DNA of 64,000 nt from a virus. Below are positions 1 through 64,000 of this stretch, piece by piece (the stretch's first letter is position 1; each line of letters starts with the position of its first letter). The notes beneath the pieces were generated by a model. That model made no database searches. It had not been told where the DNA came from and saw only the letters and a list, made by a program, of their open reading frames with translations. Location of the stretch: positions 18,518-82,517 of the IMG/VR virus record IMGVR_UViG_3300009078_000075; one strand, 5' to 3'. Position numbers and translations under genes: made by a program.

Positions 1-887
1 TACCTTCTACTTGCTTGATAATGTTCAATTACAGGGACTTCATTTTTTAATGAATCAAAAATTTGACAATAACATTTTGGAAGATGTTCAATATCAATTC
101 TTCTTTTTTGAACACATTCTTTTAAAATATTTTGATCCCAAACATCTTTATTTATAAGACATTCATTTTTCCACATTTCTATTAATTTTAAACTTTCCAA
201 TGTATTTTTAAAATACAGGGTTCCGGATAAAAGATTTCCACTTTCTGAAAAATAAGCAGCAATATCCTTTTTTATATTTTCAAACAATTCAGGGTATTTT
301 TTTATAACTGCATCTGCATCAAGAAAAACAATAGGACGATTAAATAATAATAATGCCCTTTTAATCACCCAAGGTTTATAATGGGTATTTAACACCCAAT
401 TATTTTTATCTTTTAATTCTTCAATATAATAACTTAACCCGTATTTATTTATAGATGTTAAAAGATTTTGAAGTTCTTTTTTATATTTATCATTTGTAAA
501 ATAGGAAACAATTATAAATTTTGTATTATCGGTTATATTTGAAATAATCGATTTTACTTCTTTATCTGTTTCTTCATTTATTGTATTGTCAATGATTAAT
601 TCTTTTATTACTTTTTTTGTTTCAATATTTTGTTTAAGTGATTTGGTTTCTTGTACAAATAATTCAGTTTTTTGTTTATATGAGGAAATATCCAATTTGA
701 GGGATTTAACCTCCTGTTCATGAAAAGTTATTTTTTGTTTAAGTAATGATATCTCTTGTGTTTCTAATTCATTTTTCTTTAATTTAATTTGTTTTAATAA
801 CTCCCTTTGTTGGGGCCAGGGGAGAGATTTTATATCAATATTTAATAACTGATCTAATGAAAAATTCAGAAAATTATAATTATTCAT
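1..887 (-). CDS. Glycosyltransferase (nucleotide-diphospho-sugar transferase-like, GT-A) with N-terminal coiled coil; runs off the window edge
   Basis: Hand-translated, absent from the ORF track. ATG at 887 overlaps the upstream stop; open to position 1. Motifs YKPWVIKRAL, IVFLDADA (DxD), LSGTLYF, WDQ, IEHYQASRR. Confidence 0.75.
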   Translation of the reverse strand, partial: MNNYNFLNFSLDQLLNIDIKSLPWPQQRELLKQIKLKKNELETQEISLLKQKITFHEQEVKSLKLDISSYKQKTELFVQETKSLKQNIETKKVIKELIIDNTINEETDKEVKSIISNITDNTKFIIVSYFTNDKYKKELQNLLTSINKYGLSYYIEELKDKNNWVLNTHYKPWVIKRALLLFNRPIVFLDADAVIKKYPELFENIKKDIAAYFSESGNLLSGTLYFKNTLESLKLIEMWKNECLINKDVWDQNILKECVQKRRIDIEHLPKCYCQIFDSLKNEVPVIEHYQASRR

Positions 888-1581
888 TATTTTTCCTCAT
901 ATAATATATTTTATTATTTAAATAAGAAGTTAATTTAAAATTATATTTTTCAATTAAGTTATTTAACTTATCTTTACTATAAACATTAACATAGGCCCCT
1001 TCATGATTAAATCCATCCCGATCATTCCATGTAAATTTTTCTTCACCGGGGGGGCAAAACCATGAAATGATACACAATTTCTTTGTTGCCTTTAATATGT
1101 TTTCAAAAAATAGGTAACAATTATCAGGATGTTGATGTTCTAACACATGCCGAGTATATATGATATCTGATTTTAATAATGAATTAAAATCCCCTACTTT
1201 AAATTTATAATTATTATATTTACAAAATTCCTCTCTTGCAAATTCAACAAATTGAGGGGTAACCTCTTGTCCCGTGTATTCTATTGTTTCTATATCATGA
1301 AGTAACATGAAACAATGGGCAAAATCATAACATTGTCCAAATCCCAGTTCCAAAAAAGTTAATGGAGATTTATAATAAAAAGCAGAATTTGTAACTGCAC
1401 TTTGAGGGGGGGAAATACTTTCCAAATATGAATGAAGCAATTCATATACCTTTTCCCGATCTTCTTGATGAAAGGTATGAGTCAGAAATTGAATCCATTG
1501 TTCTTTTGTTATTTTAGATTGCCATGGGGCAGTAAAATCATGAGCTAAAAAATTTGAATCTTTTTGTGTTTCTGTTTTCAT
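880..1581 (-). CDS. Class I SAM-dependent methyltransferase
   Basis: FLELGFGQ motif I, VGDF, DIIYTRHVLEH. Confidence 0.75.
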   Translation of the reverse strand: MKTETQKDSNFLAHDFTAPWQSKITKEQWIQFLTHTFHQEDREKVYELLHSYLESISPPQSAVTNSAFYYKSPLTFLELGFGQCYDFAHCFMLLHDIETIEYTGQEVTPQFVEFAREEFCKYNNYKFKVGDFNSLLKSDIIYTRHVLEHQHPDNCYLFFENILKATKKLCIISWFCPPGEEKFTWNDRDGFNHEGAYVNVYSKDKLNNLIEKYNFKLTSYLNNKIYYMRKNNE

Positions 1582-1748
1582 TATTTATTTCCTATCTGCC
1601 TTCGGCGATCATCAATTGCTTTTTGAATTAAAGGAATTTGATTTTTTTGTGCCCTTTGTTTGGCATTCCCTCCTGCATATCTTGTCCAATTTCCTTCTTG
1701 TCGAAAAGTTATCTTTCTAAAATCTTTTCCTTGAATTATTTGTCCCAT
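1581..1748 (-). CDS. Small basic hypothetical protein (55 aa)
   Basis: Hand-translated MGQIIQGKDFRKITF...; GGAG RBS; stop overlaps next ATG. Confidence 0.55.
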   Translation of the reverse strand: MGQIIQGKDFRKITFRQEGNWTRYAGGNAKQRAQKNQIPLIQKAIDDRRRQIGNK

Positions 1749-1756
1749 GTTATCTC

Positions 1757-1948
1757 CTATTCTAATGTATTTAAAAACGGATTATAATATTTTGAATCTT
1801 TATTAATATATTCTACTTTACCATTTTTAATAAGCTTTTGTCTTCCAGTATTCCCTTCACGAACAACAATATAATCATCCTTATCATCGATTAAATCTTC
1901 CTGTTCCCACCTTTCCGCTATCGGAGGTTGTTTTGGTAATTTTTTCAT
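1757..1948 (-). CDS. Small protein, candidate immunity protein for the ART domain
   Basis: 63 aa directly after the ART gene, AGGA RBS; function inferred from position only. Confidence 0.45.
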   Translation of the reverse strand: MKKLPKQPPIAERWEQEDLIDDKDDYIVVREGNTGRQKLIKNGKVEYINKDSKYYNPFLNTLE

Positions 1949-1961
1949 ATTATTATTCCTT

Positions 1962-3116
1962 TCATTTAATTATTATTGAATCAAGAGGTGTAATTTTTTT
2001 AAGTTGAGCTTGAACAAAAAGAATTGGTTCTTTATTCAATCCTAATTTTATTTCTCTTTTTGATAAAATTTCCAATACATTTCTTTTACTAATAATAACT
2101 TCTTTTTCACTATAATATTCAGATAAAAATTTAACAGAACTTCCAGCAGGAGTTCCCCCAATTATATGTAATAAAACCCCTTTTCCATATTGTTTATGAT
2201 TTAAAAATAATTTACTACTGTTCATTGCTATTTTTTTATCTGTACTTGTTGAAGAAAAAGCAGACAATTGATAAGTGTCCCCTTTTTTTAAATTTTCAAA
2301 ATCACCACGTTTTCCTCTCATTCCTCGCCATAAATCCCCTGTTGGCATTCTGGGAGCTAAATCAAGCCATTTTTCAATAAGATTTGCTTTTTTTATTTCA
2401 TTTGGATCATCATTTTTTCCTTTTTGTGCTTTTCTTAAATCTACACTTGTTCTGGTAAATTGTAATAAACCATTATGTAAATTAATTATTTCATCTGTTT
2501 GTTCTTTTGATAATTTAAAATATTCTTTATTAAATAAATCTTTTGCAAGAGTATTATATTGTTCAGGATATGACATTTCATCATTTTTTGAATAATGTCC
2601 TCTTATAGGTTTATTATATAAATAATGATCTTTTAATGATTTTTTTTCTTCTTCCAATTTTTTAATTTCTTTTTCAAGTTGTTTTTTCATTTCTTCCGCT
2701 TGACGTATTACTTTTTCTCTTTCTTTTTTTTCTTCCACTTTTTGTTTTTCCTGCAAATGTTTTAACTTTGCATCATTCAAATCTTTTGCCGATAATTTAT
2801 ATTTTGTTTTTAAATCATTAACAGTTAAAATTTTATTTGATTTTATATCTGAAAATTGTTCAAATTTTACTTTACCTTCTTTATATAAAGCATATTTTGT
2901 TCCCCCCAATACCTCTTTCTGAAAATCCCCTGATTGCCTTTCAAACCAGTCACTATAAGAAACCGATCCTGGTACATTTTTATAAACATATTTTCCCTGT
3001 TTTTCATCCCATTCTTTTGCTGGTCTCTCAATTTCTTCTAAATTTTCAAGCCGGGTAACAGCAGAGATAATACATCGACAACCAGGATGAAGAGGCGGAA
3101 TAGGTAATTGTTTCAT
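1962..3116 (-). CDS. C-terminal part of MuF/gpF domain fused to VIP2-like ADP-ribosyltransferase
   Basis: N-terminal PPLHPGCRC (MuF end motif) and SYSDWF...LG..KY segment; ART R-S-E motifs LWRG, FSSTS, SEKEVI. Confidence 0.8.
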   Translation of the reverse strand: MKQLPIPPLHPGCRCIISAVTRLENLEEIERPAKEWDEKQGKYVYKNVPGSVSYSDWFERQSGDFQKEVLGGTKYALYKEGKVKFEQFSDIKSNKILTVNDLKTKYKLSAKDLNDAKLKHLQEKQKVEEKKEREKVIRQAEEMKKQLEKEIKKLEEEKKSLKDHYLYNKPIRGHYSKNDEMSYPEQYNTLAKDLFNKEYFKLSKEQTDEIINLHNGLLQFTRTSVDLRKAQKGKNDDPNEIKKANLIEKWLDLAPRMPTGDLWRGMRGKRGDFENLKKGDTYQLSAFSSTSTDKKIAMNSSKLFLNHKQYGKGVLLHIIGGTPAGSSVKFLSEYYSEKEVIISKRNVLEILSKREIKLGLNKEPILFVQAQLKKITPLDSIIIK

Positions 3117-3301
3117 TTTATTTCAATATATCCTTTATAATCCTTGCCTTCAATAATTTTTATTATCTCATCATAAGATATATTAAATATGCTCTCATCG
3201 GGGGAAAGTTCTTGTATAATATCCCCAATATATGTTTTCCCATATGCCCCTGCCTGTACAAATAAATTACCATTTTTCATTTTAGATATAAACAATTTCA
3301 T
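3113..3301 (-). CDS. Small protein (62 aa), candidate immunity protein for the zincin domain; paralog of 39336..39533
   Basis: ATGA-coupled at both ends; MKLFISK...DYKGYIEI shared with the 39336 ORF. Confidence 0.6.
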   Translation of the reverse strand: MKLFISKMKNGNLFVQAGAYGKTYIGDIIQELSPDESIFNISYDEIIKIIEGKDYKGYIEIK

Positions 3302-4770
3302 TTTATTTCCACTCCAAATCTCTTTTTTAAAAAGTCTTTCATATATGATGCCGTATTCGGCCAATCTTCATAATAAGAATCTGGAAGTATCCCCAAATTA
3401 CTTGGTTGTCCCATCATAACAGCAAATAATTCTGCAAATGTTTCTCTTTGACCAATCCCCTTTTGTTGAAGAAGATATGCATATTTATTTTGATTATAAG
3501 TAAGCCCTGTTTGTTGAAAAGTAGCTTGATCCCAAGGATCTTTTTTATTAGCAATATTAGCCCTATCTTTTATATATGCATCTACAAAACCTGTATCATG
3601 ATTACTAAATACTCCATATTGTATCTTTGGAAAAAATTCACTTCCTAAAAGTTGATCTATTGCATGTCCTGATTCATGAAATGTCATTCCTTTTACTCGT
3701 GATATAGATTCTTTATATACCTTTGATCTATCAATAGAACCTATTTTTGTTACTTTTTCAGCAAATGACATTTGTTTATTATTCCAGTCATAAATACCGC
3801 TAACATTATCAAAAGATGCGTCTTTACCCCATCCCGTTGGTTTTTCATTTATAAGATGTGGATTTATATTTGTTTGGAATTCCCCTATTTTAATAGTAGT
3901 TCCATATTTATTTAAAGCATTTTGTATTGGAACAGGAATTGTTTTTATATAATTATTTATATTAATTACGAAATCAGCAGAAACATTTTCACCAGCAACT
4001 ACAGTAATCGGAATTTTTTTCATTTCTTCTTTTTTCATTTCTTCTTTTTTCATTTCTTTTACTTTTTTTAATTTCAGAATATCCCCTGTTTTTCCATCAA
4101 GTTTAGCACAAAGCAAACATGTTTTATGATCAAGGGTTGCCACAAAGCGGTATGTTTCAATAAATTCAGAATTATCATTATAACATTGTTGTAATGCTTT
4201 ATTTGATGCATCCATTATTGCCGTTCTTGTTAATGTCTTTGCCTGTGCTGAGGACATTCCAAATGTATTTTTGATATCCCTTGAAATATCATTTATTCCT
4301 TTTCCGAGAATTAACCCGGACATAAGGTTATGTTTAATCCCCTGTAAAGTATTTGCTTCGAGTTTTGAAATCCAATTTTCAAGGGTATTTCCACAAATAG
4401 GATTTGTTAAAATAGAATTTAACGCTTCACCCGGGAGACCCATTAAAGGGGCATTTTCAGCAATTGCTTTTATCCCTGCATCTGTCTTTATTGCATTTGA
4501 AATTGAATTATACTCAACTTGGGCTGTATCAGACATGGCGTTTCTTATCACGTCATTTATTTCTTCATATTGAGATTGTAATATAGCAATGGATTCGGCT
4601 AACACTGCTTCATAATGTGCCCTTGTTATTTCATTCATTTTTTTTGATTCCAATTTTTTTAAAATATCAAATTGGGCTTTTCTTAATTCTTCAAAGACAT
4701 CTTTAGTTACCCCATTTTCAAATTGTTCAAGAAAATGTCTATTTTTAATTATAAGATCATTAATAGTCAT
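3298..4770 (-). CDS. Minor head protein MuF/gpF (N-terminal part) fused to anthrax-LF-like zinc metallopeptidase
   Basis: Follows portal; ATLDHKTCLLCAKLDGK MuF motif; HESGH zincin motif plus ETFAELFA. Confidence 0.8.
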   Translation of the reverse strand: MTINDLIIKNRHFLEQFENGVTKDVFEELRKAQFDILKKLESKKMNEITRAHYEAVLAESIAILQSQYEEINDVIRNAMSDTAQVEYNSISNAIKTDAGIKAIAENAPLMGLPGEALNSILTNPICGNTLENWISKLEANTLQGIKHNLMSGLILGKGINDISRDIKNTFGMSSAQAKTLTRTAIMDASNKALQQCYNDNSEFIETYRFVATLDHKTCLLCAKLDGKTGDILKLKKVKEMKKEEMKKEEMKKIPITVVAGENVSADFVININNYIKTIPVPIQNALNKYGTTIKIGEFQTNINPHLINEKPTGWGKDASFDNVSGIYDWNNKQMSFAEKVTKIGSIDRSKVYKESISRVKGMTFHESGHAIDQLLGSEFFPKIQYGVFSNHDTGFVDAYIKDRANIANKKDPWDQATFQQTGLTYNQNKYAYLLQQKGIGQRETFAELFAVMMGQPSNLGILPDSYYEDWPNTASYMKDFLKKRFGVEIK

Positions 4771-4782
4771 ATATAATATGTA

Positions 4783-6306
4783 TTATTCATTAGAAAAAGG
4801 AATCGAAGAAACTTCCTCTTCATTAATTTGTTCCTTTTCTTTTTCTTCATCAAAATTTCTTGGTAAAATTTCTCCCTCTTTCATTATATTCCATAATGTT
4901 GATTGACTAAGGTCTTTTGTGCTTCTCATATTTAACAAAGTGGCAAGTAATTGTGCATCAATTTGATCGACATCATAATCTAAATTATACCCAATGGTAA
5001 TATTATCAATTTCTGATTCATTTAACTGCATCCATTCACCGGCAAATTTATGACATTGTTGTTCAGCAATAGCAAAATTAATTGATCTCCTTTGTAAATC
5101 CGACAATGAATCCAATCGATCCATTTTTTTTGCTTCTGCTGTTTCCCTTTGATTTGATAAATTTCTAACCTGTTTTAAGGCAATATCATATATTGCAGTT
5201 AATATATCTTGTTCTGATAATCTTATTTTTTCAATCGATTGTCCACTTATTTCAACATATTGAAGTTTTGAATTAGCATCGGGATTTGAAATTCCCATAT
5301 CTTCCGATACCTTAATAGCATCTTGTGTATCCCATCCTGCAAAAAATAATAATGGGAAGGCACTCATTACCTCTGCATAATGCCGAGCCGAATGTTTATT
5401 AAAAAGCTCAATACACAAATCAGTAATATCTGCAATTGCAGATTTTCCTACCCCAAAAGATATTTTTTTATTGTAAAAAGGAACTAATGGAATTTTTCCC
5501 AATGATATAGGAATTTCCCCAACAAGAACCGCCTGTTCTTTATCTCCTGTTTTTATATATTGCCAAATTTGATGTTTATTGGGATATAAAATCCTATATT
5601 GTGTCACTGTTTGTTCGGGAAGAAACGGAACATTAAATGTAGACACATTTTCCCTTATCACAGCATATATGAGTTCTTGTTTCCCATTGTTTATATTAAT
5701 CCCCCAGTCTAATACATTTCTTGGATCAATGGGGACATAATATGGGAATAACCCCGCTTTTTGTTCATCTAATATACTTACATTTTCTTGTTCCATTAAA
5801 ATTGTATTAACAGGAAATTCAACAAGGACCCAATATATTCCAAATACTTGTGCCTTTTCTGTAATATCAGAAAAAAATGAATTTCTACTTGTTCCCTTTC
5901 CATCTACATTATAAACTAATTCATCAAGACGATTTGGAAGAACCCGTTCTGGTTCTTTCCTCCATAAATGCCCTTGAAAGGTTTCAATTATTTGGGCACA
6001 TTTATTGTAATAAACAGCTTCTTTTTTTCGTGTATCATATTTTTTTTGATGTTCATTCGGTCGCTTTATTAAATAAGTATTATCAGGGGCATTTTGAATT
6101 TTCCCCCCGCCCTCAAAACAGTCAGATAATTTTTGCCAGCAAGGGATTAATAAATCATAATCTTTATTTTTTTTCTCTAAATCAAGCTCCTGATTATTTA
6201 CTTGTTGTTTTGCCTTTAAAAAGGATACACTTTGTTTGTGCACTGTTTCAACATAAGAAACTTCTTGTCCATCAATTACCGTTGTTTTTTTTCTTTCAAT
6301 TGCCAT
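4783..6306 (-). CDS. Portal protein (DUF4055-like)
   Basis: Position after TerL; YDTRKKEAVYYN, NVDGKG, IPLVPFY; 507 aa. Confidence 0.85.
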   Translation of the reverse strand: MAIERKKTTVIDGQEVSYVETVHKQSVSFLKAKQQVNNQELDLEKKNKDYDLLIPCWQKLSDCFEGGGKIQNAPDNTYLIKRPNEHQKKYDTRKKEAVYYNKCAQIIETFQGHLWRKEPERVLPNRLDELVYNVDGKGTSRNSFFSDITEKAQVFGIYWVLVEFPVNTILMEQENVSILDEQKAGLFPYYVPIDPRNVLDWGININNGKQELIYAVIRENVSTFNVPFLPEQTVTQYRILYPNKHQIWQYIKTGDKEQAVLVGEIPISLGKIPLVPFYNKKISFGVGKSAIADITDLCIELFNKHSARHYAEVMSAFPLLFFAGWDTQDAIKVSEDMGISNPDANSKLQYVEISGQSIEKIRLSEQDILTAIYDIALKQVRNLSNQRETAEAKKMDRLDSLSDLQRRSINFAIAEQQCHKFAGEWMQLNESEIDNITIGYNLDYDVDQIDAQLLATLLNMRSTKDLSQSTLWNIMKEGEILPRNFDEEKEKEQINEEEVSSIPFSNE

Positions 6307-6328
6307 TTTATTTTGTCCTTTCTAAAAA

Positions 6329-8692
6329 TTAAGCTATATAAACATCGGAAATATTAAAAGTATGGGCTAATCTTGATCTTTTTCTAAACATACAAGCATA
6401 ACGTACTTCATCTGCTATATGATCCTCTTGACTATTTGCTATATCATCGGGATTTTTATCATCCCGAACAAGAAAAGGAACTGTTCTAATAAAATCAGTA
6501 CATGTTGCTAATACATATAATAAAGGTCCCTGTGATTCCTCTTCCCCTTCAAATCGTCCCCTTAATTGTTGCCATCCTGGTATTCTTGATTTATCAGATT
6601 GTACAAATAAATCATACCCCATTTGTTTAGCTATTGAATCTCCACCCCGCTCTTCCCAAATTTGATTATCTGCGGGCCCTTTCCTTATATTTAATGATGA
6701 CCATTTTTTTTCTCTTTCAATTATTCCTTCCCCAATTTTTTTATTAAGTAATCGTAGCCCTGTATTTGGATTAATCGCTTTTTTATCATTTCCATACCAT
6801 TCAGAAAATCGAATTAAGGTTCCCCTTGGATATGTTACCCCATTTGGTGCAGGGGTCCCATCTGATTCTGTCCACCATCCAACTGAAAATGGGGACCCTG
6901 ATCCCCAGTCAAAAGAACGAAAACAGAACCAATGTCTGGGAGGTATAAAACATTTTGACAAAGGAATTACATTTTTTGATGAGTTCCAAACATCGGAAAA
7001 AAATCCTCCAACATTTACATCCCATCGTCCATATACCCATGCTTTTACAAGTTCTTTATCGGGAAGAGCCAAAAGACGGGATCGATATTCGGGGTCCATA
7101 TTCATAAAAGGAATATTTTCAAGCATGTTTCCAAATATAGAGACCCTTTTATGTCCTTTATCATTAATAACCGTTCCCCATGGTGCAGGATCAATAAAAT
7201 AATTTTTAACTGCACTACGTCCGATTCCCCATGGATTCCCTGTGGACCGGATACGGATAGGAATACCCATCCCCGTTGCTCGGTTACAGCTAATCATACT
7301 TTGATAACAATCCATGTCTGGCCAATTTAATAATTCTTCCCATCCGATCCACGAATAACTATTTCCTGATAACCAAGTAGATCCATTTTGTCTAATAAAA
7401 AAATTATGATTTTTTTCAACACCTAAACAATAAACTTTACCATTATATTTTATTCGTTTAATTTGTGATTTTAATTTCTTTTTATTTAATTTTCTAATTC
7501 TATTGTCAGTATATAATTTAAGTTCTTTTTTTGGATTAAAAGCAATTGTATATAAAATTTTATTTTTACAACCTTCTTTTTTTTGAATAGCAGAATAAAC
7601 AGAATACCCGAGTTTTACCCCAATTTCTTGTAAATCATCACTCATTTTTTTAGATATTGTATATATATAAACTCTATTTTGCTGTTTTGTTCCATCTCCA
7701 AGTGCATATGCATCAAAAAAAGCTTGTAAACATTCTCTATTACTTTGTTTTATATTATTAGGAATATATTTATCTTTACATTTTCCAAATTTAGAAAGGT
7801 ATAAATATTGTTTTTTATCTCTCCAAACAAATCCAAAATTAGTTTTATTATATTTAATTTTTAAATTGTCAAGAAGATTTTGTATAATTTTTACATTTTG
7901 TTCCTTTTGTTGACAAATTCCTATTGTATAATGTTTTTTATAAAGATTGGTGTATCCCTCTGATAAAAACCATCCCATAAATTTACAATAATTAATATCT
8001 AAATTCTTTCCTTTTGTTAATTTCCATCCACTATTTTTTATTTTAGTTATTCTTGGTAATTTTGAATATTCTATCAATTCGTTTGAGATTGAAGGAAGTT
8101 TATGTTCTGGGGTAAAAGACATATATTTTCCACGACCATTATAAATTATTAAATCTCCATTATAATCTTCTATTGTTTTGGTTTTAACCATTTGATAAGA
8201 TAATTCATTTTTTTTATTAGTACTTAAAACTTTTTCTCCTATTTTTATATTTTGAATAGGTATCCACCCATTTTTTGTTAAAATATCCCCTTTATCTACA
8301 CAATGCCCATGATAGTTATCGTAGTCATTTCGATCCCAAAAATATCGTAAATATAAAAGTTCCCCCCCCGGAAAAGCCCATGTATAATCTGCTTTATTAA
8401 ATTCTGCCTTTGGACATGCCATCCGAAACCATTTTTTTGATTTAATAACAAGATCTGATAATTGTTTATATGTTCGCCTAAAAAGAATCCCTCTCCAATC
8501 TGAGCCATACCCTTTTCCAACCTCTTGAAAGAAATCCATGATTAAAGCATCGGTCTTACCAACTGCCCGTGTACCTGTGTATAGTACTTGATGATAAGGA
8601 CATGAAAGAAACAAACATTGAGATCCCGGATTTGGTTTCCAAACAACACTTAAATTATCAAGATTTTTTTTATTATTAAGTTCTCGGTTCAT
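6329..8692 (-). CDS. terL: Terminase large subunit containing an intein
   Basis: GTRAVGKT Walker A, WEEL Walker B, STGNP, SFDWG and EDHIADEVRY RNase H-like motifs. Confidence 0.92.
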   Translation of the reverse strand: MNRELNNKKNLDNLSVVWKPNPGSQCLFLSCPYHQVLYTGTRAVGKTDALIMDFFQEVGKGYGSDWRGILFRRTYKQLSDLVIKSKKWFRMACPKAEFNKADYTWAFPGGELLYLRYFWDRNDYDNYHGHCVDKGDILTKNGWIPIQNIKIGEKVLSTNKKNELSYQMVKTKTIEDYNGDLIIYNGRGKYMSFTPEHKLPSISNELIEYSKLPRITKIKNSGWKLTKGKNLDINYCKFMGWFLSEGYTNLYKKHYTIGICQQKEQNVKIIQNLLDNLKIKYNKTNFGFVWRDKKQYLYLSKFGKCKDKYIPNNIKQSNRECLQAFFDAYALGDGTKQQNRVYIYTISKKMSDDLQEIGVKLGYSVYSAIQKKEGCKNKILYTIAFNPKKELKLYTDNRIRKLNKKKLKSQIKRIKYNGKVYCLGVEKNHNFFIRQNGSTWLSGNSYSWIGWEELLNWPDMDCYQSMISCNRATGMGIPIRIRSTGNPWGIGRSAVKNYFIDPAPWGTVINDKGHKRVSIFGNMLENIPFMNMDPEYRSRLLALPDKELVKAWVYGRWDVNVGGFFSDVWNSSKNVIPLSKCFIPPRHWFCFRSFDWGSGSPFSVGWWTESDGTPAPNGVTYPRGTLIRFSEWYGNDKKAINPNTGLRLLNKKIGEGIIEREKKWSSLNIRKGPADNQIWEERGGDSIAKQMGYDLFVQSDKSRIPGWQQLRGRFEGEEESQGPLLYVLATCTDFIRTVPFLVRDDKNPDDIANSQEDHIADEVRYACMFRKRSRLAHTFNISDVYIA
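7361..8302 (-). mobile_element. Intein (314 aa) with LAGLIDADG homing endonuclease
   Basis: GH|CVDKGDILTKNGW N-terminal junction; TPEH block B; FMGWFLSEG and FFDAYALGDG; VYCLGVEKNHNF...SGN|S C-terminal junction. Confidence 0.9.
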
Positions 8693-9216
8693 TATTCTTT
8701 ATCATTCATTTCCTCAATTTTGACTCTTGTTTCCTTCATCTGGGTATCCCAGTCTTTGTCATTAAAAATACCCGGTACTACCACAACTCCAGTTTTTGTT
8801 TCAACATCAATATGAATATTTTGATTTGGATACATATTTTTCATTTTGGCGCAGGAATCAAAAAATTTATGAATTACATTATAATCTTTTTCTCGATTTA
8901 TTTCATTACCATTTTTATCATAAATACCCTTATCTGCTTCAAGTCCCTTTTTTGCTACTGAAATAAGATAAGGGGTAGTAATTCCCTGTGCTTCCATTTC
9001 TTCTGCAATAGTAATTCTAACTTTTTTCATTACGGCATCGGCCCGTACTGATGCCCTGTTATAATCATTTTTATCGGATAAGTCATATCCTTTTACGGCG
9101 GCAATTGCTCGGATCATGTTACCACCATTTTTAAGGTACTCTTCAACAAACCTAATATCAGAAGGTTTCAAATTTTCAAATCTTGGATTTAATTCTCGTT
9201 CTTGTTTTTTACTCAT
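8692..9216 (-). CDS. terS: Terminase small subunit
   Basis: Directly upstream of TerL; RFVEEYLKNGGN...A...GY HTH-like start; GVVVVP tail. Confidence 0.75.
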   Translation of the reverse strand: MSKKQERELNPRFENLKPSDIRFVEEYLKNGGNMIRAIAAVKGYDLSDKNDYNRASVRADAVMKKVRITIAEEMEAQGITTPYLISVAKKGLEADKGIYDKNGNEINREKDYNVIHKFFDSCAKMKNMYPNQNIHIDVETKTGVVVVPGIFNDKDWDTQMKETRVKIEEMNDKE

Positions 9217-9312
9217 TTTTTCTCCTTTTTTTATAAAAAACTCAATTAAAATGTATTTTCATATTTAATATACATAAAAATTTAAAAAAAATGTATTTAT
9301 AATATATGATTC

Positions 9313-9490
9313 TTTTTCACATAATTACATCCCTTTTCATATCCCTTTTCCTTTTTCTTGTACTATTATATAAAAATAAACATATATTTATAGTATCCTC
9401 TTTCTTTTTTCTGTGCATATTTCTTGCAATATATAAATATTAACCGATTGAAAAAGCAAAATATGCCGATATATATAATAGAGAGGGAAA
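9313..9490 (+). repeat. ~180-bp regulatory module duplicated at ~39131-39306
   Basis: Shared TTCACATAATTACATCCCTTTTCA...CTGTGCATATTTCTTGCA...ACCGAT...GCCGATATATATAATAGAGAGGGAAA. Confidence 0.85.
9443..9490 (+). promoter_or_regulatory. Class A promoter-like motif ACCGAT-N16-GCCGATATATATAATAGAG
   Basis: Copies at 9443, 27552, 32115 (short spacing), 39259, 39547 and 63184-63231 on minus; always upstream of a co-oriented gene. Confidence 0.75.
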
Positions 9491-9519
9491 ACAGCAACCT
9501 TTAACACAGGAGAAAGACA

Positions 9520-9762
9520 ATGCATACAATGGAACATCTTGAAATGGAATTAAAAGATGCTCAATATGTTTATCATTTATCCCGTTTAAAAGCAGATCAC
9601 ATTGAAAAGGAATTGAATGACGCCAAACGGCAAGTTGAAATTCTTTCAAACCTATTGAAAGAAAAAAGGGAAGAGGAAACAAACAATCATTTAAAAGTAA
9701 TTGAAATTCATAGAAAAACAATTGAAATCATTCAAAAAGAGGAAAATTGTTATATTAAGTAA
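9520..9762 (+). CDS. Hypothetical coiled-coil protein
   Basis: AGGAG RBS after class A motif. Confidence 0.6.
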   Translation: MHTMEHLEMELKDAQYVYHLSRLKADHIEKELNDAKRQVEILSNLLKEKREEETNNHLKVIEIHRKTIEIIQKEENCYIK

Positions 9763-9834
9763 CATTTAAATATAAGGTTAATGAGAGAGGTTTTTGAAAG
9801 AAAACAGTAACCTTTAAATATAAGGAAATTTTAA

Positions 9835-11805
9835 ATGAAAATTGATGAAATTGTTCAATCGAATGAATATACAATTTCAGCATTATTAGCTCTTTACGGG
9901 TATCAAACACAAGATGAACAAACTTCAGAATACACAACATCATTAAATGGAGCAGGATTTAATAAAATTGATGCCCCTATTCTTTCCTCTATTTCACAAT
10001 TTTTTCTTAAAAATGGATTTTTAACCGAAAAACAATTATCCCTTGTAAAAAGATCAATTAAAAAATATCATACACAAATTGAAGCATTTGAATTAACTCC
10101 TGTAAAAACAAAAGAACCAAAAACAAAAGAACCAAAAACACAAGAAAATGGGGGGACCCCTTTTGAGGGAATTAAAAAGGCAAGACTCGAAAAAGATTTT
10201 ATTTATCTTAAATTTCATTTTGCAAAGGGAGATAAAAAATTCTTTGAAATTCTTACAAAAGTAAAAACATTAGCATGGAGACAATGGGACCCCGATACAA
10301 AAGAATGGAAAGTAAGGCGTTCCCTTGAAACATTAAAAAAATTACATGAGTGGGAATTTAAATTTGATGTTGAATTACAGAAATGGTATGAATCAGTTTT
10401 TAGCAATAACATTAATAAGGATCTTGACGTTCCCATTGATATGTCTCTTTACCCATTTCAAAAAGAAGGGGTAGCATTTATTGATCTTAAAAATGGAAGG
10501 GCATTAATCGGGGATGAAATGGGACTTGGGAAAACCTGTCAAGCAATCGGATGGACATCCCTTCATCCTGATAAAAAACCCGTACTTATCATATGTCCTT
10601 CCAATGTCAAATTAAATTGGAAAAGGGAAATCAAAAAGTGTCTTCCCCGGGCAAGGGTTGAATTGGTAGAAGGACGGGATTATAAGGGAGCAATGGACGG
10701 TGATTATGTTATTTGTAATTATGATATAGTGTCAAAAAATAAGGAAAAACTCATATCCACAAATTTTAAAGTATTGATACTTGATGAATGTCATTATATA
10801 AAAAACTATAAAGCAAAACGAACTGCAGTAATTACTGAAATCGGAAAGGCAATTGAACATGTTATTTGTTTATCAGGGACTCCGATTGTTAATCGTCCCA
10901 TTGAATTTTTTACAGCATTAAATTTACTACGTCCTGATTTATTCCCCTCATATTGGGAATATGTTAATAAATATTGTCCGGCAGATGGATGGACAAAGTG
11001 GCAAACAACAAAAGGTTCTGCAAATGAAATTGAACTTCATAATAATTTAATTCAAACCATGATGTTAAGACGATTAAAAAAAGATGTTTTAACACAGCTT
11101 CCGTTAAAGCAACGGCAAGTTATCCCTATGGAATGTGATTTGACAGAATACAATAAAGCGGAAGACGATTTAATTTCATGGATGAAAGAAAATGGATATG
11201 GTAAAGACAAAATTTTTTGTGCTATGAATGCTGAAATTATTACAAGGATTGAGTATTTAAAACAAATTGCAGTAAAGGCAAAATATGAATCAATTGTTGA
11301 TTGGATTAATAATTATTTAAGCTCAGGGAAAAAATTAGTTATTTTTTGTACTCATCATGCAACGATTGATTTTTTAATGGAAACATTTAAAGGAATTGCA
11401 GTAAAATTAGATGGGCGTGATAATATGGGAAAAAAACAAATTGCCATTGATCGATTTCAAAGTGATCAAGAAATTAGACTTTTTATAGGAAATATAAAAG
11501 CGGCAGGAGTGGGAATTGATGGTTTACAAAATGTAGCAGAGGACACATGTTTTATTGAGTTAGGATGGACCCCTGGTGATCATAATCAAGCAGAAGATCG
11601 AGTACATCGAATTGGACAAGAGGCAGATTCAGTGACAGCTTTTTATTTATTGACTGCTGGTACAATTGAAGAGGAAATTGCAGAATTAATTGATAAAAAA
11701 AGAAATGTATTAAATCAGATTTTAGACGGAAAAGTGCCCGATGAAACCGAATTGATAAGTATTTTATTAAATAACCTTTTAAATAAGGAGACAAAAAATG
11801 GATAA
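9835..11805 (+). CDS. SNF2-family (HARP/SMARCAL1-like) helicase
   Basis: LYPFQ, DEMGLGKT, DECH, LSGTP, MLRRLKKDV, QAEDRVHRIGQ. Confidence 0.93.
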   Translation: MKIDEIVQSNEYTISALLALYGYQTQDEQTSEYTTSLNGAGFNKIDAPILSSISQFFLKNGFLTEKQLSLVKRSIKKYHTQIEAFELTPVKTKEPKTKEPKTQENGGTPFEGIKKARLEKDFIYLKFHFAKGDKKFFEILTKVKTLAWRQWDPDTKEWKVRRSLETLKKLHEWEFKFDVELQKWYESVFSNNINKDLDVPIDMSLYPFQKEGVAFIDLKNGRALIGDEMGLGKTCQAIGWTSLHPDKKPVLIICPSNVKLNWKREIKKCLPRARVELVEGRDYKGAMDGDYVICNYDIVSKNKEKLISTNFKVLILDECHYIKNYKAKRTAVITEIGKAIEHVICLSGTPIVNRPIEFFTALNLLRPDLFPSYWEYVNKYCPADGWTKWQTTKGSANEIELHNNLIQTMMLRRLKKDVLTQLPLKQRQVIPMECDLTEYNKAEDDLISWMKENGYGKDKIFCAMNAEIITRIEYLKQIAVKAKYESIVDWINNYLSSGKKLVIFCTHHATIDFLMETFKGIAVKLDGRDNMGKKQIAIDRFQSDQEIRLFIGNIKAAGVGIDGLQNVAEDTCFIELGWTPGDHNQAEDRVHRIGQEADSVTAFYLLTAGTIEEEIAELIDKKRNVLNQILDGKVPDETELISILLNNLLNKETKNG

Positions 11806-12352
11806 GAAAATTGAATTTACAAAAGAAATGGAAAAGATTTGTTGTTACTGGGCTTGGAAATATACAACAAAAAGTCATATGTTATTTGACGAATTAAAAT
11901 CAGTTGCATTTTATACTTTTTGTGACGTTCGGAGAACATATTTAGAAAATCATTCACAGGCCCCATTTAAGGCGTATCTACAAAGGGCATTAGATATTAC
12001 CTTAAAAAGGGCCGTTTCAAATGATTTACGTTTTACTAATGTCTCATATGATTCAGTATTTAATGTTAAGGTTCCCTGTAAATATTATCCGCAGGATATT
12101 TCAGAATGTGATTTTTTACAACTGGATCAAATGGACAATGTTGATGAAATTCTTAGTAGGGAACAATTAATAGAAAACCTTTCATGTGAATCAAAGGAAA
12201 TGATTTACATTATAATAAAGAATCACGGAGATATTTTTTTAGGACGAAAAGAAACAAAACAAAGGGTTTTAAATTATTTTCTTTCCCTTAATTGGAAAAG
12301 AGGAAAAATAACCAAATGTTTTAATGAAATTAAATCAATTTTGTCATTATAG
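11798..12352 (+). CDS. Putative phage sigma-factor-like protein (sigma70 region 2-like)
   Basis: [11 protein letters not shown]...Y...APFKAYL...L resembles sigma region 2; no canonical region 4 evident. Confidence 0.5.
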
Positions 12353-12366
12353 AAAGGAAAAAGCCA

Positions 12367-12906
12367 ATGATACAAATCAAAAGTAAAAATGGAAAAATAT
12401 TAAAAAAAGTAAATGTTGAAACATTACAGGGGGCCAATCTTGAGGGGGCCGATCTTCGGAGGGCCAATCTTGAGGGGGCCGATCTTCAAAAAACTGATCT
12501 TCGATGGGCCAATCTTCGGGAGGCCAATCTTTACGGGGCCGATCTTGAAGGGGCCAATCTTTACAGGGCTAATCTTCAGGGGGCCAATCTTGAGGGGGCC
12601 GATCTTCGGAGGGCCAATCTTGAGGGGGCCAATCTTCAGAGGGCCAATCTTTACAGGGCTAATCTTTACGGGGCCGATCTTGAAGGGGCTAATCTTTACA
12701 GGGCTAATGTTGATTTTTCTTGTTGGCCATTATCATGTGGTTCATTTAATATAACTGTTGATGAAAAAATTTTATATCAACTTTTATTTCATATTTATAA
12801 TTTAAAATGTGATAGTCCTATTTTTAAATTAATTAAAATTGCAATTAAACCTTTTGTTGAAAAATCACATTTAATTACTAAACATAATTGTAAAATTATA
12901 GATTAA
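12367..12906 (+). CDS. Pentapeptide repeat protein
   Basis: ~19 A(D/N)Lxx repeats. Confidence 0.92.
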
Positions 12907-12929
12907 AAAAATTATAGAAAGGAAATAAC

Positions 12930-13598
12930 ATGTATCTCATCCATTTTATTGGAAAACAATATTATAGTATTGCACAATTTATAAAAGAAGCAAAACAATA
13001 TAGGATTTCAAGAAAAATTGCTCCCAATATGTTAAAAAAATTATCCTTTGGTGATATTATATTACTCGCTCAAGGGGATTCCAAAGGGTCCTTAATTTTT
13101 GGATTTTTCATATTTACTTCAATTTTTGGATTAAAACATGAATTATTTGAAAAACTTGAACAAGAAAAAATTATATCATTACAATCAAATAATCCTATTC
13201 CGGTAAATCGTGGATGCGGCAGTTATGTTATTACAGCAAGTTATGGGATAACAAATCAACAAAGGTTTTTTGAATTTATAAAAGAACAAAATGATGAAGA
13301 TTTAAAAGGCGTTTTAATTGGAGGAACTTTTTATGAATTATCTGATCTTCTCCCTGAAAAAGAAATTCATACAAATATTCCTTTTCAACAAGGATTTCGA
13401 TTTTTTGATTTTGAATCATTTAAAAAAGAATATTTAAAACAAAAAGAAAATAAAAAAAGAATTAGGATTATAGGAATGTTTTATACAAAAGAAATACATG
13501 GTAATATTTTTACAGATTCAGATCCAAAATTTTTTGAAATAAAGGACTATCAAAAAAATACTGAATCAAGAAAACGGGGACATAAAAAGAGGGGGTAG
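12930..13598 (+). CDS. Hypothetical protein (222 aa)
   Basis: Long ORF with AAGGA RBS; no recognised motif. Confidence 0.7.
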   Translation: MYLIHFIGKQYYSIAQFIKEAKQYRISRKIAPNMLKKLSFGDIILLAQGDSKGSLIFGFFIFTSIFGLKHELFEKLEQEKIISLQSNNPIPVNRGCGSYVITASYGITNQQRFFEFIKEQNDEDLKGVLIGGTFYELSDLLPEKEIHTNIPFQQGFRFFDFESFKKEYLKQKENKKRIRIIGMFYTKEIHGNIFTDSDPKFFEIKDYQKNTESRKRGHKKRG

Positions 13599-13691
13599 TT
13601 TTTATTCATTTTTCATTACACTTTATTATGTTTTCAAAGTAAAAGGGAAATATGATACAAGGATACGTTTTTTAACCTTAAAAATAAATTT

Positions 13692-14621
13692 ATGGGGATT
13701 GCCTTGGTTTTTGACGTAAAGAGATTTATACAGGATTACGATATAAATAACTACCCAGAGGGGAAGAATGTAGGGAAGGGATGGATTGGAATTGAATGTC
13801 CTTTTTGTAAGGATGGAACAGTTCATGGGGGATTTAATATCAAAGAGGGTTATTTCAGTTGTTGGAAATGTGGGGGACATAATTTATATGAATCAATAAA
13901 AGCTCTTACCGAATTAAATCATTCAGATATAATAGATATCCTTAAAAATTATAAAATAGGGGATAATGATACTGATATAAAAATTGAACCATCAAATGAA
14001 GTAAAAAATGAATTTGTTATTATTCCCGGAAATCCTTTGTATGGCCCCTATATTCAGTATCTTATAAATAGAAATTTTGATCCCGTAAAATTAGAAAAAC
14101 AATATGCATTAAAAGCGACCGGGCCAATTGGAGATTATAAATTTCGTATTGTGGCCCCTATTGTATTTAGAGGAAAAGAGGTATCATATCAAGCTCGAAG
14201 CATTATAAATCATGAAAATGTTGCTAAATACCTTCCCTGTCCAAAAGAAAAAGAAGTGATTCATTATAAAAAAATCCTGTACAATCTTGATAATTGTAAT
14301 GGGGACAACATTATTGTAGTAGAAGGGATTACCAGTGTATGGCGGCTTGGTAATCATTCTGCTGCCACTTTTGGCATTCAATACACAACCAAGCAAGCTT
14401 ATTTATTAAGTAAATTTAAAAAAATTTTTTTGGTATTTGACAATGATCCGGAAAGAATTTCGCAGTCTACAATTCAAGCAAAAAAATTAATTTCCTGTGT
14501 ACATCAATTTACTGATCATTCTGAAATTTTTTTGATCAATTTTACTGGGAAAAAGGACCCGGGTGAATTTACTGATCAAGAAGCAGCAGAATTTAAGAAC
14601 GATCTTTTTAAAAATTCCTAA
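13692..14621 (+). CDS. DNA primase (Zn finger + TOPRIM)
   Basis: CPFC...CWKC; VVEG; FDND; KDPG. Confidence 0.88.
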   Translation: MGIALVFDVKRFIQDYDINNYPEGKNVGKGWIGIECPFCKDGTVHGGFNIKEGYFSCWKCGGHNLYESIKALTELNHSDIIDILKNYKIGDNDTDIKIEPSNEVKNEFVIIPGNPLYGPYIQYLINRNFDPVKLEKQYALKATGPIGDYKFRIVAPIVFRGKEVSYQARSIINHENVAKYLPCPKEKEVIHYKKILYNLDNCNGDNIIVVEGITSVWRLGNHSAATFGIQYTTKQAYLLSKFKKIFLVFDNDPERISQSTIQAKKLISCVHQFTDHSEIFLINFTGKKDPGEFTDQEAAEFKNDLFKNS

Positions 14622-15330
14622 TTATAATAAAATATAAAAAATCTTTATCTTTTTATATCTTGCTAAACAATAAGCTAACAATAAGCTAACAATAAGCCAG
14701 CAAATTGTTTTTTCCCTTGTTTTTTAAATTTTAGCATTTTTTTAATCAATTTGACAGGAAAAGACGATTATGAATCAAAATACAAAAATAAGCAAATTTT
14801 AATGATTTTTATATTTTTCATATAGTTAAGGATAAAATTATAATAAATAAAATAAAATTTATTATACTTTATAAATAATAGGGCAAAAGTTATAAGTACA
14901 TAGGATTTCAATAGTTTACAAAAAATTTTAATATATTAGAAATCAATAATATAGATATATTATAAAAATTTCAATGGATTTATTTTTTACTAAAGTTGAA
15001 TAAAAATGAATAAAATTTTACCCGTTTTGGATTTTTTCAATCGATTTTTTAACAAAATTAAAATGTTTAACTATTACAATAAGTTAACCTTGAATAAAGA
15101 CAAGCAAAGTAAACATATCGGGATCACACAAAAACAATATGCTTCCGTATCCCCGTAGGGGATACGGAGCTTATTGTTTGTGTATCCCATACTCGGAATG
15201 TATTTTTACAGAATATAAAAAAATGAGATTTTTTATATTCCATTGAATTGAAGAATATTTCTTTTGTAAAATATAAAAAAATAAAGATTTTTATAAAATA
15301 TTAAAAATAAAAAAATTTAACTGAAAATAC
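14622..15330. other. Probable replication origin
   Basis: Non-coding, very AT-rich, between primase and helicase; 11-bp direct repeats GCTAACAATAA at 14662-14703; palindrome at 15120-15188. Confidence 0.6.
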
Positions 15331-15341
15331 ATAATAATATC

Positions 15342-15499
15342 ATGAGGGCAAAGGGGAACCATAAAAGGGAAGAAACCCAATCCGTTCAAGCCTCACCTTT
15401 GCCCTTATAAATTTTGATGGACGTTACATAATAATAACAGGGCAAAGGGGAACCAAAAAGAAAAAGAAACCCATATGAATAAAGCCTCCTCTTTGCCCT
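15342..15499 (+). ncRNA. Two tandem ~60-65 nt stem-closed elements, candidate small RNAs
   Basis: AGGGCAAAG...CTTTGCCCT closing stems at 15345-15405 and 15439-15499, each preceded by (A/T)TACATAATA. Confidence 0.45.
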
Positions 15500-15638
15500 A
15501 TATTTTTAAAAAAGGAATATATGAAAGAAAAAAAAGAAAGTATTAAAAAAGTAAATGAAAGAAAAACACTCTTTGAAAAATCTGAAAAAATGAAAAAATG
15601 CATCCAGTCTATAAATGAAATTTTAAGAAAGGGTACAA

Positions 15639-17198
15639 ATGCCAAGTAACCCGATCACATGGACAAAACAAAGAATTAATGTAAACATAGAAAAACTTAT
15701 TCTCACGGGTATCATCGTATCCGACGAATTTACAAAAGAAATATTCAAAATAATAAATCGTGATAACTTAAAGATATTCAATTTGCCTTATTTTAAGCTA
15801 ATTGTGCCCTGGTGCATGGAGTATTATAATAAGTTCCATAAATGTCCCGGGAGAACAATACAAGATTTATTTATTGAAAATTTTCGATCCCTAAGTGATG
15901 AAGATTCCGTTTTTATAAAAGAATTTTTGTCAAACCTTTCCGATCAATACGATTCCGAAGCAAATTCTTTTGATGTTAATTATGTACTTGAAAAAGCAAA
16001 AAAATATATAAAACTTCAGTCTTATTCATTTTATGGAGAAAAAATATATAAGACTTCATTATCAGGGAATGTAGATGAATGTGATTTGATACGTGAAGAT
16101 TTTAATAAAATGACAATAACAGGTTCCGGAAGTGGAGATATATTAGATAAGTTTGCTAAATCGATTGGTGATTTTCTTCAGATGGATATTGAAACAAATC
16201 GGTTTTTTCTTAAACCTTTTTTATATCGGGGTGCCCTCATATTAGTACATGGAAAAAGAGGTGCTGGAAAATCATTTTTTAGTCAATCGATTGCTTTAAG
16301 TATTTCAACCGAATTGAAAAATAACAAGGATATTGATTTTGGATCATGGGAAGTATGGAATAAGGCAAAAGTGTTATATGTTAATGGGGATGATCCACCG
16401 GGGGAAATTTTGTATAGGTTAAAAAAACTTACTCATCGATTTGATTTGACACATGAAAAGAATGCTCTTTTTGAAATTTTGTCGGTTTTACAATTAAACC
16501 AAGAAACACAGACCACTTTTAATTTATATCATAGACCGGATCGTGAAATACTTACTGATTATGTTAGAAAAAATCATGTTGATGTTTTGATTCTTGACAA
16601 CTTGAGTACATTATCTTATGGGGCAGATGATAAAGAGGCAACAAGTTGGGCCCCGGTAAATTTGTGGTTAGTGCAGTTACGGCAATTTGGTATTTCCGTT
16701 ATCGTAATTGATCATGAGGGAAAGGACTCGAGTAAGGGGGCACGGGGAACATCGGCAAAATCTGATAGCATGGATGCTGTAATAAGTGTTTCAGCAATGA
16801 ATAATGAAGATGATGAGAATCAAAGCGATTGTTTTTGTGAGATTCGTTTTCAAAAAAGACCAAGAACACAAATTGAAAAAGTTGATTTAAGTCCTTTTCT
16901 TTTTAATATGAAACGGATTGATGAAGAGGAAAATTTAGTGTGGGAAGTACAAAAAAATAAAAGAATCCCAATTGAAAAAAAGGATTCTGTATCAAATATA
17001 ACCATAAAAACCATGGTTCTTGAAGGGTATAATAATAAAGATATTATAAAGGAATGTAATTTAAAAGGGGACTGGGCAATTCAGAATGTAAAAAAAGATT
17101 TAAAAAACAGAGGATACATTGAAGATAATCGATATGGTAAAATTACTGAATCAGGGAAAGAATACCTTGAAAAATTAAAGAAATCAGGGATGGAATGA
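15639..17198 (+). CDS. Replicative helicase (RecA-fold, AAA_25/RepA-like)
   Basis: GKRGAGKS, LILDNLS, DHEGK...ARGTS. Confidence 0.82.
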   Translation: MPSNPITWTKQRINVNIEKLILTGIIVSDEFTKEIFKIINRDNLKIFNLPYFKLIVPWCMEYYNKFHKCPGRTIQDLFIENFRSLSDEDSVFIKEFLSNLSDQYDSEANSFDVNYVLEKAKKYIKLQSYSFYGEKIYKTSLSGNVDECDLIREDFNKMTITGSGSGDILDKFAKSIGDFLQMDIETNRFFLKPFLYRGALILVHGKRGAGKSFFSQSIALSISTELKNNKDIDFGSWEVWNKAKVLYVNGDDPPGEILYRLKKLTHRFDLTHEKNALFEILSVLQLNQETQTTFNLYHRPDREILTDYVRKNHVDVLILDNLSTLSYGADDKEATSWAPVNLWLVQLRQFGISVIVIDHEGKDSSKGARGTSAKSDSMDAVISVSAMNNEDDENQSDCFCEIRFQKRPRTQIEKVDLSPFLFNMKRIDEEENLVWEVQKNKRIPIEKKDSVSNITIKTMVLEGYNNKDIIKECNLKGDWAIQNVKKDLKNRGYIEDNRYGKITESGKEYLEKLKKSGME

Positions 17199-17468
17199 AA
17201 ATTTATACTGTTATAAGTGGGAAAAATGATTTGGATGCTCTTGTTCCCTTTGATGAGACACAGGATCAAGAGGTTTATATTTTAGTGAGTTTTCTTAATT
17301 TTACTGGAGGAAAAAAAATGGTAAAAGAATTGCATGATCATTATAATAAATTGTTGAAACAAATTACAGAGGAAAAATAAAATGTGCCCTTATTGTAGTG
17401 TTTTTTTATTGTTCGGATTTATTTTAGGATTACTTGTTTATCATCTTTTTTTTTAAGGAGAAATAAAT

Positions 17469-18407
17469 ATGATTTGTAAAGAATGTGGAATTAATTTTTC
17501 TATAATAACCCATACTCATTTAAAAAAACATAATCTTACAATAAATGAATATAAAAATAAATATAATATAGTTTCTTTGGTTGATCCATGTTTTGGACAA
17601 AAAATGAGTATGAAGTTAAAGGGGAAAATTAATATAGGAGAAAAAAATGCAAGTAAACGAAAAGAAGTAAGATCAAAAATTTCTGAATCTGTTAAAAATA
17701 GATGGGAAGAAGGAAAGTATAAAAATCGTATAAATGGGATGTTAGGAAAACTCGGAGAATTGTCTCCTAATTTTAAGATTGAAAAAAGAACTCCTTTGTT
17801 TTTGGCAGAACACAATTATGTAAAATTTTTGTCTCAATTTCAAGATACACATGTTTGTAGTTTGTGTAAAAGTTCCGATAAAAAAATTAATATACATCAT
17901 ATTGATGAAGATCATTCTAATTTTCTTCCTTCTAATTTAGAACCTTTATGTGTTCCGTGTCATTCTCAATATCATTATAAATTTGCAAAGGGACCTTTTA
18001 TGAGAATTGGTAAATTTTTTTCTTTTGCTGGTGCTCATTTTTTACCTGATTATGATGGTATTTGTAATCATCTTCATGGGCATGAATGGAAATTAGAAGT
18101 GTTTGTAAAAAAAAGAGTTAATTATAAGACTGGAATGGTTTTAGATTTTACTATTTTAAAAAAAATAGTAGATAATTTTATTATTTCAAAATTAGATCAT
18201 TGTTTTTTAAATGATATTATATCTAATCCAACTGCGGAAAATATATTAATTTGGATATGGGAAAAATTAATGTTTGATGGTTTATTAAAAGGAATAGATG
18301 AAATAAATTTATGGGAAACAGAAAAAAGTAAAATTTCTCTCAGTAGTAAAGAAATGCTATCTATTTTTTCAAATAATATTGAAGAATATATTTTGGGGGA
18401 AATATGA
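17469..18407 (+). CDS. queD: HNH endonuclease fused in frame to 6-carboxytetrahydropterin synthase QueD
   Basis: CSLC...HHIDEDHSN...NLEPLCVPCH, then FAGAHFL, CNHLHGH, DF..LK, LDH..LN, PTAENI, LWET. Confidence 0.88.
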   Translation: MICKECGINFSIITHTHLKKHNLTINEYKNKYNIVSLVDPCFGQKMSMKLKGKINIGEKNASKRKEVRSKISESVKNRWEEGKYKNRINGMLGKLGELSPNFKIEKRTPLFLAEHNYVKFLSQFQDTHVCSLCKSSDKKINIHHIDEDHSNFLPSNLEPLCVPCHSQYHYKFAKGPFMRIGKFFSFAGAHFLPDYDGICNHLHGHEWKLEVFVKKRVNYKTGMVLDFTILKKIVDNFIISKLDHCFLNDIISNPTAENILIWIWEKLMFDGLLKGIDEINLWETEKSKISLSSKEMLSIFSNNIEEYILGEI

Positions 18408-19075
18408 TGATAAAAGTAAATGAAATATTTTTATCAATTGATGGTGAAGTAAATGCCTTTGGTCAGGGGGGATTTTCTACATTTATTCGTTTTTCTGGTT
18501 GTAATTGTAAATGTAATTATTGTGATACTCAGTATCATAATACTGGTACTTATTATTCAATTGCACAAATTATGGATAAAGTAAGGGAAATCGGATGTAA
18601 TAAAATAACAATCACAGGGGGGGAACCTTTGCTTCAATCAGAAAGTATACCCTTGATTGAAGCATTAGTATTTAGTCATCATAGTGTTTCCGTTGAAACA
18701 AATGGATCAATTGAAGTTCCTTTTATAATGGGATCATTTTATTTGTCATTTGTGGTGGATTATAAATTACCATCATCCGGAATGATGGATCGAATGAAAC
18801 CGATAAAAATGTTTCAAAAATTAGGACCCCTTGATTTTGTAAAATTTGTTATTCAAAATGATGAAGACTTTTTATGTGCTTGCCGTATTGCAAAAGAGGT
18901 GAGAAGTGTAAATTATGGGACATCAATTGCTTTTAGTCCTGTATTTTTAAAACAAGATGATGGTCGTTTTATTCAATCGTATCCCTTATATGATAAAATG
19001 ATTGAAGCAAAACTATTTGAAATTCCAAAAATGTTTCTTAATTATCAAATTCATAAAATAATAGGATTAAAGTAA
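18404..19075 (+). CDS. queE: 7-carboxy-7-deazaguanine synthase (radical SAM)
   Basis: EIFLSIDGE, FIRFSGCNCKCNYCDT, TGGEP, ETNG, QIHK. Confidence 0.93.
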   Translation: MMIKVNEIFLSIDGEVNAFGQGGFSTFIRFSGCNCKCNYCDTQYHNTGTYYSIAQIMDKVREIGCNKITITGGEPLLQSESIPLIEALVFSHHSVSVETNGSIEVPFIMGSFYLSFVVDYKLPSSGMMDRMKPIKMFQKLGPLDFVKFVIQNDEDFLCACRIAKEVRSVNYGTSIAFSPVFLKQDDGRFIQSYPLYDKMIEAKLFEIPKMFLNYQIHKIIGLK

Positions 19076-19087
19076 AGGAGAAAAATC

Positions 19088-19768
19088 ATGAAATTAGATA
19101 ATGATAATTGTCTTGTTCTTTTATCTGGGGGACAAGATTCTACTACTTGTCTTTTTTGGGCATTAAATAATTTTAATGAAGTAAATGCTCTGTTTATTAA
19201 TTATAAACAAAGGCATCGAATAGAAGAGGAATCAGCTTTTAAAATTGCAAATCTTGCTGGTGTTCCCATTGGATTGATATGTACTGATATTATAGCAGAT
19301 ATTGGGGATTCTGCCCTTGTTATGACGGGAGATATTTTAAGTAAACATAGATCCGGGGATTTACCGGCTTCTTTTGTACCAGGAAGAAATATTTTATTTT
19401 TGACAATAGCTGCTATGTATGCTTATAAATTAGGAATACATAATATTGTGGCAGGGGTTTGTGAAACTGATTATTCAGGATATCCCGATTGTAGACAAAA
19501 AACGATTGATTCTGTTCAAAATACCCTTAATTTGGGAATGGAATATGATTTTGTTATACATACCCCTTTGATGTATAAAACTAAATGTGAAACTGTTATA
19601 ATGGCTTCTTTATTGTCCGGGTGTTGGGATGCCCTTGCATGGAGTCATACATGTTATGAGGGAAAAATTCCACCTTGTGGTAAATGCCCTTCATGTGTGT
19701 TGAGGGCACGTGGATTTGAAGAAGCCGGATATGAAGATCCTTTAATAAAAAGACTGGGGATTAAGTAA
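19088..19768 (+). CDS. queC: 7-cyano-7-deazaguanine synthase
   Basis: SGGQDSTT, VPGRN, GYPDCR, TCY...CGKCPSC..R. Confidence 0.96.
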   Translation: MKLDNDNCLVLLSGGQDSTTCLFWALNNFNEVNALFINYKQRHRIEEESAFKIANLAGVPIGLICTDIIADIGDSALVMTGDILSKHRSGDLPASFVPGRNILFLTIAAMYAYKLGIHNIVAGVCETDYSGYPDCRQKTIDSVQNTLNLGMEYDFVIHTPLMYKTKCETVIMASLLSGCWDALAWSHTCYEGKIPPCGKCPSCVLRARGFEEAGYEDPLIKRLGIK

Positions 19769-20670
19769 TGAATAAATTATTTTATACTTGGAGAGATTTT
19801 CAAAAAGATGTTAATTTATTAGTTGAGACGTGTACAAGATATTCAGCAATATATGGGGTTCCCAGAGGGGGAATTCCCTTGGCCGTTGCTTTGTCTCAAA
19901 GAACCGGAATTCCTATTATTGAAGATAAAGAACAAGTAATACATGATAATACAGTATTAGTGGTTGATGATATAGTAGATTCAGGAAAAACAAGGAATAA
20001 ATTTTTAAAAAATAATTTTATTGCAATTCATGGTCGATGTAAATGGGAAGACACATTGACTATAAATTGTTTAAATTATTCGGATGATTGGATTGTTTAT
20101 CCTTGGGAGGTTGATACTGAAAATACAGGTCCTACAGATTCAGTAACCCGATTGATTGAATTTATAGGGGAAGATCCAAATAGGGAAGGCATTATTGATA
20201 CCCCAAAGAGAGTTATTAAATCATATGAAGAAATATTTAAGGGGTATATACAAGAACCTTCTCAAATATTTACTACTTTTGATTCAGAGGGATATGATTC
20301 CCTTGTAATGCTTAAAAATATAGAAATATATTCTATGTGTGAGCATCATATGCTTCCTTTTTTTGGAAAAGCCCATATAGCGTATATTCCAGATGGAAAA
20401 ATAATCGGGATATCTAAATTAGCAAGACTTGCAGAAATTTATTCACGGAGAATGCAAATTCAAGAAAGAATAGGGGAACAAATTACCTCTGATTTAATGA
20501 AATATCTTAAACCAAAGGGGGCAGCATGTATTATTGAGGCTTCCCATTTATGTATGAGGATGAGAGGGGTAAGTAAGCAAAATTCTACAATGATGACCAG
20601 TTCTTTAAAAGGTGTTTTCCTTGAAAATATTTCTGCTCGACAAGAGCTTATGGAATTGATAAAAGATTAA
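19768..20670 (+). CDS. folE: Type I phosphoribosyltransferase fused to GTP cyclohydrolase I
   Basis: N-terminal VPRGG, VLVVDDIVDSGKT, WIVYPWE; C-terminal REG..DTPKR, CEHH, GISKLAR, QIQER, HLCMRMRG. Confidence 0.93.
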   Translation: MNKLFYTWRDFQKDVNLLVETCTRYSAIYGVPRGGIPLAVALSQRTGIPIIEDKEQVIHDNTVLVVDDIVDSGKTRNKFLKNNFIAIHGRCKWEDTLTINCLNYSDDWIVYPWEVDTENTGPTDSVTRLIEFIGEDPNREGIIDTPKRVIKSYEEIFKGYIQEPSQIFTTFDSEGYDSLVMLKNIEIYSMCEHHMLPFFGKAHIAYIPDGKIIGISKLARLAEIYSRRMQIQERIGEQITSDLMKYLKPKGAACIIEASHLCMRMRGVSKQNSTMMTSSLKGVFLENISARQELMELIKD

Positions 20671-20692
20671 TTTTGTAAAATTTTGTTTATAA

Positions 20693-20702
20693 ATACATAA
20701 TA
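20693..20702 (+). promoter_or_regulatory. Class B promoter-like box ATACATAATA
   Basis: Copies at 15327, 15424 (TTAC variant), 20693, 30698, 33225, 34781, 35471, 37274, 38481; all at gene boundaries on the coding strand. Confidence 0.7.
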
Positions 20703-20750
20703 TATATACAGAAAGTTTAAACAGTAACCCTTATAAAAGGAGATCCGAAA

Positions 20751-21245
20751 ATGGATCAGGAAAAGAATGAAATTCCGGTTTATGTTTCAAATTTTGAGAT
20801 GTATCAGAGAGCCCTGCAGAAGGAAATTCAAATGTGGGAGCGAAATGTTCGGCTTCTTAACGAAAGTCTTGGAAAGCGATATTTGAAAGATCCCGATCTT
20901 TGTATTTTTATTGAGGATATTGGGAAACTTTCATATGGGGGGGCTGTTGTGTGTCATTTTTCAGAGAAAATGGCAAAGGAAGCTGGGAAAAATCCTTCAT
21001 GTTGTGATTTTTGTCCTGCTGTTATGTGCGGGAATGGCCATTGTGAAGAGCGGGATAACAATCGGAAGATGGTCGGGGTGTGGGGATTATTTGACAATTC
21101 TCTTGATTATCTTATTCAGGGGAATGAGCGGCCGAGAATTCAAATGTATCATGTAGAGGCTGCTACAGCAATTCTTTTGTGGTTGAGAAAGACAAAATTC
21201 AATCTACAAAAGATGTATTCACAATGGTACAACGGGGGGGATTAA
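20751..21245 (+). CDS. Hypothetical Cys-rich protein
   Basis: AGGAG RBS after class B box; CCDFCPAVMC..HC. Confidence 0.65.
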   Translation: MDQEKNEIPVYVSNFEMYQRALQKEIQMWERNVRLLNESLGKRYLKDPDLCIFIEDIGKLSYGGAVVCHFSEKMAKEAGKNPSCCDFCPAVMCGNGHCEERDNNRKMVGVWGLFDNSLDYLIQGNERPRIQMYHVEAATAILLWLRKTKFNLQKMYSQWYNGGD

Positions 21246-21344
21246 TTAGAGGAGGTGATTATTAATGAGGCGATTTTAAATTTGTAAAAGTATATTGATT
21301 TTTTTCGGCATGGTAGTATTTTGTGAGATCGTTTAAAAATTTGG

Positions 21345-21419
21345 TGAGGAAAATTAAAACTCGTAAGTCCTTTATAAGAATTTTTAAATGTATGAGGAAA
21401 ATTAAAACTCGTAAGTCCT
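21345..21419 (+). repeat. Two exact 27-bp hairpin-forming direct repeats (period 48)
   Basis: TGAGGAAAATTAAAACTCGTAAGTCCT at 21345 and 21393. Confidence 0.85.
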
Positions 21420-21454
21420 CTTATCTTACAATCTTTTTGGAAAGGGGAAACAAA

Positions 21455-21874
21455 ATGAAAGAAAATTTTCCAATTGAAAAGGAATTTGAATATAATAAAA
21501 TTGGTTCATGGTATGATGGGAATCCATATACCATTGCATTTTGTTATCCAAAAGATTTTTCCCCCTTTATTGTAAAGGGGGGAATAATTGACGTTCGATC
21601 ACATATTGAAAAGAAAATGCTTGGTAAGGCATTTTTAGTTTATTATACAATGTTTTGGAAAGGAAAGACAAGAACAATTATTGATATTTATTTAGGAAAT
21701 ACAAAAAATAGTGCTTATTTAAGAAATAGGGAAAACCTCTGTAATAAGCATCAACATTATCAACTTATTGTTTTTTTAAAAAATACTAATGTTTCTGGTA
21801 CCCTTTCTTTTGAAAAATGGTTTCGACGACCACCCCGAAAATGGATAAAGGAATTAAATCCTTATATTGTTTAA
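21455..21874 (+). CDS. Hypothetical protein
   Basis: GGGGA RBS before ATG 21455; the longer ORF call only reads through the repeats. Confidence 0.6.
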   Translation: MKENFPIEKEFEYNKIGSWYDGNPYTIAFCYPKDFSPFIVKGGIIDVRSHIEKKMLGKAFLVYYTMFWKGKTRTIIDIYLGNTKNSAYLRNRENLCNKHQHYQLIVFLKNTNVSGTLSFEKWFRRPPRKWIKELNPYIV

Positions 21875-21881
21875 AAAATAA

Positions 21882-21957
21882 GGGGTATTAACTCAGTTGG
21901 TAGAGTATTTGCCTTTTAAGCAAAGAGTCATCGGTTCGAGCCCGATATACCCCACCA
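21882..21957 (+). tRNA. tRNA-Lys(UUU)
   Basis: Acceptor GGGGTAT/ATACCCC, D arm, anticodon arm TTTGC-CTTTTAA-GCAAA, GGTTCGAGCC T loop, encoded CCA; 76 nt. Confidence 0.95.
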
Positions 21958-22519
21958 ATTTTAAATATTGAAGGGAATATGATTACAAAAATAGTAAATT
22001 CAAAAGAAGAATTTTTAATTATCCCTTTGATAATGTCTCAAAGTATGGTGGTAGAGGAAGATATGGAGGTGATTTTAAATAATAAAACAGGAACTAAATA
22101 TCTTTTTCATCCTTGTCCATCAAATAATAAATTTTATAAAAAAATGTATTATAATGTAAAAAGAATGAGTGATCGTGAATTTAAATTTAAAACAGGTGGA
22201 TTTTTTTCTTAAAATATTGAAATGGAGAAAAAAATGGAAAACATTAATGAAGTACAGTCAGATTTGAAGGAAGAAGTTATGCAGAAATTAAATCAGATAA
22301 AAAAACCAGTGAGGTCTTTTATTTCTCATCATAGTGGAAAAAATGCATTGGCATTTCTTTCATTGGCTTCTCTTTTTGCTCCACCAATGAATGTTCCCCT
22401 TGATGATGAATCAGGATTATGTATTCCTAAACTTGATAAATGTTTATTAAATAAAAAGAACAGGAATAGGCGAAGGAATCAGATTGCAAAAATGTCAAGG
22501 AAAAGGAACAGAGGATAAA

Positions 22520-23095
22520 ATGATCATTGGGATAACTGGATATAAAGGTGTTGGGAAGGATGTTGCCGCTCAGGTATTTACAAACATGGGATTTGTTCAT
22601 TACAAATTTGCAAATGCTTTAAAACAAGCATTAAAGATTTTGTTTTTATGGGATGATCAATATATTGAGGGTCCTTTAAAGGAAACGATTGATGAAAGAT
22701 GGGGAATTTCTCCGAGACAAGCAATGCAATTTTTTGGTACTGAAATAGGACGTGAATTATTGCCAAAAACATTTCCTTTATTTAAAGAAAAAAATGGGGA
22801 CAATTATTGGGTAAGATATTTTAAATATTGGCGTGAGCAATTTAAATATCAAGAGGTTAATATTGTTGTTTCTGATGTTCGATTTCCTAATGAAGTTGAC
22901 AGTATTAGAGAGATGGGGGGGGTTATTTTACGAATATCTCGCCCTTCTGTCATAAATAATGATCCTCATGTATCTGAAAAATTTATTAAACAAATTGATC
23001 CTGAATATGAAATAGCTAATATGCATTCATTAGAAGAGTTTATACAACAAGTTAAATGTGTTTATTCATTAATTTTATCATGGAAGTGTGTATAA
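22520..23095 (+). CDS. Deoxynucleoside monophosphate kinase
   Basis: IIGITGYKGVGKD, FA..LK, PRQAMQFFGTE, VSDVRFPNE, HVSE. Confidence 0.9.
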   Translation: MIIGITGYKGVGKDVAAQVFTNMGFVHYKFANALKQALKILFLWDDQYIEGPLKETIDERWGISPRQAMQFFGTEIGRELLPKTFPLFKEKNGDNYWVRYFKYWREQFKYQEVNIVVSDVRFPNEVDSIREMGGVILRISRPSVINNDPHVSEKFIKQIDPEYEIANMHSLEEFIQQVKCVYSLILSWKCV

Positions 23096-23104
23096 GATTT
23101 TAAT

Positions 23105-23572
23105 ATGAAAATATTGGTAATGAGTGAAAAGCTTTGTTTGTCAAAAATGAAAGAGCCTTTTTTTGAAAGTTTTATTGTTATATCAATATCCAGTCCTGAT
23201 AGAAAAGGAATACGTTTGTATAATCCTTTTATGAGGGAAGCTTTATATTTACAATTTTATGATCTTGATACAAAACCATTAGATAAATTTTTTTATACTG
23301 TTAATGGGACAAAAGAAAAATTTGTTCTTTTTAATAAAAAGGATGCTAAAAATATTTTACAGTTTGTTAAAAAATATGAAAAAGAGGTTGATTTAATTAT
23401 AGTAAATTGTGGGGCAGGTATTTCCCGATCTGCCGGTGTTGCTGCTGCTCTATCTTTTATATATAATGGAGATAATTCTTTTTATTTTAGGCAATATTCA
23501 CCAAATAAACTTGTATATCGGATTATTCTTAATGAGTATAATAAGGGGAAAAATAATGGGATTGTCTGCTAA
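23105..23572 (+). CDS. Cys-based protein tyrosine/dual-specificity phosphatase-like protein
   Basis: LQFYD and CGAGISRS (CX5R). Confidence 0.8.
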   Translation: MKILVMSEKLCLSKMKEPFFESFIVISISSPDRKGIRLYNPFMREALYLQFYDLDTKPLDKFFYTVNGTKEKFVLFNKKDAKNILQFVKKYEKEVDLIIVNCGAGISRSAGVAAALSFIYNGDNSFYFRQYSPNKLVYRIILNEYNKGKNNGIVC

Positions 23573-24167
23573 ATCTTTTTTTGCTATTTGTAATGATGTT
23601 GCCCAAAATTCAAAATGCTTATCTCGAAAAATAGGCGCTGTTATTGTACGGGATGGAGCTATTGTAGGGACAGGGTATAATGGTCCTCCGAGAGGGGTCC
23701 CCCATTGTGGTGTCAGACATCAATATGATAATAAATTACAGGAGGAATATTATAATAAAAAAGCATGTTTTTGTTCTGATTGTTCTTGGGATGGAAAAAG
23801 TTTTCCAATAATAATAAGTGGAAATACTATTACATCTGCAATTACAAGTACAATATGTCCTCGCCAAATATTGGGATATAAATCAGGGGAAGGATTAGAA
23901 TGGTGCATAGCGGGACATGCTGAACGGAATGCCCTTATAAATTGTGCCCGAGAGGGAATTTCTACAAAGGGGTGTTCTATGTATATGTCTTGTGGAATTT
24001 CCTGCACTCCTTGTTTAGTGGAAATTATTAATGCCGGGATTGTGGAAATTATTGTTACCAAATTTTCATTTTATGATTTATCAGGGGAGTATTTAGTTAG
24101 AAATTCATCACTTATAGTAAAAAATTTTGACGGAGAGGTTTTTAAAAAATGGGAAAGAAAAAAGTAA
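23556..24167 (+). CDS. dCMP deaminase
   Basis: SKC..RKIGAVI, GYNG, HAERNA, CTPC. Confidence 0.88.
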   Translation: MGLSAKSFFAICNDVAQNSKCLSRKIGAVIVRDGAIVGTGYNGPPRGVPHCGVRHQYDNKLQEEYYNKKACFCSDCSWDGKSFPIIISGNTITSAITSTICPRQILGYKSGEGLEWCIAGHAERNALINCAREGISTKGCSMYMSCGISCTPCLVEIINAGIVEIIVTKFSFYDLSGEYLVRNSSLIVKNFDGEVFKKWERKK

Positions 24168-24503
24168 AAAAAATCAGTGACCTTGCTTTTTTTTATAAAA
24201 TAAGGAAACAAATGCCTGATCCTTCAGAGGCACATTCTTTGAAAAATAAGTATAATAAGTCAAAATTTAAGAAAGAAGAAAAGGAATTTAACAAAACATA
24301 TAAAGGGAAATCTTTTTTTGAAAGTGATGATGAATAATGGAAACTGTTCTTCTTCAATGTTCAAAATGTGAAAAAATAGTGAGAAGGAATATTATTAAAA
24401 ATGGGACTTCTTTATTTTTTTGCATTACGTGTAATGAAATTATGGAAATTGTAGAAGTGTATACTGTAACTGCTCCCCCTAATATTGAAAATGAGGAAAA
24501 AGA

Positions 24504-25076
24504 ATGATTCAAGTTAAATTTAAAAAAATTAATGAAAATGCTGTTATTCCAAAATATGCATACCCCAATGATTCCGGTTTTGATTTTTGTACAATTGAAG
24601 GTGTTTCAGTTTTTTATGGGGAAATTACTTTAATAAGAACAGGATTACAAATTGAATTACCAGGGGGAATTTCTTTTCTTAAAGAAAAATCGATTGATGA
24701 TTATGAACAAAATAGAAAAGATATATTTCATTCCCCTTTACCTATTAATGATTATCCTTTTTTTAATAATATACGAAATGGACAATTAATCCTTGTTCCA
24801 GAATTACAAATTAGAGCAAAAAGTGGATTAGCATTAAATCATGGGATACAAGTTGTAAATGGCCCTGCAACGGTGGATAATTCATATCGAGGAGAAATTA
24901 AAGTATTAATTACAAGGGTCATTCCCGGACAATATTTTTTTAATAAAGGGGAAAAATTTGCTCAAGGGGTAATTTCATTGGTAATGAGTACCCCGTCTGT
25001 TCAATTTCAAGAAGTTTTAGAATTGTCAAAAACAGAAAGATCAGATGGGGGATTTGGTAGTACAGGGAATTGGTAA
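24504..25076 (+). CDS. dut: Trimeric dUTPase with internal insertion
   Basis: SGFD, KSGLA, TVDNSYRGE, AQ, RSDGGFGSTG. Confidence 0.9.
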   Translation: MIQVKFKKINENAVIPKYAYPNDSGFDFCTIEGVSVFYGEITLIRTGLQIELPGGISFLKEKSIDDYEQNRKDIFHSPLPINDYPFFNNIRNGQLILVPELQIRAKSGLALNHGIQVVNGPATVDNSYRGEIKVLITRVIPGQYFFNKGEKFAQGVISLVMSTPSVQFQEVLELSKTERSDGGFGSTGNW

Positions 25077-25083
25077 AAATTTT

Positions 25084-25094
25084 TGTATATTATA
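25084..25094 (+). promoter_or_regulatory. Class C (late-type) box TGTATATTATA
   Basis: Exact copies at 25084, 40190, 46717, 59669; variant on minus at 9298-9308 upstream of terS. Confidence 0.6.
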
Positions 25095-25205
25095 TATGAT
25101 CATTATTTTTTTAATTTTAATAATTTAAAAGTTTGGAGGATTTTATAAATGAGTCTAAATTATATTTCTTCTTCAAGTTAATTTTAGAATTGTGTTGGCA
25201 GTAAT

Positions 25206-25982
25206 ATGAAATCAATTACATGTTTAGGTGACTTTCATTGTGGAAATAGAACAGGATTAACGATTGAACCAAGAAATAAGGTTCAGGAGTTTCTTTTAGA
25301 TGAATATAAAAAGAATATTAATTTATGGAATGATGTTAGTATCGTTATTGCTAACGGTGATCTTATTGATGGGTTGGGATTTTATGATCCATCTCAAACA
25401 CAAAATGATTTGTTGAAACAAGCAAAAGATGCATTTGAATTACTTAAATTGTGGAATGCAGATAAGTATTTTCTTACCTTTGGTACTCCTTTTCATGTTA
25501 CAGATAAAAAAACAGGAGTTGATTATGAACAGCTCATTTGTGATTTTTTAAATACATGGAGACCAGGATGTGCAAGGATTGAGGATGATTATAATGTAAA
25601 TCCTGCTCTTACCATTAAAGGAATTAGATTTAATATACGTCATAAAGTAGGGACGTCCATTGTTCCTTATGGAAAAGCTACTTTATTATTACGCACTGTA
25701 ATTGCATCATTAATGAGAAATGCTATCAATAAACAAGAACTTCCTCATATAATTATTCGTTCCCATGCTCATTATTATTTAAAAGTGGAGGAATACGGAA
25801 TTATTGCAATGATATTACCTTGCTGGCAAGCTCCGGGATCAAAATTTGGGACAAGACATTGTGAGGGATTAATTGATGTTGGGTCCGTAAAAATTGATAT
25901 TAATGAGGAGACGAAAGAATTTTGGATAAACAAACGTATTGTGCTATTCTCATCGATGGATGGAGAGCATATAGTGATATAA
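25206..25982 (+). CDS. Calcineurin-like metallophosphoesterase
   Basis: GDFHCG, NGDLIDG, GTPFH, RSHAH. Confidence 0.75.
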   Translation: MKSITCLGDFHCGNRTGLTIEPRNKVQEFLLDEYKKNINLWNDVSIVIANGDLIDGLGFYDPSQTQNDLLKQAKDAFELLKLWNADKYFLTFGTPFHVTDKKTGVDYEQLICDFLNTWRPGCARIEDDYNVNPALTIKGIRFNIRHKVGTSIVPYGKATLLLRTVIASLMRNAINKQELPHIIIRSHAHYYLKVEEYGIIAMILPCWQAPGSKFGTRHCEGLIDVGSVKIDINEETKEFWINKRIVLFSSMDGEHIVI

Positions 25983-26392
25983 ATGATATTGATTTAATAG
26001 AGAAAAGAAAACAAAAGGAAAAAGATTTTTGTTGTACTAAATGTCAAGATAAGAGAAAATGTGAATATTATATAGAAAGAAATAATGAACGTAGCACCGA
26101 TTGGAAAAGAAATAATTATGAATTAAATTTAAATGTATGTACTGTATATAATGGATCAGAAAAGGGAAAGGAGAGATATAAAAGATATAATTTATCAGAA
26201 AAGGGAAAGGAAAGGTGTAGAAAACATGAACGTACTGAGAAAAGAAAGGAACAAAGACGATTATATAATCTACTCCCGGCGGTAAAGAAAAAACGAAAAG
26301 AAAGAGAATATACTTTACAAAGAAAGTTATACAAAAAATTATATTATGAGAGAAAAAAACAAGAACGATTACTTAAAGACAAGGGTAATTAG
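25922..26392 (+). CDS. Basic protein with YNxSEKGKER repeats
   Basis: CxxC/C and repeated K/R-rich unit; start uncertain. Confidence 0.5.
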   Translation: MDKQTYCAILIDGWRAYSDINDIDLIEKRKQKEKDFCCTKCQDKRKCEYYIERNNERSTDWKRNNYELNLNVCTVYNGSEKGKERYKRYNLSEKGKERCRKHERTEKRKEQRRLYNLLPAVKKKRKEREYTLQRKLYKKLYYERKKQERLLKDKGN

Positions 26393-26560
26393 TGTTCATT
26401 TTTTACAGTGTTTCCGTTGTGGTAAAACGGTAAGTATTTGTGATAATCCCGCCTGTTATAAACCCCTTAATTCAAGAAAAAAAATATTTTGTACTCGTCA
26501 ATCTCATTTTTGTTCTGAACATTGTTTAAATTATAAAAATAATTGGAAAGGTTTTCAAAA

Positions 26561-27370
26561 ATGATTACCAGTTCTTTAATTGTAAAATTATTGAAACAAA
26601 AACACATACTTGATTTGTGTTTCCCTGAATGTAAAGTAGGACCAACATACGGTGTAAACACTCATCCAATCCGTCTTGATTTTGTGGCAATAAAAAAATC
26701 ATGGACCCAGTCATACATATATGGGTATGAAATAAAGACGCATCGACAAGATTTTGTAAATGATAATAAATGGCCCGAATATCTAAAATACTGCACTTCT
26801 TTTTATTTTGTGTGCCCTCCCGGGGTTATTAATAAAACGGAACTTCCTGATTCTGCAGGGTTATATAATACATCAAAAAATGGGACCCGTCTTTTTTGTA
26901 TTAAAAAAGCTCCAATACGTGATATAACAATCCCTGAGTCCTTTTTTTGGTACTTATTAATAAACAGGGTTATTGCATCGGAAAATACATGGAAGCAACA
27001 AGAGACAAATTATGAGTATTGGAAGCGGTGGCTTAGTGAAAAAGACGAAAAAAAGAATCTCGGTAGTTTTGTTTCAAAGAAACTTCGGAAACTTGTTGAT
27101 GATAAAATTTCCTGTGTTGAAAAAGAAAATAGACATTTTAAAGATATGATACAGGGATTTGATACATTAAAGCAATTTCTTTTATCAATCGGGGTATCTC
27201 AATATGATATTGATAATGGGAGTAGTTGGACATTAAGAAGAAGGGTAAATGATATAAGACAATTAATTTCCCCCGATTTGTTACATAATATAAATACAAG
27301 TATTAATGAGCTTGATAAATTGAAACAATTAATAATTGAATTGACAAAGGAGAAAAATGAAAACATTTGA
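26561..27370 (+). CDS. MmcB-like PD-(D/E)XK nuclease
   Basis: E..V...RLD...YEIK..RQDF..D.KW..Y..YC..FYFVCP. Confidence 0.75.
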   Translation: MITSSLIVKLLKQKHILDLCFPECKVGPTYGVNTHPIRLDFVAIKKSWTQSYIYGYEIKTHRQDFVNDNKWPEYLKYCTSFYFVCPPGVINKTELPDSAGLYNTSKNGTRLFCIKKAPIRDITIPESFFWYLLINRVIASENTWKQQETNYEYWKRWLSEKDEKKNLGSFVSKKLRKLVDDKISCVEKENRHFKDMIQGFDTLKQFLLSIGVSQYDIDNGSSWTLRRRVNDIRQLISPDLLHNINTSINELDKLKQLIIELTKEKNENI

Positions 27371-27560
27371 GCAGGAATTACAGGAACTTATAAATCGTTA
27401 TAGTAAAGAATCAGGATCGGATACCCCTGATTTTATGCTTGCTGAATATCTTTATGATTGTCTTATCGTGTTTGGGAAGACTATGAAAGCAAGGGATAAA
27501 TGGTATGGAAAGGAAAAATTTACTGGATTAAATTCAAATATTTTAGAAAAAAACGATTGA
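27357..27560 (+). CDS. Small conserved-type phage protein
   Basis: LINRYSKE..SDTPDFMLAEYL; AGGAG RBS. Confidence 0.6.
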   Translation: MKTFEQELQELINRYSKESGSDTPDFMLAEYLYDCLIVFGKTMKARDKWYGKEKFTGLNSNILEKND

Positions 27561-27627
27561 AAAGACAAAATATGCCGATATATATAATAGAGAGGGAAAT
27601 AACAATAACCTTTAACAAAGGAGAAAG

Positions 27628-27930
27628 TTGATGAAAAGATTAGTAATTTTAATTTTAGTTTTTTTTGTAATTTTGAATTTTTCAGTTTGTAATGCTTACG
27701 GATGTTTTAATTATACAACCGGGACTGGGAATGATAACCATACCCCTATATTTGATCAGCCATTGGGTAAAGGTAGACTTATCGCTTGGATTCCAAATAA
27801 TACTGCATTACGGTGTTCAGCTCATAATGGTATTTGGGTGAAGGTTATTTATTGGTTGGGAGAAAGAGGTAAATCAGATTGTATTATTGGGTGGATTCCT
27901 AAAGATTTTTTAAAATGTTTGTCTAAGTAA
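27628..27930 (+). CDS. Exported SH3-like protein
   Basis: Signal peptide; WVKV...GWIP..FL; class A promoter. Confidence 0.55.
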   Translation: MMKRLVILILVFFVILNFSVCNAYGCFNYTTGTGNDNHTPIFDQPLGKGRLIAWIPNNTALRCSAHNGIWVKVIYWLGERGKSDCIIGWIPKDFLKCLSK

Positions 27931-27963
27931 TATGAAGTTAACTTTTGACAAAAGGTGAATCCG

Positions 27964-28422
27964 ATGAAAAAAATTATTATCTTCATTGTTATGTTTTTAG
28001 TTTTAGCAAATATTGTTCAAGCAGCTTCCCCTTTAGGATATGGGGGTAATTGGGATTATAATGAAGTTAGGTCCTTTCCAAGAACAAAATTAGATTTATC
28101 ATGGAATACATGGGATTCTTATGATAAAGCTCTTTTTTGCACTTGGATGAGTACACGGATTGTAGATTATGGACAGACAAATTATTGTATACATCATTCT
28201 GAAACAAATGGTGAGCGAAATGAATTAATTAATGATCTTACTGATAGATGGGGCCGGGATGCTACATTACCTTATTTTATTGCAGGATCTATTCTTGGAT
28301 ATCTTGTTGCTAATGCTATGCCTTCTGGTAAGTTACGAAAAGCATTATTGCTTTCATTTGTTTTTTTACAGGGGAGAAATTGTGTATTCAATGCTTGTGG
28401 AGGATGTGGGGTTAGATTTTAA
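27964..28422 (+). CDS. Exported/membrane protein
   Basis: Signal peptide MKKIIIF...VQA; hydrophobic C-terminal helices. Confidence 0.55.
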   Translation: MKKIIIFIVMFLVLANIVQAASPLGYGGNWDYNEVRSFPRTKLDLSWNTWDSYDKALFCTWMSTRIVDYGQTNYCIHHSETNGERNELINDLTDRWGRDATLPYFIAGSILGYLVANAMPSGKLRKALLLSFVFLQGRNCVFNACGGCGVRF

Positions 28423-28899
28423 AAATGATTAAGTTAAAGGATTTAACAAAAAAAGAATTATTTGAAATTATTAAAGAACTGGGATTAGATAAATTAATTT
28501 CGGATAGTGATATTAATTTTAAAAGGTATAATTCAAGATGTAAAAAAGCTCAAATGCTTATGGATAATGCAATGAAAAGAATGAATTTATTTCGTGGTAC
28601 TGGGAAAATGCTTTTATATTGCAGAGCTTCTAATGACTGGGATCAGGGGAAAAGACAATTTGAGTTAGCCCAACTTGATTATGATGCTTTTTTAAAGGAA
28701 AAGGAAAATGAGAAAAACATATAAACGATTTTGTATATAAAAAAAATTCTATTTTATTCAAATTGACACAAATTTATTTATATAATGAAATTTATTTATA
28801 TAATGAAATTGATTTTGATGTTACCCTTCCAGAAATAAAGGATTTAGTTAAAAGGTTTAAAGAAAATTTAAATCGAAAAATGAATAGGGAAATCAAAAA

Positions 28900-29352
28900 A
28901 TGAAATATTTAGAATATCGAAATATGACATCTAAGCAAATTGCAGGTAAGTTAAGAAAAGAAAAATTATGGTATGATTATGTAACTGCACTTCGGGGGCC
29001 AGATTTTTGTGAAAATAATTTAAAGGATCTTTTTACATGTTTTCTCCGGGGAAAAATGAAACTATTATCCGGGATGATGGGAATAGTTTATTTTGAAAGA
29101 AAAATTTATTCAATTTATAAAGAAATAATTTCATCTGAAAAATCTGATTATTTTATTGAATTTCCTGGTATTGAATTTAATTTTGGTAGAAAACATTGGA
29201 TAAGACATATATATTCAGGATTACAAGCAGTTGAATCATTTGGTGAAGAAGTGGAAGAAATTGCAAATGCATTGGAAATAGCTTTGTGCAATGACAATGC
29301 ATTTTCTTTTATAAATATTGAAAGAATTGTAAATATAATAAAACCATTATAA
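28900..29352 (+). CDS. Hypothetical protein, paralog of 31130..31636
   Basis: Shared WxDYxTALRGPD, LFTCFLRG, HWxxH, EEIA. Confidence 0.7.
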   Translation: MKYLEYRNMTSKQIAGKLRKEKLWYDYVTALRGPDFCENNLKDLFTCFLRGKMKLLSGMMGIVYFERKIYSIYKEIISSEKSDYFIEFPGIEFNFGRKHWIRHIYSGLQAVESFGEEVEEIANALEIALCNDNAFSFINIERIVNIIKPL

Positions 29353-29574
29353 AAAATACGGGAGGAGATATGAAATTTAGGGTGATCATGATTGAAGAGT
29401 ATGAAGTTGATCCTTCATTGTATCCCAAGGGAAGTACCCCGGATGCAATGCGGAAAATTGATGAAGATAATTATAATAATGATCCTTCATTTATCCTTGA
29501 TGCAGATAATTTGAGGATATCGGTGGAAATCGTTGCAGAAGGGGAGATGCGAAGTGGAAAAAAGAAGATTATTA

Positions 29575-39335: not shown

Positions 39336-39533
39336 ATGAGATTGTTCATATCAAAAATTAACGGTAGTGAGAATTTATTAATTGAAGCAGCTGTATTTAG
39401 TAATGGTGTTACTGATGAAATACTTGAAGAGTTGGCTCCTGGTGAAATGATTTTTGGCGTATCATTTGAAGAAATCTTGGAACTTGTCGAAGCGGAGGAT
39501 TATAAGGGGTATATAGAGATTGATGTAAATTGA
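39336..39533 (+). CDS. Paralog of the candidate MuF-toxin immunity protein
   Basis: MRLFISK...EL.P.E.IF..S.EEI....E..DYKGYIEI matches 3113..3301. Confidence 0.7.
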   Translation: MRLFISKINGSENLLIEAAVFSNGVTDEILEELAPGEMIFGVSFEEILELVEAEDYKGYIEIDVN

Positions 39534-39631
39534 TTTAATATAATTAACCGATCAAAAAGGTAATATATGCCGATATATATAATAGAGATGAATTTAATGT
39601 AATCTTTTAAAATCAACATAAAGGGGATATT

Positions 39632-40000
39632 ATGAAAGACTCCCTGGTCGAACAGAAAATTAATGACATATTTGATAAAGCGGAACAGGTATATGGACGT
39701 TCCTTTAATCGTCCTGCCCTTTATTTTACAGAGGGCAAGGCAATGATATTGGCAATGGCTTATGTGAAGTCAAATTATATTAATTTCAACCCTTATTTCA
39801 TGGGGATTGCATTGGAAACCGTGTTGAATGAAACCGTGATTCATGAAGCTGCCCATATTATTGCCCATCAACTTTATGGATGTAAAGCATTTGGACATTC
39901 CCCATTGTGGGCAGGTGTAGCAAGGAAATTAGGATTAGAAAAGCCTCAAAGGATAACCTTAATAGATTTTCCACAAAAATTAAAACCCATCCGATATTAA
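39632..40000 (+). CDS. SprT-like metalloprotease
   Basis: TVIHEAAH, GH...W. Confidence 0.78.
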   Translation: MKDSLVEQKINDIFDKAEQVYGRSFNRPALYFTEGKAMILAMAYVKSNYINFNPYFMGIALETVLNETVIHEAAHIIAHQLYGCKAFGHSPLWAGVARKLGLEKPQRITLIDFPQKLKPIRY

Positions 40001-40269
40001 ATATAGGATATAATTCCCTTCCACAATCCCCTTGAATGATTCAAATACCCCTGGCCCTGATAATGGCCCCCCGGCATGTGATCGTGCATTTGGAGGGGTC
40101 TTCTTGGTAATGTTTTTAATAAAACATTTCTTTGTTCCTTAAATATCTTAATAAAACATATCTTTTACTATATAAAAATTTTAAATATATGTATATTATA
40201 AAATGAATGAATGATTTATTGTTTCTTAAATTTTTTAACCAAAAAAGGGGAGAAATGGGAGAATAATTT

Positions 40270-41220
40270 ATGCCTTGGAAAATTGAAAAGATTTCGATTC
40301 CGGATCAAAGTGGAAAAACAGTTGATAAAAATATTATCGTTATGGACCCATCGGGGAACCCTGTATGGATTCATGAACATGATAAAAAAGAAGTAGGGGT
40401 GGATGCCGGACATTATTTTTCAAAGATCCCCGAGTTACTTGAAGAGCAACGGACGTTAAAGAAAAGTAAAAAGGATGTGGATGATCAATTGGCCGCTTTG
40501 AAAGCATCCTTTGACGGGATTGATGATCCGGTGAAGGCGAAAGAAGCCCTTGACATTATCAAGAATCTTGATGCAAAGAAACTTGTTGATGCAAAGAAAA
40601 TAGATGAATTGAAAATGCAATTGAAAGGTGAATATGATCAAGCGTTGCTAAAGGTAACAGGGGAAAATAAAACGATTATTGAAAAACTTACCGCTGATTT
40701 ACAGAAGAGTCAATCACATATACATTCCCTTACTATTTCAAATGCTTTTAGAAGCTCAAAGATTTTAAATGGGGAAGACAAGAAAGTGATTGTCCCCGTT
40801 GACATGGCAGAGAAATATTGGGCTGATTATTTTAAACCTACTGAAGTAAATGGTAAATTGGTTCCCGTTGCTTCAATTGGGGATAAGCCTATTTATAGTA
40901 AAGAGAAACCGGGTGAATTGGCTGATTTTGATGAAGCCATTATGACGATTATTTCTGATTATTGTCCTTTCAAGGAATCGATATTGAAAGGAAATCAAAA
41001 TTCAGGTGGTGGATCAACGGGTGGAGGTAATGGTGGTGGTAATGGAGGGGTGAGGGATATTTCTTCATATAAATCTGATGCCGATTTTAAAACCCCTAAA
41101 GAAAAGCAGGAATACATTACAAAATACGGTCTTGACAAGTTTCAAGGGCTGGTAAGGGCTGGAAGGTCCTCTCGTGTTTCTGACATGAAGAAGGCGGGAC
41201 AGGCCCCTTTACATAAGTAA
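40270..41220 (+). CDS. Capsid scaffolding protein (DUF6651-like)
   Basis: Upstream of capsid; coiled coil, KNLDAKKL, PGELADFDEAI, Gly-rich linker. Confidence 0.75.
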   Translation: MPWKIEKISIPDQSGKTVDKNIIVMDPSGNPVWIHEHDKKEVGVDAGHYFSKIPELLEEQRTLKKSKKDVDDQLAALKASFDGIDDPVKAKEALDIIKNLDAKKLVDAKKIDELKMQLKGEYDQALLKVTGENKTIIEKLTADLQKSQSHIHSLTISNAFRSSKILNGEDKKVIVPVDMAEKYWADYFKPTEVNGKLVPVASIGDKPIYSKEKPGELADFDEAIMTIISDYCPFKESILKGNQNSGGGSTGGGNGGGNGGVRDISSYKSDADFKTPKEKQEYITKYGLDKFQGLVRAGRSSRVSDMKKAGQAPLHK

Positions 41221-41355
41221 GCGATATAAATTCTATTTTTTGAGAGATTTAAAAAATAGGATTAAAGTTTTAAGGGAGATCCTAATAAGGTATGCTGTTC
41301 GGGAGATCCAGCAGCTGGTTTTTTACATTTTTTCATTTTTAAAAAGGAGTTAAAA

Positions 41356-42384
41356 ATGAACGCTGGATTTTATATTCGTCGGATTCCAAAGGCCGCTGGT
41401 ACTGCAAGCGATTTTAAAGTTTATCATGAACAGTTTTATGGTGGAATGTATGAAGAGCTTTCACAGGAAGTTGATATTTTTAATGTTGCTTCCCGGAACA
41501 CCATCCGATTGATCACCCAGGATCAGCTCGGTGATTATGAGAAAGAATCATTTTTTGATAGGGTTTCGAGTTTGGTTACTCGTAGGGATACCACTTCTGT
41601 TTCAGCTGCTACTTCTCAAAAAATGACTCAAGGAGAAATTGTTGGCGTAAAGGTTAATCGTAAGATTGGCCCCGTTGATGAAACGCTTGACGCCTGGGAA
41701 AAAGTTGGGAAATATGGTGAAGAGGCCCAGAAGGAAATGAGTTTTCAGCTCGGAAAACAGATCGGTGAGGAAATTGCTCATGATATGGTGGAATCAAGCA
41801 TTAACTGTATTGAGGCGGCTCTTTCAGGGCAGGCTGACAATACGTATGATGCTACTGGGCAGACTACAAAAACCATGACTGTTACTCATTTGCTTAATGG
41901 TCTTGCAAAAATGGGTGATAAAGCTTCTAAAGTGCTTTGCTGGTTTATGCATAGCAAGCAGTATTTTGATCTTATGAAGCAGGCTGTTTCCGATAAGATC
42001 TATGAGGAAGCGGGTGTTGTGGTGTACGGGGGGACCCCTGGTACCCTTGGACGCCCTTGTGTTGTGGTTGATGCCGATGGGCTTTATCTCGGTGCCGATT
42101 CATTGGATACTACTTATCAGTGTCTGGGTCTTGTTGAAAATGCCGGTATCGTTTGTGAATCCGAGTCAAAACGTCTTGTGGATGAGATTGTGACAGGTCT
42201 TGAAAACTTGGTTTTCAGGATTCAGGGTGAGTATGCTTATAATCTCAAAATCAAGGGGTTTGCATGGGACACGACCAATGGTGGGGCCAATCCTACGGAA
42301 GCAAGCATTCGGACCGCTACAAACTGGGACAAAGTGTATTCCAGTGCGAAAAATCTTGCTGGTATTCGTATCGTTACTCAGTAA
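41356..42384 (+). CDS. Major capsid protein
   Basis: 342 aa, high-expression codon usage; MHSKQYFDL, LGRP.VV.D, KGFAWD...GGANPT...NWDKV...K..AG. Confidence 0.88.
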   Translation: MNAGFYIRRIPKAAGTASDFKVYHEQFYGGMYEELSQEVDIFNVASRNTIRLITQDQLGDYEKESFFDRVSSLVTRRDTTSVSAATSQKMTQGEIVGVKVNRKIGPVDETLDAWEKVGKYGEEAQKEMSFQLGKQIGEEIAHDMVESSINCIEAALSGQADNTYDATGQTTKTMTVTHLLNGLAKMGDKASKVLCWFMHSKQYFDLMKQAVSDKIYEEAGVVVYGGTPGTLGRPCVVVDADGLYLGADSLDTTYQCLGLVENAGIVCESESKRLVDEIVTGLENLVFRIQGEYAYNLKIKGFAWDTTNGGANPTEASIRTATNWDKVYSSAKNLAGIRIVTQ

Positions 42385-42414
42385 ATTTTATCTCTAAGAA
42401 AAGGGGAGAAACTT

Positions 42415-43197
42415 ATGAGATACATTGTTTTTGATAAATGGACAGTAGAGCGGATCGAAAGATCCGCTCTTATTGCCATTGGTGATTTTTTGAAATCCGA
42501 GAATCATTTGGTTGAGTATTTTCCGCCATCATGCCTTTCTTCATGTTTGCCCTCTACTCCAATTGATCAATTAGATGGGGTATTTACTTGGGGGGCCAAT
42601 AATTTATCCGTTATTGATTATTATAAAAAGAATGCTCCGAATGTCCCCATTTATACAGTAGATTCCGGATATTTAAGACGTGATTTAATGTATAAATATA
42701 TTCTTAAAAATGGAAAATTTCCTGTAATTGGGGCTTCTGATGATCGATTTAAAGCACTTGGATTGAAAATAAAGAGCACTTGGAGTGCCGAAGGACATAT
42801 CCTTGTTATTGCACAAAATCATCATGAAGAGTGGTATGATCAAACGGTGAAGCAATTAAATAGTATTGTCAAAGATACAAAGGAAATAAGGATTCGTCCG
42901 TATCCCTCTGATGTAAATATAAAAGAGGAATATGGGAAGACTTTAAAAGAAGATTTAAAGGGATGTTTTGCCGTTGTCACATACAATTCAGCGTGTCTTT
43001 ATGAAGCCCTTATAAAAACTATTCCTGTATTTTGTAGTCAAGATTGTCCCGCCTCTATTTTCTGTGAGACAAATTTATATAAGATTATGAAGGCTGTTCA
43101 ATTGGGGGATGATGTTAATCAATTTTTGTATGATGTTGCTTATTCTCAATACACAATGGATGAATTGAGGAAAGGTATTTTTACTTCGATTCTTTAA
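42415..43197 (+). CDS. Glycosyltransferase-like protein (capsule polysaccharide synthesis-like)
   Basis: WG, DSGYLRR, ILVIAQ, IRPYP, VVTYNSACLYEAL...IPVF, AYSQY...E. Confidence 0.55.
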   Translation: MRYIVFDKWTVERIERSALIAIGDFLKSENHLVEYFPPSCLSSCLPSTPIDQLDGVFTWGANNLSVIDYYKKNAPNVPIYTVDSGYLRRDLMYKYILKNGKFPVIGASDDRFKALGLKIKSTWSAEGHILVIAQNHHEEWYDQTVKQLNSIVKDTKEIRIRPYPSDVNIKEEYGKTLKEDLKGCFAVVTYNSACLYEALIKTIPVFCSQDCPASIFCETNLYKIMKAVQLGDDVNQFLYDVAYSQYTMDELRKGIFTSIL

Positions 43198-43218
43198 TTA
43201 TAAGAAATGGATTAAAAA

Positions 43219-43620
43219 ATGGGGAATGAAGCAGGGATGTCATACAGACATTATTGTTTTAGCGTTTGTTTGGAAACCTTTGCGATATTGCTAATTGGTA
43301 CTGCAATTGTTGAGATGCATATTTTACATTTGGCAAATCCCGTTTGTTATCTTACTACAATTGGATCACTTATTTTTTCAATTGGATCTGGGTATTATGC
43401 AAAGATTATTAAATGGAATAGAGCAAAAGAGCAATGTTCAGAATGTAATGGATATATTAAACAAATATTACATTTGAAAAATGAGGCAATTAAGAAAATA
43501 AATTTAAAAATAAAATATGAAGAAAATATATCTCTTTTAAAAGGGTTAATTATGAAGGGACAATTAAAAAATAAAAAATATATATTGCTTTTAAAAAAGT
43601 TGATTAAGAAGGGATATTAA
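43219..43620 (+). CDS. Two-TM membrane protein
   Basis: Two hydrophobic helices, basic tail. Confidence 0.5.
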   Translation: MGNEAGMSYRHYCFSVCLETFAILLIGTAIVEMHILHLANPVCYLTTIGSLIFSIGSGYYAKIIKWNRAKEQCSECNGYIKQILHLKNEAIKKINLKIKYEENISLLKGLIMKGQLKNKKYILLLKKLIKKGY

Positions 43621-43621
43621 A

Positions 43622-44131
43622 ATGGCTGTAACCATTGTTACATCGGTATCAGGGGAAAGTTCAAATTCTTATGCTTCTCTTACTGAAATTAATACCTATA
43701 TTGAAGCTCATCCGTTGTTTTATGCAACTTGGGCGGCATTAACCGATGCTGTAAAAAATACATGGTTAGTGTATGCGACCAGGGCAATTGACCGGGCATA
43801 TCGATATAGGGGGGCCCGGTATGATAAGGATCAGGCATTGGAATTTCCACGTTCTATCACTGATGATCATACAGATGAGGGGGCGATGCCCCAAAAGGTA
43901 AAAGATGCACAGGGAGAAATGATCATATACCTCTATAAACACATTTCTTCTGATGATATGTCTCCAGAACAGGAAATTAGTCAATTGTCGATTGGTCGAG
44001 GGGCATTGTCCCTTGTATTTAAGGATAAACGTGCTGATTTTAAGGCGGGCGGGGGATATCTTGATACTGTTCGATCCCTATTGAGGGAATGGATAATTAG
44101 TGATTCAAATATCGAATTGTTGAGAGGATAA
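43622..44131 (+). CDS. Head-tail connector (DnaT-like family)
   Basis: NSYAS, AT..ID, QALEFPR, P..VK.AQ.E. Confidence 0.75.
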   Translation: MAVTIVTSVSGESSNSYASLTEINTYIEAHPLFYATWAALTDAVKNTWLVYATRAIDRAYRYRGARYDKDQALEFPRSITDDHTDEGAMPQKVKDAQGEMIIYLYKHISSDDMSPEQEISQLSIGRGALSLVFKDKRADFKAGGGYLDTVRSLLREWIISDSNIELLRG

Positions 44132-44591
44132 TAAAATGAAAAAAGAACTTGTTATATGTGAAAAAGCTGGTAAATGCAAGGATAAACAAATTGATGATGA
44201 TTTTGTATGCCCTCACTCCGTTGAACATACTCCGAATGGTTGTTGTGATTCATTAAGTTGTTTTATTAACGGACATTTTGAACAAGTTAAATGTATAAAA
44301 AGTGTCAATAAATAAAATTATTGAAAAATTATTGGAACAGGAAAAAACACATCCTAATCCAATTCATATCGATCTTGAGTCATCTCTTCCCGTGTATACA
44401 ATTTGTGAGGTTATACGGGAAATATATACATTATCTTCTGATGGTGAAATTAAAAATAGATGTATTTTAGTACAGATAATGGCGAAAAAAATGAGTAGAA
44501 AGTTGCAAGAAAATTATAAAAAGGAACATCCTGAATCAAAGGGGGACTGGACCGAGAATAAATTTTTTCCAAAAAAGATTGAGGATAAATA

Positions 44592-44762
44592 ATGCCAACC
44601 ATGACTTGTCAAAAAAACGGGAAACCCGGGTATAAGTATGGGGAGCATGGAACGTGTTATACTGGTTCAGGGGGAAAGAGGAAAGCATTAAAACAAGCGG
44701 TGGCAATACATGCTTCAGGTTTTCGTGAAATGAAACATTCAAAGGTGAAAAAGGTTAAATAA
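44592..44762 (+). CDS. Small phage protein (56 aa)
   Basis: Hand-translated MPTMTCQKNGKPGYKYGEHGTCY...; GAGG RBS. Confidence 0.6.
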   Translation: MPTMTCQKNGKPGYKYGEHGTCYTGSGGKRKALKQAVAIHASGFREMKHSKVKKVK

Positions 44763-44764
44763 AA

Positions 44765-45151
44765 ATGGGACTTGTTAGTGGGGGATTTGTAAAGGGCATT
44801 GTTAATAAATATCTTTCAGATTCTTCTATTACCGTTGCCCTTGTTTATAAAAGTATTACAAATTCATATAGCATCACCACTGCTGAAAACACAGAAACAG
44901 CAACATCCATTTCAGTAAGAGGAATAAGAATTATTTATACAAAAGAAGGTGTTCCTGTATCTGCGGGTGATTTACAGGGAAGGACAATTTCATTTTTAAT
45001 AAGGGAAAAATATTTTTCTGATAATTTAATTACCCCAAAAAAGGGTGATAAAATTACCTATGACGGAATTGATTTTGAAATATCTGATTTTGAAAAAACA
45101 GTGGTGGGATCAACTGAAATGATGCTTGAATTTAATTGTGTGAAAACATAA
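44765..45151 (+). CDS. Head closure/adaptor protein
   Basis: Position; PKKGDKI...G..FEI. Confidence 0.6.
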   Translation: MGLVSGGFVKGIVNKYLSDSSITVALVYKSITNSYSITTAENTETATSISVRGIRIIYTKEGVPVSAGDLQGRTISFLIREKYFSDNLITPKKGDKITYDGIDFEISDFEKTVVGSTEMMLEFNCVKT

Positions 45152-45340
45152 GGGGATATAAATGTCAAAAAATCAGAAAATCACATTTGAAAAATTAACA
45201 GGAAGAACAGATCGATCTGTTATTTTACCTACCCATGCTTTTCCAATGACAAAAATGAGGACTTCAAATGGATTACCCTTTTATAGGGTTACTATTGAAG
45301 GGGGAACAAGAGACATTCAATATCCCATGATTAAACGATA

Positions 45341-45835
45341 ATGGCCGGTGAGTTTAATGTATCCCTTAAATCAAATTTTCATCAATTTTTTGAATCCGTT
45401 CAAAGGGATCTTAAAAAATTCGATGAAAAGTCTATTGGTATAGCAAAAACCGTTGCAATTCAAGCCCTTTCCGATTTACAATTAATGAGTCCCGTTGATT
45501 ATGGTCGTTATAGGGCTGCTCATATTTTATCAATAGATACCCCTTCTCATGAAACCCCTCCCGAAGTATCAAGTCAGGAGAAAAGAACACATAGCAAAGG
45601 ATCACCGGCAGGACAATATATAAAAAAGACAATGGAAAATCAACAAAATGCCTCTTCCGTATTGGGGGGGATAAAAAAGATCGGGAACAAATTGAGTATA
45701 TTTATTACAAATAATGTCCTTTATGCTATGTTTATTGAGTTAGGAACATATTCAAAGGACCCCAATGCCCCAAAAAAAATATATGAAAAGGCAAGGGCGT
45801 TGGCAGAAAAAAGATTGAGAAGCTTAGTGGGGTAA
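45341..45835 (+). CDS. HK97 gp10-like neck/tail completion protein
   Basis: SPVDYGRYR, NNVLYA.FIE.G.S..AP. Confidence 0.75.
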   Translation: MAGEFNVSLKSNFHQFFESVQRDLKKFDEKSIGIAKTVAIQALSDLQLMSPVDYGRYRAAHILSIDTPSHETPPEVSSQEKRTHSKGSPAGQYIKKTMENQQNASSVLGGIKKIGNKLSIFITNNVLYAMFIELGTYSKDPNAPKKIYEKARALAEKRLRSLVG

Positions 45836-45836
45836 T

Positions 45837-46259
45837 ATGAGTTTATCTATATGGCATGATATTGAAAAAACAATTATTTCTTATTTTGGTAATAATTGGG
45901 TATCAACGGAAATTCAATATCCAAATACAGTAAAAGATATGGCAAGTTATGGTGTATGGGTAAGTATTAATGTAATTCCATTGGCAGCAAATCGATTAAC
46001 TATTACAGGGAATAATGATACAGGAATTATGTATATTGGTGATGTTGTTATGAATATTTTTCGTGATCTTAATAAGGGCACTGGGGTATTAAAACAACAT
46101 GTTGATAATATTATTAATTTATTTAGATACAAAACATTGACAATTGAAGGTGAAAAAATAATTCAATTTAAAATTCCCCAGCATTACGTTCTTGGAATGT
46201 GTATGGAAGGAACTTTGTGGCAAGAATCAATTTCAATTTCGTTTGAATGTTTGGTGTAA
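45837..46259 (+). CDS. Tail terminator-like protein, copy 1
   Basis: Position; tandem paralog. Confidence 0.65.
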   Translation: MSLSIWHDIEKTIISYFGNNWVSTEIQYPNTVKDMASYGVWVSINVIPLAANRLTITGNNDTGIMYIGDVVMNIFRDLNKGTGVLKQHVDNIINLFRYKTLTIEGEKIIQFKIPQHYVLGMCMEGTLWQESISISFECLV

Positions 46260-46260
46260 T

Positions 46261-46677
46261 ATGAGTTTATCTGTATGGCAGGACATTGAAAAAGCAATTG
46301 TAAATTATGTTGGAAGTAATTGGACATCAACAGAAATACAATATCCAAATACAGTAAAAGATATGGCTTCCGTTGAATTTTATATTTCATTGAAAATAAA
46401 TCCCACAACCCAACAAAGATTAACAATTACAGGGAATGCAGATACGGGAATTATGTATAAAGGAGAAGTGATATTTACTTTTAGTAGGTCTATTAATAAG
46501 GGTACTGGTTTGTTAAAACAATATGTGGATGATATTAATGATTTATTTAGATATCATACCCTTACATTAGGGGATGCCAGTATAATTCAATTTTATGTTC
46601 CTCAATTATTGCAAATTGGAAAAGTAAATGATCGATGGGAAGAATTAATAACAATCTCCTTTGAATATTTAAAATAA
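46261..46677 (+). CDS. Tail terminator-like protein, copy 2
   Basis: MSLSVWQDIEK...STEIQYPNTVKDMAS...RLTITGN.DTGIMY.G...NKGTG.LKQ shared with copy 1. Confidence 0.65.
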   Translation: MSLSVWQDIEKAIVNYVGSNWTSTEIQYPNTVKDMASVEFYISLKINPTTQQRLTITGNADTGIMYKGEVIFTFSRSINKGTGLLKQYVDDINDLFRYHTLTLGDASIIQFYVPQLLQIGKVNDRWEELITISFEYLK

Positions 46678-46749
46678 TATTTAAAATAATGTTTTATATC
46701 ATTTACTGAAAATAATTGTATATTATAATATGAAAGGAAAAAATTGTAA

Positions 46750-47385
46750 ATGAAGGGACAAGCAGAGACATATAATTTTACATGGGCAATTGATCCCTTG
46801 TTTAAAAATAAATATACAAATGTTCCGGGAATTGTTATTGGTAGGGGGATAAATGAATATGCTCGAAATGAATCCCTTGATTCATTTAAAGGAAAAAAAA
46901 TTGGATGTAATGAAGCATATAAAGTAACAGATTTGGATATCCTTTTATGGCTCGATAGTTCTTTTTATGGTAACCATGAAAAGGAAATTCTTTTTTATAA
47001 GGAAAGTACATTAAAAAAAACAATTTTATTTGCTATGAATCCATTGTATTATATTCATAAAGATTTATCTGTATATGGGCTCGAAGCAAGGAGACCTGAA
47101 AAATGCTCTGAATCATTTGATTCAGGATTTTACCCGTGTGAATTATCAGGATTTTTAGCATTGAATGTAGCATTGATAATGGGGATAAACCCAATATGGT
47201 TATATGGATTTACCCCAGATGAAAAAATAAGTGAGAGGAGTTTTAAATTTAAATATATCTCCGATTGGTGCAAACAAAATAACAGACAAGTATTTTTATA
47301 TGATGAAAATAGTTTATTATCAATGTTCTTTAATTATAAGTCTTTTCCATTAACTTTAAAAAAGAAAAAGAAAAAGGAGATTTAA
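46750..47385 (+). CDS. Glycosyltransferase-like protein (MAF/sialyltransferase-like)
   Basis: VIGRG, IGCNEAY, WLD, SGFLALNVALIMG...IWLYGF. Confidence 0.55.
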   Translation: MKGQAETYNFTWAIDPLFKNKYTNVPGIVIGRGINEYARNESLDSFKGKKIGCNEAYKVTDLDILLWLDSSFYGNHEKEILFYKESTLKKTILFAMNPLYYIHKDLSVYGLEARRPEKCSESFDSGFYPCELSGFLALNVALIMGINPIWLYGFTPDEKISERSFKFKYISDWCKQNNRQVFLYDENSLLSMFFNYKSFPLTLKKKKKKEI

Positions 47386-47386
47386 A

Positions 47387-48343
47387 ATGGCTCAAGGAAA
47401 AGGATACAAATCATATATTGTAATGGACTGGGAAGACACTTATGGGACGTCTCCTTCTTCTGCTACTGGTGTAAAAATTCCTTTTAACACTTGTGATTTA
47501 AAAGTAAGTCAACCAAATCAACGGGCAAACACCATTACAGGAAATCGTTCTTCTACTAAGCCATTTAGGGGAAATAAAGATGTTGCTGGAACGATTGTTG
47601 TCCCTGTAGATACACAAGCAATTGGTATTTGGTTAAAAGCACTTTTGGGAGCTCCATCTACTACGGGTTCCGTTTCCCCGTATACACATTCATTTTATGA
47701 AAAGGATATCCTTTCTTCATTTTTACTTGATGTTGCTCATCCTGATCTTACCCTTTATTATCTTTACAATGGGTTGAAAGTAAATACTTTTGCAATGACA
47801 GTTGGCGGGGACGGAGAACTTATTGCTACAATTGGTGTAAGTGGATCAAAGGAAACAAAAGGGGCTTCCGCTTATGATGGTACTCCATCTGAAGATTTTT
47901 CAGGTATGCTCCCTGGTCGTTTTGAAGTATTTGAATGTGCATTGAAAGAAGCGGGATCTTCAATATCATATCTGACAGAAATTTCATTGGATATTAATAA
48001 TAACCTTGCCCCTGCTTATTGTATTGGGGATGCTGGAATTAAATCATCCCTGGTCGAGGGCATAATTGGTTTGACGGGGAGTATAACAGGGTTATTTCAA
48101 GATGATGCCCTTCTTTTAAAGGGACGGAATCAGACGGAAACATCTCTTACTGTTACTTTTACTCAAGGGACATATTCATTAGAAATTGAATTTGATGAAG
48201 TTGTGTTAAGTTATGATCGGCCAGCAATTTCCGGGCCTGAGGGGCTATTAGTAAATCTCACTTGGGATGCCTTTTATGAAAATGGAGCTTCGAGTCATGC
48301 TATAACAGCAACTTTAATAAATTCAGTTGCTTCATATCTTTAA
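47387..48343 (+). CDS. Major tail tube protein
   Basis: E..YGT.P, LKALLG, YTH.F, G.KVN, INNNL; precedes chaperones and tape measure. Confidence 0.85.
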   Translation: MAQGKGYKSYIVMDWEDTYGTSPSSATGVKIPFNTCDLKVSQPNQRANTITGNRSSTKPFRGNKDVAGTIVVPVDTQAIGIWLKALLGAPSTTGSVSPYTHSFYEKDILSSFLLDVAHPDLTLYYLYNGLKVNTFAMTVGGDGELIATIGVSGSKETKGASAYDGTPSEDFSGMLPGRFEVFECALKEAGSSISYLTEISLDINNNLAPAYCIGDAGIKSSLVEGIIGLTGSITGLFQDDALLLKGRNQTETSLTVTFTQGTYSLEIEFDEVVLSYDRPAISGPEGLLVNLTWDAFYENGASSHAITATLINSVASYL

Positions 48344-48373
48344 TTTTTAATTTTAAAAAGGGGAGAATTTTTT

Positions 48374-48793
48374 ATGGACAAGGAAATTGATCAGCAGGAC
48401 AATACTCAAAAGTTTAATGGTCTTGTAATTGATCTTAATAGTGAAATTGTTGAAATTAATGGAACCAACCTTGCATTTGAAGGGACCCCATTTTACAGAA
48501 TGGGATTTACTGTTTTTGTAAAGCCTTTTACTCATGGTGAGTTTGAACGCTTAAAGAGGAAATTTGTCAATCCTCGAAATAATCAACTTAATGATGCTGC
48601 TTTTACAAAAGAGTTATTTATGCAGCAAGTACAGGATTGGAAAGGATTACAAACACCGTCTGGTGATCCCATCCTTTGTACTAATGAAATGAAAGAGCAG
48701 TTTGGAAATAAAATGTTCTTTTTTGTTAAAGCGATAAATCTTGCCTGTCTGAATGCTCGGATGGAGATGGTCGAGATTGAAGAAAAAAACTAA
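48374..48793 (+). CDS. Tail assembly chaperone (G)
   Basis: VQDWKGL...G.PI.C; ends EEKN at a slippery heptamer. Confidence 0.8.
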   Translation: MDKEIDQQDNTQKFNGLVIDLNSEIVEINGTNLAFEGTPFYRMGFTVFVKPFTHGEFERLKRKFVNPRNNQLNDAAFTKELFMQQVQDWKGLQTPSGDPILCTNEMKEQFGNKMFFFVKAINLACLNARMEMVEIEEKN

Positions 48794-49176
48794 TTGAGAT
48801 CTGGGACTGGCGTTTAGGTTCTGCAATCCCGTATTGCAATGCGTGTAAAAAAAGAAATAAACGATTAGACCCAGATTGTACAGGATGTATTTATGAGCCC
48901 CCAGTTACATTAAAACAAAATGCATTATTTTTAAAAATATATGCAGATTGTCAATATAGCAGGGATTTTTATGGAAGGATCAATTTAGATGTTTTCATAA
49001 AAGTAATGGAAATATATGCAAATATTTTAAATTTATCGGATGAAGATAAATTAATATTAATTCAAAAATTATCTTTTGTTTCTTCAATTGAAGAAAAACA
49101 TAAGGAAACGAATAAGCCGGTAGTAAAAAATACATCAACCATATCCTCACAAAAAGTAATAGGGAGAGGAAAATAA
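48790..49176 (+). CDS. Tail assembly chaperone T segment reached by -1 frameshift
   Basis: A AAA AAC at 48784-48790; -1 frame open for 128 codons (LIEIWDW...CNAC...CTGC) ending just before the tape measure ATG. Confidence 0.8.
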   Translation, partial: LIEIWDWRLGSAIPYCNACKKRNKRLDPDCTGCIYEPPVTLKQNALFLKIYADCQYSRDFYGRINLDVFIKVMEIYANILNLSDEDKLILIQKLSFVSSIEEKHKETNKPVVKNTSTISSQKVIGRGK

Positions 49177-52100
49177 ATGGCCGTTCCGTTAATTTTACAG
49201 ATTGATGTTGATAACCGGGGACAGATTAAAATTAATCAATTTAATCAATCCTTGAATAATGTCAATCAAAATATAAATTCTTCTGGTAAGAATTTTTCAC
49301 ATCTTAGTAAAATTTTAGGTGGAACAGTTGGCGCTGTTTTTTCTCTTAAAGGTGCTTTTATCGGATTAGGTATTGGGGCATTAGCCCGGGAAACCTTAAT
49401 GATAGGCACCCGATTTGAGCAACTTCAAATTGCTCTTGATACTATTACAAAGGGACATGGAGTAGAAACATTTCAAGCGTTAAATGAGTGGGCATTAAGA
49501 ATGCCTATTAATACAGAAAAAGCAATTCAAGCTTTTACTCAAATGTCTGCAATGGGGTTAAAGCCAACAATTGATCAAATGACCATTTTGGTGGATACTA
49601 CATCTGCTCTTGGTGGAGCCCCTGAAACAATGATGTCAATAGCAGAAGCCCTTGGTAAAATACAAGCAAAAGGGGAAATGTCTGCAAGGGAACTGATTCA
49701 ATTAACTTCTGCTGGTGTTCCTGCCCTTGAAATATTACGGAATGAATTACATAATCAATCAATCTCATGGGATAATATTTCTGATTCTGCATATTCTGCA
49801 GATCAAATAATTAAAGCATTATATTCAGGTATGGAAAAAAATTATGGTGGATTGTCTGCAAAAATTCAATTAAGTATGGCGGGGATAATTGAAACATTAG
49901 TTTCTGAATGGAAAGAATTTTGGCGATCCGTTATGATGGATAGCGGTGTTCTTACTCAACTTGAAACAATGGGAAATAAATTAGTTGCTGTAATTACAAG
50001 ATTGAGGGAATCAGGACAATTAAAAGAATGGACCGATTTGATTGGTATAAAATTAGTTAATGCATTAAAAACAGTTGAAAAAATTGTTATATATATTGCC
50101 GGTCATTGGAAAGATTGGAAAGATGAATTTACCCTTCTTCTTATTCCCGTTAAAGCATTCATTGCATATCAACTTGCTGCTGTAATGACTGAAATTGCAT
50201 ATGGGGCAATTAAAGCTATTGAAAATGTTGGGAATCTTGCAAAGGCATTTACAACTTTAAACACAGTAACAAAAGGGTTATCCCTTGGTGCTAAAGGGGG
50301 ACTTGTCGGCCTTGCCTTGTTTGGAGGAGTTGAGTTAGGGGGATGGTTACGAAAGAATTTTGCTATTGTTAATGAATTTGGTATTGGATTAATGGGGGGA
50401 CTTCATAAAACATTTACTCATACCGCTTCTTTTATTCAGGATGTTATTTATGGAATTAAATATATTTTTGTCTCCATGTTTAAAGAATTACAAAATTCAA
50501 TGAACAATTTCCTTGAATATATTGAAAAGGCCCATCGAGCATTAGCATCAACGAAAATAGGGAAAAAACTTGGTCTTGATGCAAATGTTCAATATGTAAG
50601 ATTTCAAGGTGGATATTTTGAAAATTATTTAAAGGAAATGGAACTTGAAAGACAACAAAGAAAAGGACGGGAACAGGCGGATTTAGAAGAAATTGATAGA
50701 ATATATACTGAAATGATGGCTGAATCAATGGCGGGTATTTTAACGACTACAACGACTAAACCATCAAAAACAACCAAACCACATAAAATTTCTACTTTAC
50801 CATCTGATGATAAACCTAAAATAGATGATAAATGGAAAAAACAAGAGGATGAAGATCTTATAAAACAACTGAAAAAATATGATGATGCCTTTGCAGAGGG
50901 TTTGGGAGCTAATGACAAGGCATATCAAGAATGGTTTTTAGCACAACAAGAAAAGTGGACAGATTTTAATAAACAAGTTTCCGATGGTTTTGTAAATGTT
51001 TTTGCTGATGTATTAGAGCATGGAATTACAAATTTTGGTGATTTTTGTAATAATTTGTGGAAATCATTCAAAGGATTACTTGCTAAAATGGCGGCAGAAG
51101 AATTATTTGGTGGTGTAGCCAGATCATTGGCAAAATCAATTACTGATCCTATAAAATCTTCTTTAACATCCCTTATTCAAACTTCATTAGGTAAAAGTAT
51201 GGGTATGGGGGGAGAAGGAATGGCCCTTGGTGGGGCAGCACTTGGTATGTTTGCTATAGGGGGGATAGCTTTAGGGGGGATATTAAATAATGTTTTTAAG
51301 AAAAAGAAAAAAGCTCAAACATATTCAATTCCCGTTGAATTAGACTTTTCTGTTAATGAAGCAGATTTTTCAAGTTTACTTGACAAAACATTTGCAAAAA
51401 TTCCCGAACAATTAGGGGCAATGGTTAATTCGGTAAAGTCTCAAATAAGTAAAATGTATGGAATGGATTATTTATATAAATTTGATCCAGCTGCCGAAAT
51501 GCAAAAATTTATATACACACTTCAGGGAACAATTTTTCAAATTTCAAGTCAAATTTTATCAACTCCCCGGAGAATTGTTGAAATGAATTTACAAGAAATT
51601 AAAAGTTGGTTTCCACAATATAATGAAGAGCTTTTAAATCAAATAAAAGAGCTTGAAGATAAATTAGCATATGAAACAAGTACATCTCGTGCCATTGATG
51701 TTGCTGGATTTGGTGCTGTTAAATATATATTGAATATGCAGCAAATGTTGGAACCTCAAATTGAGACTTTAAATGAACAACTTGCAGAAGGCGTTGAGGG
51801 ATTAATTGAAAAAGTAAAGGTTTTTGGACAAACATTTTCCGAAGTTATTGGAAATGCTTTTAATGATAGTTTGGGTTCTTTTGATATATTTAAAGAAAAT
51901 ATATCTAAGGGACTTTATGAAGCATTCAGGGAATCATTCTTAAATGCTATTAATGATGCCATGATGCAACAAACATTTAAAAAAGTTTGGGATATATATG
52001 GAATCGGCGGATTTGATGAATTGGCAGCAGGATTAGTGGGTGGAACAAAAAGTAAAGAAGATATTACTGCCATAATCGGGAGTATGGTAACAGTAATGGA

Positions 52101-52623
52101 AGATGTGCGTCCATTGTTTGAGCAAATGAATGAAGCTCTTGTATATCTTGATACTACATTATCCTATAATACAGATGCAATTTTAACAAATACAGATGCT
52201 TTAACTGCTCAACAGCAAATTAATGATTTTATCGCACAATTGACCACAGGGACCCTTGCTCCGGTACAAAGTATGGAAGCGATTACAGATCGATATAATC
52301 AATTACTTGGAAGTGGGGACCTTAATGATCTTTTTTCGTATGTATCAGGGACAATGCTTCCTTTCTTTCAGTCATTTGGAGGGGATTACCAGACGGCATT
52401 TACTGGTGTTGTGTCTGATCTTCAAGGACTTGCTTCATCTTATGGTTCAGGGTTTTCCCCTTCTTCAATAGGGGATGCCGTTGCTTCTGCAATTGCTCCG
52501 ATACTTCAAGGGACCCAGACGATACATGTAACCATTGAAGTTGACGGGACACAAATTGGTGAAGTCCTTATTGATCAATTGGCGTCAAATCCACAATTAG
52601 TTGAAGCGATACAGCAGGTATAA
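49177..52623 (+). CDS. Tape measure protein
   Basis: 1148 aa helical; ALGKIQAKG...EL.QL..AGVP tape-measure domain. Confidence 0.92.
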   Translation: MAVPLILQIDVDNRGQIKINQFNQSLNNVNQNINSSGKNFSHLSKILGGTVGAVFSLKGAFIGLGIGALARETLMIGTRFEQLQIALDTITKGHGVETFQALNEWALRMPINTEKAIQAFTQMSAMGLKPTIDQMTILVDTTSALGGAPETMMSIAEALGKIQAKGEMSARELIQLTSAGVPALEILRNELHNQSISWDNISDSAYSADQIIKALYSGMEKNYGGLSAKIQLSMAGIIETLVSEWKEFWRSVMMDSGVLTQLETMGNKLVAVITRLRESGQLKEWTDLIGIKLVNALKTVEKIVIYIAGHWKDWKDEFTLLLIPVKAFIAYQLAAVMTEIAYGAIKAIENVGNLAKAFTTLNTVTKGLSLGAKGGLVGLALFGGVELGGWLRKNFAIVNEFGIGLMGGLHKTFTHTASFIQDVIYGIKYIFVSMFKELQNSMNNFLEYIEKAHRALASTKIGKKLGLDANVQYVRFQGGYFENYLKEMELERQQRKGREQADLEEIDRIYTEMMAESMAGILTTTTTKPSKTTKPHKISTLPSDDKPKIDDKWKKQEDEDLIKQLKKYDDAFAEGLGANDKAYQEWFLAQQEKWTDFNKQVSDGFVNVFADVLEHGITNFGDFCNNLWKSFKGLLAKMAAEELFGGVARSLAKSITDPIKSSLTSLIQTSLGKSMGMGGEGMALGGAALGMFAIGGIALGGILNNVFKKKKKAQTYSIPVELDFSVNEADFSSLLDKTFAKIPEQLGAMVNSVKSQISKMYGMDYLYKFDPAAEMQKFIYTLQGTIFQISSQILSTPRRIVEMNLQEIKSWFPQYNEELLNQIKELEDKLAYETSTSRAIDVAGFGAVKYILNMQQMLEPQIETLNEQLAEGVEGLIEKVKVFGQTFSEVIGNAFNDSLGSFDIFKENISKGLYEAFRESFLNAINDAMMQQTFKKVWDIYGIGGFDELAAGLVGGTKSKEDITAIIGSMVTVMEDVRPLFEQMNEALVYLDTTLSYNTDAILTNTDALTAQQQINDFIAQLTTGTLAPVQSMEAITDRYNQLLGSGDLNDLFSYVSGTMLPFFQSFGGDYQTAFTGVVSDLQGLASSYGSGFSPSSIGDAVASAIAPILQGTQTIHVTIEVDGTQIGEVLIDQLASNPQLVEAIQQV

Positions 52624-52625
52624 AT

Positions 52626-53192
52626 ATGAATGATTTTATGAATATTGAAGGATGGTTAACATTAGAGCAGGGAAAAGCTCTTTCTTCTTTATCCTCTTCA
52701 TTAAATGAAAATGCAGTAATTGTTGAAATTGGGGCATATAGGGGAAGGTCCACATGTTTTATTGCTTATGGGATTCAAAAAAATAAAAATATAAAAATGT
52801 ATTCTATAGATATTTGTATACAGGAACAACTTATTTCAAATCTTGATCATTTTTGTTTACTTGATAAAATATTTTTAATTGAAGGGGATTCAATTAAAGA
52901 CTCCGTTATTGAAACAATCCCTGATCCCATTGATTTTCTTTTTATAGATGGAGATCACAATGCTATTCAGGTTTATAATGAATTTCAAACATATTTTCCA
53001 AAATTAAAAAAGAATGGAATATTAGCTTTACATGATGTTGGTCCTCTTGATTCTCATGTTCCTCAATTTATGGGGCCTTATTTTGTTTATAATTCGGTAA
53101 TAAAAGATTATTTACATACTATATTTTGGGTGTCAAATAAAAAATATGAAACAGATTTAATTGGTGATTTAATTATTGGTTTTAAAAAATAA
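52626..53192 (+). CDS. Class I SAM methyltransferase (Methyltransf_24-like)
   Basis: IEGWL, VEIGAYRGRST, DFLFIDGDH, HD. Confidence 0.85.
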   Translation: MNDFMNIEGWLTLEQGKALSSLSSSLNENAVIVEIGAYRGRSTCFIAYGIQKNKNIKMYSIDICIQEQLISNLDHFCLLDKIFLIEGDSIKDSVIETIPDPIDFLFIDGDHNAIQVYNEFQTYFPKLKKNGILALHDVGPLDSHVPQFMGPYFVYNSVIKDYLHTIFWVSNKKYETDLIGDLIIGFKK

Positions 53193-53331
53193 GGAGAGAT
53201 TATATGAAAAAAATGGAAAAATTTATTATGAAAATGAAAGAATTTATTGTAAAAGTAAAAAAATTTATAGAGAAAATACGAATTTATTTAGAAAAATTAA
53301 AAGGATTATTTATAAAAAATAAGGAATAAAA

Positions 53332-53733
53332 ATGGCAAAAGAAATATATGATTATGTCTCAACGGTAACCTCTGATGTTGATCAAACCCTATCTATTTCT
53401 CCTCAAAATGTATTGACAGAAATGGTAGGGAAAAATGATATTATCCATGATATGGATGACGGATCAGATGAAATTGTGGAGCTTAGTAGTACATATATTT
53501 TTCATATTATGATCCAATATGATTTATTAAATGAATCAGATGCAGGAACCATATTTGATTTTTGGTGTGATTCAAATAAAGGGCGTGGAAAAGTAAATTC
53601 ATTTAAATTTAATCATCCCGATGGACATACATATGTAGTTAGATTCATTACAGATATGTCTCGTGCAATGACTCCAACTTCTTATGGGATTAAAGAAATA
53701 CGGTTCAAAATTATTGGAAGGATAGCTGATTAA
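53332..53733 (+). CDS. Distal tail protein-like
   Basis: Position; G..NSFKF.HPDG..YVVRF. Confidence 0.6.
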   Translation: MAKEIYDYVSTVTSDVDQTLSISPQNVLTEMVGKNDIIHDMDDGSDEIVELSSTYIFHIMIQYDLLNESDAGTIFDFWCDSNKGRGKVNSFKFNHPDGHTYVVRFITDMSRAMTPTSYGIKEIRFKIIGRIAD

Positions 53734-53735
53734 AG

Positions 53736-56700
53736 ATGAAAAGTTTTAATGAAACACAAGCAGCAATTGTTCTTTCCACTAAAAAATTAGATATTAAATG
53801 GTTATTTGAAATTGATACGGATAACGATGGAACAGCCGATTATTTTTATTCTACTCAAAACACCACATTTGAAGAACAAAATTATGATGCAAAAATACTT
53901 AATTTTAAAGGAATTACATTTAATAGAAATGTATCCGAGTACGGATTGTCCGTTCCTTCTAAATTAAATTTTTCAATATCAAATGTGGATAATTTGTTAA
54001 ATGGTTCTGATTTTGAAGGGGCTTCAATTTTAGTAAGACTAATTGCCGGGGATGGTGAGAATGAAAGTGAGTTAATGAAATGGAATTTTAAAATTTCTCG
54101 GAGTCCGAGTGTTTATCAAAAAATTAATGTTGAAGCTCATGATTGGTTACAAGATTATTTAAAGGGGGATTACCCTAATACATCTTTAATTCAAAATTTA
54201 TTTCCATCAAATGATCCTCAAAAAGATAATGTTTGTGTTCCGGTTATTTGGGGAACAGCATTTATTCCCGTTCGATCTGCTTATATAACTTCTTCAAGAT
54301 TTTATGTTCTTGGTCCTTATACAGATACTAATTTTGGGGCCGAAAAATTAACAAATATCGGATTTGAAATCCCTGGTGTTGGGGGGGATGACGTTTTTGA
54401 AACATGGGAAGAAACAAAGGGGTCCGGTACAATTGCAGAGGAATCAACAATTGTATATGGGGATTATTCCGCTTGTAAAATGACTGCGGGTGTTTCTGAT
54501 GATTGTATAATCACACAAGATATATCAGTTACTGCTGGTAAATTATATAAATTAACAATTTGGACACGGGGAGATGGAACAAATGCCGGTCGATATTATC
54601 TTTATGATGTATCGAATAGTACTGTAATTACTGCTGCTACTTCAACGGGGGTAACAGGAACAAGTTATACAAAAGTGGAAATTTGGTTTACTGCTCCTTA
54701 TGATTGTTCCTCTGTTAGATTACAATTACAGCCTCCAGAAACCCCTGGTGGAATTTGTTATTATGATGATATTTCAATAAAGGAAATAACTGATTATTCA
54801 ATTACAAAAGTAAAATCACCGAGAGAATTTGGAAGTCAATCAGCATGGACATCCTTTTTTAAATATTATAGAAAAGTAGGATCGGACGGAAATCCATATA
54901 TTTGTGCGGAATTTATAATTGCTGATTCTGATCTTGACGGTGTAAATGATGCAAATGGATTATTTAGAAATGGTGAAAAATTTCTTGATGTTCCTTGTAA
55001 ATATTCATATATGTCAACTTCAGGATTTACAAATGCTGCTGATCTGATTGAATATATCCTTCTTGATATGGGTATCCCGTCAACTAAAATTGATGATGTC
55101 TCCCTTGCCGTTGTTAAATCAACTTATACAAGTTGGAGTTTAACATTAAATGGCGGAATTTGGTTTAAAATAAATAAAAGAAAATTCCTTGCAAAACTTC
55201 TTACCATGATGCATTTAGAATTGATTGTAAGGGATAAAATTTATTTTAAGATTCATACAAAAGTAAGTCAAGACACGATTGATAATAGTTTGATAATTAA
55301 AAATAATGAAATTGGTGAAGGCACTTTTGGTGTATCTATTATCAATCAAAATGAGTATAAAGATAGTGGTTTTTCTGCATATCAAGAAGAAGATAATTGT
55401 ATTGATTCATTAATCAAAATTTTGATTCCTGCAAAAACAACTACGAATAATATTAGCAGTACTATAATTGATACCGATTATATCCAAAATAGTCAACACG
55501 CACAAATAATTACTAAAATGGCCCTGCAAAGAAGATTACTCGGGGATAAAAAAATTAAATTTGACGGGAGCACTACATTAATTGGATTGGAAGTTGATGA
55601 TGTTATTACAATTAATGGAGATAATTATGATTCTGAGGGAAGCACTTATAATATTTTAATTGATGAAATAACATTAAATAAGGATCTCAGTATTTCAATT
55701 TCTGGGACCAGATTTTCAGAATCATTGGATGACTGGGAGGATCTTTCTTTTGATTCTGTTGTTATTGCTTCTGATGATAGTACCGGAACATATCAAATTG
55801 TTGTAAGTGGACCCAGTAGTGTTGGCCCTACTGGAACAACCGTTCCAAATAGGGTCCCCGGACGATTAACCATTGGAAATGATACAACAAATATTATAAT
55901 TGATCCTGATAAATCAGGTGATCGGGTAATTTATTCTGGAAAAACTGATTTTGGAACGGATGGTAGCGGATTTATAATTGGTGTTGATTTTTCTGATTCC
56001 AATAAAGTAAAAATGTACCTTGGCGATTCCACTAATTATTTATATTGGAATGGGACAAATCTTATAATAAGTGGGGATATATCAGCTACTACAGGAACGG
56101 TGGGGGGATTTACAATTGCTGCCACCACACTAACAGCAACAAATCTTATATTAGATTCTGCTAATCAAAAAATAAGTCTTGGTTCTGGTAATGACATTAT
56201 CATTCTTGATGCGGCGGATGGGACATATAGATTAGCTATTGGAAATTCCACATATGCAGATGCTCCATTTAGTATTACAAAAGCCGGAGCAATAAAGGCC
56301 ATATCGGGCACTCTCGGAGGATTTACCCTTGCTGCCACTACATTAAGTGCCGATTCTGGAAGTTTTACATTAAATAGTTCTGTTCCTTCTATTGCATTTG
56401 GAGCAGCTTCTGATTATTTAACAGGTATTGGAATATGGCAGGGGAAACATGATTCTGTTTATAAAATGCATATGGGGGACCCTGCCGGGGACCATATAAA
56501 ATGGGATGGCTCCAATTTATATGTTACCGGTATGTTTATCGGATCAAGTGAAATTGGAACAACGATATCCAATACATTTGAAATAAATTCTGATAATACA
56601 GATACCAATGTTCAATTGATATTTGGCAGAACAACGGGTGGGGATGCTACAATACAGTGGAATGGAACAAATATAACTCTTGATAAACAGACAATTGCTG

Positions 56701-59663
56701 ATAATACAATATTGACAGTTGATCAGGCAGATGCTGCTGATAACGATTTTGCTAAATTCACTGCAAATGGGATTGAGGGAAGAAGTTATGCGGAAGTTAA
56801 ACAGGATTTGGATCTTGAAATAGGGACCGATCTTGTTGCCTTATCTACTTTTAACGCTCATAAAGATCGCCATGACCCCAATGATGGGGCAGATGCCCTT
56901 GATACAGCAGCAGCAGCAGAAATAAGTGCTGTAGTGGCAGCAGGAACAGGAACGTCCCATTCTTTTTCAAGAGCTGATCATATTCATGCTATTAATCATG
57001 GAATAACTGATAATCATATAGTTACGGTGGATCATGCAAGTGCAGCAGATAATGATTATGCCAAATTCACTGCAAGTGGGATTGAGGGAAGAAGTTATGC
57101 AGAGGTCCTTGCTGATCTATCAGCACAAGCAGGGGCTACATTTAGTTTTAATGGACAAGATGTGTCTTTAGGAAGTCTTACAATTGGAAATGGGGCAAGT
57201 ATTGGAAGTGCGGGGGATATTACATTATCTCCAACTGGGGATATTCTTTTAAATCCAACGGGAAATGATGTATATCCTACTAATAATTATGATATAAATC
57301 TTGGACTTCTTACTAAAAAATTTTTAACCCTTCATGCCGCTGAATTATGGGTTGAAACCCTTGTGGTACAAGATACAATGGCAACCATTGGTGGACGGAT
57401 AATTGTTGCTCCCTGCACAGAATTAACAAGTGACTTGACAGATGATGCTACCACTATTTATGTTAAACATAATAATTTAGCAAATGGGGATAGAATATAC
57501 CTTGAGAGTAATGGAAAAGTTGAATTTATGGCTATAACTGGGGCACCGGGAGGGGCAGGTCCATATAGCCATACCGTTACAAGGAATCTTGATGGTTCAG
57601 GGGCAAATGTTTGGTATGCGGGGGATGCGGTATTAAATACAGGTACAACCGGTGACGGGTTTATTGATATATATTCAAATAGAGGAATTAAAGAAGCCTC
57701 TGATTATGGTCCCACAATAGTTGGTAATGTTAGAAATTCGGCAACATATAGTGATTATACCGAATGTTGGGCAATTGGCAACTTAAATGGTATTTATGGA
57801 TATTCAACGGATACTTATGGTGCAGCATTTGGAAAATATTCTGCGGCAAATTATATTACAATTGATTCAACTAATGGGGTTAGGTTTTTAGATGCAGATG
57901 ACGTGATACGTGCTCAATTATCAAGTAGCACATGGACATTAGGATATACAACCAGTGAACATGTGTCGATTAGTAGCACGGCAATACAATTTAAAGACGG
58001 ATCAAGTGTATATACTGATTTAACAGCAGGGGTTTTGAAGTTAGGTTTAGAATCAGGGGGGGAATATGTATCAATTTCTTCAAGTGGTGTTCTTGGATAT
58101 GGAAATGCTGTTAAATTACTTGAAATAAAATCAGATGGGATTGCTTATCTCGGGGATCAATCGAATGAACATATTAAATTATCTACTTCAGGGTTACAAG
58201 TGTATGATGGGGCAACGTTATATGCTACATATGGGGCTACGACTACAATTGGGTTAACTGCTTCGGAACATTTAAATATAACATCCGCTTCAGTACAAAT
58301 AAAAGATGGATCAAGTGTTTACACGGATCTTACCGCTGGCGTATTAAAACTTGGTCTTGAATCAGGGGGGGAATATGTATCAATTTCTTCAAGTGGGGTC
58401 CTTATGTATGGAGGCGCCGTTGCCCATTTAAGTTTATCAAGTGCCGGTGCTTTTTGGGCGGGAGACACGTCTTCAAGTGAAAGAATTGAATGGAATAGCT
58501 CGGATGGATTGTTTATTACTAATGCTTCTAATGTAAAAGTATTTAAAGTAAACACAACAGGGGATGCTTCTTTATTGGGGTCTTTAAAATTAGGTGACGG
58601 AACAACCACTTCTGGAACGATTACTTTATCCATTGCAGATGGACAGGGGGATTGTTATATAGCGACCGGTAAAACCGATTTTACTAATACTGATACTGGA
58701 TTCATCTTAGGAATTGATGATAGTGATTCCAATAAAGCAAAATTTTTTATTGGAAATTCTACAGATTATTTAAATTGGAACGGATCAAAATTAACTATAA
58801 CTCTGGCAGAGGCAGATTCAATTGTTCTTAATGCTGGTGGAAATATAAAATTGGTTAGTGTGGCAGGGGATTCCGGTAAATTATCCTTGGATTCTGGGAA
58901 TTGTGTGACTGAGATTGGTTCAGAATACACTGGTTATCATTATTGGGGTCCAACAACTGATCCCGCTGTTCAAAAGGCATCTCTTAGAATTGGTTTCAAC
59001 CCCATAGCTGAGTATTATTGTGAAAGTGTTCGTTTAGAGACCGGAGGTACTACGGGGGCCATTACATTCTATGTATATAATACTGCTAATTCACATGTAC
59101 AGCAAAGAATGTATATATCAAGTGGACGCCCATATATAGAATTTCAAGTCAGGGATCTTGCAACTTCCAAAAACATTGAAATAAGTTATGATAATGGTGT
59201 ATATAATCCACGCTTAATTCCAAGTGAGGATTCAGAATGGGATCTCGGGGTAACTGCAAATCGTTGGTTAAATTTATATGTAGATAATGTTACTATAACT
59301 GATACAATCACAGTTGGTGGTGATGCTATCGCAAAAATTAAAACCGGTTCATATACGGGTGATGGGGCAACATCAAAGGCAATTACCGGAGTAGGGTTTA
59401 CTCCTAAATATGTTAAAATATGGGCGATTCTTGTTTCTGGTGCTCGTGAAGGTCCTTGTATTGAAACTACTACTGAAATAAAAGCAAGGGATGCAGATGG
59501 GGGGGCTTATTTTAGTGATACATATGTAACCAGTGGTGGACAATATTTTAGAGATAATTCTATTATTACCTTAGGTACAGATGGTTTTACCGTTGATGAT
59601 GCTGGATCTGATTTACATCCTAATAAAAACGGAACAACATATGATTATATTTGTTTTGGTTAA
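53736..59663 (+). CDS. Tail tip/fibre protein (1975 aa) with carbohydrate-binding-module-like insert and internal repeats
   Basis: VPVIWG hub-like N-terminus; N.GFE...YYDDISIK CBM-like segment; duplicated DND.AKFTA.GIEGRSYAEV and KDGSSVYTDLTAGVLKLGLESGGEYVSISSSGVL. Confidence 0.8.
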   Translation: MKSFNETQAAIVLSTKKLDIKWLFEIDTDNDGTADYFYSTQNTTFEEQNYDAKILNFKGITFNRNVSEYGLSVPSKLNFSISNVDNLLNGSDFEGASILVRLIAGDGENESELMKWNFKISRSPSVYQKINVEAHDWLQDYLKGDYPNTSLIQNLFPSNDPQKDNVCVPVIWGTAFIPVRSAYITSSRFYVLGPYTDTNFGAEKLTNIGFEIPGVGGDDVFETWEETKGSGTIAEESTIVYGDYSACKMTAGVSDDCIITQDISVTAGKLYKLTIWTRGDGTNAGRYYLYDVSNSTVITAATSTGVTGTSYTKVEIWFTAPYDCSSVRLQLQPPETPGGICYYDDISIKEITDYSITKVKSPREFGSQSAWTSFFKYYRKVGSDGNPYICAEFIIADSDLDGVNDANGLFRNGEKFLDVPCKYSYMSTSGFTNAADLIEYILLDMGIPSTKIDDVSLAVVKSTYTSWSLTLNGGIWFKINKRKFLAKLLTMMHLELIVRDKIYFKIHTKVSQDTIDNSLIIKNNEIGEGTFGVSIINQNEYKDSGFSAYQEEDNCIDSLIKILIPAKTTTNNISSTIIDTDYIQNSQHAQIITKMALQRRLLGDKKIKFDGSTTLIGLEVDDVITINGDNYDSEGSTYNILIDEITLNKDLSISISGTRFSESLDDWEDLSFDSVVIASDDSTGTYQIVVSGPSSVGPTGTTVPNRVPGRLTIGNDTTNIIIDPDKSGDRVIYSGKTDFGTDGSGFIIGVDFSDSNKVKMYLGDSTNYLYWNGTNLIISGDISATTGTVGGFTIAATTLTATNLILDSANQKISLGSGNDIIILDAADGTYRLAIGNSTYADAPFSITKAGAIKAISGTLGGFTLAATTLSADSGSFTLNSSVPSIAFGAASDYLTGIGIWQGKHDSVYKMHMGDPAGDHIKWDGSNLYVTGMFIGSSEIGTTISNTFEINSDNTDTNVQLIFGRTTGGDATIQWNGTNITLDKQTIADNTILTVDQADAADNDFAKFTANGIEGRSYAEVKQDLDLEIGTDLVALSTFNAHKDRHDPNDGADALDTAAAAEISAVVAAGTGTSHSFSRADHIHAINHGITDNHIVTVDHASAADNDYAKFTASGIEGRSYAEVLADLSAQAGATFSFNGQDVSLGSLTIGNGASIGSAGDITLSPTGDILLNPTGNDVYPTNNYDINLGLLTKKFLTLHAAELWVETLVVQDTMATIGGRIIVAPCTELTSDLTDDATTIYVKHNNLANGDRIYLESNGKVEFMAITGAPGGAGPYSHTVTRNLDGSGANVWYAGDAVLNTGTTGDGFIDIYSNRGIKEASDYGPTIVGNVRNSATYSDYTECWAIGNLNGIYGYSTDTYGAAFGKYSAANYITIDSTNGVRFLDADDVIRAQLSSSTWTLGYTTSEHVSISSTAIQFKDGSSVYTDLTAGVLKLGLESGGEYVSISSSGVLGYGNAVKLLEIKSDGIAYLGDQSNEHIKLSTSGLQVYDGATLYATYGATTTIGLTASEHLNITSASVQIKDGSSVYTDLTAGVLKLGLESGGEYVSISSSGVLMYGGAVAHLSLSSAGAFWAGDTSSSERIEWNSSDGLFITNASNVKVFKVNTTGDASLLGSLKLGDGTTTSGTITLSIADGQGDCYIATGKTDFTNTDTGFILGIDDSDSNKAKFFIGNSTDYLNWNGSKLTITLAEADSIVLNAGGNIKLVSVAGDSGKLSLDSGNCVTEIGSEYTGYHYWGPTTDPAVQKASLRIGFNPIAEYYCESVRLETGGTTGAITFYVYNTANSHVQQRMYISSGRPYIEFQVRDLATSKNIEISYDNGVYNPRLIPSEDSEWDLGVTANRWLNLYVDNVTITDTITVGGDAIAKIKTGSYTGDGATSKAITGVGFTPKYVKIWAILVSGAREGPCIETTTEIKARDADGGAYFSDTYVTSGGQYFRDNSIITLGTDGFTVDDAGSDLHPNKNGTTYDYICFG

Positions 59664-59741
59664 TATTATGTATATTATAATAGAAAGGAGAAGAATTTTT
59701 TATTTTTAATTTAATTTAATTTCTTAAAAAAGGGGAGATAT

Positions 59742-60137
59742 ATGTTTATTGTAAAAAATGTCAATTTAAATTCAAAAACAGATTTAGTTATTAATAAACT
59801 TACCGGATGTATTCAATTTGATGTTCCACTTATTTTCAAAATCGTAAAATTTAAAAAAGAATATGATCGAGTAATGTCTATAGTTAATGATACACAGAAA
59901 AAAATAATCGAAAAATATTGTGATAAAGATGAAAAGGGGAATCCTAAGGTTAATAATGGAAATTATACTTTTACAAATTCCGTTACTGAATTTTCAAATG
60001 ATATGAGTGAATTTATTAAACAGGAAAGCGAATTTAATATAGATAAATTATGCATTAAATTAAAGGACGTTCCAAAAGAGTTATTTTCAGCACAGGATTT
60101 GATTATACTTGAAAATTTTATTGATTTTAGTGAATAA
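59742..60137 (+). CDS. Post-fibre phage protein (DUF1617-like)
   Basis: KKIIEKY...DEKG..K; typical position after fibre. Confidence 0.5.
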   Translation: MFIVKNVNLNSKTDLVINKLTGCIQFDVPLIFKIVKFKKEYDRVMSIVNDTQKKIIEKYCDKDEKGNPKVNNGNYTFTNSVTEFSNDMSEFIKQESEFNIDKLCIKLKDVPKELFSAQDLIILENFIDFSE

Positions 60138-60149
60138 TAGGAGCATAAT

Positions 60150-60551
60150 ATGTATTTCTCATTAAAAAGGGTTGCCGAAAATGAACATGGAACGTTTGGG
60201 GTGCTTTTAAAAGAAGGAATTACCCCTGTTATGCTTACATTAGAAGATAAATGGAAAAATAATAATCCAAATATATCATGTATACCAACGGGTACTTATC
60301 AATGTAAAAGAATTGTATCCCCTAAATTTGGAGACGTATTTGAAATATTAAATGTCCCGAATAGGGGACATATATTATTTCATACCGGGAATGTTGAAGA
60401 TGATACTCATGGTTGTATTTTATTGGGATCAGGATTTGGACAGTTAAATGGGAAAACATCATTAGAAGAATCAAAGAAAGCATTCAATGAATTTATGGGG
60501 TATTTAAATAATCTTGATCATTTTCTTTTAATCATTATTGATAAGAGGTAA
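60150..60551 (+). CDS. Putative endolysin (DUF5675-like)
   Basis: GTFGVL, TLE..W, SCIP.G.Y, NVPNR..ILFH.GN...DT.GCILLG. Confidence 0.75.
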   Translation: MYFSLKRVAENEHGTFGVLLKEGITPVMLTLEDKWKNNNPNISCIPTGTYQCKRIVSPKFGDVFEILNVPNRGHILFHTGNVEDDTHGCILLGSGFGQLNGKTSLEESKKAFNEFMGYLNNLDHFLLIIIDKR

Positions 60552-60553
60552 AT

Positions 60554-61012
60554 ATGAATTTATTTGGTTTAATTGGAGGGGCAGTTAAAGGATTAATTTC
60601 CCCGATTTCCACAGTAACGGGGTTAGTATCAGGTAATGGTCAGGGAATGGATATTGCCAATAAAACTGTTGATGGAATTATCAACGGAATTGATAAAATG
60701 TCTTTTACACAAGAGGAGAAATTTGAAGCATGGAAAGACATTGCTCAAGTGCATTTGGCTGTTATGAAAGAGGCAGCGGCAGAGTCAACCACAAAAAGTA
60801 TGACACGTAGATTTTTAGCATTGATTTTGATTGGTAATTATGTATTTCTTTCAGATATAGCAGCATTTGGATGGTTATATAAACCTTCATGGAGCATGTA
60901 CGTTTTGGAGATTTGTAATAATACCATTCTCGGAAAACTTACCCTTTGGTTTGGAATATTTTATGTGGGATATTATGGTGTTTCAAACATTATCGATCAT
61001 GTGAAGAAATAA
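60554..61012 (+). CDS. Holin-like membrane protein
   Basis: IDK...T.EEK, hydrophobic helices; follows lysin. Confidence 0.6.
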   Translation: MNLFGLIGGAVKGLISPISTVTGLVSGNGQGMDIANKTVDGIINGIDKMSFTQEEKFEAWKDIAQVHLAVMKEAAAESTTKSMTRRFLALILIGNYVFLSDIAAFGWLYKPSWSMYVLEICNNTILGKLTLWFGIFYVGYYGVSNIIDHVKK

Positions 61013-61026
61013 CCTTTCTCCCCAAA

Positions 61027-61081
61027 CCATTCCTAAAAAGGGAATGGGAAGCCCATTTGTTTTATGCAAATGGGCTTTTTT
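61027..61081 (+). terminator. Double-hairpin terminator between convergent units
   Basis: CCATTCC/GGAATGG and AAGCCCATTTG/CAAATGGGCTT followed by T run. Confidence 0.8.
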
Positions 61082-61165
61082 ATAAATACCTGATTTTGAT
61101 CATTACAAATAAAATAAAAAATAAAAAGAATACTTTTAAAAAACTATTCATTACCTTTTTCCTTT

Positions 61166-62548
61166 CTAAGATGTTATTAAATGATGTTTTTTCGCATAGC
61201 ATTCCATCGCCATTTTGAAATAACTTTTAAATTCAATATCAGTCATATTATGTTTCATTCGATTGATCCCTGCATCTACCCATTGTAAATTGTTAATATC
61301 GTTGCTACCGCCTTTACTACGGGGTAAAATATGATCGAGATGCATGTTCTTTTCATTTAATGGACGCCGTGAATAAACACATTTAATCCCTTGATCCTTT
61401 AGCTTTTGTAACAATTGAACAGCTAAAAGATCCTTGTCACATCCTTTAAAACACTTACCATAAAGTCTTCCCTTTATCAAGCGAAGCATTTTTTGTTCGT
61501 CAATAATGGAAGGGGCCTCATCTTTTCCATAACAAAAATAAGCGAGTTCTTTCAAATAAATTTCAAACTCGTCATTAGTCATGCCATTTTTCATGTAATT
61601 GACATATCGATCTATCCACTGTAAATTCAAAGTAACATTTTGACCGCCCTTACATCGGGGTTCCTTATGATCAAGTGAGGCATTTATCCCCAATATCAAT
61701 GGAATGCCCATAGACCTACATGTAGAATCATCTTTGAATTCCTGTATTAATTCATCGATTGAAACCAATGAAATATCACCATGGCAATTATTATCATCTA
61801 TACAAACATTATACACTTGATGTTCAACATAATGAAATTTACACAATCCCCGTCCGATTGCAGGTTGCCCGCATCGGGTTCCATTTACTTTTTTAAAGCA
61901 AATTTTATATTTTTTACGTTTTTTAATGGTTTTTTTAGTAAATTCATTATTTTTAGTTGCACATTCAATGCAATAAAGTTTATTCCCTTCTGCAATTGGG
62001 TTTTTGCCACACCATGTGCAAATTCCCATAGCTTTTAATTTGTTTTGAATTTTTTTAACAGATTTATTATGTTTGGCTACATGATCTTTACAATACTGTT
62101 TATTCCCTTCTGCTAAAGGATTATTACAATCACGGCATTTTCTTTGAGCATTACGGGCATCACCACGTTTTTTACCGGTCTCATTATGTTTGCTCGAATG
62201 AAACACACAATAGAATTTTCCTTCTACGGCGGGTTCTTTACATTTGCCCCAAGTGCAAATTCCCAATGCGATTTTTGTTTCACGTTTTTTCTTTAATTCT
62301 TCCCTATGTGTTTCACGAAATTTTCTATTGGCCTCCTTACCTTTGATCAAATGAAATGTACAACAGGTTTTCCCTTCTACGGCGGGTTCTTTACATTTGC
62401 CCCAAGTGCAAATTCCCAATGCAATTTTTGTTTCACGTTCTTTCTTTCTTTCTTCACTATGGGACGCATTATACTCCCGATGATATTCCTTTTTTTCTTC
62501 CTTTGTCATTGCCATTTGCCGTTTTCCTTTATCAAGTATCCCCTGCAC
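61166..62548 (-). CDS. Tandem-HNH endonuclease with N-terminal Cys/His repeats (probable start 62515)
   Basis: LDHKEPRCKGG.N...NLQW and LDHILPRSKGGSN...NLQW; repeated C..(..)C..P...G...C..H units. Confidence 0.8.
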   Translation of the reverse strand: MQGILDKGKRQMAMTKEEKKEYHREYNASHSEERKKERETKIALGICTWGKCKEPAVEGKTCCTFHLIKGKEANRKFRETHREELKKKRETKIALGICTWGKCKEPAVEGKFYCVFHSSKHNETGKKRGDARNAQRKCRDCNNPLAEGNKQYCKDHVAKHNKSVKKIQNKLKAMGICTWCGKNPIAEGNKLYCIECATKNNEFTKKTIKKRKKYKICFKKVNGTRCGQPAIGRGLCKFHYVEHQVYNVCIDDNNCHGDISLVSIDELIQEFKDDSTCRSMGIPLILGINASLDHKEPRCKGGQNVTLNLQWIDRYVNYMKNGMTNDEFEIYLKELAYFCYGKDEAPSIIDEQKMLRLIKGRLYGKCFKGCDKDLLAVQLLQKLKDQGIKCVYSRRPLNEKNMHLDHILPRSKGGSNDINNLQWVDAGINRMKHNMTDIEFKSYFKMAMECYAKKHHLITS

Positions 62549-62553
62549 ACATA

Positions 62554-62588
62554 AAAAAACCCCTGTAATTCCTCAATTAACCAGGGGC
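62554..62588 (-). terminator. Intrinsic terminator
   Basis: CCCCTG/CAGGGG stem followed by T7 on minus. Confidence 0.6.
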
Positions 62589-62656
62589 ATTTATATTTGT
62601 TTATTCTCTAAAACCTACTCTCATTAACCTTGTTCTTCAACCTTTTCAAAGGTTCC

Positions 62657-63154
62657 TTACACCTTCATTAGGTATTCACGAAAATTCCTTTTCATGTATC
62701 CGGATATTGCCGGTGGACTCACGCCTATTTCATGGGCAAATGCCGTCTGTTTGAATGTCCCCGCATCAATCCGCCTTTTGATCTCATCATGATACCCCGG
62801 GATGATGTTCCTGCGCCCACGCTTCACAGGGACCTTTTCAGGGGGGATAACATCAATGGGCACCTCTACAGGGGCATCTGTGGGGGGCTCAGGGACATCC
62901 ATAGGAGCGTTCACAGGGACATCCATAGGGGCCTTCACAGGGGTCCCCTCTTCTTCTTCATCGGGTGGTTCAGGCACCCGTACACCCTGACAAGCTGGGC
63001 AAACGTACCATTGTCCGAAAAGTACCGGCCCCTTGGTCGTGTCTTTCGTTTCAGGCGCCCACTTGTTACCGCACAAAAGGCACTCAAGACGCTTCGGTTC
63101 GTTTGTGAAGATACTGACGTTTACTGCACTTAGTTCTGATTTCCTGAATCTCAT
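62657..63154 (-). CDS. Zn-ribbon + Pro-rich linker + HTH protein
   Basis: CLLC, CPAC, APMDVP repeats, QTAFAHEIGVSPPAISGY; class A promoter. Confidence 0.65.
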   Translation of the reverse strand: MRFRKSELSAVNVSIFTNEPKRLECLLCGNKWAPETKDTTKGPVLFGQWYVCPACQGVRVPEPPDEEEEGTPVKAPMDVPVNAPMDVPEPPTDAPVEVPIDVIPPEKVPVKRGRRNIIPGYHDEIKRRIDAGTFKQTAFAHEIGVSPPAISGYMKRNFREYLMKV

Positions 63155-63503
63155 CGGCTTTCTCCTTTGTTAAAGGTTGCTGTTTTCCCTCTCTATTATA
63201 TATATCGGCATATATTACTTTTTTGATCGGTTAATTTAAGGTTAAGGCATCATAATAACGATCCCTAAAAGTAAACCCAAAATGAATATAAACCCTATGG
63301 CTAAAAATGTATTAAATTCATCCATATCCATGTTCCTTATGTTTGGGTTAACAAAAAATCAAAATGGCAGCAATAAAAAAGGAAAATAAACATGTCCCCA
63401 TCATAATTTTTTCGTATCCGTTGTAAAGCACCATGTTTCATTTTTCCCCTGTATTAAAAGTTTTTATTCAAAAACCTCTCTCATTAACCTTATATCAATT
63501 CAA

Positions 63504-63764
63504 TTATTGTGATATTGCTGATAATTCAGCTACTGCATTTTTCGTTTCCCATGCTTCAATCCGTTTCCAAAGGACATCTGAAACTGATATTGAATCGGAT
63601 GCCGTTTTCCCGGTTCTTACTGCCCCTGAATGTCCAATGAAATAAAGTTTATTTGATGATGGGGTTAAAAATGTTCGGTACTTTTTTGACCGAGAAGAAA
63701 TTTCCCTGAGACCCATTGCTGTAAAAAAATTCACTGCCCTTTGTTCCTTTGTTACTTTTGCCAT
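63504..63764 (-). CDS. Hypothetical protein
   Basis: CCTTTAACACAGGAGA leader as at 9500. Confidence 0.6.
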   Translation of the reverse strand: MAKVTKEQRAVNFFTAMGLREISSRSKKYRTFLTPSSNKLYFIGHSGAVRTGKTASDSISVSDVLWKRIEAWETKNAVAELSAISQ

Positions 63765-63800
63765 TGTCTTTCTCCTGTGTTAAAGGTTTCTATTTTTTAA

Positions 63801-64000
63801 TTAATATTTTGCCCCATAAAAATTGGCCTCTCGAACATCAGCCCCCTTAAGATTGGCCCTCCGAAGATCGGCCCCTGTAAGATCGGCCCCCTCAAGATCG
63901 GCCCCCTCACGATCGGCCCTCCGAAGATCGGCCCCTCGAAGATCGGCATCCCGAAGATCCGCCCCACCAAGATTGACACTTTGAACATCGGCCCCTCGTA
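63801..64000 (-). CDS. Pentapeptide repeat protein (partial, C-terminal end)
   Basis: Hand-translated ADVQS-VNLGG-ADLRD-ADLRG-ADLRR...ANFYGAKY*; different frame from the ORF track call. Confidence 0.85.
   Translation of the reverse strand, partial: RGADVQSVNLGGADLRDADLRGADLRRADREGADLEGADLTGADLRRANLKGADVREANFYGAKY

Follow-up and report, generated by a model that had tools for sequence, protein, structure and literature searches.

A MuF head-protein domain encoded by two coupled phage genes, each with its own predicted enzyme

MuF-type head proteins are a proposed vehicle by which many phages deliver enzymes, together with their DNA, into the cell, and MuF (gp7 in SPP1) is present in few copies in the capsid, where it is bound to the portal. 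Some phage proteins, such as the NrdA of Aeromonas phage Aeh1 (split by mobE) and a topoisomerase subunit of T4, are produced as pieces that reassemble, the insert in the gene being a homing endonuclease gene. Among the toxin domains carried by MuF proteins, 14% are ADP-ribosyltransferases and 20% metallopeptidases, and nearly all MuF polymorphic toxins belong to temperate phages (Jamet et al. 2017, PMC5576092). The zincin metallopeptidase (MPTase) is also a hub domain of the phage 'polyvalent proteins' (Iyer et al. 2017, PMC5512222). Here we describe a locus that is of the known MuF kind, yet is divided over two coupled genes that each carry an enzyme. It resembles MuF polymorphic toxins in having MuF before a variable C-terminal toxin, small downstream genes and the portal gene as a neighbour, but the published ones are whole on one chain, the word 'split' being absent from that paper (PMC5576092), whereas here the domain is spread over two genes. 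In our literature search we found no published split MuF.

The locus belongs to an uncultured phage from freshwater sediment and lies in a 64-kb stretch of DNA (hereafter the window) within an 82.5-kb record that is about 90% complete. The sequence-only reading had drawn four open reading frames, and all are real as described. They lie on the minus strand: ORF A (3298-4770, 490 aa), with half of MuF and a zinc peptidase; s1 (3113-3301, 62 aa), which sits between the two large genes; ORF B (1962-3116, 384 aa), with the rest of MuF and an ADP-ribosyltransferase; and s2 (1757-1948, 63 aa), located 3' of ORF B. They directly follow the genes of the terminase (6329-8692) and of the portal (DUF4055, 4783-6306), and the same terminase-portal-MuF order is found in two contigs with an intact MuF (L002 and L009). 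At both ends of s1 the stop and start codons overlap as ATGA, within an exact 14-mer, GAAATAAAATGAAA, that covers the ORF A stop and s1 start (minus strand, 3296..3309) and the s1 stop and ORF B start (minus strand, 3111..3124). The two copies are direct repeats and occur in the window only at these sites flanking s1. Besides this pair, the search for insertion scars gave AT-rich low-complexity matches only, and the repeat search revealed neither terminal inverted repeats nor clear target duplications. No terminators were found between the overlapping ORF A, s1 and ORF B, and the counts of promoters and terminators were at the level of shuffled sequences. None of the runs listed as containing the stretch was of RNA. 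GC3 is lower in the effector parts (0.09-0.13) than in the MuF parts and the portal gene (0.17-0.21), which is consistent with acquired cargo.

The MuF signature had been read as broken across two ORFs, and profile alignments bear this out. The N-terminal part of MuF (ORF A residues 1-231; minus strand, 4078..4770), delimited with Pfam, PHROG and relatives, is helical and then reaches ATLDHKTCLLCAKLDGKTGDI, which holds the first cysteine pair (C218 and C221). Residues 144-241 match positions 2-95 of the 112 in the Pfam profile Phage_Mu_F (PF04233) at 42.3 bits, above the gathering cut-off of 29.6, and the search of the whole record gave 46 bits for the same ORF. The final 17 positions of the profile, with the PPxHxxCRC part, are missing from ORF A, and this part, as PPLHPGCRC, heads ORF B. 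The latter opens with MKQLPIPPLHPGCRC, carrying the second cysteine pair (C13 and C15), and continues into a conserved WF..Q..F..VLG region; PHROG 241, intact relatives and the sister protein P0003 delimit its C-terminal MuF part to residues 1-117 (minus strand, 2766..3116). PHROG 241 (head morphogenesis, 679 positions) divides in the same manner, with positions 16-249 in ORF A and 258-463 in ORF B. The alignment that had been proposed as a check thus leaves neither ORF with a complete MuF domain, and CxxC and PPxHxxCRC do not share a polypeptide here. The break falls in the loop that connects the two cysteine pairs. What separates the halves is a charged linker, the zinc peptidase domain and s1. 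The linker (ORF A residues 232-252; minus strand, 4015..4077), LKLKKVKEMKKEEMKKEEMKK, is rich in Lys and Glu and was delimited from the sequence and the repeat search, which found a 15-nt tandem repeat in it (repeat family D20); the sister protein P0004 has at this position a K/E-rich linker too, and a longer one. Besides ORF A, the 82.5-kb record (again, about 90% complete) gave no other match to MuF.

Three relatives have an intact MuF on one chain (P0005, 360 aa; L002 2452-3516 and L009 5995-7059, 354 aa each). They are colinear with residues 1-231 of ORF A followed by residues 5-117 of ORF B, and the MuF part of ORF A is 44% identical to that of P0005. In the model of the intact relative, which is only moderate (pLDDT 66), the break would fall within residues 234-251, a loop of low confidence that leads from the CxxC helix to the CRC strand, and this strand (252-257) comes after strand 208-214 and the CxxC helix in one small sheet region. 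No solved structure related to MuF was found by sequence or by fold. Some MuF relatives, such as P0090, miss one or two of the four cysteines, so the domain does not in general need a zinc site. Close relatives of the window were absent from the phages searched by blastn. In tblastn searches, ORF A matched through its MuF part alone, at less than 30% identity, and the peptidase domain alone gave no match. The collections viral_contigs, metagenome_contigs and genome_contigs gave no split relatives and only intact MuF (L002, L008, L009 and L006).

The split recurs. The layout is present on 5-6 contigs of 82-92 kb produced by two pipelines (JGI/IMG and Logan). Two sequencing runs contain all the sampled words of the window, although both may be the source sample, and four others (X3-X6) contain small shares of them. 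A sister lineage (P0004, P0157 and P0158, 478 aa) has the half-MuF and the same peptidase, with a MuF part that is 84% identical between ORF A and P0004. Its counterpart of ORF B, P0003, starts with MKTLPIPPMHPGCRC, ends in a kinase-like domain (PF00454), and shares one contig of 14150 nt with P0157. ORF B and P0003 share 69% identity in their first ~157 aa, beyond which their ends are unrelated, and the peptidase parts of the two lineages are about 44% identical. Both lineages keep all four cysteines, as well as a start codon 4-5 residues before PP. Variants of P0004 show ~3 changes in the MuF part and ~11 in the peptidase, with no truncation. The presence of the same split in a related phage argues for a working variant rather than an assembly error. 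An assembly chimera, which the sequence-only reading had named as its own refutation, is very unlikely in view of these contigs and of the proteins of the diverged lineage.

The first half runs into an HExxH zincin, as had been noticed, and structure prediction places this domain closely. Residues 253-490 of ORF A (minus strand, 3301..4014) are, according to an AF2 model (pLDDT 93.4), Foldseek and relatives, a zinc metallopeptidase of the anthrax-LF/Pro-Pro-endopeptidase type (M34-like). The best 40 PDB matches of the model were all PPEP-1/2/3 or anthrax LF, with probability 1.0, TM-scores of 0.55 by query and 0.70 by target, and identities of 12-20%. Like PPEP-1/2/3 (Zmp1) and the catalytic domain of LF (M34), it combines the same fold with an HExxH helix (HESGH, 3664-3678) and a downstream Glu as third ligand (Glu443, 3442-3444); unlike them, it is joined to a head protein of a phage. 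H365, E366, H369 and E443 are invariant among 58 peptidase sequences, and D372 of HESGHAID is kept in at least 90% of them, in line with the common phage-type MPTase, which has an Asp three residues after HExxH (PMC5512222). We found 335 relatives of the peptidase, and 34 of the 58 scanned match Pfam ATLF (PF07737). The peptidase's own sequence does not match this profile even at E<=10, but a profile built from its relatives matches PPEP-2 (E=2e-12).

The second half, as had also been read, ends in an R-S-E ADP-ribosyltransferase. Residues 118-384 of ORF B (minus strand, 1965..2765) form a charged coiled-coil-like spacer and then a domain matching Pfam ART (30.5 bits; cut-off 22.3) and ADPrib_exo_Tox. 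R264, S289-T-S291 and E337-K-E339 align with the solved Vis toxin (4xzj), which makes this end a predicted R-S-E enzyme (PF01129/PF03496) with the motifs R-STS-ExE. The constant N-terminal part and variable toxin ends of ORF B and P0003, with an ADP-ribosyltransferase in one and a kinase-like end in the other after 157 shared residues, suggest that ORF B carries a swappable toxin and behaves like a phage polymorphic toxin, the class to which the locus had first been assigned. The same earlier view of two toxin-like domains fits the peptidase less well. This is the constant part of both split lineages, and in single-chain relatives with a complete MuF it comes last, after other effectors (MuF-ART-peptidase in P0007 and P0009; MuF-Zeta-peptidase in P0052). 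A processing or accessory enzyme therefore seems at least as likely as a second toxin. These relatives have two effector-type domains after MuF, as expected of polyvalent proteins (at least two per polypeptide), whereas here each chain has one enzyme domain. The locus shares with polyvalent proteins (PMC5512222) the hub domains (MuF, ART and zincin MPTase) and the late, virion gene context. Its polyvalent relatives are one chain with the peptidase last; here, three genes take the place of that chain, and the peptidase interrupts the loop of MuF. We considered that the peptidase had simply moved within such a protein but rejected this internal translocation, because the ART of ORF B shows no specific relationship (E=0.09) to the one in the MuF-ART-peptidase relatives.

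We propose that the locus descends from one MuF head gene (SPP1 gp7-like), which first received a nested insertion in the loop that joins CxxC to PPxHxxCRC and was then divided by gene fission, and that the halves re-associate and carry both enzymes. We give this explanation a probability of roughly 55%, since the break is clean and leaves both halves colinear with the intact proteins, the only MuF of the record is the split one, and the layout recurs. The product of the first gene would comprise the helical MuF part with the first cysteine pair, a flexible K/E linker and the LF/PPEP-like peptidase. That of the second would use the second cysteine pair and the conserved C-terminal MuF region as a 'handle' for a swappable toxin; this toxin would be an ADP-ribosyltransferase of the arginine type in the present phage and, in the sister lineage, a kinase-like domain. 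The three genes would be translated in a coupled fashion from the terminase-portal-MuF operon. We infer that the MuF pieces then rejoin non-covalently at the portal or in the procapsid, by strand pairing and probably through a shared metal site, and that the virion would hold peptidase and toxin and eject both along with the DNA. Like Aeh1 NrdA and the T4 topoisomerase, this would be a one-chain protein that has come to be made from neighbouring genes separated by foreign coding sequence, its pieces presumably assembling non-covalently. Unlike in those two examples, no nuclease is involved: the inserted DNA encodes an effector-type domain, fused to the upstream half, and a small gene.

MuF/gp7 is not strictly essential in SPP1, and a phage could therefore tolerate a broken MuF, which speaks against the fission model. 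The locus might be a recombination scar, where a cassette of peptidase and s1 destroyed MuF, left ORF B as a displaced 'orphan' toxin module of the kind found in CDI and Rhs systems, and the phage manages without MuF. The lower GC3 of the cargo and the direct repeats flanking s1 would fit such a history. Displaced C-terminal cassettes that retain a piece of the conserved region do accumulate in polymorphic toxin loci (Zhang et al. 2012, PMC3482391), and ORF B looks like the orphan cassettes of CDI, Rhs and Maf in opening with a short conserved-region piece and being followed by a small gene. Yet most such orphans have no translation start and repeat a portion of a gene that stands intact upstream, whereas our upstream gene misses exactly the piece that the downstream gene has, and both are conserved. 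One would expect an orphan to degenerate and to be without a proper start, but every motif residue and the precise start are kept, the ATGA coupling is still tight, and the MuF halves are the parts best conserved between lineages (84% and 69%, against ~44% for the peptidase) in a genome that has no second MuF. We regard a scar as unlikely. One might also imagine that the MuF domain is never reconstituted, the C-terminal piece being a self-sufficient docking handle for the toxin and the N-terminal one serving to bring the peptidase. At 117-157 aa, the conserved part of ORF B could make up a domain by itself. This reading, which we find doubtful, is at odds with the division of the four cysteines two and two between chains, with the co-occurrence of both pieces in both lineages, and with the model of the intact relative, where the CRC strand, strand 208-214 and the CxxC helix meet in the same small sheet.

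The coupling of the genes raises another alternative. If a tRNA-Lys slipped by -1 on A_AAA_TGA at both GAAATAAAATGAAA junctions, then ORF A, s1 and ORF B would be read as one polyvalent protein of 936 aa with the peptidase and s1 nested in the MuF loop. The sharing of a 14-mer that the window has nowhere else fits this idea, as do the -1 frame of each downstream ORF, where a slip on A_AAA continues with an ATG codon, and the existence of single-chain MuF-ART-peptidase relatives. Nevertheless, the canonical heptamer is absent, folding of the sequence after each junction gave no stable structure (z-scores of +0.4 to +0.8), s1 and ORF B both begin at an ordinary ATG, with GGAG upstream of s1, and the 'EI' before the stop is also kept in a paralogue of s1, for protein reasons. 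We give such recoding only a slim chance. Slighter still, and close to negligible, is the chance that the split is an artefact, be it a chimera or an unrecognised spliced intron. The possibility that both runs with all the sampled words are the source sample would leave some room for it. But the same proteins come from several contigs and both pipelines, the split is orthologous in a diverged lineage, a Rfam scan of positions 1-12000 (E<=1) revealed no intron or other RNA family, and the intervening sequence continues the upstream reading frame and encodes a well-folded domain that is widely conserved.

If the fission model holds, a split MuF that has been kept by selection shows where in the domain a loop can take an insertion, and its C-terminal, cysteine-bearing piece suggests a detachable handle for exchangeable toxins. 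It would also offer a simple two-protein system in which to study association, metal dependence, packaging and release. A more speculative version, which we hold improbable as a whole, sees MuF as a two-piece docking platform with the inter-cysteine loop as its natural loading site: the halves would reassemble in the procapsid around an inter-chain metal site, s1 would restrain the peptidase in the producing cell, and the ejected peptidase would cut the handle, perhaps at the conserved Pro-Pro, to free the toxin in the new host. The locus also places MuF-borne toxins in a phage of freshwater sediment that is perhaps not temperate: a search for tyrosine integrases found none in the 82.5-kb, ~90% complete record.

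Finally, s1 and s2 are each placed directly downstream of an effector ORF. Neither has a Pfam, PHROG or Atlas relative, and no relatives of either were found outside this phage. s2 sits behind the ADP-ribosyltransferase, has an AAGGA ribosome-binding site to itself and is missing from the toxin-less relatives (L002 and L009); it is a candidate immunity protein, most likely a partner or immunity protein of this enzyme. For s1, the most likely role is that of a candidate partner or inhibitor of the peptidase. What points to it is the setting of its paralogue (65 aa; plus strand, 39336..39533), which is 45% identical to s1 (E=1e-20) and lies 99 nt upstream of the gene of another zincin, a SprT-like zinc peptidase with the motif HEAAH (plus strand, 39632..40000; Pfam SprT-like, E=3.8e-10).

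Our results place the MuF head domain of this phage on two polypeptides. The sequence-only reading had the signature broken between two ORFs, and this is borne out: the CxxC part lies in ORF A (490 aa, 3298-4770, minus strand) and the PPxHxxCRC part opens ORF B (384 aa, 1962-3116, minus strand). In the Pfam alignment, ORF A residues 144-241 cover positions 2-95 of the 112 in the Phage_Mu_F profile. The last 17 are missing, and this missing part forms the N-terminus of ORF B, MKQLPIPPLHPGCRC, such that neither ORF holds a complete domain. The PHROG 241 profile is divided likewise, with 16-249 on ORF A and 258-463 on ORF B. Three intact one-chain relatives are colinear with ORF A 1-231 and then with ORF B 5-117: P0005 (360 aa), the 354-aa protein of L002, a syntenic viral contig, and a close twin of the same length on contig L009 (84.6 kb). 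Where P0005 reads LDGMIRDTVIEFGITPPAHFLCRC, the window has LDGKTGDIL, an insert, and (MKQ)LPIPPLHPGCRC, which puts the break in the loop of ~10 residues between the two Cys pairs. This site is a loop with confidence <50 in the AlphaFold model of P0005 (pLDDT 66 overall, 70-86 in the core around the break), between the CxxC helix and the CRC strand. No solved structure resembling MuF was found by sequence or by fold, and there is no second MuF in the 82.5-kb record.

Both ORFs belong to a tight late operon on the minus strand, running from 9216 down to 3. It comprises a 174-aa gene, the large terminase (787 aa, 6329-8692) with a LAGLIDADG intein, the portal gene (DUF4055), ORF A, s1 (62 aa, 3113-3301), ORF B, s2 (63 aa, 1757-1948), a gene for a 55-aa basic protein (1581-1748), a methyltransferase gene and a glycosyltransferase-like gene. 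Each enzyme-bearing ORF is thus followed by a small gene, as had been noticed. Stop and start overlap as ATGA at ORF A/s1 and again at s1/ORF B, s2 has an AAGGA site of its own, and no terminator was found between these genes. The window spans bases 18518-82517 of the IMG/VR record, whose completeness CheckV puts at ~90%, and all sampled words of the stretch are present in two freshwater-sediment runs.

Such a layout might be thought an assembly chimera. Its recurrence speaks against this, since each of ORF A, ORF B, s1 and s2 turns up on 5-6 contigs (JGI/IMG, Logan), the longest 91.6 kb, and a one-residue variant of ORF B is among them. More telling is a diverged split lineage, P0004, P0157 and P0158 (478 aa), in which the half-MuF, the K/E linker and the peptidase recur and PPxHxxCRC is absent. 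Over the MuF part these proteins share 84% identity with ORF A, and over the peptidase ~44% (the latter counted from the alignment). Their counterpart P0003 (408 aa) begins MKTLPIPPMHPGCRC and matches ORF B at 69% identity for ~157 residues, after which it carries an unrelated PI3/PI4-kinase-like domain. One 14150-nt contig is listed for both P0157 and P0003, and their genes are therefore probably neighbours. Three variants of P0004 differ by ~3 substitutions in the MuF part and ~11 in the peptidase, none disruptive. Judging from these alignments, both lineages keep the split, together with the start site and all four Cys, and the slowest-evolving parts are the two MuF pieces.

In ORF A, residues 232-252 form a K/E-rich linker, and the 238 residues that come next are a domain bearing HESGHAID and, further on, ETFAE. 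A 15-nt tandem repeat at 4019-4049 encodes the (K)EEMKK units of this linker, which is longer and non-repetitive in P0004. The domain's own sequence matched nothing in Pfam or the PDB. An exhaustive HMMER search yielded 335 relatives; among the 58 scanned, 34 have the Pfam ATLF domain (anthrax lethal factor) and 20 have Phage_Mu_F. H365, E366, H369 and E443 are invariant in these relatives and D372 nearly so. A profile built from relatives matches PPEP-2 at 2e-12. The predicted fold (pLDDT 93.4, 74 sequences) has as top Foldseek matches only the Pro-Pro endopeptidases PPEP-1/2/3 and the catalytic domain of anthrax LF, with probability 1.0. It is the zincin MPTase, the main hub domain in polyvalent proteins of phages according to Iyer et al. 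(PMC5512222), down to the Asp three residues past HExxH. The proposed zincin thus stands; it may be a toxin, a processing enzyme or both. That the peptidase is constant in both split lineages and terminal after other effectors in relatives tips the balance towards an accessory or processing role, also discussed by Iyer et al. (PMC5512222).

ORF B continues through a charged spacer (residues 118-200) to a C-terminal ADP-ribosyltransferase (ART). The R-S-E assignment made earlier is confirmed by Pfam ART (30.5 bits) and by R264, S289-T-S291 and E337-x-E339, which align with Vis, an arginine-specific toxin of solved structure. GC3 is 0.13 in the peptidase and 0.09 in the ADP-ribosyltransferase, against 0.17-0.21 in the MuF pieces and portal, values that would fit acquired cargo.

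The MuF-bearing relatives of the peptidase have a complete MuF and place the peptidase at the C-terminus, often after another effector: MuF-ART-peptidase in P0007 and P0009, MuF-Zeta toxin-peptidase in P0052, MuF tail-ART-peptidase in P0006. The window thus has the usual three hub domains but, unlike these single chains, nests the peptidase in the MuF loop and cuts the chain into three genes. Among the best 150 relatives, the peptidase comes straight after a half-MuF only in the window's protein and P0004. A simple internal move does not readily account for this layout; the ADP-ribosyltransferase of ORF B has no specific kinship to those of single-chain relatives. MuF toxin domains include metallopeptidases and ADP-ribosyltransferases (Jamet et al., PMC5576092), a split MuF is not described there, and a literature text search found no published split MuF minor head protein.

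The two small genes have no known family. s1 has a paralogue at 39336-39533 on the plus strand (45% identity, E=1e-20), 99 nt upstream of a SprT-like zincin; the pair (39336-40000, plus strand) is immediately followed by the scaffold (DUF6651) and major capsid (Gp13-like) genes. Because the small protein adjoins a zincin twice, s1 is a reasonable candidate for a partner or inhibitor of the peptidase. Searches of IMG/VR and of the metagenome-assembled genome (MAG) containing L009 gave no s1 relative. s2 is missing from the toxin-less relatives, which keep the next gene, and this fits a partner that arrived with the ADP-ribosyltransferase. In L002 and L009 the 55-aa protein is kept at ~41% identity, and the methyltransferase is again next.

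We suggest, with a probability of about 0.55, that fission of the MuF gene was selected and that the two MuF pieces re-associate. One piece would thereby bring a constant peptidase into the virion, and the other a swappable toxin. That the split is a recombination scar, simply tolerated, seems unlikely, and it is rather improbable that the two pieces act independently, without reconstitution. An identical 14-mer, GAAATAAAATGAAA, stands at both s1 junctions and nowhere else in the window, forming direct repeats that flank s1. At each junction it would permit a -1 slip on A_AAA ahead of the stop codon, with translation continuing into the next ORF. We rate such recoding low, because no downstream structure supporting programmed frameshifting was found at the junctions and both downstream ORFs have ordinary starts.

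With an intein in the terminase (LAGLIDADG_3 at residues 321-384, Hint-like start at ~residue 131, CVDKGD...) and the neighbouring MuF interrupted, this phage has inserted elements in two adjacent head genes. Such elements seem to land in MuF often: the MuF-peptidase relatives P0015, P0024, P0060 and P0100 have inteins in or beside MuF, at profile positions ~35, 84 and 108. Elsewhere, an HNH endonuclease domain ends a 460-aa protein (61166-62548, minus strand), encoded where the tail module ends but on the opposite strand to it. Nearly all reported MuF toxins come from temperate phages (PMC5576092); a search of the 82.5-kb record (G000) for a tyrosine integrase gave none. The closest genome-collection relative of the head module, L009 (JBHLRA010000001.1), has the window's gene order from portal to methyltransferase. 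The assignment of this contig of viral size to a 'Candidatus Thorarchaeota archaeon' MAG may point to an Asgard-archaeal host or may be a binning error.

What the first reader, a model, noticed from the sequence alone, without database searches (positions are those of the whole stretch)
17469..20670. preQ0 pathway with a PRTase-FolE fusion and no DpdA in the window
Seen: QueD, QueE, QueC and FolE are translationally coupled, and FolE carries an N-terminal purine-PRTase-like domain (PRGG, VVDDIVDSGKT, WIVYPWE). No DpdA/TGT, QueF, ArcS or Gat-QueC is recognisable in 64 kb. Known: FolE-QueD-QueE-QueC make preQ0, which phages usually insert into DNA by DpdA base exchange. Inference: the PRTase could turn preQ0/CDG into a nucleotide, with the nearby dNMP kinase supporting polymerase-level incorporation. 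Alternatively it salvages guanine released by an out-of-window DpdA back towards GTP for FolE.
Basis: partly seen in the sequence, partly recalled or inferred. Interest (0 to 1): 0.8.

Follow-up and report, generated by a model that had tools for sequence, protein, structure and literature searches.

The report
Guanine-salvage domain fused to phage FolE
This uncultured phage carries the four genes that make the modified base preQ0. The enzyme that swaps preQ0 into DNA (DpdA) is not missing: it lies just outside the window. The extra domain on FolE is a stripped-down guanine-salvage enzyme that most likely recycles the guanine DpdA expels, not a new route through nucleotides.

Summary
QueD (17469-18407), QueE (18404-19075), QueC (19088-19768) and a 300-aa PRTase-FolE fusion (19768-20670) form one tightly coupled operon. 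No DpdA, QueF or Gat-QueC lies in the 64-kb window.

The window is only part of an 82.5-kb virus record. A DpdA1-type DNA transglycosylase sits 7.4 kb before the window start, at record positions 10189-11124 on the minus strand, between an SbcC-like gene and a clamp plus DNA polymerase, as in Pseudomonas phage PaMx25. Support:
- 40% identity to PaMx25 DpdA.
- phrog_887, E 1e-46.
- Best solved-structure match is DpdA 7UI4.
- The Asp/Asp/His/Asp active-site set is invariant.

So the "DpdA-less, nucleotide-level" reading loses its premise.

The N-terminal domain is a loop-less Gpt/XGPRT-like 6-oxopurine phosphoribosyltransferase. Among the 80 nearest viral loci it is fused to FolE in 30 and lies near a separate FolE in 40. 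A DpdA lies within 10 kb in 62. It also occurs, unremarked, in cultured DpdA phages (Nipunavirus, phiST, immuto).

Best reading: it turns DpdA-released guanine into GMP. This activity is inferred, not assayed.

This scan has reached the same reading on at least eight other genomes. I found no paper that discusses the domain.

The parts
17469..18407 (+). QueD (CPH4 synthase). The QueD domain is residues ~180-291 (nt ~18006-18341). It follows an in-frame ~175-aa N-terminal HNH / MucR-type zinc-finger extension.
   Evidence: PTPS E 5e-27 at 180-291; ROS_MUCR at 2-34; HNH at 130-170; phrog_2389 QueD-like and several HNH endonuclease phrogs; internal ATG at 18000 with AAGGGA 6 nt upstream; the extension is absent from the other QueD ORFs of related loci.
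18404..19075 (+). QueE (7-carboxy-7-deazaguanine synthase, radical SAM).
   Evidence: Radical_SAM E 5e-12; best NCBIfam matches are QueE models (TIGR03963, E 6e-43, below its equivalog cut-off). ATGA overlap with the QueD stop.
19088..19768 (+). QueC (preQ0 synthase), plain form without a Gat domain.
   Evidence: PF06508 E 6e-66. TIGR00364 214 bits, over cut-off 150. SGGQDS PP-loop and C-terminal Cys cluster in the translation.
19768..20112 (+). N-terminal domain of the fusion (residues 1-115): a loop-less Gpt/XGPRT-like type I purine phosphoribosyltransferase.
   Evidence: Pribosyltran 27.2 bits; phrog_8995 phosphoribosyl transferase, E 2e-11, residues 1-118; best solved relatives are 1vdm and E. 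coli/Yersinia XGPRT (Foldseek E 1e-9, TMq 0.77); model pLDDT 91. RGG, DD, DxGxT and W...WE are invariant or nearly so; the Gpt flexible loop is deleted.
20140..20670 (+). C-terminal domain of the fusion (residues 125-300): GTP cyclohydrolase I (FolE, zinc type IA).
   Evidence: PF01227 E 2e-71. TIGR00063 222 bits, over its cut-off. CEHH and HLCM motifs in the translation. TAATG overlap with the QueC stop.

Best explanation
The stretch is the preQ0-synthesis operon of a phage 7-deazaguanine DNA-modification system.

Steps:
1. FolE, QueD, QueE and QueC convert GTP to the free base preQ0.
2. A DpdA1-type DNA transglycosylase exchanges guanines in replicated phage DNA for preQ0. Its gene lies 27 kb from FolE, in the replication module and outside the window.
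3. The product is dPreQ0-DNA, since no QueF, Gat-QueC or ArcS is present.
4. The N-terminal domain of FolE is a minimal Gpt-like 6-oxopurine phosphoribosyltransferase. It most likely takes the guanine that DpdA expels, plus PRPP, and makes GMP.

That reaction would do two things. It would remove a base that DpdA can put back into DNA. It would also refill the GTP pool that FolE draws on, one guanine recovered for each preQ0 made.

Shown here: the gene identities, the DpdA gene, the fold and motifs of the PRTase domain, and its genomic linkage to FolE and DpdA.
Inferred: the modified base, the PRTase substrate, and the recycling role.

My odds: DpdA-mediated base exchange about 0.85. Guanine (or other 6-oxopurine) PRTase activity serving the DpdA cycle about 0.5.
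For: DpdA in the same genome:
- PaMx25 DpdA hits record 10609-11112 (minus) at E 1e-32.
- BLASTP gives 40% identity over 176 residues, including DSGAF.
- phrog_887 'queuine tRNA-ribosyltransferase', E 1e-46.
- The model has pLDDT 86. Its best PDB match is DpdA 7UI4, and the other matches listed are tRNA-guanine transglycosylases.
- D12, D48, H138 and D157 are invariant in 31 homologues. They match in order the Asp95/Asp130/His181/Asp256 set shown to be essential or conserved in PMC10164549.
- The gene order DpdA, clamp-like gene, PolA is the same as in PaMx25.

PRTase domain:
- Fold and motifs are those of XGPRT.
- The active-site residues are invariant across the family.

Linkage among the 80 nearest IMG/VR loci:
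- 30 are fused to FolE, 40 have a separate FolE in the locus, and 62 have a DpdA within 10 kb.
- One more has a DpdA further off in the record.
- In 11 loci the PRTase gene ends 3 nt before a 393-394-aa DpdA.
- The domain accompanies at least three sequence classes of DpdA.
- It also accompanies different end products: Gat-QueC in PaMx25, and QueF plus a formyltransferase in immuto. That fits a substrate common to all of them.

Other support:
- Cellular relatives are stand-alone Gpt-like genes of Campylobacterota with no such neighbours.
- DpdA uses free guanine as a substrate in the [14C]guanine exchange assay (PMC10164549).
- phiST and immuto carry the PRTase as a separate gene. They are reported as completely modified (PMC10516641).
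Against: - No enzyme activity, substrate range or DNA composition is known for this phage or for any member of the mini-PRTase family.
- The family lacks the ~20-residue flexible loop of Gpt. From my own knowledge, that loop closes over the active site in full-size enzymes, so catalysis may be weak or work differently.
- The domain scores only 35 bits against the NCBIfam Gpt equivalog, cut-off 138.
- GMP is two kinase steps away from GTP, so fusion to FolE cannot mean direct channelling.
- Ten of the 80 loci carry the PRTase without FolE nearby. At least two near-complete jumbo-phage records have it with no detectable DpdA. The domain is therefore not exclusive to this system.
- The 80 loci are the nearest relatives of a query set rich in fusions, which biases the co-occurrence count upward.
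Confidence: 0.5

Rival explanations
1. General purine salvage. The mini-PRTase is an ordinary phage auxiliary gene. It scavenges guanine or hypoxanthine from degraded host nucleic acids to feed replication. It sits beside FolE only because both belong to nucleotide metabolism, with no special tie to DpdA.
For: The same family occurs without FolE or DpdA in 10 of 80 loci. These include a complete 192-kb record with terminal repeats and a 257-kb record. Its cellular relatives are housekeeping Gpt-like genes. The window also carries a dNMP kinase, a dCMP deaminase and a dUTPase.
Against: 70 of the 80 nearest viral loci have FolE in the same ORF or locus, and 62 have a DpdA within 10 kb. In 11 loci the gene abuts dpdA with a 3-nt gap. 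An obligate fusion to FolE kept across about 35 protein clusters is hard to explain by chance neighbourhood.
Confidence: 0.2
2. Non-catalytic sensor. The loop-less PRTase fold only binds a purine, a nucleotide, PRPP or (p)ppGpp. It tunes FolE activity or assembly, as PRTase-fold regulators do in other systems.
For: The flexible catalytic loop is deleted. One fold match is a PRTase-fold protein with bound ppGpp, 5vog. The fusion tethers the domain to FolE.
Against: Every residue class needed for chemistry is invariant or nearly so: the RGG PPi loop, the DD pair, the Asp of DxG, the GxT phosphate loop and the stacking Trp. Half of the family members are free-standing ~130-aa proteins, often placed next to dpdA rather than folE.
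Confidence: 0.15
3. Nucleotide route. The PRTase acts like TubE/ToyH of tubercidin and toyocamycin biosynthesis. It attaches CDG or preQ0 to PRPP, and the product is processed to a dNTP and incorporated by the polymerase. DpdA would be absent or secondary.
For: There is a biochemical precedent: TubE is a CDG-specific PRPP transferase (PMC6112128). The base-pairing face of preQ0 is that of guanine, so a Gpt-like pocket could in principle bind it (my inference). One 97%-complete related record has the fusion but no DpdA detected. Its cluster lies at the contig edge.
Against: This genome has a DpdA. DpdA co-occurs in 27 of 30 fusion loci, and the three exceptions each have a flank of 1.5 kb or less on one side. 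No homologue of the dNMP kinase occurs in any of the 80 loci. No reductase, Nudix or other tailoring gene was seen beside the operon. The Asp of the DxG motif is nearly invariant; in 6-oxopurine PRTases, from my own knowledge, it contacts purine N7, an atom that 7-deazapurines lack. The family also occurs in phages with no deazapurine genes at all.
Confidence: 0.07

Closest known systems
Queuovirinae-type phage 7-deazaguanine systems: DpdA1 with FolE-QueD-QueE-QueC, e.g. Pseudomonas phage PaMx25/NP1 and Escherichia phages CAjan and 9g (PMC6884629, PMC10516641, PMC10484667)
   Same: It has the same five enzymes. The DpdA is of the same sequence class: 40% identity to PaMx25, with best phage matches among DpdA-bearing phages such as Nonagvirus, Rhizobium phages and R7M. 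DpdA is followed by a clamp-like gene and a DNA polymerase, as in PaMx25. PaMx25 also has the PRTase-FolE fusion as a 297-aa ORF.
   Different: Here dpdA is 27 kb from the preQ0 operon and on the other strand. In related loci it lies within about 5 kb. QueD carries an HNH-like N-terminal extension. The genome is larger (82.5 kb, 31% G+C) and the host is unknown. 9g, CAjan, Rosebush, Dp-1, nt-1 and iggy show no PRTase domain at E <= 1e-3.
E. coli / Yersinia xanthine-guanine phosphoribosyltransferase Gpt (XGPRT; PDB 1NUL, 1A95-1A98, 4JLS, 6KP5); also P. horikoshii purine PRTase 1VDM and H. pylori XGHPRT 7KL6
   Same: Type I PRTase fold (Foldseek E 1e-9, TMq 0.75-0.79). Shared elements in the alignment are the RGG PPi loop, the DDxxDxGxT PRPP loop, a basic residue at the Gpt Lys115 position in most members, and a C-terminal W-I-x-x-P-W-E/D like WIEQPWD of Gpt.
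   Different: It is about 115 aa against 152. It lacks 17-23 residues at the Gpt flexible loop. It scores only 35 bits against the Gpt equivalog NF006613, cut-off 138. It is fused to FolE or clustered with dpdA, whereas cellular Gpt stands alone. Its activity is untested.
TubE / ToyH, deazapurine phosphoribosyltransferases of tubercidin and toyocamycin biosynthesis (PMC6112128)
   Same: A purine-type PRTase encoded next to FolE, QueD and QueE homologues. TubE is shown to join CDG to PRPP.
   Different: Those gene clusters lack any transglycosylase and carry nucleotide-tailoring enzymes (GMP reductase, UbiD decarboxylase, Nudix). This phage has DpdA and none of those. TubE is 194 aa. I could not obtain its sequence, so no direct comparison was made.
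[quoted passage not shown]
   Same: The same mini-PRTase family (33% and 28% identity) sits inside the deazaguanine cluster. In immuto, gp211 lies directly upstream of FolE gp210 and 1.8 kb from DpdA.
   Different: It is a separate gene, not a fusion. The DpdA is of another class: the immuto DpdA3 query finds nothing in this genome. The end products differ (formyl-preQ1, 7-deazaguanine), and complete replacement of G is reported for them.

Membership tests
Phage 7-deazaguanine DNA-modification system (DpdA plus preQ0 pathway) | Complete preQ0 pathway: FolE, QueD, QueE, QueC | tested here: met
   all four are found. FolE and QueC score over their curated cut-offs. QueD scores over the Pfam cut-off. 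QueE matches by Radical_SAM plus best hits to QueE models.
Phage 7-deazaguanine DNA-modification system (DpdA plus preQ0 pathway) | A DpdA-family transglycosylase encoded by the same genome (the signature protein, PMC10516641) | tested here: met
   record 10189-11124, minus strand, outside the window.
Phage 7-deazaguanine DNA-modification system (DpdA plus preQ0 pathway) | 7-deazaguanine nucleoside present in virion DNA | not testable with these tools
   This needs LC-MS/MS of phage DNA. The phage is known only as a metagenomic record.
DpdA / TGT superfamily (for the out-of-window ORF) | TGT-like TIM-barrel fold | tested here: met
   pLDDT 86. The top PDB match is 7UI4 (DpdA), followed by bacterial, archaeal and eukaryotic TGTs (E 1e-4 to 1e-3, TMq ~0.4).
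DpdA / TGT superfamily (for the out-of-window ORF) | Invariant active-site Asp (acid/base), Asp and His (base recognition) and Asp (nucleophile) | tested here: met
   D12, D48, H138 and D157 are the only invariant columns in 31 homologues. Their order and motif context match Asp95/Asp130/His181/Asp256 of PMC10164549. The residue mapping is by order and motif, not by superposition.
DpdA / TGT superfamily (for the out-of-window ORF) | Match to Pfam TGT (PF01702) or DUF6610 (PF20314) | tested here: not met
   no hit. Some phage DpdA classes also escaped earlier searches (PMC10516641), so I do not treat this as excluding membership.
Type I 6-oxopurine phosphoribosyltransferase (Gpt/XGPRT-like) | PRPP-binding loop (acidic pair followed by DxGxT) and PPi loop (RGG) | tested here: met
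   R33 G34 G35, D67 D68, D71, G73 and T75 are invariant or >=90% conserved.
Type I 6-oxopurine phosphoribosyltransferase (Gpt/XGPRT-like) | PRTase core fold closest to XGPRT | tested here: met
   pLDDT 91. The top matches are E. coli and Yersinia XGPRT chains, E ~1e-9.
Type I 6-oxopurine phosphoribosyltransferase (Gpt/XGPRT-like) | Flexible catalytic loop (loop II) | tested here: not met
   17-23 residues aligned to Gpt ~60-80 are deleted in the window protein and in most family members; the same gap appears against 1vdm residues 50-80.
Type I 6-oxopurine phosphoribosyltransferase (Gpt/XGPRT-like) | Score over the NCBIfam Gpt equivalog cut-off (NF006613) | tested here: not met
   34.9 bits against a cut-off of 138. 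I therefore call it Gpt-like and do not file it as Gpt.
Type I 6-oxopurine phosphoribosyltransferase (Gpt/XGPRT-like) | PRPP-dependent conversion of guanine, xanthine or hypoxanthine to the nucleotide | not testable with these tools
   Needs an enzyme assay.
TubE/ToyH-type deazapurine PRTase pathway | No transglycosylase in the system; nucleotide-tailoring enzymes in the cluster | tested here: not met
   DpdA is present and co-occurs in 62 of 80 loci. No such tailoring genes lie beside the operon.
TubE/ToyH-type deazapurine PRTase pathway | Sequence relatedness to TubE/ToyH | not tested
   No TubE or ToyH sequence was obtainable with the tools, and the one scan of genome contigs was already used.
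GTP cyclohydrolase I (FolE, type IA) | Family model over its cut-off, and zinc/catalytic CEHH...C motifs | tested here: met
   PF01227 239 bits; TIGR00063 222 bits (cut-off 182). SMCEHHMLPF and HLCMRMRG in the translation.

The most novel reading that the evidence does not exclude
The loop-less PRTase fused to FolE accepts a 7-deazaguanine base (CDG or preQ0), as TubE does. The phage would then make a deazaguanine nucleotide in parallel with, or upstream of, DpdA exchange. Phage DNA could so be modified at the nucleotide-pool level.
Probability: 0.06. Interest if true: 0.8.

Novelty: new variant of a known kind. Interest (0 to 1): 0.42.

Why it matters
Phage 7-deazaguanine DNA modification is described as FolE-QueD-QueE-QueC plus DpdA. 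None of the papers I could search mentions a phosphoribosyltransferase in these clusters.

A small Gpt-like enzyme nevertheless travels with FolE and DpdA in many phages. These include cultured ones, where it is labelled only 'GTP cyclohydrolase' or is even mis-annotated (PaMx25).

If it recycles the expelled guanine, it closes the pathway into a loop: DNA guanine, GMP, GTP, preQ0, DNA. That could help explain how some phages reach very high replacement levels. The idea can be tested with simple enzyme assays and with a domain deletion in a cultured phage.

For this particular finding the main result is corrective. The apparent lack of DpdA comes from where the window boundary falls.

Tried and rejected
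- Pfam TGT, DUF6610/DpdA4 and the immuto DpdA3 protein found nothing in the genome. Only the PaMx25 DpdA1 query did. Negative family searches for DpdA are therefore unreliable.
- Pfam and NCBIfam scans of the DpdA ORF itself were also empty.
The contexts of the metagenomic fusion proteins could not be read that way, so I used the search for related loci on IMG/VR instead.
- Alignment A2 was too diverse for the search for related loci, so A1 was used.
- My first fused/separate tally was wrong, because the profiles had been built from whole fusion ORFs. I redid it with domain-only profiles.
- I considered that the 565-aa PRTase ORF of L020/L021 was a larger fusion. It is an over-extended reading frame in high-G+C DNA.
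- I considered the L064 record (97% complete, fusion present, no DpdA by profile or Pfam) as a true DpdA-less case. The cluster lies at the very edge of the contig, so a dpdA gene may simply be cut off. This stays unresolved.
- No direct comparison with TubE/ToyH was possible.
- I did not model the full-length fusion or its oligomer.
- The supplementary files of PMC10516641 are not held.
Full report
WHAT IS THERE

The window is positions 18518-82517 of an 82,517-bp IMG/VR virus record. It has about 31% G+C, and CheckV rates it about 90% complete.

At 17469-20670 four plus-strand genes follow one another:
- QueD: PTPS domain at residues 180-291.
- QueE: radical SAM with a CX3CX2C motif.
- QueC: 226 aa, SGGQDS PP-loop, no glutamine-amidotransferase domain.
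- A 300-aa protein. Residues 125-298 are GTP cyclohydrolase I (PF01227, 239 bits). Residues 1-118 match phosphoribosyltransferases (Pfam 27.2 bits against a cut-off of 26.3; phrog_8995, E 2e-11).

The junctions are ATGA, a 12-nt gap carrying AAGGAG, and TAATG, so the genes are tightly coupled. No Met lies between the PRTase domain and residue 182, which is already inside FolE. The fusion is therefore obligate.

IS DpdA REALLY MISSING?

Inside the window, yes. In the genome, no.
- Pfam TGT, DUF6610 (the DpdA4 family) and the immuto DpdA3 protein all found nothing.
- The DpdA of Pseudomonas phage PaMx25 hit record 10609-11112, minus strand, at E 1e-32. The ORF is 10189-11124 (311 aa) and ends 7.4 kb before the window begins.

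Evidence that this ORF is a DpdA:
- 40% identity to PaMx25 DpdA over 176 residues, starting at the DSGAF motif.
- phrog_887 'queuine tRNA-ribosyltransferase', E 1e-46.
- Its best matches in cultured phages are DpdA1-type genes of Nonagvirus, Rhizobium phages, Alteromonas phage R7M and others.
- An AlphaFold model built on 31 homologues has pLDDT 86. Its best solved-structure match is the DNA preQ0 insertase DpdA (7UI4), and the other matches listed are tRNA-guanine transglycosylases.
- The only invariant columns of the alignment are D12, D48, H138 and D157. In order and motif context they match the Asp95/Asp130/His181/Asp256 active-site set of Salmonella DpdA (PMC10164549).

The gene sits in the replication module, in this order: clamp loader, gp32-like SSB, RecA, SbcC-like ATPase, DpdA, clamp-like protein, a UDG-PolA fusion. 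The order DpdA, processivity factor, polymerase is the same as in PaMx25.

No QueF is present; Pfam QueF touches only FolE, below its cut-off. The predicted DNA base is therefore dPreQ0. This is inferred from the gene content.

WHAT IS THE N-TERMINAL DOMAIN?

By sequence, the closest solved proteins are P. horikoshii purine PRTase 1VDM, then HGPRTs and XGPRTs. A model of residues 1-122 (pLDDT 91) matches E. coli and Yersinia XGPRT best (E about 1e-9, TMq 0.75-0.79). 1VDM and H. pylori XGHPRT come next.

Aligned with E. coli Gpt, fetched from NC_000913.3, the domain keeps:
- the RGG pyrophosphate loop;
- the DDxxDxGxT PRPP loop;
- a basic residue at the Gpt Lys115 position in most members;
- the C-terminal W-I-x-x-P-W-E.

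It lacks 17-23 residues where Gpt has its flexible loop.

Across 11 and 44 family members, G34 G35, D67 D68 and W108 are invariant. R33, D71, G73, T75, W113 and E114 are invariant or at least 90% conserved.

Against the NCBIfam Gpt equivalog it scores 35 bits, with a cut-off of 138. I therefore call it a loop-less Gpt-like 6-oxopurine PRTase. It is not a Gpt orthologue.

HOW COMMON IS IT, AND WHAT KEEPS IT COMPANY?

A search with the N-domain found 37 protein clusters. About 35 of them are ~300-aa fusions with FolE.

Cultured phages:
- The fusion covers at least 80% of the query in 38 records.
- The N-domain alone hits 46 records. These are Nipunavirus (PaMx25, NP1, JG012 and others), Vibrio VpKK5-like phages and 1.207.B, Stenotrophomonas, Sphingomonas, Variovorax and Xanthomonas phages.
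- It is a separate gene in Flavobacterium phage immuto, in Cellulophaga phages phiST, phi13:1 and phi19:2, and in Brevundimonas phages.
- In PaMx25 the true 297-aa fusion ORF is split in the record into a wrong-frame 'hypothetical protein' and a short folE.

IMG/VR: a scan with the N-domain alignment gave 337 relatives, and I analysed the best 80 with domain-only profiles.
- 30 are fused to FolE, 40 have a separate FolE in the locus, and 10 carry the PRTase alone.
- A DpdA lies within 10 kb in 62 of 80.
- Among the fused loci it is 27 of 30. The three exceptions each have 1.5 kb or less of flank on one side.
- One further record has a DpdA about 14 kb away.
- Fused forms go with DpdA1-like genes (29 ORFs).
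- Separate forms go with DpdA3-like genes (9) or with divergent 350-413-aa DpdA classes (18).
- In 11 loci the PRTase gene ends 3 nt before a 393-394-aa DpdA.

Contrast with cellular genomes: the 50 best relatives are mostly stand-alone Gpt-like genes of Campylobacterota with no FolE or DpdA nearby.

Two near-complete jumbo-phage records, 192 kb with terminal repeats and 257 kb, carry the PRTase with no detectable DpdA.

HOW IT MOST LIKELY WORKS

DpdA works by base exchange and releases one guanine for each preQ0 inserted. It also accepts free guanine as a substrate, which is the basis of the [14C]guanine exchange assay (PMC10164549).

This genome holds 25,561 guanines, counting both strands. 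At the roughly 25-32% replacement reported for DpdA1 phages (PMC10516641; PMC6884629), that is about 6,400-8,200 guanines expelled per genome copy, with the same number of GTP molecules consumed. This is my arithmetic.

A guanine PRTase would remove the competing base and return it, through GMP, to the GTP that FolE uses.

Three observations fit an enzyme that links the last step of the pathway to the first:
- It attaches to FolE in one lineage and sits next to dpdA in others.
- It accompanies several DpdA classes.
- It accompanies several end products: Gat-QueC in PaMx25, QueF plus a formyltransferase in immuto, and plain QueC here.

Among phages whose DNA has been measured, the domain was found in phiST and immuto. 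Both are reported as completely modified (PMC10516641). It was not found in 9g, CAjan, Rosebush, Dp-1, nt-1 or iggy. It was also not detected in CP220, which is reported as fully modified too.

All of this is genomic inference. No activity has been measured, and the missing loop leaves catalysis in question.

RIVALS

The nucleotide route has a real precedent in TubE, a CDG-PRPP transferase (PMC6112128). It is now unlikely here:
- DpdA is present and co-occurs almost everywhere the fusion does.
- The dNMP kinase at 22484-23095 has no homologue in any of the 80 loci.
- No nucleotide-tailoring genes flank the operon.
- The family also exists in phages without any deazapurine genes.

General purine salvage and a non-catalytic sensor role remain possible. 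I weigh both in the Rival explanations section.

PRIOR WORK

The three main papers on phage deazaguanines contain no mention of a phosphoribosyltransferase, and neither do the held supplements of the 2019 paper. A full-text search for DpdA together with 'phosphoribosyl' found nothing relevant.

This scan has noted the same fusion on many other genomes. At least eight follow-up reports reached the same reading. They were not used as evidence here, but my tests agree with them.

VERDICT

- The 'no DpdA' premise comes from where the window boundary falls.
- The system is an ordinary DpdA1-type dPreQ0 system.
- Its mini-Gpt domain on FolE is a widespread accessory part that I found described in no paper. 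The best guess for its job is guanine recycling.

Noticed in passing
window 17469-17999: QueD carries an in-frame ~175-aa N-terminal extension with a MucR-type zinc finger and an HNH nuclease motif. None of the other QueD ORFs in related loci has it; most are 120-230 aa. An internal ATG at 18000 with AAGGGA upstream could give a normal-size QueD. It looks like a homing-endonuclease gene that reads through into queD.
   Followed up: partly
L002:7886-8816 (Pseudomonas phage PaMx25, NC_041953.1): The record annotates gp38 'hypothetical protein' in one frame and a short folE in another. A single 297-aa ORF (L002:7923-8816) encodes the PRTase-FolE fusion, so this is probably an annotation error in a reference genome.
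   Followed up: yes
L008, L010, L027, L029, L031, L033, L038, L039, L040, L046, L047 (about 3 nt after the PRTase gene): In these viral contigs a free-standing mini-PRTase gene ends 3 nt before a divergent 393-394-aa DpdA-like gene. This is a second, different way of tying the PRTase to the pathway.
   Followed up: partly
L064 (IMGVR_UViG_3300034106_003179, 52.4 kb, CheckV 97%): This record has the PRTase-FolE fusion and QueD/E/C, but no DpdA by my profile or by Pfam TGT. The cluster lies at the contig edge just before terminase-size ORFs, so dpdA may be cut off. Otherwise it is a candidate DpdA-less genome.
   Followed up: partly
record G000:6435-9077, minus strand (outside the window; L136): The family A DNA polymerase carries an N-terminal uracil-DNA-glycosylase-superfamily domain (UDG, E 6e-19) ahead of its exonuclease and polymerase domains.
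   Followed up: no
record G000:3397-6432 (minus strand), and window 22484-25076: A thymidylate-synthase-like gene and a sulfotransferase lie beside the polymerase. The window adds a dNMP kinase, a phosphatase-like protein, a dCMP deaminase and a dUTPase-like protein. Together they might point to a second, pyrimidine modification. Not examined.
   Followed up: no
window 20751-21245: A Cys-rich 164-aa ORF lies directly after FolE. It has no Pfam or PHROG match and no homologue in the 80 related loci.
   Followed up: partly
window 61166-64000: G+C rises to 41% at the end of the record, and the skew reverses. The last 100 bases are degenerate GATCGGCCC-like repeats. A 460-aa minus-strand ORF with an HNH domain lies at 61166-62548. 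This may be the genome end, or it may be foreign DNA.
   Followed up: no
record G000:1-429, minus strand (outside the window): A PP-loop ATPase (SFSGGKDS) runs up to the very start of the record, and its start may lie beyond the record end. It gave a weak QueC-profile hit but is not a QueC.
   Followed up: no
L034 and L075 records (192 kb with terminal repeats; 257 kb): Near-complete jumbo-phage records carry the same mini-PRTase with no FolE in the 20-kb locus and no DpdA detectable in the whole record. The domain therefore also exists outside deazaguanine systems.
   Followed up: partly
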